64,000 bases of DNA, from positions 32,001 through 96,000 of the IMG/VR virus record IMGVR_UViG_3300037512_001928. One strand, written 5' to 3'. Origin of the DNA: a virus. Lineage: Duplodnaviria; Caudoviricetes. Made by a program: the position numbers and the translations under genes. Below, in pieces: positions 1 through 64,000 of the stretch. The notes below the pieces were generated by a model, which ran no database searches, was not told where the DNA came from, and saw nothing but the letters and a program-made list of their open reading frames with translations. Within the stretch, counting starts at the first letter, position 1. Every line of letters begins with the position of its first letter.

Positions 1-439
1 CGCCGTCATTGATCAGGTCAGCCATGTTGGTCAGACCGTTCTGCATCTCAACGATATTGACAACGGGGCGGGTAGAGACGTCCACAGTCTCAATGCTCAC
101 GCTCTTGTTGGCAACCTTGCTGCGGGCAGTGGTCGCGCCCTTCGCCTGAATGTAGGCACGGATGCCCTCCTGACGAATCTTGAACTGCGCCTTGTCGCCA
201 TGGGCAACGCGCTTCACGTCGGCAACCTGGTCCAGCCAGGTCAGCTGGGGACGAATGATTTCGTTGACCGCAAAACCGACCAGCTGCGCGATCTGGTACT
301 TGTTGTTGGGGTTCGGATTGGACGCGAGGTCGCGGATAACCTTGTTCGCGTTTTCGACGTCGTTGGTGTCGATGCGTTCGCCCTTGGCGGAGGCAACACA
401 CATCGCGACAATCTTGTCATTTTTCTTGATCTCAATCAT
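1..439 (-). CDS. Major capsid protein (N-terminal part, runs off window)
   Basis: Open frame from ATG 439 after RBS GGAGG (MIEIKKNDKIVAMCVASAKGERID...); absent from ORF track because it has no stop in the window; follows protease and decoration genes. Confidence 0.8.
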   Translation of the reverse strand, partial: MIEIKKNDKIVAMCVASAKGERIDTNDVENANKVIRDLASNPNPNNKYQIAQLVGFAVNEIIRPQLTWLDQVADVKRVAHGDKAQFKIRQEGIRAYIQAKGATTARSKVANKSVSIETVDVSTRPVVNIVEMQNGLTNMADLINDG

Positions 440-456
440 CTTATGTTACACCTCCA

Positions 457-885
457 TTAAGCCTTCTTGGCGACAGACCCGCCGCTCGCGGGCTTGCACA
501 GATCGCCAACAGCCAGTGTGGCGGCAACTTCGGAAGTCACGCTGATGATCAGCTGATCTCCGGCTTCGGGCTTGCGCATCTTGACATAGTGTCCGGTGGG
601 GACAGTGTAAGCAGCCCAGTCCAGTTCCTTGTCGCCGTAGTCCTCGAATTCATTCTCAACGAGGAAGAGTTCCTTGGTTCCTTCGTATACGCAGGTCATG
701 CGGATAGCGGGAAGTCCCCACAGGGTGGTCTTCTCATCAACCCTGAATTCAGCATCGCCAGCGGCAGTCAGTTTCTTAACGCCATTCGCGGTAATGGTAG
801 CAAAAACGCCGTTCGCCAGCTCTTCGCCAGCCTTGTGTTCGCCCTCGTACACATGACCGTTCAGCTTCGTGAAATATCCAGCCAT
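457..885 (-). CDS. Probable head decoration protein
   Basis: ATG 885 with RBS GGAGG (MAGYFTKLNG...), about 142 aa, between protease and capsid genes. Confidence 0.6.
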   Translation of the reverse strand: MAGYFTKLNGHVYEGEHKAGEELANGVFATITANGVKKLTAAGDAEFRVDEKTTLWGLPAIRMTCVYEGTKELFLVENEFEDYGDKELDWAAYTVPTGHYVKMRKPEAGDQLIISVTSEVAATLAVGDLCKPASGGSVAKKA

Positions 886-901
886 TTCTGAATTCCCTCC
901 A

Positions 902-2500
902 TTACTTAGATACAGGACGGAGCATGTCTCCATACTCGTCCGAATCTTTGATATCCATGTCCACATAGGAAGCCATCTGGAAATAGGCAGGAACTTCAGG
1001 CTGGGCGGGAGTTTCATTCTCCGCTTCCTGTTCCGCCATTGTTACCTTCTCCTGTTCCATGGACAGGTTTGCCAGCGTTTCGTAGTTCATCTCGGAAATC
1101 GCAGTCGCAACGTTTTCGGCGTTGACGTCCAGCCCGAGCTTCTCCGCGAAACTCTTGGCGCGGTTCTGTTTCTCAGCCAGCGCCTTTTCGGCTTCGGCTT
1201 TCAGAATCGCGTTATACTTGCTTTCGATTTCTTCCAGTTCGGCAATCCGGTTTTTCAGCTCCGCGATCGTCCGATCCTTCTCGTCCTCTTCAGCTACGGC
1301 ATTGTTCGTGTCATCCACGGTTTCAATCACCGTTTCCCGAACTTCTGTGCGTACGGTCGGAGGTATATCATATTCCGGGCATCCGGCATCGTACGTCTGT
1401 TCAGTTTCAATGGAATGTACGATGACTTCAGCCATCGCATCGGTCTTCCGGGCGTCTTCGGATTCAGCGTCAGGCACAACGATGGTCGCGCTCTGCTGCT
1501 GCTGTCCTCCGCTTCCGGAACCGCCGCCATCTCCGGATCCTGATCCAGAACCGGAACCGCTACCTTCTCCGGATCCTGATCCGGAACCGGAACCGCCGCT
1601 TCCATTACCATCAGTGCCGCCGGTACCTCCAGAACCATTCCCGTCAGTACCTCCGGTTCCGCCGGAACCATTCCCGTCAGTACCTCCGGTTCCGCCGGTG
1701 CCATTGCCATCGGTACCTCCGGTACCATCGCCCTGAGTTTCCGTACCGGTCCCCGTGGCACCGCTGTCTCCGCCTCCGCCATCTCCACCGTCTCCGTCTC
1801 CTTCGGCGATGGTTACCTGCTCAGGCTCGACTTCCGGATTCTCGATCTGTTCCGCATTCATCTGTTCGTTCGGCATTGTCTCACCTCGTTCACCCGTCGG
1901 CTCCCCGTTTTCCCTGAGTTCTGCAACAAGATCCAGCGCCACCGAATCCGGATATGCAGGCTTGCTTACAATCGCAACGCCGCATAGCACGTTATGTGGC
2001 CCAACGTCAATAATCTGTGCGCCCTGCATTGTCAGGTGCGTATCTGCCGGATTGTACTTAACCTCGAAGGAGAAGCACAACAGTCCCTTCTCATACATTT
2101 CGGAAACACATTCACATATCTCGCTTTCACGCTTCGGAATCCGCGCTGTAGCCTGCAAATAGTCAATCCCGTCTTCCGTGATCATCCGGTAGTTGAACAG
2201 ACCGCCGATCTGGGTGGTCTCAAACTGTCCGGTAAATCTGTTGTAGAGATGGGTAAGCTTGTCATATTCCTTTGCCGTAAGCCTTGAAACGTCCGCATAC
2301 AGCGGCAGTGCGACAAACTCATCGTTCCGGCTGACGATGTCGGCAATGAATTCTTTGCTGACACCCTCGTTATTACCGTTGATCTTACTGGTGCACACAA
2401 CCAGATCGATGGTCAGAAACACATCGTTCTCATCGTGTGTATCTTCTGCTATCAAAACTCGGTCGGCAAGAAGCGACAGGCATTTGTCGTTGTCCTTCAT
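902..2500 (-). CDS. Prohead protease / scaffold protein with Gly-rich insert
   Basis: N-terminal HK97-like protease motifs (SFEV, GVAIVSKPAY), acidic coiled-coil C-terminus, position after portal. Confidence 0.75.
   Translation of the reverse strand: MKDNDKCLSLLADRVLIAEDTHDENDVFLTIDLVVCTSKINGNNEGVSKEFIADIVSRNDEFVALPLYADVSRLTAKEYDKLTHLYNRFTGQFETTQIGGLFNYRMITEDGIDYLQATARIPKRESEICECVSEMYEKGLLCFSFEVKYNPADTHLTMQGAQIIDVGPHNVLCGVAIVSKPAYPDSVALDLVAELRENGEPTGERGETMPNEQMNAEQIENPEVEPEQVTIAEGDGDGGDGGGGDSGATGTGTETQGDGTGGTDGNGTGGTGGTDGNGSGGTGGTDGNGSGGTGGTDGNGSGGSGSGSGSGEGSGSGSGSGSGDGGGSGSGGQQQQSATIVVPDAESEDARKTDAMAEVIVHSIETEQTYDAGCPEYDIPPTVRTEVRETVIETVDDTNNAVAEEDEKDRTIAELKNRIAELEEIESKYNAILKAEAEKALAEKQNRAKSFAEKLGLDVNAENVATAISEMNYETLANLSMEQEKVTMAEQEAENETPAQPEVPAYFQMASYVDMDIKDSDEYGDMLRPVSK
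1510..1800 (-). repeat. Gly/Ser/Thr low-complexity tandem repeat (GGTGGTDGNG[ST] x4, then GS runs)
   Basis: 33-nt tandem units visible at about 1600-1730. Confidence 0.9.
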
Positions 2501-2571
2501 TGCGGGTCATCCTTTCAGCAAACATCATACTGTAGGAGGTCAGCAGGTTTGCGTGAGAATGTATGCAAAGA

Positions 2572-2592
2572 AAGCTCCGGAGTCCGGAGCTT
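2572..2592 (-). terminator. Possible intrinsic terminator
   Basis: Inverted repeat AAGCTCCGGA-G-TCCGGAGCTT followed by a T-rich run on the minus strand. Confidence 0.45.
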
Positions 2593-2632
2593 CTTCACGA
2601 CAGTTTTGATATATGATAAACGCTTTTAGGCG

Positions 2633-2716
2633 TTAATCATCGTAATAGTGATATCCTTTGTACATCAGCCATGCCGAAAATGCGGCATAAACTGTTAAAA
2701 CCAATACTTCCGCCAT
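2633..2716 (-). CDS. 27-aa membrane peptide
   Basis: RBS AAGGAG, MAEVLVLTVYAAFSAWLMYKGYHYYDD. Confidence 0.5.
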   Translation of the reverse strand: MAEVLVLTVYAAFSAWLMYKGYHYYDD

Positions 2717-2729
2717 GGTTTCATCTCCT

Positions 2730-4346
2730 TTATGTCAGACTCTGATCGCCGGAGCCGTCTTCCTGACTGGGCTTAGGCTGTGCGCCCGTCTGAGCCTTGC
2801 CTGGATCCGATACCCGTTCATCGTCCGGTTTCTCAGGTCTTCCCTGTTTCCGGTCGGTCTCTGTGTCCGAAGGTTCGCTTGCTTCTTCCGCTTCGTTAGG
2901 ATTGATGCCCGGTTTCACAAACACCTTCGTCTGAACTTTCTCTTCCGTCTCCGCTGCCTTGCGCATCTTTTCCTCATCGTAGTCAAAGCCGTGCGCGTCC
3001 ATCATCGTCTGATAGCTGAGTACGCCCTCTTTCCACAGTTCGAGGCATTTGTCCTGAAAACTCTTGTTATTCGTCAGATCTGTCACAGGGAAAGCGAATG
3101 TCGGCAGTTTCCCGGATGCGGATCGCGGAAGCCCGTTCTCCGTACCGTTTAGCCCGATCCGGATAATCTCGTTCATCATCTGCGCCATCCGGCGTTTGGC
3201 TTCCTGAATCCGGAGTGCAACCATCTTGGTGCTGACCTGACTGCTTCCGAAACTCGCGGCATTGTCCTGACCGGATACCACGATCCCGCTAATCCCGGCG
3301 GCGGAAAGAATGTCGGAGTTGACGCTCGCATACTTGTCATGGTCGAAGATGTGATCGCTCTGCGGCTGAATCACCTTGGCGTCCGCGAAGTTGTTGGTGA
3401 CCGCAAGAGCCACCTTGCTCGAAGCCGTCATCGCCGTAGCAAACAGATCCTGAAGTTTCATCAGCGCTTCCTTGCTGGGGATCACCTGCTTCTCCGGACT
3501 GCCGTAGGTTACATGAATAAAGGAACGCGCCGCGAGGTTGAGAAGCGAATCTTCCCATGCGGAGATCAGTTCCTTCTTCGCGAAAGCTTTCAGACATGCC
3601 GCCACCATCGGGATCGCGTAACGCTGCCAGTCCGGATGCGCGTCCTGAAGCACGAAGGTTGTGCGCGGATTCAGCTGAACCCACTGCGCATTATTCTTCA
3701 GCCCCAGCGCAACCTCGGGCGGATATCCGCTCAGTCGCTTCTCGAGATCCTCGTCCTCAAGGAATTTCTTGTAGGCTTTCATGCCCATCCGCTTCAGGTC
3801 TGTTCTCAGCGTATCGCAGTTGAATTCCACGAGTGGCTGTTTATTGACCCGGATATTCCCGATCCGGCACAGGTGCGGAGGCAGGGAAATGATATCCCCG
3901 TCAGGCTGTACGCTGATGTACAGATTCGCGTACAGGTAGTACTGGAGGAAGAAGCTTTCCAGCTTATCCCACATCCCGATCCGCTTGAAGTATTCCGTAT
4001 ACTTGGCTCTCGCCAGATCGCTCCCGCCCACGAGGCGGAAATCGTCGATCAGGGAGAAGGGAACGTAGACTTCCCGGATTGCGCCCCTGAACATGGGATC
4101 CGCATCCACCCAGTAATCCGCAAGCTGATAAAAGCTGTTAATGCTGTCCTGTTTATTCCGGAGGATCGAATTGTAATTGAACCCGGTCAGGTTTCCGGTA
4201 AAGGTAATATTCCGGTCGTTGTAGGTCTGCGACACATCCTACTGTTTCAGATCCGCCGCAATCGCGATTTCAGGAGGCGCGGGGGTGTCGACCACCGCTG
4301 CCGCCATGGTTTGCCGTCTTGGCATAAGCCAGTCTCTGATGCCCAT
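2730..4346 (-). CDS. Portal protein (in-frame TAG at codon 36, 4239-4241)
   Basis: ATG 4346 has RBS AGGAGG; frame is continuous with the 501-aa ORF except for one TAG; lies between TerL and protease. Confidence 0.8.
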
Positions 4347-4364
4347 GGGACATCCCTCCTTTAC

Positions 4365-6044
4365 TTATAGGAATCCGACCACGCCAACATCCTCCAGAAA
4401 ATTCATGGAGTTCAGCTGGCGTTTCCGTTCTTCTTCCATGCCGCTGATATAATGGACAGCCATCTGAAGCGCGGACGCCCGGTCTTTGTGCTGGCTGCCC
4501 TTCGCGCTGTCGTAAAGCACAGTGCCGTTTGCGCCGGGTCTTCCGACAATCTGCCCAAGCTCGATCTGCAGGGCGTCCATTTCCTTGTAGATCGCAATCT
4601 CTTTATCTGTCAGTTTCTTGTTATCCGATTCATCGTCGCTCATGATCAGATCATTCCCGATAATACGTTTGCTTTGTACCGGGAATTCGATCGTCTTCCG
4701 CTCCAGCGCAATCGTCAGGGCGCTGACCATCTGCTGGTTGAGCGCGTTAGTTGCAATGAAAGGATGGAGCAGAGGCACGGCGTGATCGATCGTGGAAATC
4801 TCCAGATCCGAAACCAGAGGCGGATATTCCTTGCCGCTGGCAGGATCCACCCACGGCACGGACATGAACTGCGGGAATGCGTCCCCGAGTCCCCGGCAGT
4901 CCACGATGACCTTGACCGTATTCGGAAATTCGATCAGCGCTTTCCGGATCTCCACCGCCAGCGCGTCCAGCCGTTTCCCGTGGAAGGTACGGATCTTCAC
5001 AACCTTCTTCAGGTATCCGCCGTTCTCCAGCTCGATCAGTTTGATGATCACGATTGCTGCGTTATCCGCGTTGCTGGCGGAGCTGGTCGCGATGTCCAGC
5101 GCGATGATGTACTGGCTTGCCGAATGCGCGGGCTGTGCAACTTCCACGTCCGTCAGGATCCTGCATTTATCGGTCAGGTCGAAGGGAAACACAGCTCCGT
5201 CCGCGTTCCCGATGAAGATACTCTCGTATTCCATCATGAACTTGGTGCTGTCCATTTCCTTCCGTTCCTTCTCGAAATAAGCCTGTTCCGTAATCCCTGC
5301 CCGGATCGCCGCCCTGTAGTCCATCGCGTAGGCGATCGACAGGTGATCGTATCCGGGTTCGCGCATCTGCGCCAGCGTATTGACAAACATCCGGTAGAAG
5401 TAGTTGTTCTTCAGGCATGCGGATGTGATGGAGATCATCTTACTCGGATAATCCCGGATCCCAAGCTGGATGCACAGGTCGCGGGTCGTGTTCAGGACGG
5501 GGCGGGCAATCGCCTCCAGATCCGCCTGTTTGACTTCCGGCGCTTCGTCGATGACGAGAATCTTGGCGCGGATGCCACGGAAAGTCCCCAGCGAAAAGCT
5601 TTCAATCCAGCTCCCGTTTTTGAAGGTGCACCTTCCTTTATGCGCCGATATCTGAACCAGATGGTTATGCCGGGTGCCGTCCAGCTCCCGGGCAATCTCC
5701 GGATTCTTGGAGAAATAGTTGTCGATCTTTTTGAGTACCAGCACAGCCTGTTCCGCCGTTCCGGAGATGATCGCAATCCCGGACTGCGGATAAAGGATCG
5801 CCATCGCGATACAGCAGATCGCCGTGATCCATGTCTTGCCGAATCCACGGCTCTGCACATCGTAGATTGTATGGTATTTTCCGAAGATCCGCGCCTGTAC
5901 CCGCTGTACGGGCTTGAGCTTGACCTTCAGGTATTCCTCGATAAATACGTCCTAATGGGTTCGCCAGTACCAGATCTGTTTTGTCCACGCCTCGTAATTC
6001 TTCAGCTCGGAGATCTGCGAAAGCCGGTCAGCCTGTGTAATCAT
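4365..6044 (-). CDS. terL: Terminase large subunit (in-frame TAG at codon 31, 5952-5954)
   Basis: Walker A SRGFGKT, Walker B LVIDEA, nuclease ALDIA and KDRASA; ATG 6044 overlaps the upstream TGA (ATGA); Q-motif LKPVQ lies upstream of the ORF-track start. Confidence 0.92.
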
Positions 6045-6910
6045 AGTCTTACATCAGCTCCGATCGCTTTCCATGTATGCTCGTAGTCGTGGAGAACCTT
6101 GTCCACATCGTCATCCGGAAATGTGTACGGATTCTCGTTCAGATATCCCTCCAGCTCAAGTTTCAGGATAATCTCGCCGAGGCTCCCCATCCCGGTATTT
6201 TCCCCGGGCTTTCTCCGGCATGCCGCGAAGTTGGAACTCTTGCTCAGATCGTCGAAGATCATCTGGGCTTCCTTGTATTCCTTCGCCGTGATCTGCCCGC
6301 GCCGCATCTTGTCTTCCGCGATGTCCGCGTTCAGGCTGGCTTTTGCAACCTTCCTCGCATAGTCGCGGATGTTGACGTTATCGAGCACGAAGTCCTGCTC
6401 ATACTGCGCGTAGATATCCTCGAGCATCTTGATCTCTGTCGGCGTGAACCATCCGCGCCAGACCGTATCGTATCTCGGCTTATCGTCCGGATCAGAAAAC
6501 TCGTGGAGCATCTTGTCGCTCGTCTTGTCGCTCGTTGCCCGGACGTTCTCCTCGTACTCGTAGGCATAGTTGGAGTTCATGACGCTGAAGAAAGCCTGAG
6601 CCTACGCCTTGTCGTAGATCTGTTTCTTCTCGTCTTCCGGGACGGTCGGGTCGATATACCTGCGGTTGGTCGACAGCGTGTACTGCGCTTTCTTTTCCAT
6701 CGCCCTCCGTGCCGCATCGTTGATCTTCCGGTTGTTTTCAAACGCGTACTTCTGTAGCGTCTCATTGTCGACCACAAATTTCCTCGCGCAGTCCTTGCAC
6801 CATGCGTCCCGGTACAGCTGGCTTGCCCATTGTTTGTGTGGGAAGAAATCGTCCAGCGGCAGACTGCGGTTGCAGTAAATGCATCTCTTCCCCGGTGTTT
6901 TCTTTCCCAT
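6041..6910 (-). CDS. Probable terminase small subunit with N-terminal Zn finger (in-frame TAG at codon 103, 6602-6604)
   Basis: ORFs 6602-6910 and 6041-6580 are in one frame separated by a single TAG; CxxC...CxxC; translationally coupled to terL. Confidence 0.65.
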
Positions 6911-6985
6911 TTCCTTTGTTCAAGTCCTTTATTCCAAAAATTAAAAAAGACCAGCGCCATCCGAAGATGACGCTTATGTCTTTGG

Positions 6986-8251
6986 TTATAGTAAAATCGG
7001 ATAGACGCACTTGCGTCCGTAGTTTGGCTGCATGATCAGCACGGTCGCGCCCGGCTTGCTGAATCGTCCGAGGCGCTGTGCGAATCCGTCCACCCCGCAC
7101 AGGCTCGGTACGCGCACAATGATGCTGTTCCCGTCCCGCGTGGTTCCGCTTGCAAGCTCTTCCTCATGATGCAGATGCCCGCATACGAAATAGTCGATAT
7201 GCTTCCCGTATACGTTGACCGCGTCCCGGCAGATATCCGAAATCCTGCCGCCCTGTCCGTGAAGCATCAGAAATTTAAACCCTGCGACTTCCGCGTACTG
7301 GTAGTTGCCTGTCAGCTCATGAACCTGAATCATCGGCTGATATCCTGTCAGCTTTTCGTACAGGTACCAGTTGATGATCTTGACCATGTTGTCCTTCGGG
7401 AAATCCCCGGCTTTGCTTCCGAGCGGTCTGACCTCGTCATGATTCCCGCCGACCATATACAGATCGATAGGAAGCCCCGTCCGATCCTGCAGATCCCTGA
7501 CCCACTGCGCGAACATCTCGCTGAAGTAGATCGTGGAATCCACAATCCCGTACTGCAGGTTCTGGAGCTGACTCATTCTCAGCATCCCGGCGATACAGTC
7601 CCCGACCAGCATGATATGAATCCGCCCGACCTGCTCGTCCCGCGCAATGTCGCATGCGCGTTTCAGAAGCATGCTCATCCGCTGATGGCATACTTCCTCG
7701 TCATAGTAGTTGATTACTTCGTCCAGCAGTCCCCGTACATCGATAACCTCGCCAAAATGAATATCACCCAGAGCGATCACCATCTCGCCATCGGTGGAAA
7801 CTTTCAGCTCGGTGCCGTCGCCGACTGTAAAATCCTTCAGGTAGACGCCATGGGTTCGCGCCGCGTCGATGACGGCTTCCCGGAGCAGGGCATCCCTGGC
7901 TTCCGCCCGGTAAACCTTGTTGTTCTCGCGGGCAAGGTCGCGCAGTTTCTGCCGTTGTATATAATCAACAGCCTCATCTCTGAAGCTGGGGTTTTCTTCG
8001 ACTGTTTGCTGGTCTTCCGTCACGCCCATCATGATCTGCGGCGCTTCGTCCCGGCTGCGCAGGACGTTTGCGTCATACGCAAGCTTGACGCCGACTCCGG
8101 CTTTCCGCAGGGTATCGCCGCTCATGTCCAGATCGTAGGACGCGACAATGTCCGCCCATTCGTCCTAAAGCTCGCCGTTCTTCTTGCGAACCATGTCGTA
8201 GACAAGATCCGCTTTTTCCTTCGGAGTCAGTTCCTCGATGAGTCTCGCCAT
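6986..8251 (-). CDS. Calcineurin-like metallophosphoesterase (in-frame TAG at codon 29, 8165-8167)
   Basis: DIH, GD, GNHD, HG and GHLH motifs; ATG 8251 with RBS AAAGGAG. Confidence 0.85.
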
Positions 8252-8283
8252 GCTGTTCTCCTTTGTTTTCCTTTATTCGTATC

Positions 8284-8335
8284 AAGACTCTGTATCAAGC
8301 TCCGCTAGCTATGGAATATTTGCTGCAAGAGTCTT
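8284..8335 (-). ncRNA. CAGCA-motif small RNA candidate, copy 1
   Basis: Terminal stem AAGACTC/GAGTCTT followed by TTGCAGCAA. Confidence 0.5.
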
Positions 8336-8341
8336 CAATAA

Positions 8342-8418
8342 TGGTACCGCCGGAGAGACTTAAACTCTCAGTCACACCGGGTTAGAATCGGCTCCGTCTT
8401 TCGTTGCGGCACGGCGGC
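8342..8418 (-). tRNA. Amber suppressor tRNA (anticodon CUA), Leu-like
   Basis: Cloverleaf: acceptor GCCGCCG/CGGCGGT, A73, encoded CCA; anticodon loop TTCTAAC (CTA = 8385-8383); T arm GAGAG-TTTAAGT-CTCTC. Confidence 0.88.
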
Positions 8419-8427
8419 ATATGTAAC

Positions 8428-8514
8428 TCGATGCTGTTAAAAGGCACCCCGAAGGGCGCGGATAGTAGATCAAACTATCAATTATGTCATGTATGAACTT
8501 GCTGTTAGCATCGA
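8428..8514 (-). ncRNA. CAGCA-motif small RNA candidate, copy 2
   Basis: Stem TCGATGCT/AGCATCGA followed by AACAGCAA; internal hairpins including a UUCG tetraloop. Confidence 0.55.
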
Positions 8515-8518
8515 AAAA

Positions 8519-8833
8519 TCAGTCACGCCTGTAGTCGGCATACTTTTTATAGATACACCGGTCTGGGAGCAGATCATCTTCACCAATCAGATCTCCGCGA
8601 AACGCATGTCTCAGCATCCGGTTGTTGTAACCTTTGCGGAATCTCCCAAACTCAGTCTGGTTAATCGGGCTGTACCTGACCCGGCTGTTCTCCCTGAAAT
8701 CCGGGTTATGCGCCAGAACGTCCGCCTCGGTCTTGCAGAACCGCAGACTCCCGAACTGCTTGATGACTCTGCCGCGGTCACGCCTCTTCGACAGCCGCTT
8801 CCGCTGATACCTGTTCAGATGAAGCATCGCCAT
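8519..8833 (-). CDS. Basic hypothetical protein
   Basis: RBS GGAGG, Arg/Lys-rich ORF. Confidence 0.55.
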   Translation of the reverse strand: MAMLHLNRYQRKRLSKRRDRGRVIKQFGSLRFCKTEADVLAHNPDFRENSRVRYSPINQTEFGRFRKGYNNRMLRHAFRGDLIGEDDLLPDRCIYKKYADYRRD

Positions 8834-9578
8834 CATCTCCTCCCTGAATGGAAACATTGTCCCAGTCCTCAGGTTTGGGCTGTACCATATCTCCGGGAAT
8901 CATCTCTCCCTTCATATCGTACCACTGACCGCCGCATCGGTAGATCCGATCCATATCGTAGAGCGCATCGCAGTTCCCGTTCCGGAATCGCACGATCTTC
9001 ACGCGGTACTTCTCCGCATAAACAACCCATTCCGTTTTCCCGTCGCTGAAGGTTCCGTCCGTCCGAACCGTATACCGCTCCATCGGAGCCATATCGTGTT
9101 CCTGCCGGATATCACGGAATCTTTGCCGGAGGCTCGGCTTCTTCTCCCGGGTAACGCGCTGCGCTTTCCGCCGCCGGACGCGATCGTCCAGCATCTCCGT
9201 CATCGCCCTGAAGCTGAGTTGTTCTTCGGTTGCCGTATCGCCGCTGGATCCGCCGGATGCATAAAGCAGATTGCTGATATCGCTCGGGCAGGACGAGACC
9301 GGAATCTCCCGCGCCTCTCCGACAGCTTCCTTGTAGTCGGATACGATCCCATCCATATTTCCGTACAGCAGGAAATATCCGATACTGTCCAGCATGCGTT
9401 TGACGCGCTGTTCCGGAGAGAAAACTTCTTCTCCGTTATCGTTCAGCCAGTTGCGGTCGCAGTAATCCTCCCACCCGTTCTAAATGTCCCGGGCGGTATG
9501 AAGCATCTCGTCAGTTGTTCCGGATTTCAGCGTCAGGGTTCTGCCGTTTGGTAACCATACTTTGTAGCCTGTTGCCAA
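8778..9578 (-). CDS. Hypothetical protein (in-frame TAG at codon 33, 9480-9482)
   Basis: TTG 9578 after a purine-rich RBS; frame continuous with the 205-aa ORF except for one TAG. Confidence 0.65.
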
Positions 9579-9642
9579 GGAAAAACACCCTTCCCTTATA
9601 TACTATTAAATGAAACCCCAAAAATGCAGACAAAACGGGGAT

Positions 9643-10038
9643 TTACAGCGCGGAGCAGGGTTTGTCGCTGTGGCAGGCTTCCCACCTGCGGTTGTTCTCA
9701 GCCGTGATCTTCTCGACCGCCCGGTCGAACATCTCATTGGAAGTCTGCCGCGCATGCCCTAGATATTCCGCGATATCGCTCAGTCCGTATCCCTGCATCA
9801 GGTAGCTGACAATCAGCTTCTCCGTCTGACTCAGCCCGCACGTCTCGATCAGCATATCCAGATCGATGTAGGTGCAGACCACATCCTCGTTCAGCGGAAA
9901 CACGCCCTCCGTGTCCAGCAGGTTTCCCTGAAAGAGTCCGGGCAGATAGGATTCATCGCACTCAGATCTCTTCAGGATCTACTCCCTGACCACGCGGGCT
10001 TCGCTCAGGGGTGTGTATGCAAAACGGGAATCCCTCAA
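9643..10038 (-). CDS. Sigma-70 region-4-like HTH protein, candidate late regulator (in-frame TAG at codon 20, 9979-9981)
   Basis: LSQTEKLIVSYLMQGYGLSDIAEYLG HTH; TTG 10038 after AAAGGTG. Confidence 0.7.
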
Positions 10039-10052
10039 TTCACATCACACCT

Positions 10053-10367
10053 TTAAGCCTCGGTTTCATCAGCTTCCTGAGATTTCCGGAGCTGTTCCTT
10101 CAGCGCCCTGATTTCAGCCCCGCTCTGCGCCAGCGCCGCTTCCATGGCTTCGTTGGCTTCGCGCAGTTCATCCAGCTCTTCACTGCTCACGCCGTCGGAC
10201 TTGACGCCTTTCAGCGCGTCCAGAATCATATCGATATTGTCGAGAAGCAGGTTCTTTACCCGCTCTCTGGCTCTCTGCGCAGGATTGCCGCTGTCGATCG
10301 TGGCCTGCATGACGTCTCGCTCTGTAGCCAGCACGTTATAAACTTCATTCGTAGTCATGAACATCAT
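10053..10367 (-). CDS. Coiled-coil hypothetical protein
   Basis: ORF with RBS AAGGAG. Confidence 0.7.
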   Translation of the reverse strand: MMFMTTNEVYNVLATERDVMQATIDSGNPAQRARERVKNLLLDNIDMILDALKGVKSDGVSSEELDELREANEAMEAALAQSGAEIRALKEQLRKSQEADETEA

Positions 10368-10373
10368 CTCCTT

Positions 10374-11045
10374 TTAGATATGACAGTCGTACAGACTGAC
10401 GAAGCAGTCCCTGTCGCTGTCAATGAAAGCCTTCCACTCTTCCCAGTAAGCGTCCCGGCTTTTGGCTGTATCGTCTGAGATCGCAAACCACCCGACCTTC
10501 CCCGGCGCATGCCATACCCCGTCCGGAGTAACAAACGCATAAGGCGTTGGCGGTCTCAGCATTTCCTTGACCCACTGTTCTTCCGTCCCGTAGGATTCCA
10601 GGTAGTATTCCGGAAGCCAGAATCCGTCCCCTTTGGTCGAGTACTGCTTCCATTCCTCCCGAAGCTCCGCCTCGGAATGCTTCGTTGGATGGTAATACCA
10701 GTCGACCTGAGACTTGTGGAAATGCCCGAAATCATCTGAAAACTGCTCGCCCTCTTTCATCTGATATTCGTCTTCGATCCACAGTTCGGTACAGTAATCA
10801 TATCGGGTGTTGGGATTATAAAAATTTCCCCACTGCCCGGTACTTTCATCGTAATGGTAATGTTCCTCCCGGTAATGCTCGTAGGTCCATGTCGGATTCA
10901 TCGCGCTGAACTTCTTCCATGCCTCGTCGATTTCTTCCTGACTGACCTGCTCGAACACAAAGTAGTCCCGGTTGGTTTCGCTGTACGGAAGTAATAGCCT
11001 GTCCGGGTCTTTGTCGTGAAATACAACAATTCTGTAATGACTCAT
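10374..11045 (-). CDS. Hypothetical phage protein
   Basis: ATG 11045 after GGAGG; MSHY...TPDGVWH...G..GWF...DCHI pattern. Confidence 0.75.
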   Translation of the reverse strand: MSHYRIVVFHDKDPDRLLLPYSETNRDYFVFEQVSQEEIDEAWKKFSAMNPTWTYEHYREEHYHYDESTGQWGNFYNPNTRYDYCTELWIEDEYQMKEGEQFSDDFGHFHKSQVDWYYHPTKHSEAELREEWKQYSTKGDGFWLPEYYLESYGTEEQWVKEMLRPPTPYAFVTPDGVWHAPGKVGWFAISDDTAKSRDAYWEEWKAFIDSDRDCFVSLYDCHI

Positions 11046-11159
11046 TTCATAACCTCCAAAAATCAAATTGGGTCTGTCGGCGCATGGGACGCCGACAGAC
11101 TTTCCCCTGACCGAAAAGGAGGATCTCACATGAGTCCGGCTACCCCTTCCAGACCCAGT

Positions 11160-11233
11160 AGCCGACAGTCAGACTTGCACTGACAGCCTGCGCTTTACAA
11201 GTGCGCCGCTCTTTCTCGTTGAGCTATGTCGGC
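11160..11233 (-). tRNA. tRNA-Thr(UGU)
   Basis: Acceptor GCCGACA/TGTCGGC, D stem GCTC/GAGC, anticodon loop CTTGTAA, T arm GTCAG/CTGAC; CCA not encoded. Confidence 0.85.
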
Positions 11234-11238
11234 AGATC

Positions 11239-11274
11239 AAAAACGGGGAGCAACACCTTGTTGCATCGCTCCCC
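11239..11274 (-). terminator. Possible intrinsic terminator
   Basis: GGGGAGCGATGC/GTGTTGCTCCCC hairpin followed by GTTTTT. Confidence 0.5.
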
Positions 11275-11386
11275 ATTCGCTGTAATAATTCTCACCGGTA
11301 CATCCGTAAGTTTTGGAAAGGAACAGATATGATCGGAATAATTACTGCAGCACTTTTTCCTGATTCTGTAGAATTTCCACAACGCT

Positions 11387-11661
11387 CAGGACAAAGCGAA
11401 CGGTGGACCCCGGGCATCTCACCCAGCCCATGGCGGTTTTTACTCCCGCTGGAGACCGGCAAAGACCTGCCGCGCTTCTATGGGCATCAGCAGACCCCGC
11501 CGGGGAGCGTGGTCGCTAACCTCACTCCGTCGCCCGTTTGAGATCCGGACGCACGATCGCTGTTCAGGGCTACGCTGTGTGACAGGCACCGGGCGGCACT
11601 CCGGCTTGATCCGACTGCGCTGTCGGATGGGACTTCGCGCTCCGCCTGATTCCCCGTCCTG
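11387..11661 (-). ncRNA. Unassigned structured RNA candidate, about 275 nt
   Basis: GC-rich, no credible ORF, ends pair (CAGGAC/GTCCTG), several internal hairpins. Confidence 0.4.
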
Positions 11662-11675
11662 TTTTTCACCCTTGC

Positions 11676-11858
11676 AAGACACGTTTTAGCCACAAAGATT
11701 ACGATTCTTCTGCATGATGGTTGCTGTGAGTGTCTTAAAAAGCCAGACGCATCTTAAAGAATTGCAGTCTTTTTCAGCATTTGCTGTCAGCGCCTGAGAG
11801 ATTCAGCCAAGACGCAGTTTGTTCTCTTAGCTCAGAAACAAAATCGCTGGATGCGTCT
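11676..11858 (-). ncRNA. Three tandem CAGCA-motif small RNA candidates (11676-11736, 11744-11796, 11810-11858)
   Basis: Stems AAGACAC/GTGTCTT, CAGGCGC/GCGTCTG and AGACGCA/TGCGTCT, each followed by ACAGCAA or CCAGCGA. Confidence 0.55.
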
Positions 11859-12133
11859 CTTGCTGTTTTCATCGCGGAGGTGGCAGTCCGGTCGGCGCGA
11901 TCGTCGCCGCCGTCAATCCACCGCATCCCTGAAAGATTTCACAACCTTGTTTTTCCCATGGAATGGGGCGTTGCGGGTTGGTCCCCGCAGTGTTCTTCCG
12001 TACGGGCGCTATTTTCTTTTCGCCTTTTACACGCTCCGCCCATCCAAAGCACTGGGCAAACCGCTCTGTTCTTGGCTATCCGCGACTCTGTAAGCGCGTG
12101 AGGTTCTTCCGCGCAAACATACATCATCATATC

Positions 12134-12329
12134 TCGGCACAAAAGAATGAAGGAGGAAAGAAGGTCCATGCGTACAAAGATACTTCTTCGTTTTCATGTA
12201 AGTATGCTGTGTGTGCCGAAAATAGAATACTCATTTCAAAAAAAACGCGATGCATTGACCGTGCGCCATCGAAAGGAGCGAAAGGGCGCAGAAGAAACCT
12301 TACTTAAGAAAAACTGCTGTGAGCATCGC
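12134..12329 (-). ncRNA. Two CAGCA-motif small RNA candidates (12134-12219, 12247-12329)
   Basis: Stems TCGGCACA/TGTGCCGA and GCGATGC/GCATCGC followed by CACAGCA. Confidence 0.5.
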
Positions 12330-12356
12330 AAAGGGGGAAAGGAGGAAAATGACCAA

Positions 12357-12647
12357 TCAGGAAAGATTCCTGTTGTCCGCATAAACCCTGTTCTCCGCTT
12401 TCTCGTACGTGTCGAGGTACCACTCGCGTTTGTCCCCGTTGTATGTCAGCTCAAACAGGCGCTCGTCAGGATAGTTCGTAGCAAGAATATACTTCCAGTT
12501 CTGAAGCGACTTGCATTTCCAGACCACAAACACCGTATATGATTTCCGGAATTGATCCGGATCCGTTGCGGCGGAAGGAACATAGACGCGCTCATACATC
12601 CAGTCCCGCACAATGTTCTGTGCGATCTGATCCATGTTGTCCGCCAT
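12357..12647 (-). CDS. DUF6275-like phage protein
   Basis: VFVVWKCKSLQNWK...ELTYNGDK.EWYLD.Y.K pattern. Confidence 0.65.
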   Translation of the reverse strand: MADNMDQIAQNIVRDWMYERVYVPSAATDPDQFRKSYTVFVVWKCKSLQNWKYILATNYPDERLFELTYNGDKREWYLDTYEKAENRVYADNRNLS

Positions 12648-12650
12648 CGC

Positions 12651-13766
12651 TTAACCCTCCGTCCACGGAATGTCCGTTTCGTTGAATACATGCGTCCCGA
12701 TCGGAAGCTGTTTCTCCCACCGGATCGCCCGGATCCTGTCATGCGCCACATTGGTACCGGAAATCTTAATCCATCGCCTGACAAACTGTACTGCGCGTTC
12801 CGCGTTTCTCGCCTGAACGTACACGCACTTCTCAGCTTTCTGCTGAGTCCCGAGCAGTACGCAGTAGCAATAGATCTTTTTCTGCGCCATCTGATCACCA
12901 CCCTCTAATAATATATAGAACATTTCGGTGCAGAAAGTTGCACGGAAATAAAAATTTTCTTATCCGTTCGGATTCTTATCGAGGATGACGATGTTTTCAT
13001 TCCCGCTCTGGTAGACGGTTCCATCCGTTGTCTCCACAATCACCCAGTTGTCCGGGCGGCGCTCAACCCGGCTGACGTCCACAATCTCCGGCTCAAACGC
13101 AACGTTGATCACAGCCCAGCGGTCGTGATCCGGATATTCCTTTACATCATACATCGCGTGATGATAAACCAGCGTTCCCGCCGGAATCAGAAGCATCGCC
13201 GCCAGCAGGATAATAAACGCCACAATCAGTTTCTTATTCTCCATATTTTTCTCCTTCGGATACATATATCGCTTTCCCTCCTTCGACCTTTGCGAAGTCT
13301 TCCATCAGGATGACCCGCGCCGCAGACAGGCAGTATACTTCGTCGCTCGTCATCAGCCGCCGCAGATTGCCTTTATGCTGTAATCCACGAAGACTATACC
13401 TTCCGCGCCCCGCATGATAAATCTGCCACCATTCATACTCTGGCACTCTGGACTGATACCTCGTCCCAACTTCCGGCAGAAACCTGCGCGTTATCATTCG
13501 CTTATCCCTTCTTCCTGCTCGTCTGCCCACGGGGTTTCCGTCATCTCGGCTTCGGTCGGCAGTCCGTCCCAGAGCCGGTAATAACGATTGTAAAATGCAT
13601 GAACCCGTGAATAAGCCGCCCTCTCCACATCCGAATCAAGTTCGTCTATCTCCGGATCGTATTCATACGTATCGAGATGCAGATCAATCCTTCGCGGACC
13701 CTCAACCCAATATTTCTTCTCCGGGTCGATCTGGCACACTTCTTCCATCGTCAGTACTCTCGCCAT
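12651..13766 (-). other. Four small hypothetical genes (about 12651-12890, 12960-13265 with a TM segment, 13234-13497, 13494-13766)
   Basis: Closely spaced ORFs with RBSs. Confidence 0.6.
12910..12941 (-). promoter_or_regulatory. Putative phage-sigma promoter GCAAC-N15-GTTCTATATA
   Basis: One of six copies of the motif, each upstream of a gene start. Confidence 0.65.
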
Positions 13767-14159
13767 ATTCTCCCTCCTTTATCGCCAGCGCAATCCGCCC
13801 CAGCACATCCACAGCGCAGGGGATCGCAATCCCGTTGCCGCACATCTTGTAAATCGCGGAGTCGCTTCCATTGACTCCATCACACCACCAGTCCGGCAGT
13901 CCCTGCAGCCTTAAACACTCAATGGGTGTCAACCGCCGCACCACATACTTCCGCCGCGCTCTGGATGGCTGATCGTTATCGTGCAGAACAATCTGCTGGT
14001 CATGCATGCAGTTCAAAGCACCGGTTACCCCCCCCATTGACTGGTTAAGCTGTCCGTTGCCAACACACATAACAAGTCGTTGTTCGCATCCTGTCCGTTG
14101 AATCCCCTGCTCAGTCTCGCGGTCAGGCATCCAGTTTTCTCCGGATACAGCAGTTTCAT
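13702..14159 (-). CDS. C5 DNA methyltransferase C-terminal part (motifs IX-X), frameshifted relative to its RBS-bearing start
   Basis: RRLTPIECLRLQG and YKMCGNG in frame 13702-14070; ATG 14159 with GGAGG opens a different frame that stops at 14025. Confidence 0.65.
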
Positions 14160-14173
14160 TCCTTACCTCCACG

Positions 14174-15250
14174 TCATCCCTCCTGAGACGCGCCGCTGGC
14201 ACAGCAGATAATCGCGGTATAATCCGTGACCCGGTTCTGATGATCACCCGTCAGCGTAGGTACTACCTCCCCCTCGCCGTTCCCGCGACAGTCGTAGCAG
14301 ACGGCATGTCGGTCAATCGTATTCAAGGCAAACATCTGCCCGCTGTCCTTCCAGCCGCTGCCCCTGTGAGAAGGTCTTGCGCCGTTTCCTTCCAGCGCAA
14401 TGCATGGATAGCACACGGCATGCTCGTGATTTGTCTGAAACGTGAACTGCGGATCGCCGTCACTGCCAACGCAGAATGTGGTTCTTCTATTGTCAGCTTT
14501 CCACCTTGTCTCAACCATGGTATTTATTGAATAGCAAGGGCTACAGTTTCCTCCAGCGCCTCCCGAAGCATTGGCGGTAATTCTTTCCCACGCCTCTCTG
14601 CGCGGCGCAAAATCCCCAAACTCGCCCTCGCACTCAAGTAGTATTTCTCCGGCGCGTTCAGATCCAAAATCTGCGACAAGGTAGATTCTTTCGCGCCTCT
14701 GAGGCACTCCTGTATATTGGGCATCGTACAGACGCCAGGCAAGACTCCAGCCGTTTCCCACGATATTCCCAATGGGTTTCCACTTTCCTTTCGGAGGTTC
14801 AGGTATAATGCATCCCCCCCCGCCGATGTCCGCGAACGCCTGGAGGACGGCGCGGAAGTCTTCTCCATGGTTACTGCTGAAAGCTCCCTTGACATTTTCC
14901 CAGACAGCAAATCGTGGATACTGATTTGATGTTGCATCCCGCATCTCCTTAATAATTCTGATGGCTTCAAAGAACAGGCTTGATCTCTCTCCGGCGTGAA
15001 TTCCTTTCTGATTTCCGGCAATGCTGAGATCCTGGCAGGGCGAACCAAATGTAATCACATCAACTGGCTTAACCGCTGCCCCATCAATCTCCCTCACATC
15101 GCCGAGCTGTTTGCAGTCCGGAAACCGCGCCGCCTCGACAGCAACAGGAAACTTCTCGATCTCACTGCACCAGACAGGAACCATCCCAACCAGCACCCCC
15201 GCCAGCTCAAACCCGCCGGATCCGCTGAACAGACTTCCCAACTTTATCAA
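14174..15250 (-). CDS. dcm: C5 cytosine DNA methyltransferase, N-terminal catalytic part
   Basis: Motif I SLFSGSGG, IV GSPCQD, VI ENV, VIII QRRERIY. Confidence 0.9.
   Translation of the reverse strand: MIKLGSLFSGSGGFELAGVLVGMVPVWCSEIEKFPVAVEAARFPDCKQLGDVREIDGAAVKPVDVITFGSPCQDLSIAGNQKGIHAGERSSLFFEAIRIIKEMRDATSNQYPRFAVWENVKGAFSSNHGEDFRAVLQAFADIGGGGCIIPEPPKGKWKPIGNIVGNGWSLAWRLYDAQYTGVPQRRERIYLVADFGSERAGEILLECEGEFGDFAPRREAWERITANASGGAGGNCSPCYSINTMVETRWKADNRRTTFCVGSDGDPQFTFQTNHEHAVCYPCIALEGNGARPSHRGSGWKDSGQMFALNTIDRHAVCYDCRGNGEGEVVPTLTGDHQNRVTDYTAIICCASGASQEG
14524..14937 (-). CDS. Alternative-frame ORF nested in dcm (M.EcoHK31I beta-like)
   Basis: Own RBS AAGGAG; C-terminal LSQIL...KYYLS...GILRRAERRGKELP pattern. 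Confidence 0.55.
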   Translation of the reverse strand: MQHQISIHDLLSGKMSRELSAVTMEKTSAPSSRRSRTSAGGDALYLNLRKESGNPLGISWETAGVLPGVCTMPNIQECLRGAKESTLSQILDLNAPEKYYLSARASLGILRRAERRGKELPPMLREALEETVALAIQ

Positions 15251-15262
15251 ACCGTATCCTCC

Positions 15263-18050
15263 TTATATCATGCCTGCAATATCCATGACGCACAGCACCA
15301 GATTCATGAGCCACCCAATGCCAATCAGCATGGATCCAACCTTGAACGACCTTGATTTCATATCGACCATATCAAACAGGATAATCTGTAATCCAAGGAA
15401 CATTAGACATGTCATAACATTTATCCTTTGCATTTTGCCTTACACCTCCCAACAGCCTCGATCAGCTCATCCGTATTTACAAATACGAGCTGTTTCACCT
15501 GCTTTCCCTCGCTGTCGACAATCTCTATACACACCTCTTTCGGAGCGCAGTCCTGATTGGTCACAATCAGCCCGCAGTCGTTCGTCGCAATAAACTCGGG
15601 ATCACTGAACACACACTTGGTAAACATCTCATCTTCCTTTCTGGTTTGTGTATTCCATTTACAGTAGGTTTCTGTATTATACAGAGGTTCCTCAGTCAAC
15701 CAGTCTTCCCCGTATATCGGACATTTGTAATGGTATTTCAGATTTGTTGCCATGGCTCACTCCCAGCTATCGCATTTGCCGTCCTTCATGGTCAGATGTT
15801 TATCGCAGAAGTTTCGATCCATCTCGGCGCAAACAAAATGGCGGCATGTATTACACGCCGCCGGACATTCCACAAGCTCGTAATCCCGGATCTCCTCCGG
15901 CGTCAGCTTCCTGTCGTATAGAAGCCACGCCCACGCCGTGCGGTTAATCGCCGGAATCACGGTTTCGCCGTCGCACTCTTCCCACTCGATAAAGCCGCTC
16001 GGCTGACACCCCGGCCCCATCGGTCGCATGATCATGTAATAACCCCAGCGGTTACGCATTCTCCTGCTTCTCCTTCTCTTCCTCGGCTTTATGTTCCGCC
16101 TCGCCCTCTACGATCGACTGCGACCACGCCGTCTCGTGAACAGCCCTGCCAAGCTCAATGAACTTCTCCATCAGCGAAACCATCCGCTTCTCCATCTGCC
16201 CGATCCGCCACCACGTCATCCAGAAGCAGAAAATAACGATAATCTCCAGAATCAGCCCCATCGTTTCAGTCATCATGTGTAAATCCTCCTTATTTATTAT
16301 TCATAGTCCTTGTCAAGATCAATCATCGCATTAAGCGTAGGAAGCACCATCTCGTCAAACGACTGTATCGTCAGCTGGTTCCACGCCAGCATCACATTGA
16401 GAAGCGCCGCCGCAATCTTCGACTGTTGTGATTCGGTCAGCTCGCCCAGCACAGCCCGTAGGTTCTTGATGCTTTTTTCGAGGAGGCGGCTCCCGTCCGC
16501 CTGACTTACATACCCGCGAAGCACCACCGGCGTATTGTTCAGCACATTCCTGACTTCGTCATAATGGTCGTGCTGAATCGCAGCGCCCTCAACGTCTCCG
16601 CGCCGGAGCAGATCGTTACGTGACTGTTTTATCATTGAAGTCCTCCCATGGGCGTAGTATCGCTTCCGGATCCATCTTTGCCCCACACGCAGGGCAAACT
16701 TCCACCGGCGTCTTTGTCAGCGCCTGACATATACTGCACTGATATGCGAACGCAGCGTAGATCGGAGAATCAGTATTGCCCAGATTGCTGATCCACCACC
16801 CGACCCTTTCATTTTCATCCATCGCCAATCAGTCTCCTTAGTTCGTCCTTTGCCGCCAGGATTCCGGCTTCATCCATCTCCCGGATCGCCGCCACCAGCA
16901 TCCTGAACTCGTTGGTAATGTTGATCCACTCACCCTTCGGTTCCTGCGTCATCTCCGCCTCCACGAATCTTCATAACCTCCGCCGTCGACATATGCTCCA
17001 CCAGACGCTCGTACGTTTCAAGCATAAACCGGATCGCGGCGGGACCTCCGTAATCGCGGTAAAGCCGCCAGAACCCGGGAAGCTTTCGCAGAAAGTAAAT
17101 CATCCTCTGCTCTCCTCCGTCTCCAGCGATTCCAGAAAATCCGCCAAGCGCGTATCCTGCCTCACTCTCTCCGCCGCAATCTGCGCGTCCGTCAGTCGGA
17201 ATCCAAGCTTGCCCATCTTCTCCGCCGCAATGTCCGTCCCGAAGATGTTTGCCATAATCGAGAGAAGATGCGTATCGCTCAGGTGATACTGCTCCCGCCG
17301 GTTCAGCTTACCCATGACCCAGCACCGCCCCAATCCGCACAGCGTACATGATGAAGCCCAACAGCACGATCGCGCTCATCGCCGCAACAAACCGCCCGTC
17401 CTTCCCGTACCGCACCGCCGCCACGAACAGCGCGACACACGCAGCCGCCAGCACGATGCATACCCACATGATCACCTCCAGCGTCATCCTCGAATCACCC
17501 ATGAAAAGACTCATCATCCGAAAATACCTCCTCCATGTCCCGTCAGAACCATCACCAGCAACGCCGCCATCATCAGATACATCGCGGAAATAAGGAACCC
17601 AAGCGCTCCGCCCTTCCGGTACCCAATCCCCTCCTTCCAGCACATCCACGAGATCCGCAGCCCGCAGGCCCCCGCCGCAACAAACAGCACCGACAGCACC
17701 CAGCACATCAGCTTCATCACGATCTGCACAAACCCCAGCCAGCTCATCCGTTCCCTCCTTCGTCTTTCTTATGACCGAACTTATAATCCTTCGCTCATTT
17801 CAGATCATCCTCCAGCCCCGCATGCCGTTTCACATATCTCGCCACCATATCGCTGATCTCACCGCAAAGGTTATCCACGCACTTCTTCCCGGCATAGTTC
17901 AGCCCGCCGCACAATTCCTTAATCCGGTTCAGCCTCGCCGCCACCTCCTCGCTCAGTCTTACATCAAGATCCTCGTCGTACAAATTCAACCATCCTCTTT
18001 CTTCCTGTTTATTCAATCCCGCCGCAGTCGGCGCGGAATGTAAATACCGG
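15263..18050 (-). other. Cluster of about 12 small hypothetical genes, several membrane or Cys-rich
   Basis: Coupled ORFs, e.g. 15421-15753, 16052-16276, 16297-16635, 16616-16828, 17100-17315, 17514-17747. Confidence 0.6.
15757..16059 (-). CDS. DarA C-terminal-like domain protein
   Basis: RPMGPGCQPSGF...YDRKLTPEEIRDYEL pattern. Confidence 0.45.
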   Translation of the reverse strand: MRNRWGYYMIMRPMGPGCQPSGFIEWEECDGETVIPAINRTAWAWLLYDRKLTPEEIRDYELVECPAACNTCRHFVCAEMDRNFCDKHLTMKDGKCDSWE

Positions 18051-18453
18051 CAAGGTTGAGAAGATCTGCAACTCCTGCACCGCAGCTGTCTCCCTGATTC
18101 CCGCTGTCCTCCACCGGAGCCACCCCGTCCCGCCGCCTCGGCATCCGTCCCCGCCGAGACCATCACCCGATGCTTGTCCCCATCATAATTCGCACATTCG
18201 ATAAACGTCTTCCACAGCGTTCGCCATACAAACGCTTTTGCCCCGCAGAACGGACACGGCTTCAGTGATCGTCGCCCGCCTCGCTTCCTTATCCGTCATC
18301 CAAACTTTCGCCCCTTTCTTAAAATCAATTCTTTGGTCGCAAACCTCTATCTGTTGTGTAGCCGCGATGACCTCCGGCATCTCGGACGAATATTTCCCCA
18401 TCCGAAAACCAGAAGTCAGAATTCTCTATAAAAATAGGCAGTCCGAAGGGTAT

Positions 18454-19881
18454 TTATGAAATGGTCACACCAGCCATCTTCTTTTCGCCGCCAGTCAGAT
18501 ATTTACCCACATCCAGCGGATCAATAATCTCGGTCAGAACCCGATAATAAAAATCGACCATATGATCCTTGACATCGTCGAGCTTGAACTCCACATATGG
18601 TTTAACAAACTCCACCGATCCATAGCCACGATCACTCCTATCAAAAACATAAGCATTCGGCATCAGATGCGGTTCTCCGTCAACCTTCACCAGCCCACCC
18701 TTCTGCCTGATCGAAATCACCTTTTTCTCCAGCAAGCCGCGCACAGCCTTTTGAGCCGTCAGGTGTGACATATCCATTGCCTCGCCCATCCGCTCATAAC
18801 TCATACAGCATTTCCCGTAGCACAAACAATATACACATATAAGAAATGCAATCTTTCGCTCCGACTTTGTTTCGCCAAGCAAAACCTTCCTTATATCTAA
18901 TGCCCCAATCCGCAACGCCCGGTGCAGCCACTCTGTTTTATCGCCGGTTTGCTTCTTTGCTTTCACCTTCACACCAAACTTCCGCACCACACTGCTCGCC
19001 ATCGCCCGCGCATCCTTCTCAATTTCCTCTATCGGAGAATTGATCAACGCCGGATCCTGCCGCCCGACCCACGCCATCAGGTCGGCAAAAATCTCATCCT
19101 CATCCGCGCCCATACTCCGCAGGTACACCGACCTCCGCCGCATGCAGTTATGCCGTTCGCCAGGTTGCATAATTCGCGGCTCATGTGCCACCGAGTATTT
19201 CCGAACCTGGTATCGCTCCTTCTTCTTCCATTTCCCAACATTGAGCTTCGCTTTCTCGAAATCTTCCTGCCACGCTTTCTTGTTCAGCCCAATTACAATG
19301 TCTTCAAACTTCTCCCCCGGCATCCGCTTCACCTGATACACATACCCATCATCTTCAATCGCCGCCAGCGTCTCCCGGTCGAGATACCAGCATCTGTTCC
19401 CGGTTCGCAGATTCACCCCCAGCGGAATCTTAATCGCATTGTGCCGCAACGGAAAACATTCCATGCGATATTCCGCCACCTGCCTGTCCCGCCGCAGGTA
19501 ATAGTACAAATTTTCCACCAGCGACTTCTTTACCGGCTTATCAAAGAAAACATCAATATGAAAACCCTTGTATCCGGAAGTCGAAGGATAAAGATACTCG
19601 GCGGCAATCCCAATGCCCTCCAGCCGCCGCATCATGTCCGCCACCACCGCCGTATCCAGCGTGTCAATGTCCAGCGTCATAAATACCGTCCGGTTCTTCC
19701 GCCCATACACACTGAGCGTCCTCTTCCCGTCAAGATGGTCGAAGAGATTCTTAATCGTCAGCTCACCATCTACATGTCTGTACCCAACTTCGCCAGACTC
19801 AACCACATACATCTCGCGGTACTCGGATTTATTGAAACAGTATAGCGACATCAACTTCCTCGCAATATCGTATTGCTCCAC
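18454..19881 (-). CDS. AEP primase-superfamily replication initiator (Rep) with C-terminal HTH
   Basis: LDID, SGYKGFH and KIPLG motifs, PriCT-like GERHN segment, wHTH; adjacent to the origin-like region. Confidence 0.7.
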   Translation of the reverse strand: MEQYDIARKLMSLYCFNKSEYREMYVVESGEVGYRHVDGELTIKNLFDHLDGKRTLSVYGRKNRTVFMTLDIDTLDTAVVADMMRRLEGIGIAAEYLYPSTSGYKGFHIDVFFDKPVKKSLVENLYYYLRRDRQVAEYRMECFPLRHNAIKIPLGVNLRTGNRCWYLDRETLAAIEDDGYVYQVKRMPGEKFEDIVIGLNKKAWQEDFEKAKLNVGKWKKKERYQVRKYSVAHEPRIMQPGERHNCMRRRSVYLRSMGADEDEIFADLMAWVGRQDPALINSPIEEIEKDARAMASSVVRKFGVKVKAKKQTGDKTEWLHRALRIGALDIRKVLLGETKSERKIAFLICVYCLCYGKCCMSYERMGEAMDMSHLTAQKAVRGLLEKKVISIRQKGGLVKVDGEPHLMPNAYVFDRSDRGYGSVEFVKPYVEFKLDDVKDHMVDFYYRVLTEIIDPLDVGKYLTGGEKKMAGVTIS

Positions 19882-20282
19882 TCACTTCACCTCCTTTTTA
19901 AAAACTTTCATCATAGATATGCATCTAAACGATATAATTAATTATAGTAGAGATACCTATAGATTGTAATCTATGTTGTGGCGGAAACCTTATATCCGTC
20001 AATGGCTCTGCGCGATTTTTCCACTCTTTCCTAAATAAAAGTGAGTTTGGAAGAGAGGGGCGGCGGCTATGCCAAAAATACGTCTTCTTCCTGACAAGAA
20101 GGGTTTCTCGCCTCCACCAACTAGTATATAGAGAGAATGAGGTTGCGGCGGCGGATCCCTGCCCTGCCATGCCCAGGGTAATAAAAATTGGTATCAATGT
20201 TTTTGTTTAATGAATAAATAAAGAGTATTATATATATAGGTAGGGGTCGCAATCGAGGTTGCGGCGGAAACCCATACATAAT

Positions 20283-20312
20283 ATATAAGAACATTTTCAT
20301 GGCGTTTGTTGC
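20283..20312 (-). promoter_or_regulatory. Putative phage-sigma promoter upstream of rep
   Basis: GCAAC-N15-GTTCTTATA. Confidence 0.55.
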
Positions 20313-20639
20313 GCGGCTGGCAAAATTTTCCGGGGGCGGCGGCGAAATATTAATGAAAGGAAAAGAAAAAGTCCTCGACATAAATTCGGGGCTGGCTGAT
20401 TCCGGGCTTGAAGAGACGGAAAAAATGCAACGCGCAAAGTTGCCGGGAGATGCCGGGATCTGGGGTTGGGATATATCCCCTATATGTCACTTATCCTGCG
20501 ATGGCGAAAATGGGGGCGGCTGGCGGTTGGTGGGGACTGAGCGGGCGGGAGGGAGGTAGACGGGGCTTGATTTTTTATATCGAAGTTGGAAAGGGTTAGG
20601 GGTGGGTTGGTTTTGCCCCTGGACGATGGTCGAAACGTA

Positions 20640-20676
20640 AAACAGGGGGCATAATATTTGATTATGTATCCTGTTT
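20640..20676. other. dif/loxP-like tyrosine-recombinase site
   Basis: AAACAGGGGGCATAA-TATTTGA-TTATGTATCCTGTTT; 15-bp inverted arms (12/15 match), CATAA/TTATG inner ends as in dif. Confidence 0.6.
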
Positions 20677-20759
20677 CGTAAAAATAAGAATTGAGTATTT
20701 ACAATGCTTTGCGGATTCAAAATGTAAATATACATATTTTGACAAGAATTTGTCAATGT

Positions 20760-21690
20760 CTCTGGAAGCCTTATATTACAACGGTTTCAGCGATTTTTAT
20801 ACACAACTATTAAATTTGATATAACTATTGATAAATTGCCAAAAAAGCGCAGATCTGTATACATCATTTTACATAGTACTTCGCCTGTTGATGTATACAG
20901 GCTTCGATCGATGCAAAAAGATATGTTTTTCCAACTTAAAACCTTTGATTTTACTTGTGTTTGAGATAAAAATAATATGTTTATACCATTGTCAAATATC
21001 GTCTGTTTTTGTGCTTTTTTGATCGAATTATGAAAAACAGCAAAAAATAATTTTTTCAATTCATAAAGCTTTATTTTTCAATAGGTTTAAGGCTTTTAAA
21101 ATATGTTTATACAGCAAACTGTATACATGTGGATAACTATGTGGATAACATCATTTTTACCCTGTGGATAAGTGGTGTATACATGTGGATAAAGTTGGCT
21201 GACTTATCCACAAGTCATATTGATTTATAAGGCTTGCAATATGTTTTTTCCTGTGGATTACTATGAAATTTTGGGAAAAAAGCCAAATTTTGGCAATTTT
21301 GTTACAAATCTGTTAAATCTATTAAATTTTGGCTTGCGAAGCCTTATTTTTCAATGTAACACTTTTGTAATATTTGACAGCCTGTGGATAACTTGCCTTT
21401 TTGGCTTGCAAGCCTTGTTTTATAAGGCTTTGAGCGTTTTTATATTTGATCAAAGGAATCGATTTTCCAAAACCTGTCAAGCTTTTTCTGCATTAACGTT
21501 AATGTGCCTGTATTTTCAAGGCTTCCAGAGCTTGTCAAGGCCCATTTCGCAAAAAAAAACCAAAAAAACCTAAAATTTAATATTTGACCGTTGTAAAATA
21601 AGGCTTTGCGGGTATTTATTAATTTTTTTGTTACAATTATGTTACGAAGTGCCTGGAAGCCTTGTAAAATAAGGCTTTGCGGGCATTTTG
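20760..21690. promoter_or_regulatory. Probable replication origin: DnaA-box cluster and AAGCCTT-N7-AAGGCTT palindromes
   Basis: TTATCCACA boxes at 21128, 21140, 21163, 21184, 21204, 21383, TTATACACA at 20797; palindromes 21410-21430 and 21657-21677; AT-rich; coding-strand switch point. Confidence 0.75.
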
Positions 21691-21826
21691 GCAAAATCTG
21701 CCGAAAAAATCCCTTCCATTATATGCGCGTAAAGCGTGTGCTTAAAACGTGTGATATACTTGAGGCGGTCCCCGTTATCAAAAAAACAAGTCCGGCAGGG
21801 GACGCCGGCAGGAAGGAAACAATCCC

Positions 21827-22450
21827 ATGAAAAAGATTCGCAAGATGAGCGGAGCAAATAAGCCCGCCCCCGCTCCCGCCCCCGTTGTGGTAAAGCCCGC
21901 CCCCGCTCCCGTTGACAAAGTTGCGGTACGTACGCTATACAGTCCTGCATTGTCAATCCCTACACAGGGAAGAAAGGAAGAGAAACCCATGGAAAAGACT
22001 GGAATCGAATTCATCTCAAACTATCCGCGGAAAAATGAGAGAGTGCTAATTTGGGATATCCGTGAATCGATCGTCAATAGTGATAAACACAAATTGTTTT
22101 CCCTTGTGAAAACATGGTATGTTATGGCAAAGAAGGATATCCCTTCCGATACAATCGTTGTCGCGATTGCGGGCTTGCTCTTGCGCATGGTGACAACTGG
22201 AAAAAATGCATCCGTAAAGAGTGAGAAGGTTGCTACCATGGACATTTTGGGTACAGGACGCGTAAAGGCGTGGTTATATACCATTGCCGACGGACGTTTT
22301 GAGAATATCGCAACGGCGGAAAATCGTCCGGAAGAAAAGCCCGTCAAGGCGCGCCGTTCCAATGTTTCCCGGAAAAAGGTATCCGAAATGACAAGGGACG
22401 AATATCTTGAACACATGGCGCGCCTGTATGATGAGAAGCATTCCGCCTAA
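21827..22450 (+). CDS. Hypothetical protein with PAPAP repeats
   Basis: First gene of the right arm, RBS AGGAAGG; alternative start at 21989. Confidence 0.6.
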   Translation: MKKIRKMSGANKPAPAPAPVVVKPAPAPVDKVAVRTLYSPALSIPTQGRKEEKPMEKTGIEFISNYPRKNERVLIWDIRESIVNSDKHKLFSLVKTWYVMAKKDIPSDTIVVAIAGLLLRMVTTGKNASVKSEKVATMDILGTGRVKAWLYTIADGRFENIATAENRPEEKPVKARRSNVSRKKVSEMTRDEYLEHMARLYDEKHSA

Positions 22451-22516
22451 TCCAAAAAGCGCCCGCATCGGGCGCGATATACAGATGGACGCCGTCTGTA
22501 TATCATGCCCGATGAA

Positions 22517-22606
22517 CAAGATTCGATTCATTCGGCTTGTGGGCTTGTTCGCAAGATTCGATTCATTCGGCTTGTGGACGTGTCAAGATTCGATTCATTC
22601 GGCTTG
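22517..22606 (+). repeat. Three copies of the 23-mer CAAGATTCGATTCATTCGGCTTG
   Basis: Exact copies at 22517, 22552 and 22584. Confidence 0.95.
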
Positions 22607-22614
22607 ACAATCGG

Positions 22615-23350
22615 TATCCCTGCCCCGGAAAATTGCATAAGTAGTTTGATGCCCTAAAAACAGACGTTGCGGGCATTTGAGAACGGCGTGATTCGTACGG
22701 TTACAATCGCGACTCGTTTGAAAGCAACAACGTGAAAGCAAGTTATTGTTTCGCCCTGCTTGTTAGTAACGTTGTGACGAAAAGCAATGATTCCGGTTAG
22801 TTAGTACGGTTATAAAAACCGTAACCGCTCACTTGTGAGAGAGCGCAAACGCAGGAATTGCGCATGAGCAAGTAGTGATTCATCAGTCACGGTAAAGAAT
22901 TGATTTGACGGCGATTCCTTTATGGTGGTGTGGGCGCGGGCTAACATGATCCCGCTATGCAATGGGCGTTTGTCGAACGGTCTCATGATACCACATAATA
23001 ACATGGCGCATGACTCAAATCTTGTGAGAGTCTCGTGTCGATCCTCCCCGCGTTTGCGTAAACTTGTGCAAGTTGCAAGCGTAGAAGAATCCGCGAACGG
23101 CAGTAGAACCTGCGACCTGAAAAGGTGGAAACGCGGTGCACACCCGAAAACGGGGGCAAAAAGGAACGGTACTGCATGCGATGCTGATATGCGATAGGCG
23201 TACGGTGCAGGGCGTTGTCCGGGGGGCTGAAGTGCGTACTATGTACGTAGATAGGCACACGCTAAAAGGCGAGCGGTGAAATATAAGTGTGCAAATTTGT
23301 GGCGCTACCGTTGAGCTGAAGAAGAAACGTGAACGTGCAAGCAGGATTCC
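22615..23350 (+). ncRNA. Large structured RNA candidate, about 730 nt
   Basis: No credible ORF; long-range complementary segments and many short hairpins. Confidence 0.45.
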
Positions 23351-23425
23351 GCGATTGGTTTATCGAACTTTCTATAACGGATTTTCTATAACAGAAAATC
23401 CAGATTAGGAAGGGAGAATTCAGAT

Positions 23426-23671
23426 ATGGCAGAAAAAGCAAAACGGAGATCTGGGGACAGGCATAGTGCCGGATATCAGGCGGAATATCGCAAAGAGAAT
23501 TACAAGTTTATGGGATTTTATTTGCGGAAAGATTCCGGTATGATTGAAGGATTACAAATTGTTGCCAAAGCCAGAAAAATCTCTGTGAGCGAATATATCC
23601 GTTGCGCTGTTGAAAATCAATTGGCACTTGACGGATACATACCCGGAGAACCGTTTATTGCGGAAAATTAA
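23426..23671 (+). CDS. Ribbon-helix-helix-like DNA-binding protein
   Basis: YKFMGFYLRKD...AKARKISVSEYIRCAV. Confidence 0.6.
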   Translation: MAEKAKRRSGDRHSAGYQAEYRKENYKFMGFYLRKDSGMIEGLQIVAKARKISVSEYIRCAVENQLALDGYIPGEPFIAEN

Positions 23672-23715
23672 TCCGCAATTTTTTTATGGTGTGCTTTGCA
23701 TACACCCAGTGGAGG

Positions 23716-23746
23716 ACGCGGAGCGGAATTTTCCCTCCGCGTTTTT
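23716..23746 (+). terminator. Intrinsic terminator
   Basis: ACGCGGAG/CTCCGCGT hairpin followed by a T run. Confidence 0.6.
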
Positions 23747-26700
23747 AATTGGGTGCATGCCCAAATAATATATGGCGAAATGCCGGAAAGAGAGAAACAA
23801 AATGGAAAACAAGATCACTATCACCCTGAACATGGCGGAAGCAAAGAAGGCTACAGTCAAATTCGTGGAACCCGTTGCGAACGAATACGTGCCGGAGAAG
23901 CTCGGAACCTTGTATTTGAACAAGGTCATTCTCGCCGAGAACAGCTACAACGGCAAGCCCATCACAATCGAAATCACGAAGGGCGCGGATCCGGACGGAA
24001 TCGTATTCATGCCGGAAAAATGCACGAAGACAACTGTCAAATTCAATGAAAAGGTAGAAAACCAGTTCTGCCCCGCCGTGATCGGAGATCTCTACATCCC
24101 GAAGTACACCCTCGCGGAGCTTGCGTATGCCGGTGAACCCATCAGCCTGAACATCCTATTCGAGGACTAATGCGGAGGTGCAGAAAACAATGCCGGAGTT
24201 TTATATTCGCATTCGTGCGCATGGTGAGGTCGGAATTATTGGTGCGCAAAATGAGCGCGAAATGAATAATCTCATGCGGAATTTTACACATGATCCTGCT
24301 ATTACAGAAATCACTACCTATCGTAGAGCGGAAAATAACCCGGGAAAGTTTCATATCTGTCGGAAATAATCACAGAATCATGCGCGAATAATCCCGTTGC
24401 TCTCTGCTGATCCCTTGTAAATCCGGGGAGCGATGCGGAACGCACTAACTATTACAACTAAATCAATATGGAGGATCACGCAAATGCCTACAGGTCTTAT
24501 CTTTGCACTGATCGCGATCATCACTCCCATTGCGGGCATGATCGTTGACAATATCCGTTTCAACAAACGTATGCGGAAACTGGAGGCGGAACTTTCCGCC
24601 CTAACTCACTAATGCGGAGGAACGAGAATGAGAAAAGATCATGGTGCCACGGTCATTGTGACCAAACCTATCGGGGAAATTGGTTGCAATAATGGTAACG
24701 TTCTGACAATGGACGTTGTCTATAACCACAAGGTTGTCCGGAGTTTTACAAGCTGTGCTTGCGGACACGGCTGTGGCGGAACGGATGACTATGACAACCT
24801 CCAGATCGCGTTTAAGAACTGGATCTGGGAAGAAGCCTAATAAGGAGGGATTATCATGAAACGTACAATGCGGAGATCTATTCGCAACGCGTTCGTATAC
24901 GATGCGGACGTTGCGATTGTGGAACTGGATGAGAGCTATCAGCCCCGTCATGCCGATGCAAACTGGATCATTGCGGAAATTGAGTCTGCGATTGGTACGC
25001 TCTGCGGACTGCTTGCTATTACCGCTGAGAACATGGCGGAAATTGCCACGGCGATAGTAAAGAAGCACAAGAAGCCTGTGTGTGTGCCGGAAACCAAGCG
25101 CCCCATTGCAAGCATCCAGAAGATCGGCAAGTACAAACTCACGATTCCAATGTTTAATGCGGAATTTATCCCCGCACGATCCAGAGCGTTGGAACCTATC
25201 TGCACATTCGATTACACCTTTTCGGGAGGCTACCGCGATGTGGCGTGACGAGTACGAGAGTCAATCCATGGCGGAAAAGGTAGCACTGTGGTGCGCGGTT
25301 CCGCTTACCCCTGTGGTCTTTTTCCTGTTGTGGTATCTAATCGGAGGATAACATGCCTGACAATGAAATGATCGCCGAGATCAAGATGCAGATCGAGAAA
25401 CTCCGCCAGGAATTAAAGGCGGAAACCGACGGTGAGCGGAGAAGGGAAATCCTCGCGAACATCGCTGTGTTCCGCGAAGAACTGACCTATACCATTTGCG
25501 ACCTGTTCGATTAAGAAGGAGGAAAAGAAAATGTTCAGTTGTGTTACAGAAGGGCAGCGTTTATACCTGTCCGCATGGGATTTTAATTCCTGCAGAGTGC
25601 TTGGCTCGTTGGCGGAAATCGTCCGCAACAATGGCGGGAAAGTAAAGCCTGCCCCGACCATCATGGCGAATAACCGTACGTACGAACCGGACGCGGAGCC
25701 GGTGCCGATCTATGGTCATGGTTACATCTCGTTTACGCTGGACGGAGACTACTACTACTTTCAAGTAGATAGTAATCCGTTCTTCGATCCGATGATCCTG
25801 AAAGCTCGGATCGATAACGGGAAATATCGCGAAGTATATTTGGAAGCATTCAGCAGGGAATGGATCTATGATTGCATGTTCCAGATCGCAAATGATGCGG
25901 AGATCCGGGAGATTGCGGAGATTCTGTTCTCCCTGCTCATTAAACGGAAGTGCTGTGCACCTGTTCCGCCGGAAAAGCACAAGGTAAAGGTTGAGAATCT
26001 GTATGATAACGGATGGCACTGGGAATATAAGTCGGAAAGTGTGAAGTACAGGAAAGTGGAGGTTTGAACGAGATGACAGGACTGCGGAGGTGGGTAGCGT
26101 GAACAAGAATGTTGTGAAGCGTGATGAACTTCTCTTCGGCGGATATGAGCAGGAAAAATACTGTGGCGGAATTCGGGACTTCGATTGCCTGCCGGAAACG
26201 ATACAGGAACTTCTGGATAAGGACTTTATTGATCCTGAGGGATGCCAGAATTGCTCCCCGTCTGTTAAGGAATTTATGGAGATTGCAAAGACCGAAGGAG
26301 TTGAAGCGGAGTTTGGCGGATACGCAGTCTCACCGCACAGGGAAGACTACCGGGTGACCATCACGGATATCACAGTCGAATTCGATGCAGCAAATACAGC
26401 CCTGTTGATTGAAATGATTGGACACCTGCGGTATGCAGACGACTTCAGCATGGATTTGTGTGACGGAAAATGGCGGATTTACGCTTGGTGGGATTGAGGT
26501 GCAGAAGATGAATTCATACAAGGTTCGGCTCCGCTTTTATGACCGTATGCCAAAAACTGTATACCTGCAAGCGGAAAACAATGCGGAAGCTTTCAGCAAG
26601 GCGCACCGCTTCATCACGCCAGAAAGCAATTGTTGCGAGATAATTCCGACAAGGATCAGCAAAAAGTATATGGCGGAAAATCATCTGGAATACACACCCG

Positions 26701-27861
26701 ACAAGATTTTCCTGCCGGAAAGTACGGAGGGAATCTGATGAGTCAGAGAGTGTATTCTGTCGCTGATATTGAGAAACTGTGTTTCGATCTCTCCCGACAT
26801 GGTTGGGAAGTCCACCATATTGAAGAAGGGGTGCTCGGCTGCGGGCATATTATCCTTGTCGCGCCCGAAGGTTATTATCACGTTGAGATAAAAGAAGTCT
26901 ATCTCAACTGTTGGAGTTCGGGTCACATCATTCGGAGACACGCGAAGTTATCGCGGAGAATGCGGAAACTTATCGGGGAGGGAGAATAATGTACGCGAAA
27001 ACGTACAACGTTAGCTACGATATATCAGAGCGTCCTTTTTCGGATGCTGATTTCACAACGCAGGGCTTGCGGGAATATCCGCAAGGTCAGGTGCGTATGG
27101 TGCTGACAGCACAGAACATCGCGTTATATATTCACCATCGATTTCCGCACGAAAAGATCAATGATCAAATTTGGAGCAAAATAAATAATTCGGAATTTGG
27201 TTTTGTGCAGATTGAATTAAAAGCCCATCGCGGAGACAGGGCGATACATCGAGCTGTATCGTTTATGGAGGTGTGATTGATGAAGCCCAGAAAATGGAGG
27301 GTAACCTATGACGTGCAGGAAACAACCCTGTCATACGCGGGACCCAATTATCATGTGTCTCGAGAACAATATGTCGGAGAAATCGAAATGATCCCGACAG
27401 TTGGGAATGTCCGGAGGTATATCGAAGAGCAATTTCCGGATGACTCTGTGGATGAGACGTGGATGACGTTAAAAGAACAAATCTCTGACGGACTGGAGTA
27501 CGGAATGTTCAGCGTGAGCCTGAAAGAACATCCCAACGACAATATGGACACGCGCAGTGTCGGATTTTTGGAGGTGTAAGAAAATGGATAGGCTTGTAAT
27601 TTATAAGGCGATAGGGAATCTGAAAGTGACGCCCGAATCAAATTACAATACCCGCATCCAGAATGCACGGAAAATCATGGATGCAAGTAACTTCGATAGT
27701 CCTACGGAAATCATTGCCTATTTCATCCAGTACGGATGGGCACAGAGCGAGAGCGAATTCATCGTGATCGAATAAACGCGAAAAAATTTTATCCTATTAC
27801 CTTTGATCCGATAATATTGCACTAAAGCTATAATCACAAAAAAAGATCGGAGGATAAGATC

Positions 27862-28716
27862 ATGGTCTTTGATGTTACAAAGTTCCTTGTTCCTGAGAGC
27901 AAGGCAAAAACAGAGCGTGGAGCGCTCATAATCCGGAACCACAACGCCAAAGTTATTGAGATCGGTCGGCGTATCGAAGCGGATGATAAGGAATGGCTGT
28001 GTAAAGCCGTTACCTTTACGGAGCACAGCAAGAAGAGCAAGATGGCATTCAAGCACAGCATCAGCACGAGTGTTCGCCTGAATCCGTATTGTCAGGCTCG
28101 GCAGTGCATGAGGTGCCGTGCGGATGGCAAGGAACCGGTGTGCCCGTATTGCTTCGCAAACGCGATAAGCAATGCCCGCCCTACGGTGGACTATTCCACG
28201 ACTCGCAATAGCGAGATTCTATGGAACGTGGAAATTCCGTCAGATGTATGGCGGAAGGTGCGCGGAAAGGAAGTTATAAGTTGGCATGAACCGGACGCGA
28301 GAATTCAGAGCCTCGCGGACGTTGCCTGTGTTCGTGAGTGCCGTAACTATATCCACCTGACAAATGCATTTCCGGAAATGCGTTGGGTACCGTGGAGCAA
28401 AAATGACTGGTTCTGGTGGAATGCGTTTCAGCAGTTAGGAAAGCCTGAGAACATGAACTATATTCACAGTTCCCTGTTCTTGAATGAGATCGATGAAGGG
28501 CCGATCTGGATGCAGCCGTTCATAGATTACATCTTCACGGTCTTCACGGAGGAGTTTGCTCGACTCCATCCGGAGATCGTAATGAACTGCTGCACCCTGA
28601 CAAATAAAGGACGGCAGTGCCGTCGGGATTGCAACGACTGTTATGTCAGGGGTAAGTGTCGTTACCGCAATGAACTTGTCCGGGGATATAAGGGAGGTGA
28701 GAAGACCCGGAAGTGA
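27862..28716 (+). CDS. Cys-rich GP88-like phage protein
   Basis: C..C...CPYCFA N-terminal cluster and C-terminal Cys cluster. Confidence 0.4.
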   Translation: MVFDVTKFLVPESKAKTERGALIIRNHNAKVIEIGRRIEADDKEWLCKAVTFTEHSKKSKMAFKHSISTSVRLNPYCQARQCMRCRADGKEPVCPYCFANAISNARPTVDYSTTRNSEILWNVEIPSDVWRKVRGKEVISWHEPDARIQSLADVACVRECRNYIHLTNAFPEMRWVPWSKNDWFWWNAFQQLGKPENMNYIHSSLFLNEIDEGPIWMQPFIDYIFTVFTEEFARLHPEIVMNCCTLTNKGRQCRRDCNDCYVRGKCRYRNELVRGYKGGEKTRK

Positions 28717-28717
28717 C

Positions 28718-28749
28718 GCAACAGTTATATTAAAAACGTTCTATATATA
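28718..28749 (+). promoter_or_regulatory. Putative phage-sigma promoter
   Basis: GCAAC-N15-GTTCTATATA. Confidence 0.6.
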
Positions 28750-31700
28750 TACGAGGAGGGAAACAAAATGAAAAAATATAGTATCACAATCACAGAAAGC
28801 TCTGCTTGCACCTTTACGGTGGAAGCGAACAGCGCGGAAGAGGCGCGGGAACTCTGGTTCAAAAACGGCGACCGTTATGAAGACATCATTAATCGTTGGC
28901 TTGAATGCGGATATTGTGGACGGGAAATTTCGCCTGCTACGGAAGTTGCCGGAGAGACCATGATTGATTTCTCCTATGACGAGATCAAATAAGGAGGATG
29001 CACATGGATATCAATCAGGCTGTCGCGGATCTGGAAGATGAAAACCAGATCCGCTTTCCGGACAGCAAAACCCGGGCAGAGTTTATCGAGGACTGTATCG
29101 CGGTGGAAAGGTGGAAAACAGAAATGTATGACAGAGATCCTGCCTATCGTCCGGACTGGAGGATGATTATCCTCGATAACGCGAGATGGTATGGATATTC
29201 TATGGAGGAAGTATGAGGCTCATTGACCTGAACGATCAGAGGGTATACACAGTTGCTGACCTGCACCGCGACTGGAAAAAGCTCCGGGTAGCAGAGCCGG
29301 AGAATCACGCCGATAATTTTCGGACAGAATTGTTGGAAATCATGATGGCAACGGTTAACTTCCGAAATGATCTTGAGATCATTGGTCTGACCCATCGAGA
29401 GGTTGATCACATGATCCTCAGATTGCGGAAATAAGGAGGAAACTCAAATGACAATCAAAAAAACGATCGAAGTTCAGATCGAAGTCGATACAGACGATAA
29501 CAAATTCCATGTTGCAACCATGGAACCCGAGACAAGTATATATACGGAATTTGGGTGGTTCGTTTGTACATCAGATGAGTCTTGCGAAGAGTTTAGACAA
29601 ACAATTGGTAATGAACTTGAATCATGGGTGAGCAGTTGGCTCGAAATGTATTCCGAAGAAGATGAAGACTATAACGATCCAGAATCAGAATATAAAAACT
29701 TTGTAGCTTCAATGACGTACGGTGCGGAGATGGAACCGATAACAGTAGATGAAGCTACGTACAATATGGAGCAGTGGAAAACAGATGGAATGTGTATTCC
29801 CAAAGGATTAACCGCGGAAAAGTACGCAGAGATCTGGAATGCGTGGTACAGAAAAGGAGCAGAAAAATGATTGAAGTTTGGTGTAACTTCCACGGCTATT
29901 TGGAGCCGGAGAGAGGATCAATCCATGGCTTCTGGAAAAGCCTGAAAGCATTCATGGATTATATGTGGGCGTATCGGGTCATAGATGACTTGGAAATACA
30001 GGTTGCGGATCCCATCAAATATGCGACATGGAGCCGCCAATTAATCAATGCGGAGGTGTGTTTATATGAAGAATGAGACAATGCCACTGTGCTTGGAGAG
30101 TGTCCGCGATATTATGCGGATTGCCCATCCGGACAAATATGTCAGATTGGAGTACATGGAAGAAACGGAGGAATCAGTCGCGAAGTGGAACGAATGGTAT
30201 CGGAAATATCACAACATCCGTCCCGGTCAGCAGAATATCTACATCTTTGACGAAGACGGTCTGTTATATAAAGTGGACGTTACATGGGATAGCACACTTA
30301 CGGCGATCCACGAACTGATGGAACTTATTGCGAGGAAATTCTAATGAAGATGTACAAACAATTCCGGAAGGACAAGAGCGGAAACCTCCATCCGCTCTAC
30401 GTCCTGTCCGATCAGACAATCCCAATCGGAGTCTGGTTGAAAGCTGAGTCCGGAAAGCGGACAGAATCCGGCAAGGTTGTCAGCAAACTCGGCGGTCTCG
30501 CCTACCGCCCCGGATGGCATCTATCAGAAATCCCATACGCCCCACACATCGGGATCAAAGAGAATGGGAAAATCCGGTGGATGCATGACTCCACCGTGTG
30601 GGCACTATGCGAGGTTGATGACACCCTCGATTATACACCCATTGCTCATGAATGCGGGATGAAGAATGGAAAGTTCAATTCGCGTAATGCTTATATGAGG
30701 ACAATGCCAGAGGGAGGGTATTACTGGTATAATACCAACCCTTCATCGTTCGGTAATTGGATGATTGCCGACAAGATCCGCGTTGAGAAGGTGCTGACAG
30801 ACGCGGAGGTCGAAGAAATCTGTTGGACGCAGTTTGGAGTCCATAGTATGCCTCATCGGAGAACGGCATAAGTATATAGGAGGAAACAATAATGGAAAAT
30901 ACGTGGAAGATTTTTAAAAGATCTATTCAGGCACCTGATGTAGTTAAGCACTTCCGTGTCGGACTCACTCGTGAAGAGGCGGAAGCTATTTGTGCCGAAC
31001 ACCATTACATATATCCCTCGTATGATGAATACTTATATGACTTGGAGATTTGGGAGGATGATGGAAATCATAAAGATCCGACATATAGGATCATTATGAT
31101 CAACACCTCATGTGTGACAGACCGGTATGTGTTAGAAACTGGCTTAGATGCAGACGATGCCGTCAATATGTGCAACACGAAAGGTTGGGTCTACTGGCCC
31201 GCCGGAGGATGGCGGTATGAGATCCGGATCGAAATGGAGGATGAATAAGATGACGTACAAAATAGTGATGACTGCCGGACGTATACACCGTGATATGTAT
31301 ACCGGATTGACAGAAGAGGAAGCGACCGAAATATGCGAGGGCTACGGATGGGAGGTAGCTCCTGATGGCGGATTCGTCTGGGATCTTGAGATCGAGGAGG
31401 AGGACTAATGGATATCCGGAAAGAAGCGAGGCAGAGTATTGATTATGCCGTAAAATTGATGTACGGCACGGATAAAGATTCCGGAAACGATGCAGAAACC
31501 CGTGAAGCCAAAGCTTTTTACCAAGATTTAAAGTGGGTACAAGCAAGTACGACCTACGAAGAGTTTCTTGAACGCGGGCAGAAAGTCTATGATAAATGGA
31601 TGGAAATAATTGCTCATGATCCCGAATATTCAGATGGATATTTTCCATCATGGATCAATCCATGGGAAGAATTCAAATGGGCTTTCAAATCGGAAAAGGA

Positions 31701-33332
31701 GGGTTAATTCAGATGTATACCGATATGGACATTACTGTGGGGCACATCATGAGTAACCCCAATTTTGACACAAATTGTGATATCGTAATCTTTGAAGATG
31801 ATGGCGATATGGAGCCTGTGTTATATGAAAGCGACGGTCTTGATCACCAGAACAGCAATTATATCCCAGTCGATGTTCTTGCAATGACAATCACATACAT
31901 CACAATCAGAAATAACAAGCTTGCGTTGGGGGTAAGATAAGGAGTGTGGAGGGTATCACAATGGCAAATAAGAAGTACCGCGTCAATGGTTCTGAACACT
32001 TTAATCTTTACTCCATGTACGAGAAACTAAAGTGTGAAGAAATTGATATGGAAGACGGAGTTATTCCCTACGATGAGAAACTTTTCGACCGGATCGAAGA
32101 AATCGAGAAGCTTATGGAATCTGCCCCTTATGTTGGAGCTATGGTTGACTGGCAAACACTCAAACGGATCCGTGAAATTAAGGAAGAACGGCAGAGGATC
32201 AGGTACGCAACATGTCTCGCAGCAGGGGACCCTGAACGCGAAGCAGCGCTTGCATTTGAAGTATGAAGGGAGAAAAGCAATGATCTATTTTGTAACCTTT
32301 GACATTCAGAAAGATTGCCAGATCAAAGAAATGGTTTTCCATTGCGATGCGAAGAACGCTAAGGAAGCCAAAGTAATCGCGAAAAAGTATTGGGAAGATC
32401 GGCATTACAAAAGTCACCAGTTTCACATGTACGCCAAGAAGTCCGGGATACAGAATGTTGACTATCTTAGAGTCCGTACTTGGAAAGGAACGGAAATCAG
32501 AAAGTCTGCCGTCATGGACCACGCTTACTGCACTAATATTAGTACATGGAGGATCGATGGGATCAACCAGTATGGGACAAAGAAGGGACTCTACTATAAG
32601 AGATAATCAGATGGAGCCGAGCCGGGCGGCTAATCCCGGCAGAAAGGTGGAAAAAGTAATGGAACGTAGAGAAATTTATGTAGGGTTTGGAGATACATTC
32701 CCGCCAGAAGATGGCTCTTGTGGTAAATGGAGTCGTGAAAAGGTCTTTGTTATTCCGCTGATTGACGGAATTTCCGACAACGTGTGGAAGCAGATATACA
32801 AGAAAACAAACGAATACAAACCAATGTATGAAGAAGATGGATCTGCGGTTTTCTGCGATGATGAAAACTGGCAGATTGTTCGCAAGGTTGGCGGAAAGTG
32901 TGTCAAGATTGCCGATATAGTTGCGTATATTTGATACAGACAGAAGTGACAAAGGAGGATTTACACGATGGCACAGTTTATTTTTGAAGGGCGAGGCAAG
33001 GGTCAGTTCAATGGTCATGAACAGATCGCAATTCATAACATCAAACATGCTGTCAATTGGATTCTGGGAGGATATTACAATGAATATCAGGATGGAAACG
33101 ATGAATACCTCCCAGAAAGCAAGGCAGCTCTTGTGGATGATATTTATTTCAGCTCAATGATGAATGGATACTCGAATGGGTGCGAGAGATTCGGGAAGGC
33201 TCCTAAAGAAATGCGCTTTGCAGGGGAAAAATTTTGCAGGGCATACATCAATTGGGCAATCGAACGTGATGGAGACTATAAAGAGCTTGCGCAGTATTTG
33301 AAGTGGTAACATATCAGAAGGGAGAACCAACC

Positions 33333-33746
33333 ATGAATCATCAGGAAGCCATTAAGTCACTCCCCTTCCCTGTTGTGTTTATCAACTGCAAGACGGAGCC
33401 ATTCATCGACATGATCATTTCCGGAGAGAAGGTTGCGGAAACCAGAAGCAGAGATACTCTACGCTCGTTGGTTGGAAAGACTGTGTATCTCGCAGAAACC
33501 GGACACGGCAAGCCCGTTGTCAAGTGTTCTGCGCAGATCACCAACTCGATTCCCTGTCGATGTAAGGCAGACTGGAAAATGTTCCGTAAGATGACGGGCA
33601 TCCGTCCGAACAGTCAGTATGAATGGAAGCCTGAGACAAAGGTAAAATACCTGTATATGTTGGCAAGCATTACCCCGTGCAAGAGTTTTGTTCCGCCGGA
33701 AGGCACAAGGCACGGTCGGGTATACATGGATTATCAGAACATTTAA
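33333..33746 (+). CDS. ASCH-domain protein
   Basis: PFIDMIISGEKVAETR (GxKxxExR) motif. Confidence 0.7.
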   Translation: MNHQEAIKSLPFPVVFINCKTEPFIDMIISGEKVAETRSRDTLRSLVGKTVYLAETGHGKPVVKCSAQITNSIPCRCKADWKMFRKMTGIRPNSQYEWKPETKVKYLYMLASITPCKSFVPPEGTRHGRVYMDYQNI

Positions 33747-35271
33747 AGGAGGAACACAAATATGAAAATTAAACATTGGATCTGGATGCTGAACGAGGAA
33801 AATTACCGCCGGGTCAGGAATGGTGAAAAGCTTGGATACTTTGGCTGTGTATATATCGGAAGTATCTGCGTTGAGTTTGTTTTCAATGCGGATATGGACG
33901 AGCCTCATGTGCTCATATTCAACCTCGATGATCCGGAGTATGAGAACAATTATCAGGCACTGGATCTTTCCTTTCCTCTCCGTCGGTCTGTCGCTGGATT
34001 TATGAAGCAGCTTGAGAAGGAATTTGTCAAGCCATATAGCTACGTTCTGTCGGAGTTTATGGAAAAGAACACCTGGCATTATGTGCACACATATCGCCGT
34101 GTTAATCAGCCGGTCACTGCAGAACACATGATCGTGTGTGATTCATTCAACTCCGCAGCCGATACAATCATGGTTGTCACCGCACTGCCGAATGTCGTGA
34201 CGCTCGAACTGACGCACCGCTCAGATGATCCGGATGATACTCCGGAAAAGATCAAAAAACAGATTTCGTTTAGCGATCCGAGTAACGTTGTCCCCTATTT
34301 CTCGATGTGTGTAGAACAGACGCTCAGAGAAATTCAGGATTATCTTGACGGCAAAGAGGACTCGGCAACATTGGATAACTACGAGCGTGAATCGCTCTAC
34401 GCATTTGAACATGTGCTTGATAAGGTCAGCGATGACAGGTTAGGAGGGAAAAATTACGATTGATCTCCGTACAGCATTTGATGAAGTATCGGTCGACCTG
34501 CCGAAGGCCCCGCCGGAGTTTGGCGATGGAGATCTCTGGTACGATGGATCAGAAATCCTGTGCCGGACAGAAGAGGTTGCGGATCTGATTGCAAACATGA
34601 TTGAAGATCTCACTGGCTGTTATGGCGATATTCATACCGGCTATTACAACCCGGAGGATGACGAGCATAGCAACGAGGTTGATGACCACACCGGTTGGTG
34701 GTATGTGGACTACGACTAAGGAGGATAACATTATGGAAATCAAAAATCATGGCGCAGCCTATGTGATCTATGCCGACAAGGATCGATGTGTGTCGATCTC
34801 CCGCAAGGAAATGATGGAACTGATACGGTACTTCCGGGAAATGGAATGGAGGTGGAATTTCGACAAACTGATCGAAGATATTGGAGACAACTTCTGCTTC
34901 ACACATCATACAACAGACGAACTGATCGAACTGTGCATGGAGGAAACCCGGAAGCGTTGGGAACATTTCGATCTTGAGGGTCCTGAGTATGAAGACATTA
35001 TGTGGGAAGTTGCCGAAGATGCCGGTATGACCGAAGACGAAGAGGAGGATGAATAATAATGATGGAAAACTTTGAGACGATGAATCGCACTCTTGAGAAC
35101 GTTCTGTACTACCTTGGAGTAAATCACCTCGAGAGCTATAAAAATATTGACGGAATGACCGTCTGGGTTTATCCGAACACCGAAAAGGTTCGGCAGATTG
35201 TCGGTTGGTTCCGAGAATCCATGGAAAACCATCAGTTTGGGAGGTGATTGGCAGAAAATTTTCGGAATCAT

Positions 35272-35301
35272 GCAACAATGACATGAAAATTGTTCTATAT
35301 A
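35272..35301 (+). promoter_or_regulatory. Putative phage-sigma promoter
   Basis: GCAAC-N15-GTTCTATATA. Confidence 0.6.
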
Positions 35302-36460
35302 TTGGCAGGAGGTGAACCATGGGATGACCAAAGACAACTACGGCTGTTATACCGACCGAAAAGATGCCCGCCACTTTCCCCGTTACGACCAGATAGACAA
35401 AGAGGAGCTGATAGAACGCTACTACATGGATATAAAGGAAGCAATTAAAGATTGCACCGAAGAATCCATCCGGGCGAGAGGAAAAATCAAGTATTCCATC
35501 TGGTGCTGGGTGCGGGATGGCGTAGAAATCGTTGAAGCGGAGCGCGGGAACGGCGATCGCCTCCTGCCGAAGCGTCGAAACGGGCAGCAGGTTGTTCACA
35601 TCGTAGATATCGGCAATGCCGGGTTGTATCTGGATGATGCGGACACCCTGGACGATTACGATTTGGCAATCAATCATGAACAGTCGATCACGGAGTATAT
35701 TGATTCGATCGACTGGGACGAAAGGATGGAGGAAATTCTGGGGAATATCTACTTTGAGGGGGTTGATGACTGATGCATGGGATCTGTGTCTACCGGGATT
35801 TCATGATCGGACCGAGCGACATAAAGGATGCGAAGGGAAAGACGCTGTTCAGTATAGGAGGGTTGAAAGCACCGGATCAGGAACCGCTGTTGTATACGCA
35901 GAAAGCATGTATCGCCTATGTCCGTGAAAAGGTTCCTTTTAAGCCGAGTATGAGGGTGGATCCGTATGGCGGTGTCCATCGGCACAGTGTCGAATGGCAC
36001 AACCTGATCGAGGACAAGATCTGTAACGGGGAATACGACGATGACCGACCGGAATCGTGAGATGTGGAGGGATCTGTACCGGTTCTTCGATAAGGCAACG
36101 TCCACCAAACCAAATACGCCAGAGTGGGAGGATCTGGGAGCGGAAAGCCATCGTATTTGGGATAAGTACAACCGGGCATGGTTCGTCCGGGAAGTGTTGG
36201 CACTCACACTCAGCTATGCAATCCAACAGAAACTCAAAGGAGGAGAAAAAGATGGTTGATACTGTGATTTGTACGGCGGTAATGGTATTGCTTCTGGTCG
36301 TAGCTTTCTATGCCGGGTTCAGGGTCGCGGATTACTTCGCGAAACGCAGAGAGGAGGCTGTTGCCTATGCGCTGAAGAAGCAGTACGCCAGGCTGATGGC
36401 GGGGGTTGATGCTGATTCGAATGCGATGCCCTATGTCACCCCCGATCAGGAGATTCAGTA

Positions 36461-36506
36461 AAACAGGGGTCATAATATTGACAGATAAAAAACAATGTGG
36501 TACAAT
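36461..36506 (+). promoter_or_regulatory. SigA promoter with an adjacent recombinase half-site
   Basis: TTGACA(36478)-17-TACAAT(36501); AAACAGGGGTCATAA at 36461-36475. Confidence 0.75.
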
Positions 36507-36533
36507 TGCCACGCATCGTTAAGGAGGATGCAC

Positions 36534-36710
36534 ATGAACGAGACTTTTGTCACCATGAACGCAAGACTGGAACAGTTCCTCTTCTACCACCGGATCCGGT
36601 TCCTTCAGTGCCGGAAGAACGAGGATATGATGACCGAGTGGGTGTATGAAAGGACGCCCAAGCTTGAACAGGTAGTCAAAGAGTACCGGGAGATCTGGGG
36701 AGCCAAGTAA
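36534..36710 (+). CDS. Small DUF5659-like protein (paralog of 35059-35247)
   Basis: FVTMNARLEQFLFY vs FETMNRTLENVLYY. Confidence 0.55.
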   Translation: MNETFVTMNARLEQFLFYHRIRFLQCRKNEDMMTEWVYERTPKLEQVVKEYREIWGAK

Positions 36711-36754
36711 CCCAGATCCCTATCAGGAAGCAGGAGACAGAAAGGAGCACACTC

Positions 36755-37681
36755 ATGAACAAGTACCCGATGGTTGACTTCTACGGCGAGTCCCGCAGCG
36801 ACACGGTTCTGGATTCTACGGTCGGAACCACGGTCGAGATTCTGGAACGGATCTTCGATGCACTGACTGCCAACTACGGCGTTACGATCACAGCCCGGAG
36901 CATTGAGGGTCTGAACGGCGAGGTTCTGCAGCGCTGGGTGAACGGGTTTAAGAAAACCCATGCAGTAACGTCCGTCAACCTGTACATTTGCATTCTGAAT
37001 CCGTTCCTGCGGTGGGCGCACACGATGACGTACGGCGATGGTGTGCCGTATCTCAAGGCGGAGCTTGGCGGAGTGCTGAAGACGATGAAGCTCCCGGATC
37101 CTGACAAGATTCCGGAGTGGGAACGTCCGAAGAGCAAGTACTATACGGAAGAAGAGGTCAGCACCCTGATGGATGTAAAGTACTCGCACAACAAGGTGCG
37201 GGACAAGGCGATCATCGCTCTGTTTCTCGGTTCCGGCATCCGTGTCAGCGAGCTGTGCAGTCTGACGCTTGGATCCATCCTTGACCGCCAGCGTGGGACG
37301 ATTTACCTCCGCCGGAAGGGCGGTGTCTGGAAGGAAACGGAGGTTGCGGACTTCGCGTACGCCTACATCGATGAGTACCTGAAGACCCGCGACCTGAGCG
37401 ATCACTCCGCTCCCCTCTTCCTGACCCGCGAAGGTCTGCCGTGTAACCGCAAGCAGATCTACAAGTCGCTGTCGCACATTCAGAAGCGGATGGACGTTGC
37501 GACTGGTCCCCATGCGCTACGCCATACGTTCGTGTCTGCCGCTGAAAAGGCGGGTGGCGGAGCTGTTGCCCGTGATCTCGCGAACCACAAGTCGATGACG
37601 ATCACGAACCGGTACGACCATTCCAACCGGGAACAGCGGATCGCGGCTGTGAACAGTCTTCCCTGGGCGATCAGCCGTTAA
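36755..37681 (+). CDS. XerC/D-like tyrosine recombinase
   Basis: GIRVSEL, RKGG, HALRH and terminal RY; 308 aa with no arm-binding domain. Confidence 0.9.
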   Translation: MNKYPMVDFYGESRSDTVLDSTVGTTVEILERIFDALTANYGVTITARSIEGLNGEVLQRWVNGFKKTHAVTSVNLYICILNPFLRWAHTMTYGDGVPYLKAELGGVLKTMKLPDPDKIPEWERPKSKYYTEEEVSTLMDVKYSHNKVRDKAIIALFLGSGIRVSELCSLTLGSILDRQRGTIYLRRKGGVWKETEVADFAYAYIDEYLKTRDLSDHSAPLFLTREGLPCNRKQIYKSLSHIQKRMDVATGPHALRHTFVSAAEKAGGGAVARDLANHKSMTITNRYDHSNREQRIAAVNSLPWAISR

Positions 37682-37779
37682 TCCCGACCTTGACAACTGA
37701 ATAGCCAAACAAAAGCACGATTATCACAAACACAGCAAGCGAAAGTCACACAAACTTTCCGCTTCTGTGTTTTTTATGT

Positions 37780-37810
37780 GCAACTTTTGGCGAAAAATGT
37801 TCTTTATATT
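37780..37810 (+). promoter_or_regulatory. Putative phage-sigma promoter for the replication operon
   Basis: GCAAC-N14-GTTCTTTATA. Confidence 0.6.
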
Positions 37811-37849
37811 AATTGTAGGGTATTTTTAACTGACTATAAGGAGGTTCAG

Positions 37850-38857
37850 ATGGCTTTACAGATTAAAAAGGCAACCCGGAATGCTGTGTATGTCAAAATC
37901 GGTATGATGGGTATCTCCGGGAGCGGGAAAACTATGTCGGCGCTACTGATGGGCTACGGTTTGCTGAAAGCGGCGCATCCCAACCTGACGGACGAGCAGG
38001 TGTGGGAAAAAATCCTCGTCATTGACACGGAAAACGGCTCTGCAAGCCTGTATGCCGGGCTGACGGTCGGGTCTACGAGGATCGGCGAGTTCCTGACGAT
38101 CGATGTGGAAGCTCCGTTCACGGTGGAGAAGTACATCGAGGCGATCAACGCCGCCGAAGCCAACGGTGTGGAGTTCCTGATTATCGATTCCATGTCCCAT
38201 GCATGGCAGAGCGAGGGAGGGCTTCTCGACAAGCAGAACGCGGTGTCCCGGAGGATGAACGGGCAGACGTATCAGGCATGGCGTGAGATCACTCCACTGT
38301 ACAATCAGCTGATCGACAGGATTCTTCAGTGTAAGATGCATGTGGTCAGCACCTACCGTGGCAAAAAGGAATACGCACTGGAGGACGGGGACAACGGCAA
38401 GAAGAAGGTCACCGCGAAGGGGGTCGGCGCTCAGTTCCGCGAGGGCGCTGACTATGAGTCGACCGTCTACTTCGAGATTGCGCAGGATCATATGGCGTTT
38501 GCCAGTAAAGACCGTACGCATCTCTTCGATGGGCAGTACTTCCTGATCAGCCCGGAAACCGGACGCCAGCTGTATGCGTGGCTCTCCTCTGCCGATCAGG
38601 CTCCGGCGCAGGTAGTCAAGGCTGTCGAGTCCGCGCCTGTCGTAGCTCCGGCTCCCGAACCGGACGAACCGAATGCAGAGCTTGCCAACGCGATTGCGAT
38701 GGTGGATCGCATCATTAAGGAAAAGACCAAGGATATGACAGTCGAGGAAAAGGCGGAAGTTTCCAACCGGATCAAGGATATCTGCGGGAAGAAGAACTAC
38801 AAGAATGTCACGGAGATCGAGAAGCTCCGCGAACTGTACAAGGCTTTCGCGAATTAA
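37850..38857 (+). CDS. Sak4-like AAA_24 ATPase (annealing recombinase)
   Basis: GISGSGKT, IDTE, IIDSMSHAW; next to SSB. Confidence 0.8.
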   Translation: MALQIKKATRNAVYVKIGMMGISGSGKTMSALLMGYGLLKAAHPNLTDEQVWEKILVIDTENGSASLYAGLTVGSTRIGEFLTIDVEAPFTVEKYIEAINAAEANGVEFLIIDSMSHAWQSEGGLLDKQNAVSRRMNGQTYQAWREITPLYNQLIDRILQCKMHVVSTYRGKKEYALEDGDNGKKKVTAKGVGAQFREGADYESTVYFEIAQDHMAFASKDRTHLFDGQYFLISPETGRQLYAWLSSADQAPAQVVKAVESAPVVAPAPEPDEPNAELANAIAMVDRIIKEKTKDMTVEEKAEVSNRIKDICGKKNYKNVTEIEKLRELYKAFAN

Positions 38858-38869
38858 GGAGGATGCTGG

Positions 38870-39385
38870 ATGATTAACAAACTGATGACGGTCGGACGTC
38901 TGGTGGCGGATCCGACCATGACGAGCCGCCAGGACGGCTCCCAGATCTGCAAATTCCGTGTTGCTTCCAATAATAAGCACCGGAATGATGACAACACGTT
39001 CGGAACAAACTGGTACAACTGCTCCGCATGGGGAAAGACCGGCGAGAATATCGCGAAGTTCTTCCATAAGGGAGACAAGATCGTGCTTGAAGGGGACCTG
39101 ACCATCCGGGACTACACGGACAAGAATGGTCAGCTCCGCACGAGCATTGACGTGGACGTCCGTGACTTCGAGTTTGCCAGTTCCAGCGGCGGCAATCAGC
39201 AGGGACAGGCTCAGGCTCCGGTCGTGCAGACTGCTCCGGCGGTGCAGTATCAGGCGGCTCCGGCTCAGGCTGCATACGCTCCGCCTCCTGCATCGGCAGC
39301 TTATGTACCGCAGACACAGGTTGCTTACGCGCCTCCGGCTCCGATACAGTCCACTCCTCTGGGAGACGATGACGTGCCGTTCTAA
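38870..39385 (+). CDS. ssb: Single-stranded DNA-binding protein
   Basis: INKLMTVGRLVADP OB fold, DDDVPF tail. Confidence 0.93.
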   Translation: MINKLMTVGRLVADPTMTSRQDGSQICKFRVASNNKHRNDDNTFGTNWYNCSAWGKTGENIAKFFHKGDKIVLEGDLTIRDYTDKNGQLRTSIDVDVRDFEFASSSGGNQQGQAQAPVVQTAPAVQYQAAPAQAAYAPPPASAAYVPQTQVAYAPPAPIQSTPLGDDDVPF

Positions 39386-39470
39386 TTAACTTCATATTCA
39401 GGAAAGCACACATTCAAAATTTACAGGAGACAAATGCTTTCCTCCGATAATTTACAAAGGAGGAAGCATC

Positions 39471-40100
39471 ATGACACTCACACCCGCAGAAGAAGGAAGA
39501 CTCGTATCCCAGTACGCGGCTGAACTGCGCCGTATCTCGATGCCGCTGTACCGTACGTACCGGAACAAGTACGGAGTCGGCGTCACGTTCGACGATGTAT
39601 ATCAGGAAGTCCTGATCGAGTTCCTGTATCACATCCGGAACATCGAATCGGAGGATCAGATCTATCCCCTGCCCTATTTTAAGTTCAGGCTGGCGGTATG
39701 TCGTATCATCATGCGCAGTCTGCCCGTGACGGTACCGATCCGGACAACGGATTTCTCCAAACGCATCCGCGAGTACAGCACATGCTGTTCGATCGACGAT
39801 ATGATTGAGCGCGGGTATGATTTCAGCGGCGGAATTGACAGAACGTACTCCGAAGTGAATGAGCGCGTGTCGTTTCAGAAGTTTCTGGACGAATGTTCGT
39901 ACAATGATGCCAATATTCTGATTGCCTACAGGGATCTGGGCAATATGGCTGAAGTTGGCAAGCGTCTGAACATCAATAAGTCGACAGTGAGCCGTACAAT
40001 CGAGCGTTTGAAGAAAAAATATCTCGCAGATTGCCGGAAAATGCAGAAAAACAGTATATCGAGGAGGAAAGAAGATGAATTTTATGGAAGCAATGGGTGA
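39471..40100 (+). CDS. Phage RNA polymerase sigma factor
   Basis: Region 2 FDDVYQE, region 4 HTH MAEVGKRLNINKSTVSR. Confidence 0.75.
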   Translation: MTLTPAEEGRLVSQYAAELRRISMPLYRTYRNKYGVGVTFDDVYQEVLIEFLYHIRNIESEDQIYPLPYFKFRLAVCRIIMRSLPVTVPIRTTDFSKRIREYSTCCSIDDMIERGYDFSGGIDRTYSEVNERVSFQKFLDECSYNDANILIAYRDLGNMAEVGKRLNINKSTVSRTIERLKKKYLADCRKMQKNSISRRKEDEFYGSNG

Positions 40101-41601
40101 AGAGCTGGTTCGTGGCAAAAATAATGTTTCCGTCACGGAAAACGGCGCTGTGGGGTACCGTACGACCGGAAAAGCGCTGTTGGATCTGAATTATGCAGTG
40201 TCCAGCCTCCGGAATGCGCCGGAAGAAAAGATTATGACCATGTTTTCCAACGCCTGTGTAGAAAATCCGGACTTGGCGATGCTCTGGCTGTTCATGGCGA
40301 GAGATCCGCGGGGCGGCATGGGTGAAAGGCGGCTTTTCCGCGTCTGTTTCGCCTATCTGATGCGGAATTTCCCGGAAAAGGCTGAAAAACTGGTTCCCCT
40401 GATCCCGGAATTCGGTCGCTGGGACGATGTGATTGACATGTACTTCGCCTGCAATGACGAGCAGCTGAAAAAGAGCATCTTCGCTGTGATTTTTGATCAG
40501 CTGAACGATGATACGAGCAACATGATTGCAAATAAGCCCATCAGCTGTCTCGCGAAGTGGCTCCCGTCTGAAAATACGTCCTCCATGAAGAGCCGGAATC
40601 AGGCGAGAGCGATAATCAAGACGATTCATACGAATCCGAGGCAGTATCGCAAGCTTCTCTCTGCGCTCCGTGGCTATATCGATGTTGTAGAGCGCAAAAT
40701 GTCCGCCGGAAACTGGGATAAGATCAGGTACAGCGCCGTTCCGTCCCGCGCCAACCTGATTTACAAGGATGCTTTCCTGAAGCATGACCGGGAACGGCGC
40801 GAAGAGTTCCTGGAATCGCTGAAATCCGGCGAAACCAAGATCAATGCGTCAACGCTGTACCCGCATGAGATCGTTGCAAAGTATACGAACGACTACAGGA
40901 CTAGGCTGAAGCTTGACGATACCCTTGAGGGACTTTGGAATCATCTGCCGGATGCGTTTAAGGACAATCCTGAGATCATGGTCGTTGCGGACGGCTCCGG
41001 ATCCATGACATGGGCGCGTCTTGGTGAGCATACAACGCCTCTGCATGTGGCGAACGCGCTTGCGATTTACTTTGCCGAGCGTCTTGCCCCGCCGTATAAG
41101 AATCAGTATATCACCTTCTCCTCCTCCCCGCAGTTTGTCAGGTTCCCGGATGGTGCGACGCTGCGTGACAGGATCGCGATCGCGCTGGAACACTGCGAGT
41201 GCTCGAATACCAATCTCAAAAAGGTCTTCGATCTCGTTCTGGCTACGGCGAAGATGAACCATGCGAAGCAGGAAGACCTGCCAAAGACAATCCTCGTGAT
41301 CTCTGATGGCGAGTTTGACGAGATGAACGACCGTGCCCTGAATGAGAAGAGCTTCGATGTGATCCGCCGCGAATACAACAACGCCGGGTATCAGATTCCG
41401 AAGCTGGCTTTCTGGAATGTGGCATCCCGTACGATGACGATTCCGGTGATTGAGAATCCGATGGGCGTATCGCTGATCTCCGGCTACTCCCCCACCGTCA
41501 TCCGGATGGTGCTTTCTGGCAAGCTCGACCCCTACGAGGCGATGGTATCCATGCTGATGGAAGACAGGTATCGCCCCGTCCGCGAGGCGCTTGAATGCTG
41601 A
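40075..41601 (+). CDS. DUF2828-family TROVE/Ro60-like protein with C-terminal vWA domain
   Basis: TENGA, RDPRGGMGER, FGRWDD, AKWLP, MIDAS DGSGSM, ISDGEFD, FWNV. Confidence 0.8.
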   Translation: MNFMEAMGEELVRGKNNVSVTENGAVGYRTTGKALLDLNYAVSSLRNAPEEKIMTMFSNACVENPDLAMLWLFMARDPRGGMGERRLFRVCFAYLMRNFPEKAEKLVPLIPEFGRWDDVIDMYFACNDEQLKKSIFAVIFDQLNDDTSNMIANKPISCLAKWLPSENTSSMKSRNQARAIIKTIHTNPRQYRKLLSALRGYIDVVERKMSAGNWDKIRYSAVPSRANLIYKDAFLKHDRERREEFLESLKSGETKINASTLYPHEIVAKYTNDYRTRLKLDDTLEGLWNHLPDAFKDNPEIMVVADGSGSMTWARLGEHTTPLHVANALAIYFAERLAPPYKNQYITFSSSPQFVRFPDGATLRDRIAIALEHCECSNTNLKKVFDLVLATAKMNHAKQEDLPKTILVISDGEFDEMNDRALNEKSFDVIRREYNNAGYQIPKLAFWNVASRTMTIPVIENPMGVSLISGYSPTVIRMVLSGKLDPYEAMVSMLMEDRYRPVREALEC

Positions 41602-43463
41602 CCGATCAGGCAAGGGATCTGATGCTTCAGTTTGCGGATGCGCATCTCGCTCCGTACAAACTGAAGTCAGGTTCCGGCGGTGAAAAGATTATCCCGCAGC
41701 TTTGTCCGTACTGTCATGGCGGTTCCTCTGGCAAGGATACGAACACGTTCGCGCTCTCGATTGATAAGGGCGTGTTCGTATGCAAGCGCGGGTCGTGCGG
41801 GCGGCATGGTCGTTTTGAGACGCTGGCGAAGGAGATTGCCGGTGAAACGGTACATCTCCCGTCAGACGGCTCTCAGAAACGTTCGGCTCATATCGACGCT
41901 GAACCGAGCTATGTGCTCCCCGTTGTATCCACGCACCCGCCGACTCCGCAGATCTATGAGTACTTCCAGAAGCGCGGCATCTCGCAGGAAACGGTCGACT
42001 ATTTTCGGATCGCCTCATCCGATGACGGGATGATTGTATTTCCATTCTACGATCACAGCGTATTGACGTATGTCAAGTTCCGCCGTCCATGGAAGCCGAC
42101 TCCGGAGGAGCTTCGCCTGAAGGGCAAGGAATGGCAGGTATCGAACACGAGGCAGATCCTGTTTAACCTTGACAGCATCGATTACTCCCAGCCCGTGTAT
42201 CTGACGGAGGGAATGATTGATGCGATGGCACTGTATCAGGTCGGGATCCATAATGTTGTGTCGGTGCCCAGCGGCTGTGATAACATGAACTGGATTCAGA
42301 ACTGCTGGGACACGCTTGAAAAGATCAAACAGTTTATCCTTTTCGGCGATGCTGATGCGCCCGGGCAGCGCATGATTCAGGAGCTGACGAAGCGGCTCGG
42401 CGAGTATCGGTGCAAGGTGATCACTCAGTACCCGGATAACCCGAAGCAACCCGGTGTGAAATGCAAGGATGCCGATGAGATTCTGGTCAGGCTCGGCGAG
42501 TTTGAGCTTCTGGATACGGTGGAATCTGCCGAGGATGTTGAGGTTAAAGGGCTGATTGATATCGGGGATATCGAACCCGTGGATACGACAACGCTCCCGA
42601 GGATTAGTACCAAAATTCCAAGGCTGGATGAGTGTATCGGCGGTCTGATGGAAGGCTCCGTCCTGCTGATCTCCGGGGCAAGCGGTCGGGGCAAGAGCAC
42701 CTTTGCATCGCAGTTGCTCCTGTCCGCTGTTCAGGCGGGGCATATCTGCTGTGCATACTCAGGCGAACTGCCCAAGGAAAAGTTCTGTCTGTGGATGTAT
42801 TATCAGGCGGCGGGTTATCAGTACATCGGGCTGAAGTACGACAAATTCTACGGTCATGAAGTGCCTCATCTGGATGGTAAGATTTGTAAACGGATTCAGC
42901 AGTGGCTGAAGCACAAAGTGTATATCTATGATAACAAACTGCTCTGTGATAAAAGCCGTGCTGAATCAATTCTTGAATTGTTTACGGTAGCGGTCAAGAA
43001 GAATAATTGTTCTGTCTTCCTCTGCGACAACCTGATGACTGCCCTGAGCGATGACGATGAAGAGCTGAAAGCGCAGACAAGGTTTATCAATGAGCTGAAA
43101 AGCTTTGCCGAGAAGTACAGTGTGACGGTATTGTGTGTGGCTCATCCCCGTAAGCTTCGTACAGGGGATAAGATTGGTCTCTGGGATGTGGCGGGGTCAG
43201 CGAATATTGTGAACATCGCTGATGCCGCGATTGTGATTGAGCGTCCAGATATTCGCGTGATCAAGTCGCGGGAAAACGGACGCGAAACGCTGATATCCTG
43301 TTGTTATGAACCGTGTGCCCGGCGAATCTATCAGGCTGATGTCGGGGACAAAAATAACTTTGGCTGGAATCGTGAAGGGGTTGAGAAACCGGCGGTGCTG
43401 GCTGACACTCTTCCCGAATATCAGGTACAGCTTGGCGATAATAATGGCGCGGCTCCATTCTAA
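41595..43463 (+). CDS. T7 gp4/Twinkle-like primase-helicase
   Basis: CPYC Zn finger, TOPRIM EGMID and DAD, SF4 helicase GASGRGKS and AHPRK. Confidence 0.88.
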   Translation: MLTDQARDLMLQFADAHLAPYKLKSGSGGEKIIPQLCPYCHGGSSGKDTNTFALSIDKGVFVCKRGSCGRHGRFETLAKEIAGETVHLPSDGSQKRSAHIDAEPSYVLPVVSTHPPTPQIYEYFQKRGISQETVDYFRIASSDDGMIVFPFYDHSVLTYVKFRRPWKPTPEELRLKGKEWQVSNTRQILFNLDSIDYSQPVYLTEGMIDAMALYQVGIHNVVSVPSGCDNMNWIQNCWDTLEKIKQFILFGDADAPGQRMIQELTKRLGEYRCKVITQYPDNPKQPGVKCKDADEILVRLGEFELLDTVESAEDVEVKGLIDIGDIEPVDTTTLPRISTKIPRLDECIGGLMEGSVLLISGASGRGKSTFASQLLLSAVQAGHICCAYSGELPKEKFCLWMYYQAAGYQYIGLKYDKFYGHEVPHLDGKICKRIQQWLKHKVYIYDNKLLCDKSRAESILELFTVAVKKNNCSVFLCDNLMTALSDDDEELKAQTRFINELKSFAEKYSVTVLCVAHPRKLRTGDKIGLWDVAGSANIVNIADAAIVIERPDIRVIKSRENGRETLISCCYEPCARRIYQADVGDKNNFGWNREGVEKPAVLADTLPEYQVQLGDNNGAAPF

Positions 43464-43483
43464 GCCGTAGAAAGGATTGAATT

Positions 43484-44173
43484 ATGCCGGATAAGAAATT
43501 GGATGAGATTCTGAAGTTCCTTGGCAGTATCCCCGGAGTCGAGATTGAGAGCGTGACTGAGATTCCTGCTCAGACAAAGCCCGCAGCGGCTTTTGATCCG
43601 AAGAAAATCCTCCGCAGTGAGATGACGAATCTGTCGTTCGATGATCTGAAAAAGGTCCCTGAAACGATCGACGTTCCGTTCAATGATCCCGTAGCCTATT
43701 CGGTTCCGCTGGTAGACAGGGTGGTTTTCTCGGGTCCCGCGACTACGATCATCTGGTCGGACGGACAGAAGACTACGGTCAAGTGTTCCGAAGGTCAGGA
43801 GTACGATCGCTATGCCGGGTTCTGCGCCGCTGTCTGCAAGCGCCTGTTTGGCTCTACGCTTGAAGCGAAGAAGATTCTGGACAACCATGATACGCACGTA
43901 CTTGCGGCGCGTCTTGATAATATCAGGATCAAACGCCGTATCGCCGAGGAAGCCCGTCAGGCTCGTGCGCGTCTGAAGAAATCCCGCCTGAAGGAAATGT
44001 CCTATGCTGAATTCAGCAAGCAGGTAAACGAGCGGGTGATTGATGCGATGATTCAGCGGGCGGCGGATGAGAAGCTGAAGCTGATTGATGCCGATATGAA
44101 TATCAAAGCTACGACTGACGAGATCATGAAAGCGATGCAGGAAAAGGAGCAGAAGGATGTGCCGGATACCTGA
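43484..44173 (+). CDS. Hypothetical phage protein
   Basis: PATTIIWSDGQKTTVKC...YD...G motif. Confidence 0.7.
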   Translation: MPDKKLDEILKFLGSIPGVEIESVTEIPAQTKPAAAFDPKKILRSEMTNLSFDDLKKVPETIDVPFNDPVAYSVPLVDRVVFSGPATTIIWSDGQKTTVKCSEGQEYDRYAGFCAAVCKRLFGSTLEAKKILDNHDTHVLAARLDNIRIKRRIAEEARQARARLKKSRLKEMSYAEFSKQVNERVIDAMIQRAADEKLKLIDADMNIKATTDEIMKAMQEKEQKDVPDT

Positions 44174-44966
44174 GGGATTTACATGGAGCTTCAGTCGGAT
44201 CTCGACCTTTGATCAGTGTCCGATGAGTTTCAAGCTGATTTATCTGGACGAGGTGGATCAGCGCAATAATCCCTTTGCTGAGTATGGTACGCTGTGCCAT
44301 TCCTGCCTTGAACATTATATGAAGGGTAAAACGCCGGTCTTCGCGCTGGCTGAGGAATACGAAGAACGATATGATGAGGAGGTCACAGGGATGTGGCCTC
44401 CTTTCCCTGTCGGGCTTGGCGGCAAGTATTTTCAGCAGGGGCTTGATTTCTTTTCATCGTGGGAAGGAATCGATGAGGATAAGTACGAGATCGTCGACAG
44501 CGAAAAAGATTTTGTCGTGGATGTTGGCGGGTATCCTGTTGTGGGTGTGATCGATGCTGTTCTCCGTAACAAAGAAACGGGTAGGCTTGTCGTGTGGGAC
44601 TGGAAGTCGAAGAGCAGTACACAGATGAAGAAGGATCTGAGCGAGTATATTCACCAGCTTTACATCTATGCGATGGGGTGCTACAAACTCTACGGCGAGT
44701 ATCCTGAGAGTTTATCTTTTTATCTTTTCCGCGAAGATAAAATGGTAACCGAACACTTTTCCGAAGATGGTTTGCAGGAGACAAAGGACTGGATTGTATC
44801 GACCATCAAAAAGATTGAGGCATCGTCCGAGTATGTGGTTTCCCCTTCCGGGTATTTCTGTAAGTTTATCTGTTCCGTCTCTGATCACTGCGATGCGCTG
44901 GATGCGATTATCGCCGCCGAGCTTGAAAAGAAACGCCAGAAGGAGGCAATGCAGAATGGCTGTTGA
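44157..44966 (+). CDS. PD-(D/E)XK RecB/Cas4-like exonuclease
   Basis: WSFSRISTFDQCP, GVID, DWKS, QLYIYA, C-terminal CxxxC. Confidence 0.85.
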   Translation: MCRIPEGFTWSFSRISTFDQCPMSFKLIYLDEVDQRNNPFAEYGTLCHSCLEHYMKGKTPVFALAEEYEERYDEEVTGMWPPFPVGLGGKYFQQGLDFFSSWEGIDEDKYEIVDSEKDFVVDVGGYPVVGVIDAVLRNKETGRLVVWDWKSKSSTQMKKDLSEYIHQLYIYAMGCYKLYGEYPESLSFYLFREDKMVTEHFSEDGLQETKDWIVSTIKKIEASSEYVVSPSGYFCKFICSVSDHCDALDAIIAAELEKKRQKEAMQNGC

Positions 44967-45660
44967 ACATCTGTTTGATCAGTTGTATTGTCAGGGTTAC
45001 TTCGCCGCCGTCATGGATGTAAAGAGGCTGATCAGCGGTGCGCGGTATGTGCTGAAGTTCAATCACAGGAAACTGACCGACAAGCGTCTGGATCGTCTGA
45101 TTGATTTTTTGATTGCCCAGCATATCATTATCCGCGATGATCCATCCTGCAGTATCTCGTACGTTCCCGCCAAAGATCAGTGGTGCCTCTTCAATTTTGA
45201 GACTGGCAAGACGATTGCGAGTGAAGGCGATGGCTGATTTTAATATTCAGGAATATCAGGCGGGGTATACAAAGGCGCTGCTTGATGTGTATGAAATCTT
45301 TTCGCAGTATGACAGACAGATGTCAAAGCTTCGGATCATCAGTGCTCCGGCGTCCGAGAAGATCCGTAAGATCATGGACGCCATGATTGCCGCCCGGTAT
45401 GACTGTATGAAGTACGGCGTAAAGGATATGAATCTCGTGTTGACCAAGGATCATAAGTTCCGGCTGAAAAGGAAGGAGCCTGAAAAATGAAGGGCAAAGT
45501 AGTTGAAACCATCTTTATTAACGATTCCGATGCGACTGTGGACAAGCTGATTGTCTGGCTGCAGAGTCTTCCGCCGAATACTCCGGTTCCTTCCGATATA
45601 ACCTTCGCCTACAGCTATGAGAAGGAAAAGTTCTTAGTGCTTTCACTGGAGGATTTATGA
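44956..45660 (+). other. Three small hypothetical genes
   Basis: Coupled ORFs ending at 45237, 45490 and 45660. Confidence 0.55.
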
Positions 45661-48600
45661 AGAATTACTGCGTTTATCATTTACACAGTGATTTATCTCT
45701 TCTGGATTCCACCACCAACTTTAAGGATTATGTCAACAAAGCGGTCGAGTCAGGGATGACCGCCATTGCCTCGACCGAGCATGGGCTTCCGCGATCGTGG
45801 GTTGAAAAGAAACTGTACTGCGATGAGAAGGGGATCAAATTTATTCACGGTGTTGAGATCTACCTGACCGAGGCGTTGGAGCCAAAGGTTCGTGACAACT
45901 ATCATACGATTCTGCTTGCGAAGAACATCGAAGGTGTGCATGAGCTGAACCGCCTGATTGAATTGTCTTCCCGTCCCGATCATATGTATTACAGCAACCG
46001 GCTTTCCTTTGATGAGTTCCTGGCGATATCGTCGAACATCATTAAGATCAGCGCGTGCCTTGCATCTCCGTTGCGTAGGCTCCCGCCGTATCATGAGCGC
46101 TTCCGCGAACTGCTGAAACATTATGATTACCTCGAAGTTCAGCCGCACAGCAACGAGGAACAGGCTGATTACAATCGTAAGCTGATGCATTATTCAGATA
46201 CGTTTGGAATCCCGCTGATCGCCGGTACGGATACGCATTCGCTGAATCAGTACAAGGCTGAGTGCCGTGATATTCTGATGTGGCGCAAGGAGCAGTTCTA
46301 TCCCGGCGAGGAAGGTTTTGACCTGACGTGGCATTCCTGCGATGAACTACTGCATGCGTTTCAGGTTCAGAATGCACTGCCTCCTGCGGTGTATCTTGAA
46401 GCGATCGAAAATACAAACGTTATGGCTGATAGCGTCGATAATTTTGAGCTTAATAAAAGTATCAAGTATCCAATCCTTTACGGATCGCCGGAGAATGATA
46501 CAAAGAAACTGCACGAAGTTGTATGGCGTAAGCTTGACGAAAAGCTTGAAACCGGGATTATTCCACGGGAGCAGGAACAGGGATTCCGCGATGCGATCAG
46601 TGAAGAATTCCGGGTCTTTGAAAAGATCGGTATGAGCGGGTTCATATTATGCATGCATGAACTTCTTTCATGGTGCCGTGATTCCGGGATGTATATCGGA
46701 CCCGGACGCGGTTCTGTTGGCGGTTCCCGTGTCGCGTACGTTGCCGATATTATCGACATTAACCCTGAACAGTGGAACACAAACTTTGCAAGGTTTGCAA
46801 ACGAGGACAGAAAAGAAATAGGTCGAACGATGGCCTACGTTGGCTGAGAAGCCTCCGAAAAAATATCCATTGAATTGCTGGGACACCCTGAGAGCCGTCA
46901 AGCTACAACGTGCGGATGAAAGACGCCGGAGCGTGAATGCCTGAGAATCTGACGGATTGGGCAATCAGCAGCGAAACTCCGAATAGGAGAACGTTCAACG
47001 ACCATCCCTTTGGGAGTACATCGCAAGCGCGATGGAAGTGGTGGACATCCTTCGGGATGAAGATATGGTCTGTGCTTTATGGAAACATAAAGGGTGAAAA
47101 CCTGCCCGGGGTAGCGCCTGGTATGTGTGTGTAAATGGTAAGGAAGGAGGTGAGTAGTTATGGGTAAAGTGAAAGATTTGACCGGGATGAAGTTTGGAAG
47201 ATGGACTGTCATTCACGAAGTTGGGCGTAATAAGTCTGGCGGTGCGACATGGTTGTGTCAGTGTGAATGCGGGACTATGCGTGTATTAGATGGACGGTCT
47301 TTACGTGAACATACGAGTAAATCCTGCGGTTGTTTAGTTAAAGACCCTTCATATGTACATTGTAAACCAAATCTTAAACATGGCGGGAGAAATGAGAGAT
47401 TATACCAAGTATGGCGTGGTATGATTGATCGGTGCCACAATCAAAAGAACAAGTATTATCCGTGTTATGGTGCTCGTGGTATTACAGTATGTGATGAATG
47501 GCGATATGATTATGCTGTATTTCGTGAGTGGGCGATGAGTCATGGATATGATCCAAACGCTAAGAAATATGATTGTACTATTGATCGTATTGATAATGAT
47601 AAAGGCTATTCTCCAGAGAATTGTGCATGGCATAATCAAGTTGAGCAGTGTAATAACCGATCAAACAATCATATCATAACCTTCAATGGTGAGTCACACA
47701 CCATTTCTGAATGGGCAAGAATGGTTGGATTAAGCAAGGATACATTGCGACGTCGGATTGAAAATTATGGATGGACAATCGAAATGGCCCTGACTACTCC
47801 AAACACACACACTGCATAACACTTCAGGACATCGACGTGGATGTAGTTGATTCTGATCGTCCTGCAATCTTTGAGCATATCGAATCAAAGTTCGGTAAAC
47901 CTTATACGGGTCGTGTCGCGGCATATGGTACGATTCAGTCCCTGGCATTTATCGACGATGTGGGCGGCGGTCTTGCAAACAAATGGGAATGGGAGCACAA
48001 CCCTGACAAGTTCAATGAATCCCGGCATATAAAAATCAAAGGCGATTATGATCCTGCGAATCCGTTTACGCTGAAGCGTATCGCTGAAATCAAAGCCGCA
48101 TATAAACAGGATCAGGATGCCGCCATGGCGCGTTATCCTGAGATCTTCCGGTATTATGACGGCTTGGTCGGTACAAGAGTATCGCAGTCGATTCATCCTG
48201 CCGGGATCGTCATCTCCCCTCTTGTCCTTGACGAAGAATATGGTGTGTTCAACAAAGACGGCGAACGCTGTTTGTTGTTGAATATGGACGAGCTTCACGA
48301 GGTTGGCGCTGCGAAGTTCGACTTTCTGATCCTGAAAACCGTAACGGTTATTCGCGATTGTTATGCGCTGATGGGTAAACAGCCGCCGAGAATGCATGAA
48401 GTCAACTGGGATGATCAAAAGGTTTGGGCTTCCATGGCGTCGGATGCGAATTCCATCTTCCAGTTTGAATCCGACTTTGCTGCTGAATCCATGAAGAAAT
48501 TCAAGCCCAAGTCAATCTTTGATTTATCCATGGTGACTGCGGCATTGCGTCCATCTGGAACGTCATATCGTGATCAGCTGTTTGCACATATTCCGCATCA

Positions 48601-49756
48601 TAATCCATCAACAATGATTGACAAGTTGTTGAGCGATTCAAATGGATACCTTATTTACCAAGAGCAGATTATTGCTTTTTTACAACAAATCTGTGGATTG
48701 TCAGGTTCTGAATCGGATTCGACCAGGCGCGGGATCGCAAGAAAGAGGCCTGAGATACTTGAGAAAATGTTACCGCGCATTCTTGATGGTTATTGTTCAA
48801 GAAGTGATAAATCTCGCGAGGTTGCAACAAAGGAATGTCAGGAGTTCCTTCAGATTATTGAGGATGCAAGCTCATACATGTTCGGGTACAATCACAGTAT
48901 AAGCTACTGCCTCCTATCCTATATGTGCGGTTATCTCCGTTACTACCATCCTCTCGAATGGATTGCCGCGTTCATGAAGAATGCCGCCAACGATGATGAT
49001 ATCAAAACGGGTAAACAGATGGCAAAGGATCGCGGGATCACATTCACGCGTCCTGTCTTTGGTCAGGATAACCGCACGTATTATATCGACCATCAGCATA
49101 AGTCCATCTCCGATTCGATCTCCAGTATCAAAGGTGTCGGGCTGAAGGATGCAGAGGCAATTCTGAGGATCTACAATGATGGCAACTACAGTAACTTCAT
49201 CGAAGTTCTCTATCAGATGATCATGACTGAGAATGCGCTGAACCGGGCAGTCATCGAAACGCTGATCATGAGCGATTACTTCCGCGAGTTCGGATCCCGT
49301 GGTAAACTGATGCATCTCGCCAGCGAGGTTTTTGATGGCAAGAATCGCCTGACAAAAACGCTGAAGCCAGCCACGGTTTATGATCGCCTTGGTAAACTCT
49401 CGCTCGAAGAACAGCTGACGCCGGAGTCCGATTTTACCGCGAAGGAAATTATCCAGTTTGAGATCTCCCACTACGGCGAACCGATCTCGGTTATTGCCAC
49501 GGCAACCAACCAGTATGCCGTTCTGACGGTGGATACAAAGTATTCGCCGAAGATTGAGCTGTACAATCTGACCAAAGGTACTCGTGGTCTGATGAAAGTC
49601 CGCAAGCCGTATTTCAATAAGAATCCGCTGGCTGTCGGGGATATGATTGCAATGATTCGCTGGCATCCTGATCAGGCGTACAGTTTCAAGGACGGTCAGC
49701 GTGTGGTCAAACCCGGCGTGAAGGATCTGTGGTTGGATGAGTATCGTATATTATAA
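45657..49756 (+). CDS. dnaE: DNA polymerase III alpha subunit, two exons (45657-46823, 47828-49756)
   Basis: PHP domain HLHS...EHG...GVEIY...TDTH, GRGSVGGS; splicing restores RFANEDRKEIG-DIDVD; KFDFLIL, YQEQI, YNHS. Confidence 0.92.
46824..47827 (+). mobile_element. Group I intron (IA-like) in dnaE
   Basis: P1 UAGGU|C pairs with GGCCUA with a U-G wobble at the splice site; P AATTGCTGGGA, Q AATCAGCAG, R GTTCAACGACCA, S AAGATATGGTC; terminal G 47827. Confidence 0.9.
47160..47819 (+). CDS. Intron-encoded HNH homing endonuclease
   Basis: DLTGMKFGRWTV, WLCQCECG, RGITVCDEW, TIDRIDNDKGYSPENCAW. Confidence 0.88.
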   Translation: MGKVKDLTGMKFGRWTVIHEVGRNKSGGATWLCQCECGTMRVLDGRSLREHTSKSCGCLVKDPSYVHCKPNLKHGGRNERLYQVWRGMIDRCHNQKNKYYPCYGARGITVCDEWRYDYAVFREWAMSHGYDPNAKKYDCTIDRIDNDKGYSPENCAWHNQVEQCNNRSNNHIITFNGESHTISEWARMVGLSKDTLRRRIENYGWTIEMALTTPNTHTA

Positions 49757-52634
49757 GAGGTGTATATATGATCAAAGTACTTGATGGCGAAATGGAATTT
49801 GAGCCGCTTGACCCGGATGATATGCCGCGATTCCTGAATAGTATTGCCTGTGATTACTTCGCGGATCAGCCGGAAATTAAATGGAAGCTTGCTCAGTGTT
49901 CGTTCTGGATCCATATGATCAACGAGATACGCAAGATGAATCGCTGAAAATATATTAACCGCACATGCGGACCATAGGAGCCGCCTTGTTACAGATGTTT
50001 GCCAGCACCCCGGGACAAGGTTGAAGAACGTGACCTGCGCTGAGGTGCACATTCCGAGGTTATAAGAATGGCAGAGATGGCAACTGTCAGCCTGAATTAG
50101 CAGGAATGATCAAGGCTGAAAGGAGTATAAATATGTGGCATAAATGTAAATGTTGTCGCTGTGGGAAATATAAGTATTGTCATGTCAAATCTTTGGAATC
50201 GCGTGTTCTTTGGAAATGTGATGAATGTGAAATCCTGACTGTTATCTTTACAAAGGAGTCTACGGCAGATGAGTAATCAACATATTCTGATTGACATAAA
50301 CGAGGCTTCAACTGTTGTGATGAACTTTATCGGGACAGAAAAATATCACGATATTCTCTCTGCTATAGAGGATAATGCGGCTGCGGGTTTCAGTGCCGGG
50401 CTGTCATTTGCGCTTTGCCTGGCGATGGCATACTGTAAAACATTTCTGTATCATGTCGAAGAAGAAAAGTCCTGATTGCAGTTCCTGCCCGAACTATTAT
50501 CTGATCTGGTGGAGCGGTGGGAAACACAGATGTAAACTTAAACCTGTATACATACTTGACAGGTTTACAAAACGAAGACCAAAGTGGTGCCCGTTACGGG
50601 ACAATGATTAATCGAGGAGATGTATACATGGATTTCGGATATGTATGGCCCGCTCTTCGTTCCGGGCGTAAGGTTCGTCTTGAAGGCTGGCTTGGTTATT
50701 GGGCTTGGGAAAATAATACAATCATGATGCATTGTGCGAACGGTGATGTGATTGATATTCGCAATACGAATGATGTCACATATACGTTCAGTAACATTGC
50801 GTTGGATCGCTGGGAGATTGTTGAGGATTGATCTATGGATGATATCAAACTCTACGCAGTCCTGTTCGGTATATGTATCGGATGGCTGATCTGGTTATCT
50901 TTGGATGTGTACGATCTTCATGAAGAGATCAAAAAGCTGAAGAGGCGGTAACTCAATATGAGTGATGATTTTATAGTAATGTTTGCTATGGTTACAGGAT
51001 CAATCATTGCTTTGGTAACAATACTGCCAATGGTGATTGTACACCTTTAACACAGAAAGGATGATTGTATGAATCAACCACATATTCTTGTTGATATGAA
51101 TGAAGCATCGTCTGTTGTAATGAAATTTATCGGAACTGATAAGTTTGATGAAGTCGTGTCAGCAGTAGAAAACAACGCAAAAGCAGGATTCACAGCAGGA
51201 TTATCATTTGCTTTATGTTTGATTATGGCTGAAGCAAAAACATATCTCTATCACGTTGACAAACAGAAAGCAGAAGACACTTAAAGTGACCAATTAAGGA
51301 GAAACAGTATGAACGTAATGTACGAACCGAAGAAAGTAACAGCTGTTTTACGAGTTGTTGTTACTGGTGAATTTTATGACGATGAAGCTTCTGAAGAAAC
51401 ACTTCGATATTGTGTAGAACAATACCTTGGAGATGCTGGATTTGATGTCGATGTATCTGTGTTAAGGTGACCGTTTGTGACGGAGGTGCGAAATGAAAAA
51501 ATGCTGTGAATGCTGCGTCTGGGCGATAGATGAGAATGGCCTGCTTTTATGCGTATCATCCCCGAAAACCTTGCTTCATATTGTCAAGCACAAGAGCGGT
51601 TGGAAGAAGCGAAAACATTAAAAAGTCCAGAGTTGGTTAAAATTTATACCGCGATAGTCAATAGGCTTTCAATACAGTTAAAAGCGTGAAACTTCGCAAT
51701 ATAAGCGGATTGTAGTGACTTAAAGGAATTTTAACGCAGGATCTTGATCCGGCTTAAAGTAACCAATTACATAGGAGGAAAGTATGGATAAGATATTTGG
51801 ATTTGAAAAGGCTGAAGATATAGCCAAATATATAACAGAGCACGCCAGAGAAAATAATCTGCGCATTACTTTGACTGTAGAACCTGGGAGATATGAGGTG
51901 AGCGTAGAGCCGTGGGAAAATGTCGTTATGTACTGCCCATATCATCAAAAAGAGATTAAAGATTGCAAATAATTCGATGACGCTTTTAGTAAGGTGATGC
52001 CGAATGAATGAAAATCTTGAAAATCGTTTCATAAATTTGAAGGATGAAGCATTGAAGATAAATTGCTCCGATAATGAAACGGAGCATAGCGGATTGCATT
52101 GTATTGTATGCAATAAAAAATGTTATGATTTAATTTGTGATGAATGTAAACGAGCAATCAAATGGGCAAGATTACAAATGTATAAAGTTCAAAGAATTAT
52201 AGTTAAAAATAATTAGATAACAATTAGCAGTAACTAAATTCACAATAGGAGCATTTATGGAAGTGTCTGGATGATCTGGGTTAGCTGTGTAAAATGATGT
52301 AATAAAGCAGGAAAGGTAGGATGACGATGCCTGACAGGGAGAAGGTTATCAAAGCACTTGAGTGCAGGAAAAACGCAGACAAGCGGTGCGAAAATCCATG
52401 CGAAGAAACAGGGATGTGCCATTACGCAACGGCAGTTCGTGACATAAACGGTGAAATTTATAGACCGTTTATCTGCGACAGGGAAAGAATCTGTACCGAT
52501 GTCCTTGACCTGCTGAAAGAGCAGGAAGCGGTAAAACCTGTAAAACAGATAGAGCAAACTGAGTGGACAGTATGCGGTAATTGCCGTAATCACATTATCT
52601 CAAAATGGATATTCTGTCCGTATTGTGGAAGGTC

Positions 52635-54223
52635 GGTGAAGTGGGAATGAATAACGAAGAATGGTGCAAGAAGAATTGCCCATATAGTACGGATTGTGCT
52701 TGTGATGGAGTTTGTAATTTCGTTTTATTTTTGCTGAAAGAACAGGAAGCGGTTGAACCTGATATTGATTCAGAAGGAACATGTACTTGCGGGAACTGCG
52801 GTGAAACAGTTGGATACTATCCCGTTGGATGTAATACTCCGCAAAAATTATGCAAGTTTTGCCAAAATTGCGGAAAGGAGGTGAAGTGGAAATGCTGACA
52901 ATTAGAAAAATAAAATATAACTATAATACAGAATGCAATTCATGCGGAAAGGTAAGAAAACAGTATTACGAGATTTGCTATGGAATTCCTGTCCATGACT
53001 TTCCCTGGCAACCATACTCTACTCTTCCGCTTTGCAGAACATGCCTTAGAAGATTGAGTGGAAGTATCGAAAAAAAATTATCGGTTTCAGACAGGCGGTG
53101 AAGTGGGATGGTTGAAAATAAGTTCCCTGATGATTGCCCCGAAAATTGCCCGTATTTTCATAACGTTGGCTTATCTGATGAAGATCAATACTTCTTTTGC
53201 GACTTAATAGGAGTAGAAATACATGGATATACAGACCACTGTTTTTGTCCGATAAAAACAGTGGTAATATAGGTGGTGAAGTGGTATGCCTGACAGGGAA
53301 GCATTAGAACTTGTACAAAAATGTTTAGATGACTGGCCTTATGCGGCTACGAGAGTCGTGGACATTATGACCCGGCTTGAAAAGGTAAAGGAACTGCTGA
53401 AAGAGCAGGACAAAAGCCGTCTTGAAATAGCACATGAAATGGTAACAGGCTCGATTCTGATGTGTCAAGGCAAAGAAATAGTACGGTGCAAGGATTGCAA
53501 GCATAGACCGAAATTGTTAGTAACAGACATAGAAGATATGGAAAGCGGTTTTGATTTGCAGTTCCCGGACTATAAATGTCATTGCAGAAATGATGGTGAT
53601 GGTTGGTACTCATGGTATCCGCCAGACGATTGGTTCTGTGCTGACGGGGAACGCAAATGATTTAAAGGTCACCTTAACCGAATCGGGGGTGACTATGTGG
53701 ACAGGGAGAAGGTTATCAGAGGGCTTGAGGAACTGTGCAAATACCTGTTTCATGAGTATGAAATATGCTATCACGGAGATCAAGAAGACATTTATAACAG
53801 GTTTTTGATTGCCGATAATGCCCTTGCCCTGCTGAAAGAGCAGGAAGCGAAGACCGGAGCGTGGCAATGGAAGATTCATGGGAAACCGGAAAGCGGAGGC
53901 ACGCTTGGAGAAGCGGTCTGCGATCAGTGCGGGGAATCAACGTATGCGACGGCAGTTAAGGGCACTTTAAATTATTGCCCGAACTGCGGAGCAAAGATGA
54001 CGGACAGGCGGTGAAGTGGGAATGAAAGACCCGTATGAAGAGGTATGGAAGAATATCATAGAGTCATTCAACGCACAATCAAAGGCGATTTTATGGATTG
54101 CTGAACGGACTCTATCTGCGAAGGATTTTAAGGAGTTTGTAGATGAGTTCGCAAAAAAGCCAAAAGACGATCATGACGAACTGCTTGATTTTATACGCAA
54201 GAAAGGTTGGTGAAGTGGGAATG
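52635..54223 (+). repeat. Dispersed junction repeat GGTGAAGTGG-N1-2-ATG
   Basis: Copies at 52635, 52880, 53097, 53275, 54010, 54209. Confidence 0.85.
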
Positions 54224-55309
54224 AGTTGGAGTATTCCATCAAAAGAAGAAGCTGAAGAGTATACTCGATCTTATCTTGCCGCACAGGAAGCCTATTACGA
54301 AGAACACATGGATGATTGTTGTGAGACATGCGATTTTTACGAATGCGGCAAATGCTATTTGGACATTGGCGAGCTTGTCGAAAAAGACTACAGTTGCAAA
54401 TTCTATAGAAGGCAGTGAAATGAAATGAATGACAAGGAAATCATGGAGGATTATTACATGAAAAGCGTAGAAGAAGTCATTGAAGGTGAATCTAATGGAT
54501 CAAGATTTAGCAGAAAAGATATATTGGATACTGATTGAAGAAGGACAGCACAATTTAAAATTTTCGCTTGGCAGTATAATCACAAATACACCGGATGAAG
54601 TAAGGAATATTATTCAAAAACACATCAAGGAACTAACTCAAAGTGACTAATAACCGTTTACCAAAGGTATATGGGGCTATGACATTAAAGGAATTATGGT
54701 GGGGGGGGGATACTGTGACAACTTGGAAAGATGTGCGTGAAACGTTGGAAAAGTTGAAACAAGCGGTTGAAGAAATGCGGAAAGCAAGCAAAGCACTTTT
54801 GGAAGAAGTAAATAAACCGTGGATAGTACGATAAATTAGTGTTAACGGAGGATGGCAGAATGACTGTGAAAGAACTAAAGGAAAAACTCGAAAATGTTCA
54901 AGATGATGCTAAAGTAATGCTTATCGATATGGATAGTATTTGGCAGTCTGGGCGATATGACGTTGAAGATATTTGTATCGAAAACGAAGGGAAAACAGTA
55001 TTGATCATGTAATTTATTGTGATCTTTTGTTAGTGAAGGTCAGAATACACCGGCAACACATTTGCTCGTTTATTGTGGCAACAAGAATCACATGATGTTA
55101 GCTATCACAATATTTATGAATGATTGTGCTTTCAAAGTTTAGATTAGCCAATAAGATAATTAAAAAAACGGACTAGGCTAAATATATTAAAATTATTGAT
55201 TTTTAATGAATTACTGAAATTTAGCTATGGACAAATAAGAGAAAGTAGGTTATAGTGTGAAAGTCGGTTAGCCATTGATTTATTGGCGTAAATCCAGGAG
55301 GTTAATGAG

Positions 55310-55411
55310 ATGAGCCAGCCTGTAAATATACAATCAATTTCCATACGGAATTTCAAATCCCTCTTTGATGTCACGATCGAACCTGGGAATGTTAATGTGA
55401 TCAAGAAATAA
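55310..55411 (+). pseudogene. 33-aa N-terminal fragment of an ABC/AAA-15-type ATPase
   Basis: IQSISIRNFKSLFDVTIEPGNVNVI then stop before Walker A; promoter TGGACA-17-TATAGT at 55228-55256, RBS AGGAGG. Confidence 0.55.
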
Positions 55412-57708
55412 AATGACGCATTAAGTTAGAAGGAAAAGGAAGAAAACCACGGGCAACAGAATCAAAGAAAATGCGACCATGCGAGGTGAAACATGGAAAG
55501 AGAATGGAGCGTTGAAGAAGTCATTGAAGCACTTCAGACATGGGAAGAACCGTTCTATTCAGAATCAGAAACAAAGTGGCTAATGGAAAAAGCGGCTGAA
55601 CTGTTGAAAGAGTATGAACCACATGTTCTGTCATGGGAAGAAATGGTTGAAGCAGGAAAGAATCATGAAGCGGTATGGGTTGAAGAATATCCAAACACCG
55701 GAAGGAGAAACAGGTGGGCGATTGCCATTGAAGGAGTAGAGCCACCAGAACATGGGTATAATTATCCGGGTGGGGTGGCATTCAATGCCGTTGATGCCGA
55801 TGATGATATTTTCGATGGTGATTTATATTGGTTTGATGGTGTTCTGAGTTGGAGGGCGTGGAATAAAAAGCCTACAGAAATGCAGATGAGGGCTGTGAAA
55901 TGGGAGCAAAAGTGACCTATTTGAAAAATAATCTTACGACTATCTTTTAAAATCATGATGAACACCCTAAAAAACCATACTATGTCTTGTGTGCGATCTT
56001 TTGACCATCTTTTGTTTTTCTCCGATTTGCTGAGTATGGAGCAGCAGAAAGTGACCGTTAACGAAGGAGGTGATTGTATGGCAAACATACTTCGGGAATG
56101 TTGTGGAACAAGACCAAATGTCATAGTAGTAACGTATCTCGGAACCACATATGAGATGTTTGTTATCGAATGTCCAAAGTGTGGGATGAAAACGCAACCA
56201 TATCGTAGACTTGACCGGGCATATAGTGAATGGAATCATCCTGAAGATGTGCATTTGAATTAATGTGACCATTAACGACCTAAATGCAAACGCTTGGAAA
56301 TGCCGAATAACTCAATAATTGGAGTGATTTAACGCATGAACAGATGGAAAGAATTGAAACCTGGTGACCCTGTGTTTGTAAGGAATGAGGTTAGACCGTA
56401 CAGGGTTAAGTGCAGGGATGAACGATTTATTATCTGCACAAAACCATTCAATCCGCAGCGAACCGTAATGTATTTTATCGTTGACCTTGAAAGGCATGTC
56501 AGAGGTACAGACAATATGGTTTTCTGCTCCGGGTATGAAACACAGGAACAATGCGAAGAACGTCTGAAGGAACTACAAGAGGGTCTGATTGAGGTTTCGT
56601 ATCGCAATTATGTCCCATTAGACTAAAGTGACCAAGGAGTTATTATGACGAAAGAAGAAATCCTGAAAGAGATAAAAGAATATCTTGATGATGCGGATAA
56701 GGCTATTAGTGAAAATGAAGAGTATATCAGAGGATGGAAGTCTGCAATGCTTGTTGCGTTGGAGCTTGTCAGTAAATTAAAGTGACCATAAAAGGAGAAA
56801 ACGAAAATGTACAACAGCGGGATCAATGAAGACATTCGGTATCGCGTGATTCTCTATAATGAACATGGTGAAATCATAGAAGATACAATGGTTATAGGGC
56901 AAGACAATGCCTATAATTATGGAGAAAAACGAGCAATAGAGCTTGGAATGCGAAAAACAGATTTCAATGTAAAAGTTGATTAAATGTGACCAAGGAGAAA
57001 TATAAAATGACAGTTAAAGAATTGATTCAAGAGCTTGAGAAATATCCGCAAGATTACACCGTCAAGGTGACGAGAGATGGAATCGCTGGAGATATTTATC
57101 CGGAAGATATTCACTACGGATTGGACGAGAAAGAAAAAGAACTTGTACTTTAATGTGACCATTATCACGGGTGGCGGAATAGGTAAACGCAACTCTGTGG
57201 CAAAGAGTTTGATTATACAAAGGTATGGAGGAAGCCGGGTACAGCGGATGAAAAGGATATATCTTCATAATGCAAACGAACCGCACAACACATGCTGTGA
57301 CAACTGTATCTTCGCCCAGCCGACCAATATAGACGGGCTGATCATCTGTATGCTGGATGGATATTCGAAAGACGCAGATATGTCGTGCCATCATTTTGAC
57401 GCATTGGATTAAGAATGACAGATAATATGTTGTCCAATATTTACGTTTTCCGGCTTTTTAGATAACATATTATCCGTCGAAGGAGTTCTGTAATGATTAA
57501 TGAAGTTGTATACTGTGCCGTCAACGATCGCGATGAAGTACAGTGGGTTCAGGGATCCAGCTCGAAGACGCGCTACTTTCGCACAGACCGATACCTGAAA
57601 AAGGCTGTCAGATATCATAACACATTTCACGGCGATGATTACTGGCATATCGCGAAGTGTAACCTGGTCGAAGACGTCTACTACGAGGAATAAAATTTTT
57701 GTTTGAAC

Positions 57709-57740
57709 GCAACAAGACTGTCAAAAATGTTCTATATATA
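57709..57740 (+). promoter_or_regulatory. Putative phage-sigma promoter
   Basis: GCAAC-N15-GTTCTATATA. Confidence 0.65.
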
Positions 57741-57773
57741 TTAGTAGGAGAATTTTATAAGGAGGTGATATTG

Positions 57774-58004
57774 ATGAGTAATTCTTCGTCAGATCAGCAT
57801 GAGAATCATGCCGCATCAACCACTGTCGGTATCGGCGGTCTGCTTGGCGTAGCGTTTGTTGTGCTCAGGCTCTGCGGTGTAATTAACTGGTCATGGTGGT
57901 GGGTGCTTGCGCCGTTCTGGATTCCTGTGGCTTTCTCGTTGCTGATTGTTATCTTTGCGTTGGTTCTGTCCGGCAAGTATGGCCCGGAGAAAGGAGGTTG
58001 GTGA
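57774..58004 (+). CDS. Small two-TM membrane protein
   Basis: VLRLCGVINWSWWWVLAPFW pattern. Confidence 0.7.
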   Translation: MSNSSSDQHENHAASTTVGIGGLLGVAFVVLRLCGVINWSWWWVLAPFWIPVAFSLLIVIFALVLSGKYGPEKGGW

Positions 58005-59116
58005 TGCGTCAGCTCGCATCTATACAGCGCATTACTGATATCCGCCCAATCGAGGGTAAGGATCGGATTGTGCAGTGCCATGTTAACGGCTGGAATGTGA
58101 TCATCAAGAAGGATGAATTCAACGAGGGTGATCTTGGCGTTTACGTTGAAATTGATTCCCAGCTTCCGGAAAAGCCTGAGTTTGAATTCCTGCGTCCAAA
58201 GAAGTTCAGGATCAAAACAATGAAAATGTCCGGAGTCCTCAGCGAAGGTATTGTCTTTCCGCTGTCGATTCTTCCGGTGCGTGAGAAACCCTATGAGCTT
58301 GGCGAGGATGTTACCGGACTGATGGGCGTTACCAAGTATGATCCGCAGGAAGAAGAGGACTGGTGGAAAAAGCTTCAGCAGGAACCTCGCAGGAAATCCT
58401 TCTGGGAAAAACTTCCGCTGATGCGGTTCAAATGGTATCGCGCCATTGTCAAATCCAAATCACGCAAGGGCGGTTTCCCATCGTTTATACCCAAGAGCGA
58501 CGAAACGAGAATACAAAATTGTCCATGGGTATTGCAGGATAAAAACACCAGATGGCTTGCCAGCGAAAAGGTCGACGGCTGTAGCGCCACGTATCTTCTC
58601 CTTCGCAAGCGCCGCTTTCTCCTTCCCGACCGATTCGAGTTCATGGTCTGTTCCAGAAATTGCCGCCTCGCCCGCGATGATTCACATTACTGGAAGATCG
58701 CCGACAAGTACGAGATCGAGAAGAAGCTTCGCAGCCTGATTGGCAAGCAGGACTGGATCGCCGTTCAGGGCGAAATCATTGGTCCGAAAATTCAGAAGAA
58801 CAAGTATAAGCTGACCGACTACGATTTCTATGTGTTCAATCTCCTGAATCCTTCCCAGTGTAAGGACGGAAAAACATGGTATCGCCATCCGTCGCTTTAT
58901 GCCGCTCGTCTGCTCTCTGAATTCGGGATCAAGTTTGTGCCGATCCTTGATACAGGAATTACGCTTCCGGATACCGTTGATGAAGTTCTTGCGATAGCGC
59001 ACGGTCAGTCCCAGCTGGGCGGTACGCTTCGAGAAGGAATCGTCTTCCGGTCGATGGATGGACAGCAGTCGTTCAAGGCTGTGGATCCCGAGTTTCTGAT
59101 TCATTACAACATCTGA
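58004..59116 (+). CDS. RNA ligase (Rnl2/DRB0094 family)
   Basis: N-terminal LASIQRI..I.PIEG.DRI, motif I EKVDG, QGEI, EGIVF, FKA. Confidence 0.88.
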   Translation: MRQLASIQRITDIRPIEGKDRIVQCHVNGWNVIIKKDEFNEGDLGVYVEIDSQLPEKPEFEFLRPKKFRIKTMKMSGVLSEGIVFPLSILPVREKPYELGEDVTGLMGVTKYDPQEEEDWWKKLQQEPRRKSFWEKLPLMRFKWYRAIVKSKSRKGGFPSFIPKSDETRIQNCPWVLQDKNTRWLASEKVDGCSATYLLLRKRRFLLPDRFEFMVCSRNCRLARDDSHYWKIADKYEIEKKLRSLIGKQDWIAVQGEIIGPKIQKNKYKLTDYDFYVFNLLNPSQCKDGKTWYRHPSLYAARLLSEFGIKFVPILDTGITLPDTVDEVLAIAHGQSQLGGTLREGIVFRSMDGQQSFKAVDPEFLIHYNI

Positions 59117-59127
59117 GGTGATGCTGA

Positions 59128-59220
59128 TTGGGTGACTATCAGTAGGCTTTTGTTGTGTGCCTGTTCGTGATCTTGGTGATTATAGGCATTGAGCGTCACG
59201 GACCTACTCCAAGAATTTAA
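59128..59220 (+). CDS. 30-aa membrane peptide with in-frame TAG at codon 6 (59143-59145)
   Basis: RBS GAGGTG, MGDYQ*AFVVCLFVILVIIGIERHGPTPRI fills the gap between ligase and RemA-like genes. Confidence 0.45.
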
Positions 59221-59230
59221 GAGGTAAAAT

Positions 59231-59572
59231 ATGATCTATCAAAAACCGTTGTTTAAAAACATCGGGTTCCATCACATTGTACAGATTAACCGGGTGGTGG
59301 CGGTAATCCCTCCGGGGACGAAATCGGCGGTGAATTATCTGCGCCGTGCCCGTGCCGCCAACCTGTTTATTGACGCTTCGATGGGGCACAAGTTTAGGGC
59401 AATTCTCATTCTCGATGACGGTCGCGTAGTGGCGTCCGGGATCTCCGTCAGCACACTGCTCCGGCGTTTCTCCGATGAGTACGATGCCAACTTCGCTGAC
59501 CAGCGTACAGTCGAGGAAGAGATGGAGGATATTATCCTCGAAGCTCAGGAAAATCTACAGGATGAGGATTGA
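59231..59572 (+). CDS. RemA/DUF370-family regulator
   Basis: NIGF..IV..NRVVAVI...IDAS.G...RAILILD. Confidence 0.75.
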   Translation: MIYQKPLFKNIGFHHIVQINRVVAVIPPGTKSAVNYLRRARAANLFIDASMGHKFRAILILDDGRVVASGISVSTLLRRFSDEYDANFADQRTVEEEMEDIILEAQENLQDED

Positions 59573-59820
59573 TGCCTATGATTGTGGTGTATACAAGCAG
59601 TACGTGCCCGAAGTGTGCAGTGCTCAAGAAAAAGCTCGCCAGTAAAAATCTTGAGTACGATGAATGCACGGACACTGCAAAAATGCAAAGCATGGGGATT
59701 CAGTCTCTCCCCATGCTTGATTTCGGCGATGGTAGCTTGCTTACTTTTAAAGAGGCTGTTGAGTATATTGACGGAAGGAAAATGCATGGATATTCAGCTG
59801 AAATTATCCAAGGACTTTGA
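59572..59820 (+). CDS. NrdH/glutaredoxin-like redoxin
   Basis: VYTSSTCPKC, SLP cis-Pro motif. Confidence 0.8.
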   Translation: MPMIVVYTSSTCPKCAVLKKKLASKNLEYDECTDTAKMQSMGIQSLPMLDFGDGSLLTFKEAVEYIDGRKMHGYSAEIIQGL

Positions 59821-61726
59821 AAGATGTCTGGATGATTTGAAGAAGAAATATGGCGAGGACTTTGAATATATCAATGGTCTTCATCCAAGCCAGCTTGACT
59901 TCTCCGAATTTATCGACAATCTTGTTGGCAAGGATACGCTTGCCGATGTAAGCATTGATCCAAACGCCAACGCGAATAATCGTGATATCCGTAGCTTTAT
60001 CACCGAAAAGGGAAAAAGCGAGGATAAGCTGTTTGGGTTAAATAAAATCTTTACCGAAATTAAAAAGATGTGGGGCTTACGTACTGCGAAAGCATGGCTT
60101 GAACAGGAATTCAGCCGTGGCTTTTATCTTAATGACAGTACGACTGCAAGTTATTTCCCCTACTGCTGGGCAAATGACTTTACGCGTCTTGCAACTGAGG
60201 GATTATTTTTCCTCAAAAATTACAACAGTCAGCCGCCAAAGCATTTGACTACCTACTTTGATGATGTAATCGAGTTTGTTTCGTTCTTATCAAACCGGCA
60301 GTCTGGCGCAGTCGGTATGCCGAATGTTTTGATATGGGCGTGGTATTTCTGGAAGAAGGATGTTGAGGGCGGTTATTACATGAAAGATCCTGAGTACTAT
60401 CTCAGGCAGCAGTTTCAGAAGTTTATCTTTAGGCTCAATCAACCCTTCCTCCGTATTGATCAAAGTTCTTTCACGAACGTTTCAATTTTTGATCGTCAAT
60501 ATCTTGAATCGTTGTTTGGCGGCATTGAATTCCCAGATGGTACCTTTGCGATTGATAATATTGAAGAGCTGATCACGACCCAAAAAGTTTTTATGGACGT
60601 GGTAAGTGAAACGCGTGAAACATGTATGTTTACTTATCCGGTTTTAACATACTCGCTGTTGTATAAAGATGGAAAGTTCGTTGACGAAGAGTTTGCCCGC
60701 TGGTGTTCTGATCACAATATCAAATGGTCTGATTCCAACTTCTTTGTCAGCGATAATGTAGGAGTCCTCTCAAACTGCTGCAGACTCTTGTCTGATACGT
60801 CAAAGCTCGATGCGTTTATCAATTCAATCGGCGGTACTGCACTGTCGGTTGGATCGTGTCGTGTGAGTACGATCAACCTTGCGCGAATTGCGTATGAAAG
60901 CCGGAACGATGAAGGGCAGTTTGACAAGAAGAAGTACCTCAAGATTCTTCGCCAGCGTGTATTACTTGACTGTAAAGCACTGGCGTCAATGCGTCATATC
61001 ATCAGGCGAAATATTGAAAAGGGTCTGTTGCCCAATTATCAGGATGGCGCTGTTGAGCTGGATAAACAATACTGTACAATCGGAATACTTGGTCTGTACG
61101 AAGTGATGGATCTGTTCGGGCTGATTGATACAGATGAGCTTGGATGTAAATCGTATTCGGATGAGGCCGTAGAGTTTACCTACCTGATTCTGGATCTGAT
61201 TAACGAAGTCAAGGATTCATTTGAATGTGACTTTTCGTTTAACATTGAAGCGATTCCGGCTGAAACATGTGCGGGCGTGATTTGTCAGGCAGACAATCTT
61301 CTGTTCGAGCAGGATAAATATTTCATCTATTCAAACCAGTGGATTCCGCTGATGGAGAAATGTACACTTCAGGAAAAGTGTCGTTTGGGGTCATTGTTTG
61401 ATAAAAAGTGTGGAGGTGGATGCATCGCCCATATCAATATTGAAAACAGATTCCCGAATGAAGAGACTGCTTGGAATATGCTGAACTATGTTGCTTCTCA
61501 GGGTGTGATCTATTTTGCGTTTACCACAAAGATCAGCGTATGCAAGGATCGTCATGCGTTTATCGGCGAGGTGTATTGCCCGATCTGCGGACAGCCTGTC
61601 GCGGATACATATTCCCGCGTAGTTGGATTCTACGTACCCGTAAGCAGTTATCAGAAAATTCGTAAGAAAGAATTTGACAAGCGTAAATGGATGAATGTAT
61701 TGCTGAATGATGGAGTAATGCAGTAA
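59786..61726 (+). CDS. nrdD: Anaerobic (class III) ribonucleotide reductase
   Basis: QSGAVG, NCCRL, IPAE, CPICG and glycyl-radical loop YSRVVGFY. Confidence 0.92.
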   Translation: MDIQLKLSKDFERCLDDLKKKYGEDFEYINGLHPSQLDFSEFIDNLVGKDTLADVSIDPNANANNRDIRSFITEKGKSEDKLFGLNKIFTEIKKMWGLRTAKAWLEQEFSRGFYLNDSTTASYFPYCWANDFTRLATEGLFFLKNYNSQPPKHLTTYFDDVIEFVSFLSNRQSGAVGMPNVLIWAWYFWKKDVEGGYYMKDPEYYLRQQFQKFIFRLNQPFLRIDQSSFTNVSIFDRQYLESLFGGIEFPDGTFAIDNIEELITTQKVFMDVVSETRETCMFTYPVLTYSLLYKDGKFVDEEFARWCSDHNIKWSDSNFFVSDNVGVLSNCCRLLSDTSKLDAFINSIGGTALSVGSCRVSTINLARIAYESRNDEGQFDKKKYLKILRQRVLLDCKALASMRHIIRRNIEKGLLPNYQDGAVELDKQYCTIGILGLYEVMDLFGLIDTDELGCKSYSDEAVEFTYLILDLINEVKDSFECDFSFNIEAIPAETCAGVICQADNLLFEQDKYFIYSNQWIPLMEKCTLQEKCRLGSLFDKKCGGGCIAHINIENRFPNEETAWNMLNYVASQGVIYFAFTTKISVCKDRHAFIGEVYCPICGQPVADTYSRVVGFYVPVSSYQKIRKKEFDKRKWMNVLLNDGVMQ

Positions 61727-62271
61727 TGGTAATCAAAGGAATTACGGACGAGGATTTTATTAACTATAAAGTCCCGTCCATGTTTATTGCAACTGCGCAT
61801 TGTTCATTCAAATGCGACAAAGAGTATGGTTTACAGATATGTCAGAACGGTATGTTGGCGCAACTGCCGGATATTGCGATTTCACTTCCGGAACTGTTTA
61901 AGCGTTATACCGGTAATCCAATTACAAAGGCTGTGGTGTTTGGTGGGCTTGAACCGTTTGATGATTTTGCTGAGTTACTGAAGTTCGTTTACTTTTTCAG
62001 AAATGGCGGTTGGGATGATGATATTGTAATCTATACAGGGTATACCAAGGAAGAACTGGAAAATGCTGTATGGGATGCTTATTTGGTTGACCATGTCGGG
62101 CTTGAAAAGTACTGGAATTCAAGCCCGCTTAATTGTATAAGCGCGTTGCAGCATTTCCCAAATATCGTCATCAAATTTGGTCGTTATATTCCGGATCAGA
62201 CACCGCATTATGATCCAGTCCTTGGCATATGTCTTGCCAGTGATAATCAGTATGCAGAAAGGATAAGTTAA
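61726..62271 (+). CDS. nrdG: NrdD-activating radical SAM protein
   Basis: CSFKC...CQN, GGLEP, IYTGY, S.NQ. Confidence 0.85.
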   Translation: MVIKGITDEDFINYKVPSMFIATAHCSFKCDKEYGLQICQNGMLAQLPDIAISLPELFKRYTGNPITKAVVFGGLEPFDDFAELLKFVYFFRNGGWDDDIVIYTGYTKEELENAVWDAYLVDHVGLEKYWNSSPLNCISALQHFPNIVIKFGRYIPDQTPHYDPVLGICLASDNQYAERIS

Positions 62272-62726
62272 TGCAATCAAAGGTAATGATAAATCCTGAT
62301 AAAGAAATCGCGGATGACATTCGCCGCCGCATCGATGAGAATGACGGCTACTGTCCGTGCCGTATTGATAAAACACCGGATACCATCTGCCCGTGCAAAG
62401 AGTTCCGCGAAACACAGGAATGCATCTGCGGTCTGTATGTCAAGTCCGCTGAAGAAGAACCCGAAGAAAAGGAGATCACGCTGGAAGAACAGAACGTAAT
62501 TCTGAAGATTCCGAAGAATGCGGTGCGCATAACGATCGGCGTACAGATCATCCAACCGAACGGCGCTGTGATAAATGTGCATAAAATGCTGATGCCGGAT
62601 GACATTCGTCAGGCTCGCACGGATTTTCTGGAGAATGTGGAAGACGGCGATGATTATGATACGCATTATGTGCTGACTGAAAAAGGGCGAGAGTATCTCG
62701 ATCAGCTTCAGCGGGAGGGTAAATGA
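62271..62726 (+). CDS. Ferredoxin-thioredoxin reductase catalytic-domain protein fused to an unknown domain
   Basis: CPC...CPC...CICGLY. Confidence 0.75.
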   Translation: MQSKVMINPDKEIADDIRRRIDENDGYCPCRIDKTPDTICPCKEFRETQECICGLYVKSAEEEPEEKEITLEEQNVILKIPKNAVRITIGVQIIQPNGAVINVHKMLMPDDIRQARTDFLENVEDGDDYDTHYVLTEKGREYLDQLQREGK

Positions 62727-62929
62727 AAAAGTATTTCGTTTACGCCGATAACGCGTCCGGCAAAAGCATCCAGATCAAGAAATGCAAACATGAGTACGAA
62801 GCCATGAGCTTTGCGACCGACATCAAAAATCTCGCCGAGTATGGCTGTATGACGGTTATAATGAAAACCGATGACGGCGATTATGTCTGGGACGCTCTGT
62901 CCGACGTATGGAATAAGGAGACAACATGA
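62723..62929 (+). CDS. Hypothetical protein
   Basis: Coupled ORF with RBS GGAGG. Confidence 0.6.
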   Translation: MKKYFVYADNASGKSIQIKKCKHEYEAMSFATDIKNLAEYGCMTVIMKTDDGDYVWDALSDVWNKETT

Positions 62930-63091
62930 ACGGGCATTATGTATGCATGGATTGCTGTTACACATTCCGGTATCCAATACACGCAGCAGAGGACGATGGT
63001 CTGGATTCGCCGCCATATCGCTACAGTTATTTATGCCCGAACTGCTATTCCGATGATATTGAATTTGAGGAGGATTACGATGAGTTCGTAG

Positions 63092-63619
63092 ATGATGACA
63101 CATGATATCGCAGAGTTTGAACGCGTATCGCTGGATCAGTATATCCGCGATACGCTCCTGTTTGAATCCTATGATGATGTCGGCACGGAAGCGCTGAAGG
63201 AATCCATCAAGGAGGAATGGCTGAATATCAAACTGCCGGTCAGAGCCACCCTTGGCGCGGCGGGATATGATTTCTACCTTCCGCATGATGTATGCCTGAC
63301 GGAGCATCCGGTGACGATCTATACAGGAATATGTTGTTCGATTCAGCCGGGATGGGCGCTGTTCCTCATGCCACGGTCGGGGCTTGGCTTTAAGTACGGC
63401 GTACGCCTGAGTAATAGTTTAGGTCTCATCGACGAGGATTACTATCACGCCGCAAACGAAGGACATATCGCCGCGAAGATTTATGCCGGTGATAAGCCCG
63501 TCTCCCTGCAAGCCGGGGATCGTTTCATGCAGGGCGTATTCCTCCCCTACGGTACGGCAAGCAATGGCAATCTCGGCGGCGTCCGTATCGGCGGCACGGG
63601 ATCCACAGGGCTGGGGTGA
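63092..63619 (+). CDS. dut: Trimeric dUTPase
   Basis: AAGYDF, PRSGLG, GLIDEDY, RIGGTGSTG. Confidence 0.92.
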   Translation: MMTHDIAEFERVSLDQYIRDTLLFESYDDVGTEALKESIKEEWLNIKLPVRATLGAAGYDFYLPHDVCLTEHPVTIYTGICCSIQPGWALFLMPRSGLGFKYGVRLSNSLGLIDEDYYHAANEGHIAAKIYAGDKPVSLQAGDRFMQGVFLPYGTASNGNLGGVRIGGTGSTGLG

Positions 63620-63623
63620 ATAT

Positions 63624-64000
63624 ATGGCTTCAAATGAATATATCCAGCTCTTCGCCTGCGATCTGTCGATGAACCGCCCGGGTTTCGCCGTGCTCGAATG
63701 TGACATTGCCACCCGCAAGGTCAGGGTGCTGTACAAGAGCAACGTCAACAACAAGATCGCCAAACCGAAAACCCATGCCCGGAAATTGGTGGATATTGCG
63801 AATGAGATCAAAAAGATCCTGATACAGTATCCATGCGCCTATCCGGTGCAGGAAGACGCGCTTGGCATGATGACGCTGATCGGCGGCAAGAATATGTACT
63901 CGGCAAAAACCATTCAGGTGCTTGCGCGGGTTGTGGGTCTGAGCGAATATCTCGCGATGGATCTCCTCCATACCGAGTTCGACCGCATTCATCCAAAGAA
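63624..64000 (+). CDS. RuvC-like Holliday junction resolvase (partial)
   Basis: ACDLSMNRPGFAV, VQED, LARVVG; runs off window. Confidence 0.75.
   Translation, partial: MASNEYIQLFACDLSMNRPGFAVLECDIATRKVRVLYKSNVNNKIAKPKTHARKLVDIANEIKKILIQYPCAYPVQEDALGMMTLIGGKNMYSAKTIQVLARVVGLSEYLAMDLLHTEFDRIHPK

Follow-up and report, generated by a model that had tools for sequence, protein, structure and literature searches.

Gene content of the locus

The window, i.e. the whole stretch of 64,000 nucleotides analyzed here, is enclosed by a 107,217-bp contig of a rumen phage. Six complete genes on its minus strand (table 1) each form a single open frame with exactly one TAG once this codon is read through. The initial annotation had placed the TAGs at these same codons, and the tRNA with a CUA anticodon that it reported among the genes was also found by ARAGORN.

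Within the late cluster, the first gene to bear a TAG encodes an HTH protein, which matched the PHROG family phrog_3512, annotated as a sigma factor (E 3e-7). The C-terminal part of its structural model resembles sigma region 4 structures (weak E-values, TMt 0.65–0.76). Matches to sigma70_r4 and GerE in Pfam and NCBIfam were all sub-threshold, and sigma region 2 had no match in either collection. The product is a candidate late regulator. For its neighbor, a conserved phage protein of 266 aa, no Pfam or PHROG family was found.

The remaining genes encode head and packaging functions. The exonuclease-like product matched Pfam Metallophos (E 3.9e-5) and the exonuclease family phrog_284 (E 6e-48), TerL matched Pfam Terminase_6N (E 3e-8), and the portal protein matched phrog_2739 (E 3.5e-18). 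The gene preceding TerL encodes a match to phrog_3314, a family without assigned function (E 2e-20), and is probably the small terminase (TerS), an assignment made from its position only. A capsid-like gene extends beyond the window. Its visible segment has no TAG, as reported initially, but the whole gene has a single one at codon 162, which lies 44–46 nt before the window start.

Table 1. Features of the TAG-bearing cluster (window coordinates unless stated otherwise).
Feature	Position	Strand	Details
Capsid-like gene, 5' part	1..439 (genome 31441-32439, 332 aa)	-	phrog_4088, E 1.4e-38
Portal protein, 538 aa	2730..4346	-	TAG 4239-4241, codon 36
Large terminase (TerL), 559 aa	4365..6044	-	TAG 5952-5954, codon 31
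Probable small terminase, 289 aa, N-terminal zinc ribbon	6041..6910	-	TAG 6602-6604, codon 103
Terminator-like hairpin and T run, between exonuclease-like and TerS-like genes	6953..6974	-	pattern match only
Metallophosphoesterase/exonuclease-like, 421 aa	6986..8251	-	TAG 8165-8167, codon 29
Conserved hairpin AAGACNC..CAGCAA..GNGTCTTG, directly 3' of tRNA	8284..8335	-	
Suppressor tRNA, anticodon CUA	8342..8418	-	ARAGORN; 77 nt
Pair of overlapping sigma-70-like promoter candidates, shortly upstream of tRNA	8462..8508	-	consensus match only
Conserved phage protein, 266 aa	8778..9578	-	TAG 9480-9482, codon 33
Sigma-region-4-like HTH protein (candidate regulator), 131 aa	9643..10038	-	TAG 9979-9981, codon 20

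Read-through of the TAG codons

Reading through TAG restores starts that either follow an RBS-like sequence or, as the ATGA shared by the TerS-like and TerL genes, overlap the stop of the gene ahead, in agreement with the initial annotation. The protein sequence upstream of the TAGs is conserved among 25 IMG/VR relatives and contigs of Clostridia MAGs and aligned with the N-termini of homologs, including that of the exonuclease-like protein, and the in-frame TAGs themselves align with sense residues of homologs. This conservation indicates that the TAGs are read through.

In Logan contigs of the probable source sample (two runs), zero differences were found over window positions 2700–10100, at k-mer depths of 31 and 20; these contigs and the assembly are not independent. 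The TAG sites of portal and TerL are also spanned by small contigs of a second study, with no difference listed. The stretch was found in no RNA run. The view of the TAGs as real stops or as errors of assembly, in genes that start downstream, are split or have become pseudogenes, can practically be dismissed: code 11 does leave every gene a downstream start, in three cases with a start codon at most two codons after the TAG, but the conserved upstream segments begin with an RBS or a coupled start of their own, TerL would lose everything ahead of the Walker A motif (its first code 11 start lies at that motif, codon 63), the re-assembled source runs are identical and the second study agrees at two TAG sites, and relatives have TAGs at the homologous position or close to it.

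Distribution of TAG in the genome

Across the whole 107-kb genome, 12 validated sense TAGs were found in 12 different late-strand genes, one in each (P = 0.02 for all 12 falling in distinct genes). The series starts with the sigma-like regulator, continues through the head genes and ends with one tail gene. Six of its members are outside the window, so that the set is wider than the packaging genes to which it was initially assigned. Ten of the 12 TAGs lie within the first 36 codons. For the first 40 codons the share is again 10 of 12, versus 13.8% of Leu codons (binomial P = 1.3e-7). Every other Leu or rare codon has 10–25% of its occurrences in this segment, showing that the early bias is specific to TAG, and the same bias is present in the relatives G001 and G002. 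The four genes of at least 600 codons contain no TAG (P = 0.002).

TAG is thus enriched in late and structural genes, and the genes for integrase, SSB, primase-helicase, DnaE and NrdD have none. The large replication genes on the plus strand lack it as well, as had been noted before. None of the called genes ends with TAG; all of them, and not only the core genes for which this was first claimed, stop with TAA or TGA. A purine directly follows 11 of the 12 TAGs, and suppression studies in E. coli have shown that a purine after TAG is a context favoring suppression.

Translation with code 11 loses 1257 nt, or 1.17% of the genome. Screens for recoded phages by coding density use a rise of about 10% on stop read-through as their criterion, and would miss a genome in which density changes by so little.

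The suppressor tRNA and its flanks

The tRNA, whose anticodon corresponds to the recoded stop, carries A73 and an encoded CCA. Its D arm combines a 3-bp stem with a long loop, and the variable region measures about 6 nt. G18G19 is missing, the T loop is odd, and the Rfam tRNA model failed to detect the tRNA. Among 13 diverged copies of the suppressor, 16 of 17 stem pairs showed compensatory changes, and both CUA and A73 were invariant. The tRNA is syntenic in most relatives. Longer suppressor tRNAs (84–89 nt) occur in L001-4, L007-9, L014, L015/17 and L024, and as the G006 copy. ARAGORN folded five of the longer tRNAs with a paired variable arm, and those of L008 and L014 with a long unpaired variable region. 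L017 also has a 75-nt short-arm tRNA-Leu(UAA).

The promoter candidates upstream of the tRNA are the sole minus-strand promoter-like matches between positions 2500 and 12500, a region in which the total count is not above that of shuffled sequences. The hairpin on the other side also lies 3' of the suppressor tRNA in L001, L005, L007-L010, L014, L020 and L024. Comparison of the tRNA flanks with Rfam gave no HDV-like or other family match.

Leucine as the probable amino acid inserted at TAG

Leu was found in 19 of 20 well-conserved TAG columns. In the present genome, Leu is the residue in the columns of TerL (14 of 14 homologs), the HTH protein (9 of 9 homologs without TAG), the capsid-like protein (13 of 13) and g28103 (10 of 10). 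The column of the 266-aa protein has L, I or V in full-length database homologs, and that of portal has Ile in the nearest relatives. Codon 29 of the exonuclease-like gene, where all 17 homologs have Asp, is the sole column not fitting Leu. Of the other TAGs of this genome, five are at variable positions of the alignment and two could not be aligned informatively.

When amino acids were ranked by BLOSUM62, Leu came first for this genome (+6.4), for relatives whose tRNA has a short arm (+14.6) and for those whose tRNA has a long arm (+90.5). The corresponding scores of Gln were −6.9, −18.6 and −63.3. Leu is therefore most likely the amino acid at TAG, judging from these columns, and not Gln as first assumed. 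A standard code 15 phage with TAG as Gln is very unlikely. Gln is the reassignment reported in the literature for TAG-recoded phages and is a minority residue at three of the variable TAG columns of this genome, but it is the majority in no TAG column. Bacterial tRNA-Gln typically has G73 and U1-A72, whereas all suppressors studied here have A73 and the D arm is Leu-like, so that neither the columns nor the tRNA have the Gln character of code 15.

The residues in the TAG columns suggest that the suppressor is probably charged with leucine by the host LeuRS; among the phage's own genes there is no class-I synthetase of the Leu/Ile/Val/Met type. Compared with bacterial (type II) tRNA-Leu, the A73 and the 3-bp D stem with long D loop are present and the long variable arm is not. 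The short variable arm, the missing G18G19, the odd T loop and the failure of the Rfam model make the charging identity less certain than that of the long-arm tRNAs of relatives.

TAG codons in related phages

In almost every relative, the homolog of the HTH regulator has a TAG, positioned at site 20, 27 or 40, or at both 20 and 27 in L024. Homologs of its neighbor have one at 9, 17, 18, 33 or about 36–43 in all relatives except L008 and L018. An early TAG in these two genes is thus the rule in most of the clade, but its site varies, with three different positions in the regulator and four or more in the neighbor. In about ten relatives, for which loci of 4–22 kb were examined, TAG occurs solely in these two genes; G003 (85 kb), the one larger contig of this group, has one additional TAG-bearing gene. 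The TAG site of TerL is the same in L001-4 and L019/L021. Relatives that carry tRNA(CUA) keep early TAGs in the genes of the cluster, and in the stretches fetched for L018 and L052 neither the tRNA nor any TAG was found, as the initial proposal of a tRNA-dependent codon had predicted. The strongest evidence for a function is this comparative pattern, i.e. the retention of TAG in regulator and neighbor, its restriction to these two genes in many of the loci examined, and its lack in two relatives whose fetched stretches have no tRNA(CUA).

With regard to the plasmid-like prophage speculated on initially, the phage genome encodes a tyrosine recombinase. One relative is contained in a 300-kb MAG contig, beside DNA without a match to this phage, and one relative was classed as a provirus.

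A possible translational checkpoint

These results suggest, with slightly better than even probability, that in this phage of rumen or gut Clostridia the sparse TAG=Leu codons and the phage tRNA(CUA) form a translational checkpoint. UAG would be a sense codon decoded by the leucine-type suppressor, and occurs once per gene, mostly within the first ~36 codons, in the regulator, its neighbor and ten downstream packaging, head and tail genes. When charged suppressor is scarce, host RF1 would terminate translation and release a short, harmless peptide; when it is present, full-length proteins would be made. The output of the regulator and the virion genes would then depend on the tRNA. The phage genome encodes no release factor, including RF2, and a MAG with the contig of one relative encodes RF1 and RF2. 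Both the competition with RF1 and the role in timing are steps that we infer. Of the initial suggestion of a switch instead of wholesale recoding, the sparse recoding is borne out by the data, and the temporal switch is still conjectural: the tRNA lies on the late strand amid the TAG-bearing cluster, and may be co-produced with the genes that it is supposed to gate. In addition, reinitiation at the start codons just after the TAG in three genes could make the lock leaky.

A more specific form of this checkpoint, which we advance tentatively and give somewhat less than an even chance, is a circuit based on a 'few-codon genetic code'. The suppressor would be needed twice over, initially for translation of the sigma-like regulator and subsequently for that of every head and packaging gene, forming a feed-forward AND gate, and the 5' position of the TAGs would mean that failed suppression yields only short peptides, perhaps with polar loss of untranslated mRNA. 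One tRNA with two or three TAGs per genome would represent the ancestral or core form, which later expanded into fuller TAG=Leu recoding.

The early position of the TAGs could also stem from purifying selection against costly late truncation, without regulation. An incipient or drifting code change, likewise without a role in regulation, is unlikely though far from negligible. TAG would be a synonymous Leu codon that survives where truncation is cheap which, given inefficient suppression, means at the 5' end, once per gene and outside long genes. The relatives do form a continuum, from 2–3 to about 35–45 TAGs per genome, and few TAGs per gene with none in giant genes would fit a multiplicative cost in yield. 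Drift leaves unexplained why two genes keep an early TAG over deep divergence while its site moves (20/27/40 and 9/17/18/33), and why a structurally selected tRNA is kept in many relatives for just two or three codons.

It is rather improbable that the tRNA is always there during late transcription, and that the early TAGs act as a constant attenuator which scales output and sets stoichiometry. The location of the tRNA in the late cluster, on the same strand, and the early TAGs in enzymes or low-copy parts (TerL, portal, exonuclease) would agree with attenuation; on the other hand, the high-copy capsid-like gene also has a TAG, stoichiometry could be set by RBS strength without a dedicated tRNA, and the conserved targets are the regulator and its neighbor.

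To our knowledge, stop-codon recoding as a timer of late expression in phages has been proposed but never demonstrated. The present clade is a minimal, countable case of recoding, with 12 TAGs in this genome, as few as 2–3 in relatives, nearly always close to gene starts and with one in a candidate late regulator, so that with one tRNA the hypothesis of late timing is testable by a handful of point mutations. It also represents a class of recoded genomes which, with ~1% of coding sequence affected, is invisible to coding-density screens, and in which code 11 mis-annotates the N-termini of genes such as TerL, portal and the capsid-like gene.

Comparison with known systems

Gut phages that have a recoded TAG ('code 15') and suppressor tRNAs include crAss-like, Lak, Garnet and Topaz phages, and their authors proposed that recoding regulates late gene translation (bioRxiv 10.1101/2021.08.26.457843; PMC9523058). 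In phages with a code unlike that of their host, only TAG-to-Gln and TGA-to-Trp changes have been seen (bioRxiv 10.1101/2021.08.26.457843). TAG-to-Gln was the only phage TAG reassignment in the literature searched, in which TAG=Leu was not found for phages. The present phage shares with the code 15 phages a tRNA(CUA), the presence of TAG in late and structural genes but not in those for replication or integrase, and presumably a host with the standard code. It differs by the probable Leu, by having 12 TAGs, one per gene and 5'-proximal, by the lack of an RF2 gene and by a regulator as the conserved target.

In recoded gut phages, theta ribozymes adjoin tRNA(Sup); their associated tRNAs have an encoded CCA in only 4.5% of cases, and isotype predictions are Gln, Trp, Ile and Tyr, not Leu (PMC10879173). 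The locus described here likewise has a suppressor tRNA amid phage genes, immediately followed on its 3' side by a conserved structured element, but encodes its own CCA and has no HDV-like Rfam match in the flanks.

The Chlorophycean and Scenedesmus mitochondrial codes (NCBI tables 16 and 22) also have TAG as Leu, but are organelle-wide, evolutionarily unlinked and without a gating pattern. In E. coli, supP (leuX) is a Leu-inserting amber suppressor, a tRNA-Leu with a CUA anticodon, and works because LeuRS ignores the anticodon, A73 being the key identity element. Whereas supP is a host tRNA, long in its variable arm and mutated in the laboratory, the suppressors in this clade are natural phage genes, several with shortened variable arms.

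In Streptomyces, the bldA tRNA-Leu(UAA) controls genes with UUA codons, which are absent from housekeeping and early genes and usually occur once in regulators and genes of late functions. The distribution of TAG described here fits this pattern, the HTH gene keeping its TAG across the clade, and the two systems would share a dedicated Leu tRNA, a codon kept from early genes and, as proposed here, a codon-bearing regulator atop a cascade. Unlike bldA, the present system is viral and uses a stop codon, so that a shortage of the tRNA would lead to termination and not to stalling.

Single, 5'-proximal TAG codons in the late genes

The virus contig (107,217 bp; G+C 48.9%; CheckV completeness estimate 94%), whose bases 32001-96000 form the window, carries late and virion genes on the minus strand (approximately genome positions 1-52 kb) and replication genes on the plus strand (tyrosine recombinase, SSB, primase-helicase, split Pol III alpha and anaerobic NrdD).

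Features of the phage and of its relatives (window coordinates unless a genome, locus or contig is named; each of the 12 late genes is one frame with a single sense TAG)
Feature	Position	Strand	TAG codon	Family or remark
Portal	2730-4346	-	36	phrog_2739
Portal TAG, with a GTG two codons later	4239-4241	-
TerL	4365-6044	-	31	Terminase_6N
TerS-like zinc-ribbon protein	6041-6910	-	103	phrog_3314, function not known for the family
Metallophosphoesterase/exonuclease	6986-8251	-	29	phrog_284
Hairpin element	8284-8335 and 8428-8514	-
Suppressor tRNA(CUA)	8342-8418	-		ARAGORN, 77 nt
8778-9578 gene	8778-9578	-	33	no family
HTH protein	9643-10038	-	20	131 aa; PHROG 'sigma factor' match
Capsid-like gene	outside window	-	162
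Four small head-region genes	outside window	-	14, 14, 23, 33
Tail gene	outside window	-	20
TAGs with ATG as the next codon, two small head genes	genome 28493-28495 and 31320-31322	-
tRNA-Thr	11160-11233	-
cow-rumen-3 RNA match	11402-11528	-		RF03083
DUF2828/DUF7788/vWA protein	40075-41601	+		early block
Pol III alpha, two ORFs	45657-46847 and 47771-49756	+		about 900 nt apart
222-codon frame	47154-47819
PhoH-like gene	genome 100,578-101,564 (L050:78-1064)	+		three in-frame TAGs; outside window
Rejected TAG frame	genome 100803-102272	-
Suppressor tRNA(CUA) of G006	G006:C59:291007-291092 (L073:11007-11092)			86 nt
tRNA-Met(CAU) of L018	L018:3646-3717
tRNA-Met(CAU) of L052	L052:135-205

The initial annotation had reported one TAG in each of six genes of the window, and on read-through translation every one of these opened into a single frame whose sole TAG is at the reported codon. 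In the whole genome, 12 sense TAGs were validated in 12 minus-strand genes, half of them outside the window. The idea that TAG marks packaging genes only was not upheld, since capsid-like, head-region and tail genes and the HTH regulator also carry one. No called gene of the genome ends in TAG, and none of its frames has a TAG in the last half.

Two runs, probably of the source sample, gave Logan contigs identical to window positions 2700-10100 (k-mer depth 31 in one and 20 in the other), a check that does not stand apart from the assembly. In a second study, small contigs spanned the portal and TerL TAGs with no difference listed, and a contig of a third study matched the tRNA region (8352-8418). 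The N-termini preceding the TAGs did align with homologues, as had been expected: protein alignments with 25 IMG/VR relatives (TerL identity 52-71%) begin at residue 1 of each gene, indicating that the pre-TAG segments are conserved coding sequence. With TAG as a stop (code 11), TerL would start at its Walker A motif, codon 63. The read-through starts have an RBS-like sequence or overlap an upstream stop.

Ten of the 12 TAGs lie within the first 40 codons, where the share of Leu codons is 13.8% (P = 1.3e-7). For all 12 to fall in different genes the probability was 0.02, and for none to fall in the four genes of at least 600 codons, which hold 40% of Leu codons, it was 0.002. Other Leu or rare codons showed no comparable bias (10-25% within the first 40 codons). 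Relatives whose genes contain some 35 TAGs in all showed the same bias (41-50% within the first 40 codons). A purine directly follows the TAG in 11 of the 12 genes.

A thirteenth candidate was rejected as a shadow frame of a plus-strand PhoH-like gene. The PhoH-like gene itself has its TAGs in a 33-codon stretch that runs from an upstream ATG to the region matching PhoH families; this stretch is probably leader and, less probably, an N-terminal extension of the protein. Several plus-strand in-frame TAGs were left uncounted as they lie upstream of scored or homologous gene starts, and shadow ORFs made a crude count of stop codons in long ORFs uninformative.

The C-terminal domain of the modelled HTH protein resembles sigma region 4, with weak E-values. 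The model of the 8778-9578 product had a pLDDT of 62, and a wide structural search returned generic helical matches only (Z no higher than 6); its 28 database homologues are all without name or Pfam family. A DUF2828/DUF7788/vWA protein is encoded in the early block. The Pol III alpha gene is broken into two ORFs, and a 222-codon frame lies between them. In the 85-kb contig of the relative L023 (G003) it is a single fused gene (1091 aa), so the gap looks like an insertion of intron, intein or homing-endonuclease type.

Amino acid at the TAG positions

Families of this genome were aligned with those of relatives, and TAG columns were judged by the residues of TAG-less sequences. Where these were at least 80% conserved, the residue was Leu in 19 of 20 columns and Asp in one. 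In this genome, Leu occupied the TAG column in TerL (14/14 homologues), the HTH gene (9/9), the capsid-like gene (13/13) and g28103 (10/10), and Asp that of the exonuclease (17/17); five other columns were variable, and two genes had no informative alignment. When all candidate residues were scored with BLOSUM62, Leu ranked first in every subset.

BLOSUM62 scores of candidate residues at TAG columns
Column set	Columns	Leu	Runner-up	Gln
This genome	10	+6.4	Met +1.6	-6.9
Relatives with short-arm tRNA	23	+14.6	Met +9.1	-18.6
Relatives with long-arm tRNA	39	+90.5	Ile +55.2	-63.3

Glutamine, the meaning of TAG known from recoded phages, scored negative in all three sets and is not supported. Leu codons of relatives at TAG columns showed no excess of TTG and mirrored overall Leu usage, giving no clue to the mutational path.

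The suppressor tRNA and its surroundings

The tRNA(CUA) gene was confirmed by ARAGORN on the same strand as the six genes, within the late cluster. It was not reported by the Rfam tRNA model on a 281-nt slice at E values up to 10; the ARAGORN call was retained because of synteny and covariation. In 13 very divergent suppressor copies compensatory changes affected 16 of 17 stem pairs, while the CUA anticodon and A73 remained constant. In this genome and its relatives, every suppressor tRNA combines A73 with a D stem of 3 bp and a D loop of 10-11 nt. Lengths of 84-89 nt are common, and in five of these long suppressors ARAGORN drew a paired variable arm, as in type II tRNA-Leu; others, including that of this genome, have a short variable region. 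No gene for a release factor or for a class-I synthetase of Leu/Ile/Val/Met type is present in the phage, and charging would therefore have to come from a host LeuRS.

Both phage tRNAs have an odd elbow. The D loops of the suppressor and tRNA-Thr lack GG (CAACGAAAGA and CAACGAGAAAGA, respectively), the suppressor being without G18G19, and their T loops read UUUAAGU and UGCAAGU versus UUCRANY. The suppressors of L009 and L020 share this elbow style. A match to cow-rumen-3 RNA, flanked by tRNA-Thr and a group of small hairpin elements, falls short of the gathering score (64.8 against 86.7 bits; E 2.5e-13).

The suppressor is preceded by a terminator-like hairpin and two pattern matches to sigma-70-like promoters. 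A conserved hairpin element is located a few bases 3' of it, and also accompanies the suppressor in most relatives (L001, L005, L007-L010, L014, L020, L024). The element is closed by a stem of AAGACNC/GNGTCTT, (A/G)CAGCAA lies just within the 5' arm, and the inner loop of some copies resembles an anticodon arm (CTGTTAATC). It matched no Rfam family, and the tRNA flanks matched none of the ribozyme families, HDV-like and theta included.

Conservation of the TAG genes among relatives

Homologues of the HTH regulator contain a TAG in nearly all relatives, at codon 20, 27 or 40 (both 20 and 27 in L024), the exceptions being L018 and, in G001/G002 (the contigs of L019 and L021), a distant homologue with about 29% identity. 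For the 8778-9578 gene, the homologues of all relatives except L008 and L018 contain one, at codon 9, 17, 18, 33 or about 36-43. In the loci (4-22 kb) of a large sub-clade (L005, L007, L008, L009, L014, L020, L023 and others), TerL, portal, TerS, exonuclease and head genes have no TAG, and the syntenic tRNA(CUA) is still kept. The 85-kb contig of L023 contains these two TAG genes and only one more (codon 34). This genome and the sister group L001-4 have one early TAG in common in seven genes, at an identical site in TerL only, where the shared site requires two changes on the TerL tree. The matrix of genes and genomes, the central result of the comparison, thus indicates that an early TAG is conserved per gene while its site turns over, a pattern that is hard to explain without selection.

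Relatives without the tRNA had been predicted to lack TAG, and two relatives agree with this: in the stretches fetched, neither L018 nor L052 showed a tRNA(CUA), and neither has any TAG. Both possess a tRNA-Met(CAU), in L018 at the position syntenic to the suppressor of others, where one tRNA may have been exchanged for another. The short MAG contigs L054 and L056 showed no tRNA(CUA) and have no tRNA slot between the HTH and 8778-9578 genes; the tRNA may lie elsewhere.

Host and lifestyle

The runs containing this sequence were bovine gut metagenomes, and no RNA runs containing it were listed. A scan of MAG contigs with a single TerL query found no relatives; an alignment-based query detected them in Clostridia MAGs (Ca. 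Faecivicinus, Aristaeellaceae, Eubacteriales) from ruminant and other guts. One of these MAGs encodes RF1 and RF2, binning being a weak host link. One relative, G006, spans about 205 to 294 kb or beyond of a 300-kb Eubacteriales MAG contig, and the adjoining 160-205 kb had no match to this phage; one other relative was classed as a provirus. On the plasmid-like prophage suggested by the initial annotation, the one pertinent finding was the tyrosine recombinase gene of this genome. The G006 suppressor is located among early-strand replication genes and not in the late cluster, so where the tRNA lies with respect to its targets differs within the clade.

A possible feed-forward checkpoint

The observation behind the initial annotation was confirmed and extended, and its interpretation was partly supported. 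The sparse, suppressor-dependent design (12 TAGs in 12 genes, with a conserved tRNA(CUA)) was borne out. At UAG, host RF1 and the suppressor would compete, and with too little charged tRNA translation would end after 13-35 residues in ten genes. Such early termination would cost little and do no harm, and the mRNA might in addition become subject to polarity or decay. As termination at TAG would make both the regulator and each virion gene dependent on the tRNA, the arrangement could act as a feed-forward checkpoint. A temporal switch is plausible but unproven.

Two small head genes have an ATG directly after the TAG, and the portal gene has a GTG shortly past it. Failed suppression followed by reinitiation may give N-terminally shortened products of these three genes.

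Comparison with known systems

The closest kind of system is that of TAG-recoded phages with a suppressor tRNA. According to the preprint of a survey of such phages, only TAG-to-Gln and TGA-to-Trp changes were seen where the phage code is unlike that of the host (bioRxiv 10.1101/2021.08.26.457843), and suppressor tRNA isotypes were predicted to be Gln, Trp, Ile and Tyr in the theta-ribozyme study (PMC10879173); other papers on recoded phages gave Gln or an unknown residue only. A literature search, which was not exhaustive, found no report of TAG=Leu or of a 5' position bias of TAG in phages. Under code 11 the loss amounts to 1.17% of the genome; this phage would therefore escape screens based on coding density, one of which uses a 10% threshold. 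The closest functional analogue is the bldA/UUA system of Streptomyces.

Follow-up and report, generated by a model that had tools for sequence, protein, structure and literature searches.

A candidate leucine-type amber suppressor tRNA without a long variable arm and the probable reading of TAG as leucine in the late genes of an uncultured gut or rumen phage

The amber suppressor supP (Su6) of Escherichia coli derives from tRNA-Leu(CAA) and inserts leucine at UAG, and its leucyl-tRNA synthetase (LeuRS) ignores the anticodon. UAG also encodes leucine in chlorophycean and chytrid mitochondria (NCBI tables 16 and 22) and in a rhizarian. Phyllopharyngean ciliates have the same assignment (PMC11687900, PMC6551751). 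Across the literature that we searched, which did not include most subscription journals, UAG stands for leucine in mitochondria and protists only; the phage literature within that search held no report of TAG as leucine, in agreement with an earlier note on this DNA, made from the letters alone, which had called such a code undescribed in phages. Borges et al. (bioRxiv 10.1101/2021.08.26.457843) describe only TAG to Gln and TGA to Trp in phages whose code is unlike that of the host, Cook et al. took TAG as Gln, and Kienbeck et al. (PMC10879173) predicted the isotypes Gln, Trp, Ile, and Tyr for phage suppressor tRNAs, with no Leu.

The phage analyzed here is uncultured, comes from gut or rumen, and has a genome of 107 kb. 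Positions refer, unless genome coordinates are stated, to the window, the 64,000-nucleotide stretch that spans bases 32001 to 96000 of one 107,217-bp IMG/VR record (CheckV completeness, 94%). Like the recoded gut phages (crAss-like, Lak, and the clades of Borges et al.; Peters et al., PMC9523058), it has a tRNA(CUA), in-frame TAG codons restricted to late genes for structure and packaging, and gene termini that avoid TAG, and charging is likewise left to a synthetase of the host, which presumably uses the standard code. Those phages have recoded TAG to Gln (code 15) or TGA to Trp (code 4), whereas leucine is the predicted residue here; moreover, the base composition of this genome, with about 48% GC across the window and about 53% across the late genes examined, is not AT-rich, and its TAG codons are sparse, with one per gene and about 12 in total. 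Whereas supP is a laboratory mutant of a host type II tRNA with a long arm and G18G19, the tRNA here occurs naturally in a phage genome, and it has a variable region of 6 nt and an A19-U56 elbow. The UAG-to-Leu assignments of organelles and protists are genome-wide cellular or organellar codes, whereas here a virus would impose its code on a bacterium that uses the standard one. Human mitochondrial tRNA-Leu(UUR) and minimal E. coli tRNA-Leu constructs accept leucine although they have no long arm, mainly through A73, A14, and the corner (PMC9976931); compared with these mitochondrial and engineered molecules, the phage tRNA would be a natural short-arm leucine acceptor used with a bacterial LeuRS. 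It has the A73, the 3-bp D stem with a 13:22 mismatch, the A14, and the A15 of bacterial type II tRNA-Leu but not the long arm of >10 nt.

The large terminase subunit (TerL) of this phage has at most 31.5% identity to that of any isolated phage, the nearest being Clostridium phage c-st, and structural genes of its close relatives belong to the YonB, YomU, and YomX Pfam families, similarities that together place it among SPbeta/c-st-like phages. The clade is large, with >300 TerL homologues in public metagenomes. A profile scan found relatives' contigs binned with four Clostridia metagenome-assembled genomes (MAGs) and one Alloprevotella MAG (five MAG contigs), which hints at a Clostridia host; a scan of genome contigs with the single TerL protein recovered no relative.

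Genes in the left half of the genome lie on the minus strand, and all 12 credible in-frame TAG codons of the genome fall in the minus-strand late module. Six of the genes that carry them are just left of the window, and the other six are within it:

2730 to 4346, minus strand: portal gene, with TAG at codon 36 (4239-4241)
4365 to 6044, minus strand: TerL gene (PHROG and Pfam terminase matches), with TAG at codon 31 (5952-5954)
6041 to 6910, minus strand: gene upstream of TerL (phrog_3314), with TAG at codon 103 (6602-6604)
6986 to 8251, minus strand: metallophosphoesterase/exonuclease gene directly downstream of tRNA(CUA), with TAG at codon 29 (8165-8167)
8778 to 9578, minus strand: gene with TAG at codon 33 (9480-9482)
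9643 to 10038, minus strand: small gene, with TAG at codon 20 (9979-9981)

The phrog_3314 gene is possibly the small terminase, and among the genes left of the window is a YonB-like capsid gene of 332 codons whose TAG is codon 162. From 2730 to 10038 and over about 5 kb left of the window, every late gene has exactly one TAG. Reading through the TAGs connects conserved N-terminal segments to the bodies of the late genes, and in genes such as TerL, portal, and capsid, homology to relatives extends through the TAG. The start ATG of TerL overlaps the preceding TGA as ATGA, which fits a translation start upstream of the TerL TAG. In a greedy ORF call, 141 ORFs ended in TAA or TGA versus 15, mostly on the noncoding strand, that ended in TAG; as a terminator, TAG is therefore essentially unused in this genome. 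Nine of 11 TAGs are within the first 50 codons (P of about 3e-5 under uniform placement along genes); this placement and the lone TAG in each late gene look more like translational gating than neutral recoding.

Seven TAG contexts had been quoted in the earlier note, and six of them proved to be in real minus-strand genes; the seventh, YQ*AFVVCLF (59143-59145, plus strand), belongs to a 30-codon intergenic frame and was rejected as a sense TAG. Three minus-strand TAG frames were set aside as well: those at 12446-13039 and 68803-70272 (window numbering, past the window end) are noncoding or antisense, and in the frame at 15757-16170 the real protein begins after the TAG. A possible TAG at codon 20 of a 512-codon gene left of the window (genome 10643-12181), which has no homologues in the loci collected, was also excluded. 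In the gene at genome 30930-31370 (minus strand), just left of the window, codon 12 is a TAG with an ATG immediately after it, whereas relatives encode Lys-Phe there, and a shortened product could start right after the TAG.

We tabulated the residue aligned to each TAG in 25 related loci recovered from IMG/VR by TerL, together with contigs reached through protein look-ups (loci and contigs carry L numbers below); near-identical loci were counted once, 11 of the 12 credible sites were scored, and log-odds were summed in the manner of Codetta. Five of the 11 columns are invariant Leu (TerL, 14/14 groups with a sense codon there; capsid, 12/12; others, 9/9, 7/7, and 4/4), and one more, in the gene at 8778-9578, is mostly Leu (L in four groups, T in one, and I in one; L in six, T in one, and I in one in the all-group scoring described below), results that support the proposal of the earlier note that TAG may be read as leucine. 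At the TAG of the gene at 9643-10038, each of the 11 related loci with a sense codon encodes Leu, and two others in this tabulation have TAG. Among 2,753 non-Leu positions of these genes, only 0.22% fall in columns with at least 90% Leu, compared to 33.5% of true Leu codons, so that the presence of five of 11 TAGs in such columns has a binomial P of 2e-11. The summed log-odds place Leu above Lys by 15.7 nats, above Gln by 16.3, and above Ile by about 19. Leu codons of relatives at the TAG sites are mostly CTG, CTT, and CTC, indicating that the Leu pattern is not merely a product of one-step TTG neighbors.

The other five columns do not point to leucine. Four are variable and polar (K/R/Q; K/R/D/T/Q; A/I/S/K/E/N; T/Q/A/I), including codon 36 of the portal gene, which is uninformative (I, A, N, K, E, S, and gaps in relatives), and codon 103 of the gene at 6041-6910 (T, Q, A, and I). 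The fifth, codon 29 of the metallophosphoesterase gene, is invariant Asp; relatives have L-D-x-D/E-W at this site versus L-TAG-D-E-W here, with Asp one position later, and a local shift by one position may soften this conflict. The earlier note had named columns dominated by Gln or by polar residues as the outcome that would speak against leucine. Such columns were not the general pattern: Gln dominates none of the 11 columns and is a minority residue in three of the variable ones, although four columns are variable and polar and the Asp column adds a fifth exception.

In a search of 5.8 billion proteins, codon 31 of TerL corresponded to Leu in 112 of 120 homologues. The remaining eight comprise five with a "Q" that is TAG translated with code 15 and three truncated to 531 amino acids (aa) at the TAG. 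Public gene calls for TerL of the clade (L029:10001-11668, L032:684-2375, and L035:47-1738) either render TAG as Q or split the gene into pieces of 30 and 531 aa. The database proteins of this clade are systematically in error at TAG sites.

Viewed from the relatives, whose TAG positions number 94, this genome has Leu at 41, TAG at 8, Ile at 7, and Val at 6. A TAG at the same site as here is found in 17 related loci for TerL, in nine for the gene at 8778-9578, and, with later loci included, in six for the gene at 9643-10038. The closest relative with DNA is L031 (81% TerL identity), and five TAGs are common to both genomes, of which four are in invariant-Leu columns and one has no other homologue in the loci collected. 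Seven TAGs are newer than the split from L031, where the residues at these sites are L, L, R, K, I, Q, and D (two of seven Leu). The TAG of the capsid gene arose in this lineage from CTG, a path of two steps via the synonymous TTG. The simplest reading is that new TAGs were recruited at tolerant N-terminal positions; AAG would become TAG in a single step, and selection may favor one TAG per late gene.

The tRNA gene lies among these late genes with a short leader:

8342 to 8418, minus strand: tRNA(CUA), a candidate Leu-type amber suppressor without a long variable arm (ARAGORN, arm parsing, synteny, and covariation)
8437 to 8508, minus strand: leader 5' of tRNA(CUA) (consensus scan and sequence; pattern matches only)

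ARAGORN calls a 77-nt tRNA with anticodon CUA. Its acceptor stem (GCCGCCG/CGGCGGT) has G1-U72 and C2-G71 and is followed by A73 and a genome-encoded CCA; U8 and G9 precede a D stem of 3 bp (CCG/CGG) with a C13-A22 mismatch and an AGAC motif, and the D loop begins with A14 A15 and lacks GG. The anticodon loop is UUCUAAC, its stem contains an A31-C39 mismatch, and position 38 is C, so that the A36A37A38 motif present in 12 of 13 relatives' tRNAs is absent. The variable region has only 6 nt (GTGACT), and because it ends in U, an A15:U48 pair is possible. The T loop is UUUAAGU, and at the elbow A18 and A19 are opposite U55 and U56, the G18G19 that is a determinant for E. coli LeuRS being missing. 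Every tRNA feature listed in the earlier note, from G1-U72 to the 6-nt variable arm, was recovered, and the U1-A72/G73 typical of tRNA-Gln is absent, as that note had also stated. The note named no strand; the gene is on the minus strand.

The "Pyl" label that ARAGORN attaches to tRNA(CUA) is based on the anticodon only, and we rejected it: in tRNA-Pyl the anticodon stem is 6 bp, the variable loop is 3 nt, and a single base separates the acceptor and D stems, whereas the corresponding features here are 5 bp, 6 nt, and two bases (U8 G9). The Rfam tRNA model did not match tRNA(CUA), either across the whole window at the gathering threshold or in 8250-8550 at an E value of ≤10, and its single-sequence minimum-free-energy fold is not a cloverleaf (z score of -1.0); we do not count these results against the gene because its orthologues covary. 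That tRNA(CUA) is real is confirmed, at the level of comparative sequence analysis, by the ARAGORN call, synteny, and covariation in 14 orthologues. The leader contains a putative sigma-70-like promoter match (consensus scan; CTAACA, 16 nt, TG-CATAAT; 8508-8481), followed at about 8460-8437, still upstream of the tRNA, by a GC hairpin with a U run. A terminator-like hairpin is also present upstream at 8542-8524, and AACAGCA/CAGCA motifs occur on either side of the tRNA (about 8506-8498, 8440-8431, and 8327-8320).

ARAGORN found one other tRNA gene in the whole genome, also on the minus strand, and Rfam identified an intron in the window:

11160 to 11233, minus strand: tRNA-Thr(UGU) (ARAGORN; Rfam, 57.5 bits)
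46814 to 47092, plus strand: group I catalytic intron RF00028 (Rfam, 82.6 bits; E value of 1.7e-19)

The corner of tRNA-Thr(UGU) is unusual, with a D loop lacking GG and a T loop of UGCAAGU; relatives have in its place either a tRNA-Thr or, in L031 and L038, an odd tRNA-like gene with a 2-nt "anticodon." The intron is situated between ORFs 45657-46847 and 47160-47819 and probably interrupts a gene of the replication region.

Orthologous tRNA(CUA) genes are present in 14 distinct relatives, mostly just upstream of the phosphoesterase gene as here and, in L015/L017 and L029/L030, within a tRNA array slightly further upstream. All 14 have A73. Most positions of their four stems are paired in 13 to 14 of the 14 sequences, usually as two to five pair types per position, and the two ends of the anticodon stem are paired in 11; the 13:22 mismatch that leaves a 3-bp D stem, a type II trait, is found in 11 of 14. 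Their variable regions measure 20, 17, 17, 16, 16, 15, 13, 11, 9, 7, 6, 6, 5, and 5 nt. The long-arm orthologues are most like phage tRNA-Leu genes, and the anticodon stem of the L001 suppressor is that of tRNA-Leu(UAG) except for one base pair. Positions 19 and 56 covary, with G-C in nine, A-U here and in L031 (7352-7436), U-A in L040 (3663-3738), and C-G in L001 (7710-7798), which argues that the elbow is retained despite the absence of G18G19; such noncanonical elbows may keep function while differing from host tRNAs.

The L031 tRNA (85 nt) has a variable region of 13 nt, and its acceptor and T arms are nearly the same as those of tRNA(CUA) here, including the unusual U54 U55 U56, indicating that the arm was lost secondarily in a lineage of orthologous Leu-type tRNAs, later than the divergence from L031. 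The nearest relatives by TerL (86% and 81% identity) are represented by contigs that end before the tRNA, and the loss is dated only to after that divergence. TAG scores Leu first in every genome group irrespective of arm length, from +13 to +41 in long-arm groups to +9.9 in L038/39, +6.3 in L019/21, and +5.3 in L040 among short-arm ones; for this genome, the all-group scoring gives Leu +0.4, followed by Lys at -12.8. The short variable arm, which the earlier note had raised as a caveat, is therefore accounted for by orthologues that grade from 20 to 5 nt, all with A73 and with Leu first in each group. In an unrelated phage tRNA array, a tRNA(CAU) (L037:213-287) has 27 of 29 bases of the acceptor stem and T arm alike, U54 U55 U56 included; it was the sole match of a degenerate T-arm/acceptor pattern in metagenome contigs, and an exact-pattern search of viral contigs with the anticodon-to-T-arm segment found nothing. 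Arm exchange or recombination among phage tRNAs, with a chimeric origin of tRNA(CUA), is possible.

The reading that we favor, and consider probable, is that tRNA(CUA) is charged by the host LeuRS and that the approximately 12 late-gene TAGs are read as leucine; for TAG as leucine across the clade our confidence is higher still. The tRNA would descend from a type II tRNA-Leu whose anticodon changed to CUA and whose variable arm shrank to 6 nt, it would be expressed in infection and charged with leucine by the host enzyme, and full-length terminase, portal, capsid, and other late proteins would need it, making it a regulatory gate. Neither a release-factor gene nor a class Ia synthetase gene was found in the genome, and the lack of the latter means that charging would have to be by the host. 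According to a review (PMC9976931), E. coli LeuRS relies on A73 and D/T-loop tertiary interactions rather than on the anticodon or the long arm, a minimal tRNA-Leu without anticodon arm and long variable arm is still leucylated, and C2-G71 counters SerRS; the earlier note had likewise named A73 and the D/T fold for bacterial LeuRS, with the anticodon largely ignored. Charging of tRNA(CUA) by LeuRS is plausible because A73, C2-G71, A14, A15 (with a possible U48), the 3-bp D stem, and a compensated A19-U56 are all present.

Loss of the arm may instead have loosened the identity of tRNA(CUA), leading to ambiguous charging (leucine and a second residue, e.g., lysine) or a recent identity shift. 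We regard this as unlikely, although it would explain why the newest TAGs are at K/R and Asp positions and older ones at invariant Leu. Leu is absent from five of the 11 TAG columns, whereas 6.3% of the ordinary Leu codons of these genes lie in columns of this kind, and two of the five are dominated by K/R; the TAGs in these two are specific to this genome, with AAG, AAA, and CGC in near relatives. A rough hand estimate puts Lys and Leu about level on the seven lineage-specific sites, and in E. coli, LysRS often mischarges amber suppressor tRNAs that have A73 and U35. Over all sites, however, Lys is 15.7 nats under Leu, the non-Leu TAG sites of other short-arm genomes show no Lys enrichment, and the one-position shift would account for the Asp column. 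Further, the five invariant-Leu sites, TerL codon 31 among them, have been kept, and the capsid TAG is itself derived from CTG.

Another hydrophobic residue (Ile, Met, or Val) at TAG is very unlikely. Some TAG columns of the relatives mix I, V, and M, but these residues are absent from the strict-Leu columns, and IleRS, MetRS, and ValRS recognize their own anticodons, which CUA does not supply. Some phage suppressor tRNAs have a predicted Ile isotype (PMC10879173), yet Ile is about 19 nats under Leu here and 14 to 93 nats under in groups where it ranks second. Glutamine at TAG (NCBI code 15), the assignment of crAss-like phages and others with a recoded TAG, is the sole phage TAG reassignment reported in the papers searched, and both the Q that public pipelines give in five TerL homologues of the clade and the minority Gln in three variable columns might seem to favor it; we find it barely credible, as no column among the 11 is dominated by Gln, Gln scores 16.3 nats under Leu, tRNA(CUA) has G1-U72 and A73 where tRNA-Gln typically has U1-A72 and G73, and the relatives' tRNAs are type II and Leu-like. 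It is scarcely tenable, too, that the tRNA-like gene does not function and translation really ends at the TAGs, with genes that start downstream of them or are broken: Rfam does miss tRNA(CUA), most TAGs are N-terminal, and one gene has an ATG right after its TAG, but relatives conserve the segments 5' of the TAGs in the same frame, an ATGA overlap couples the TerL start to the TGA before it, the capsid TAG, at codon 162 of 332, is deep in its gene, diverged relatives keep TAG at the same sites, and the tRNA stems covary.

Current accounts of stop-codon recoding in phages give TAG to Gln and TGA to Trp, and annotation tools hard-wire code 15. What would be new, if leucine is inserted as we propose, is an arm-less Leu-type suppressor together with a series of orthologues whose arm shortens by degrees, from 20 to 5 nt, and whose elbow covaries. 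This series would be a natural counterpart of the laboratory result that bacterial LeuRS can do without the long arm, and it is a possible source of compact Leu-accepting amber suppressors. Finally, because each late gene has just one TAG, near the N terminus, the hypothesis that a code switch gates the late genes can be tested directly.
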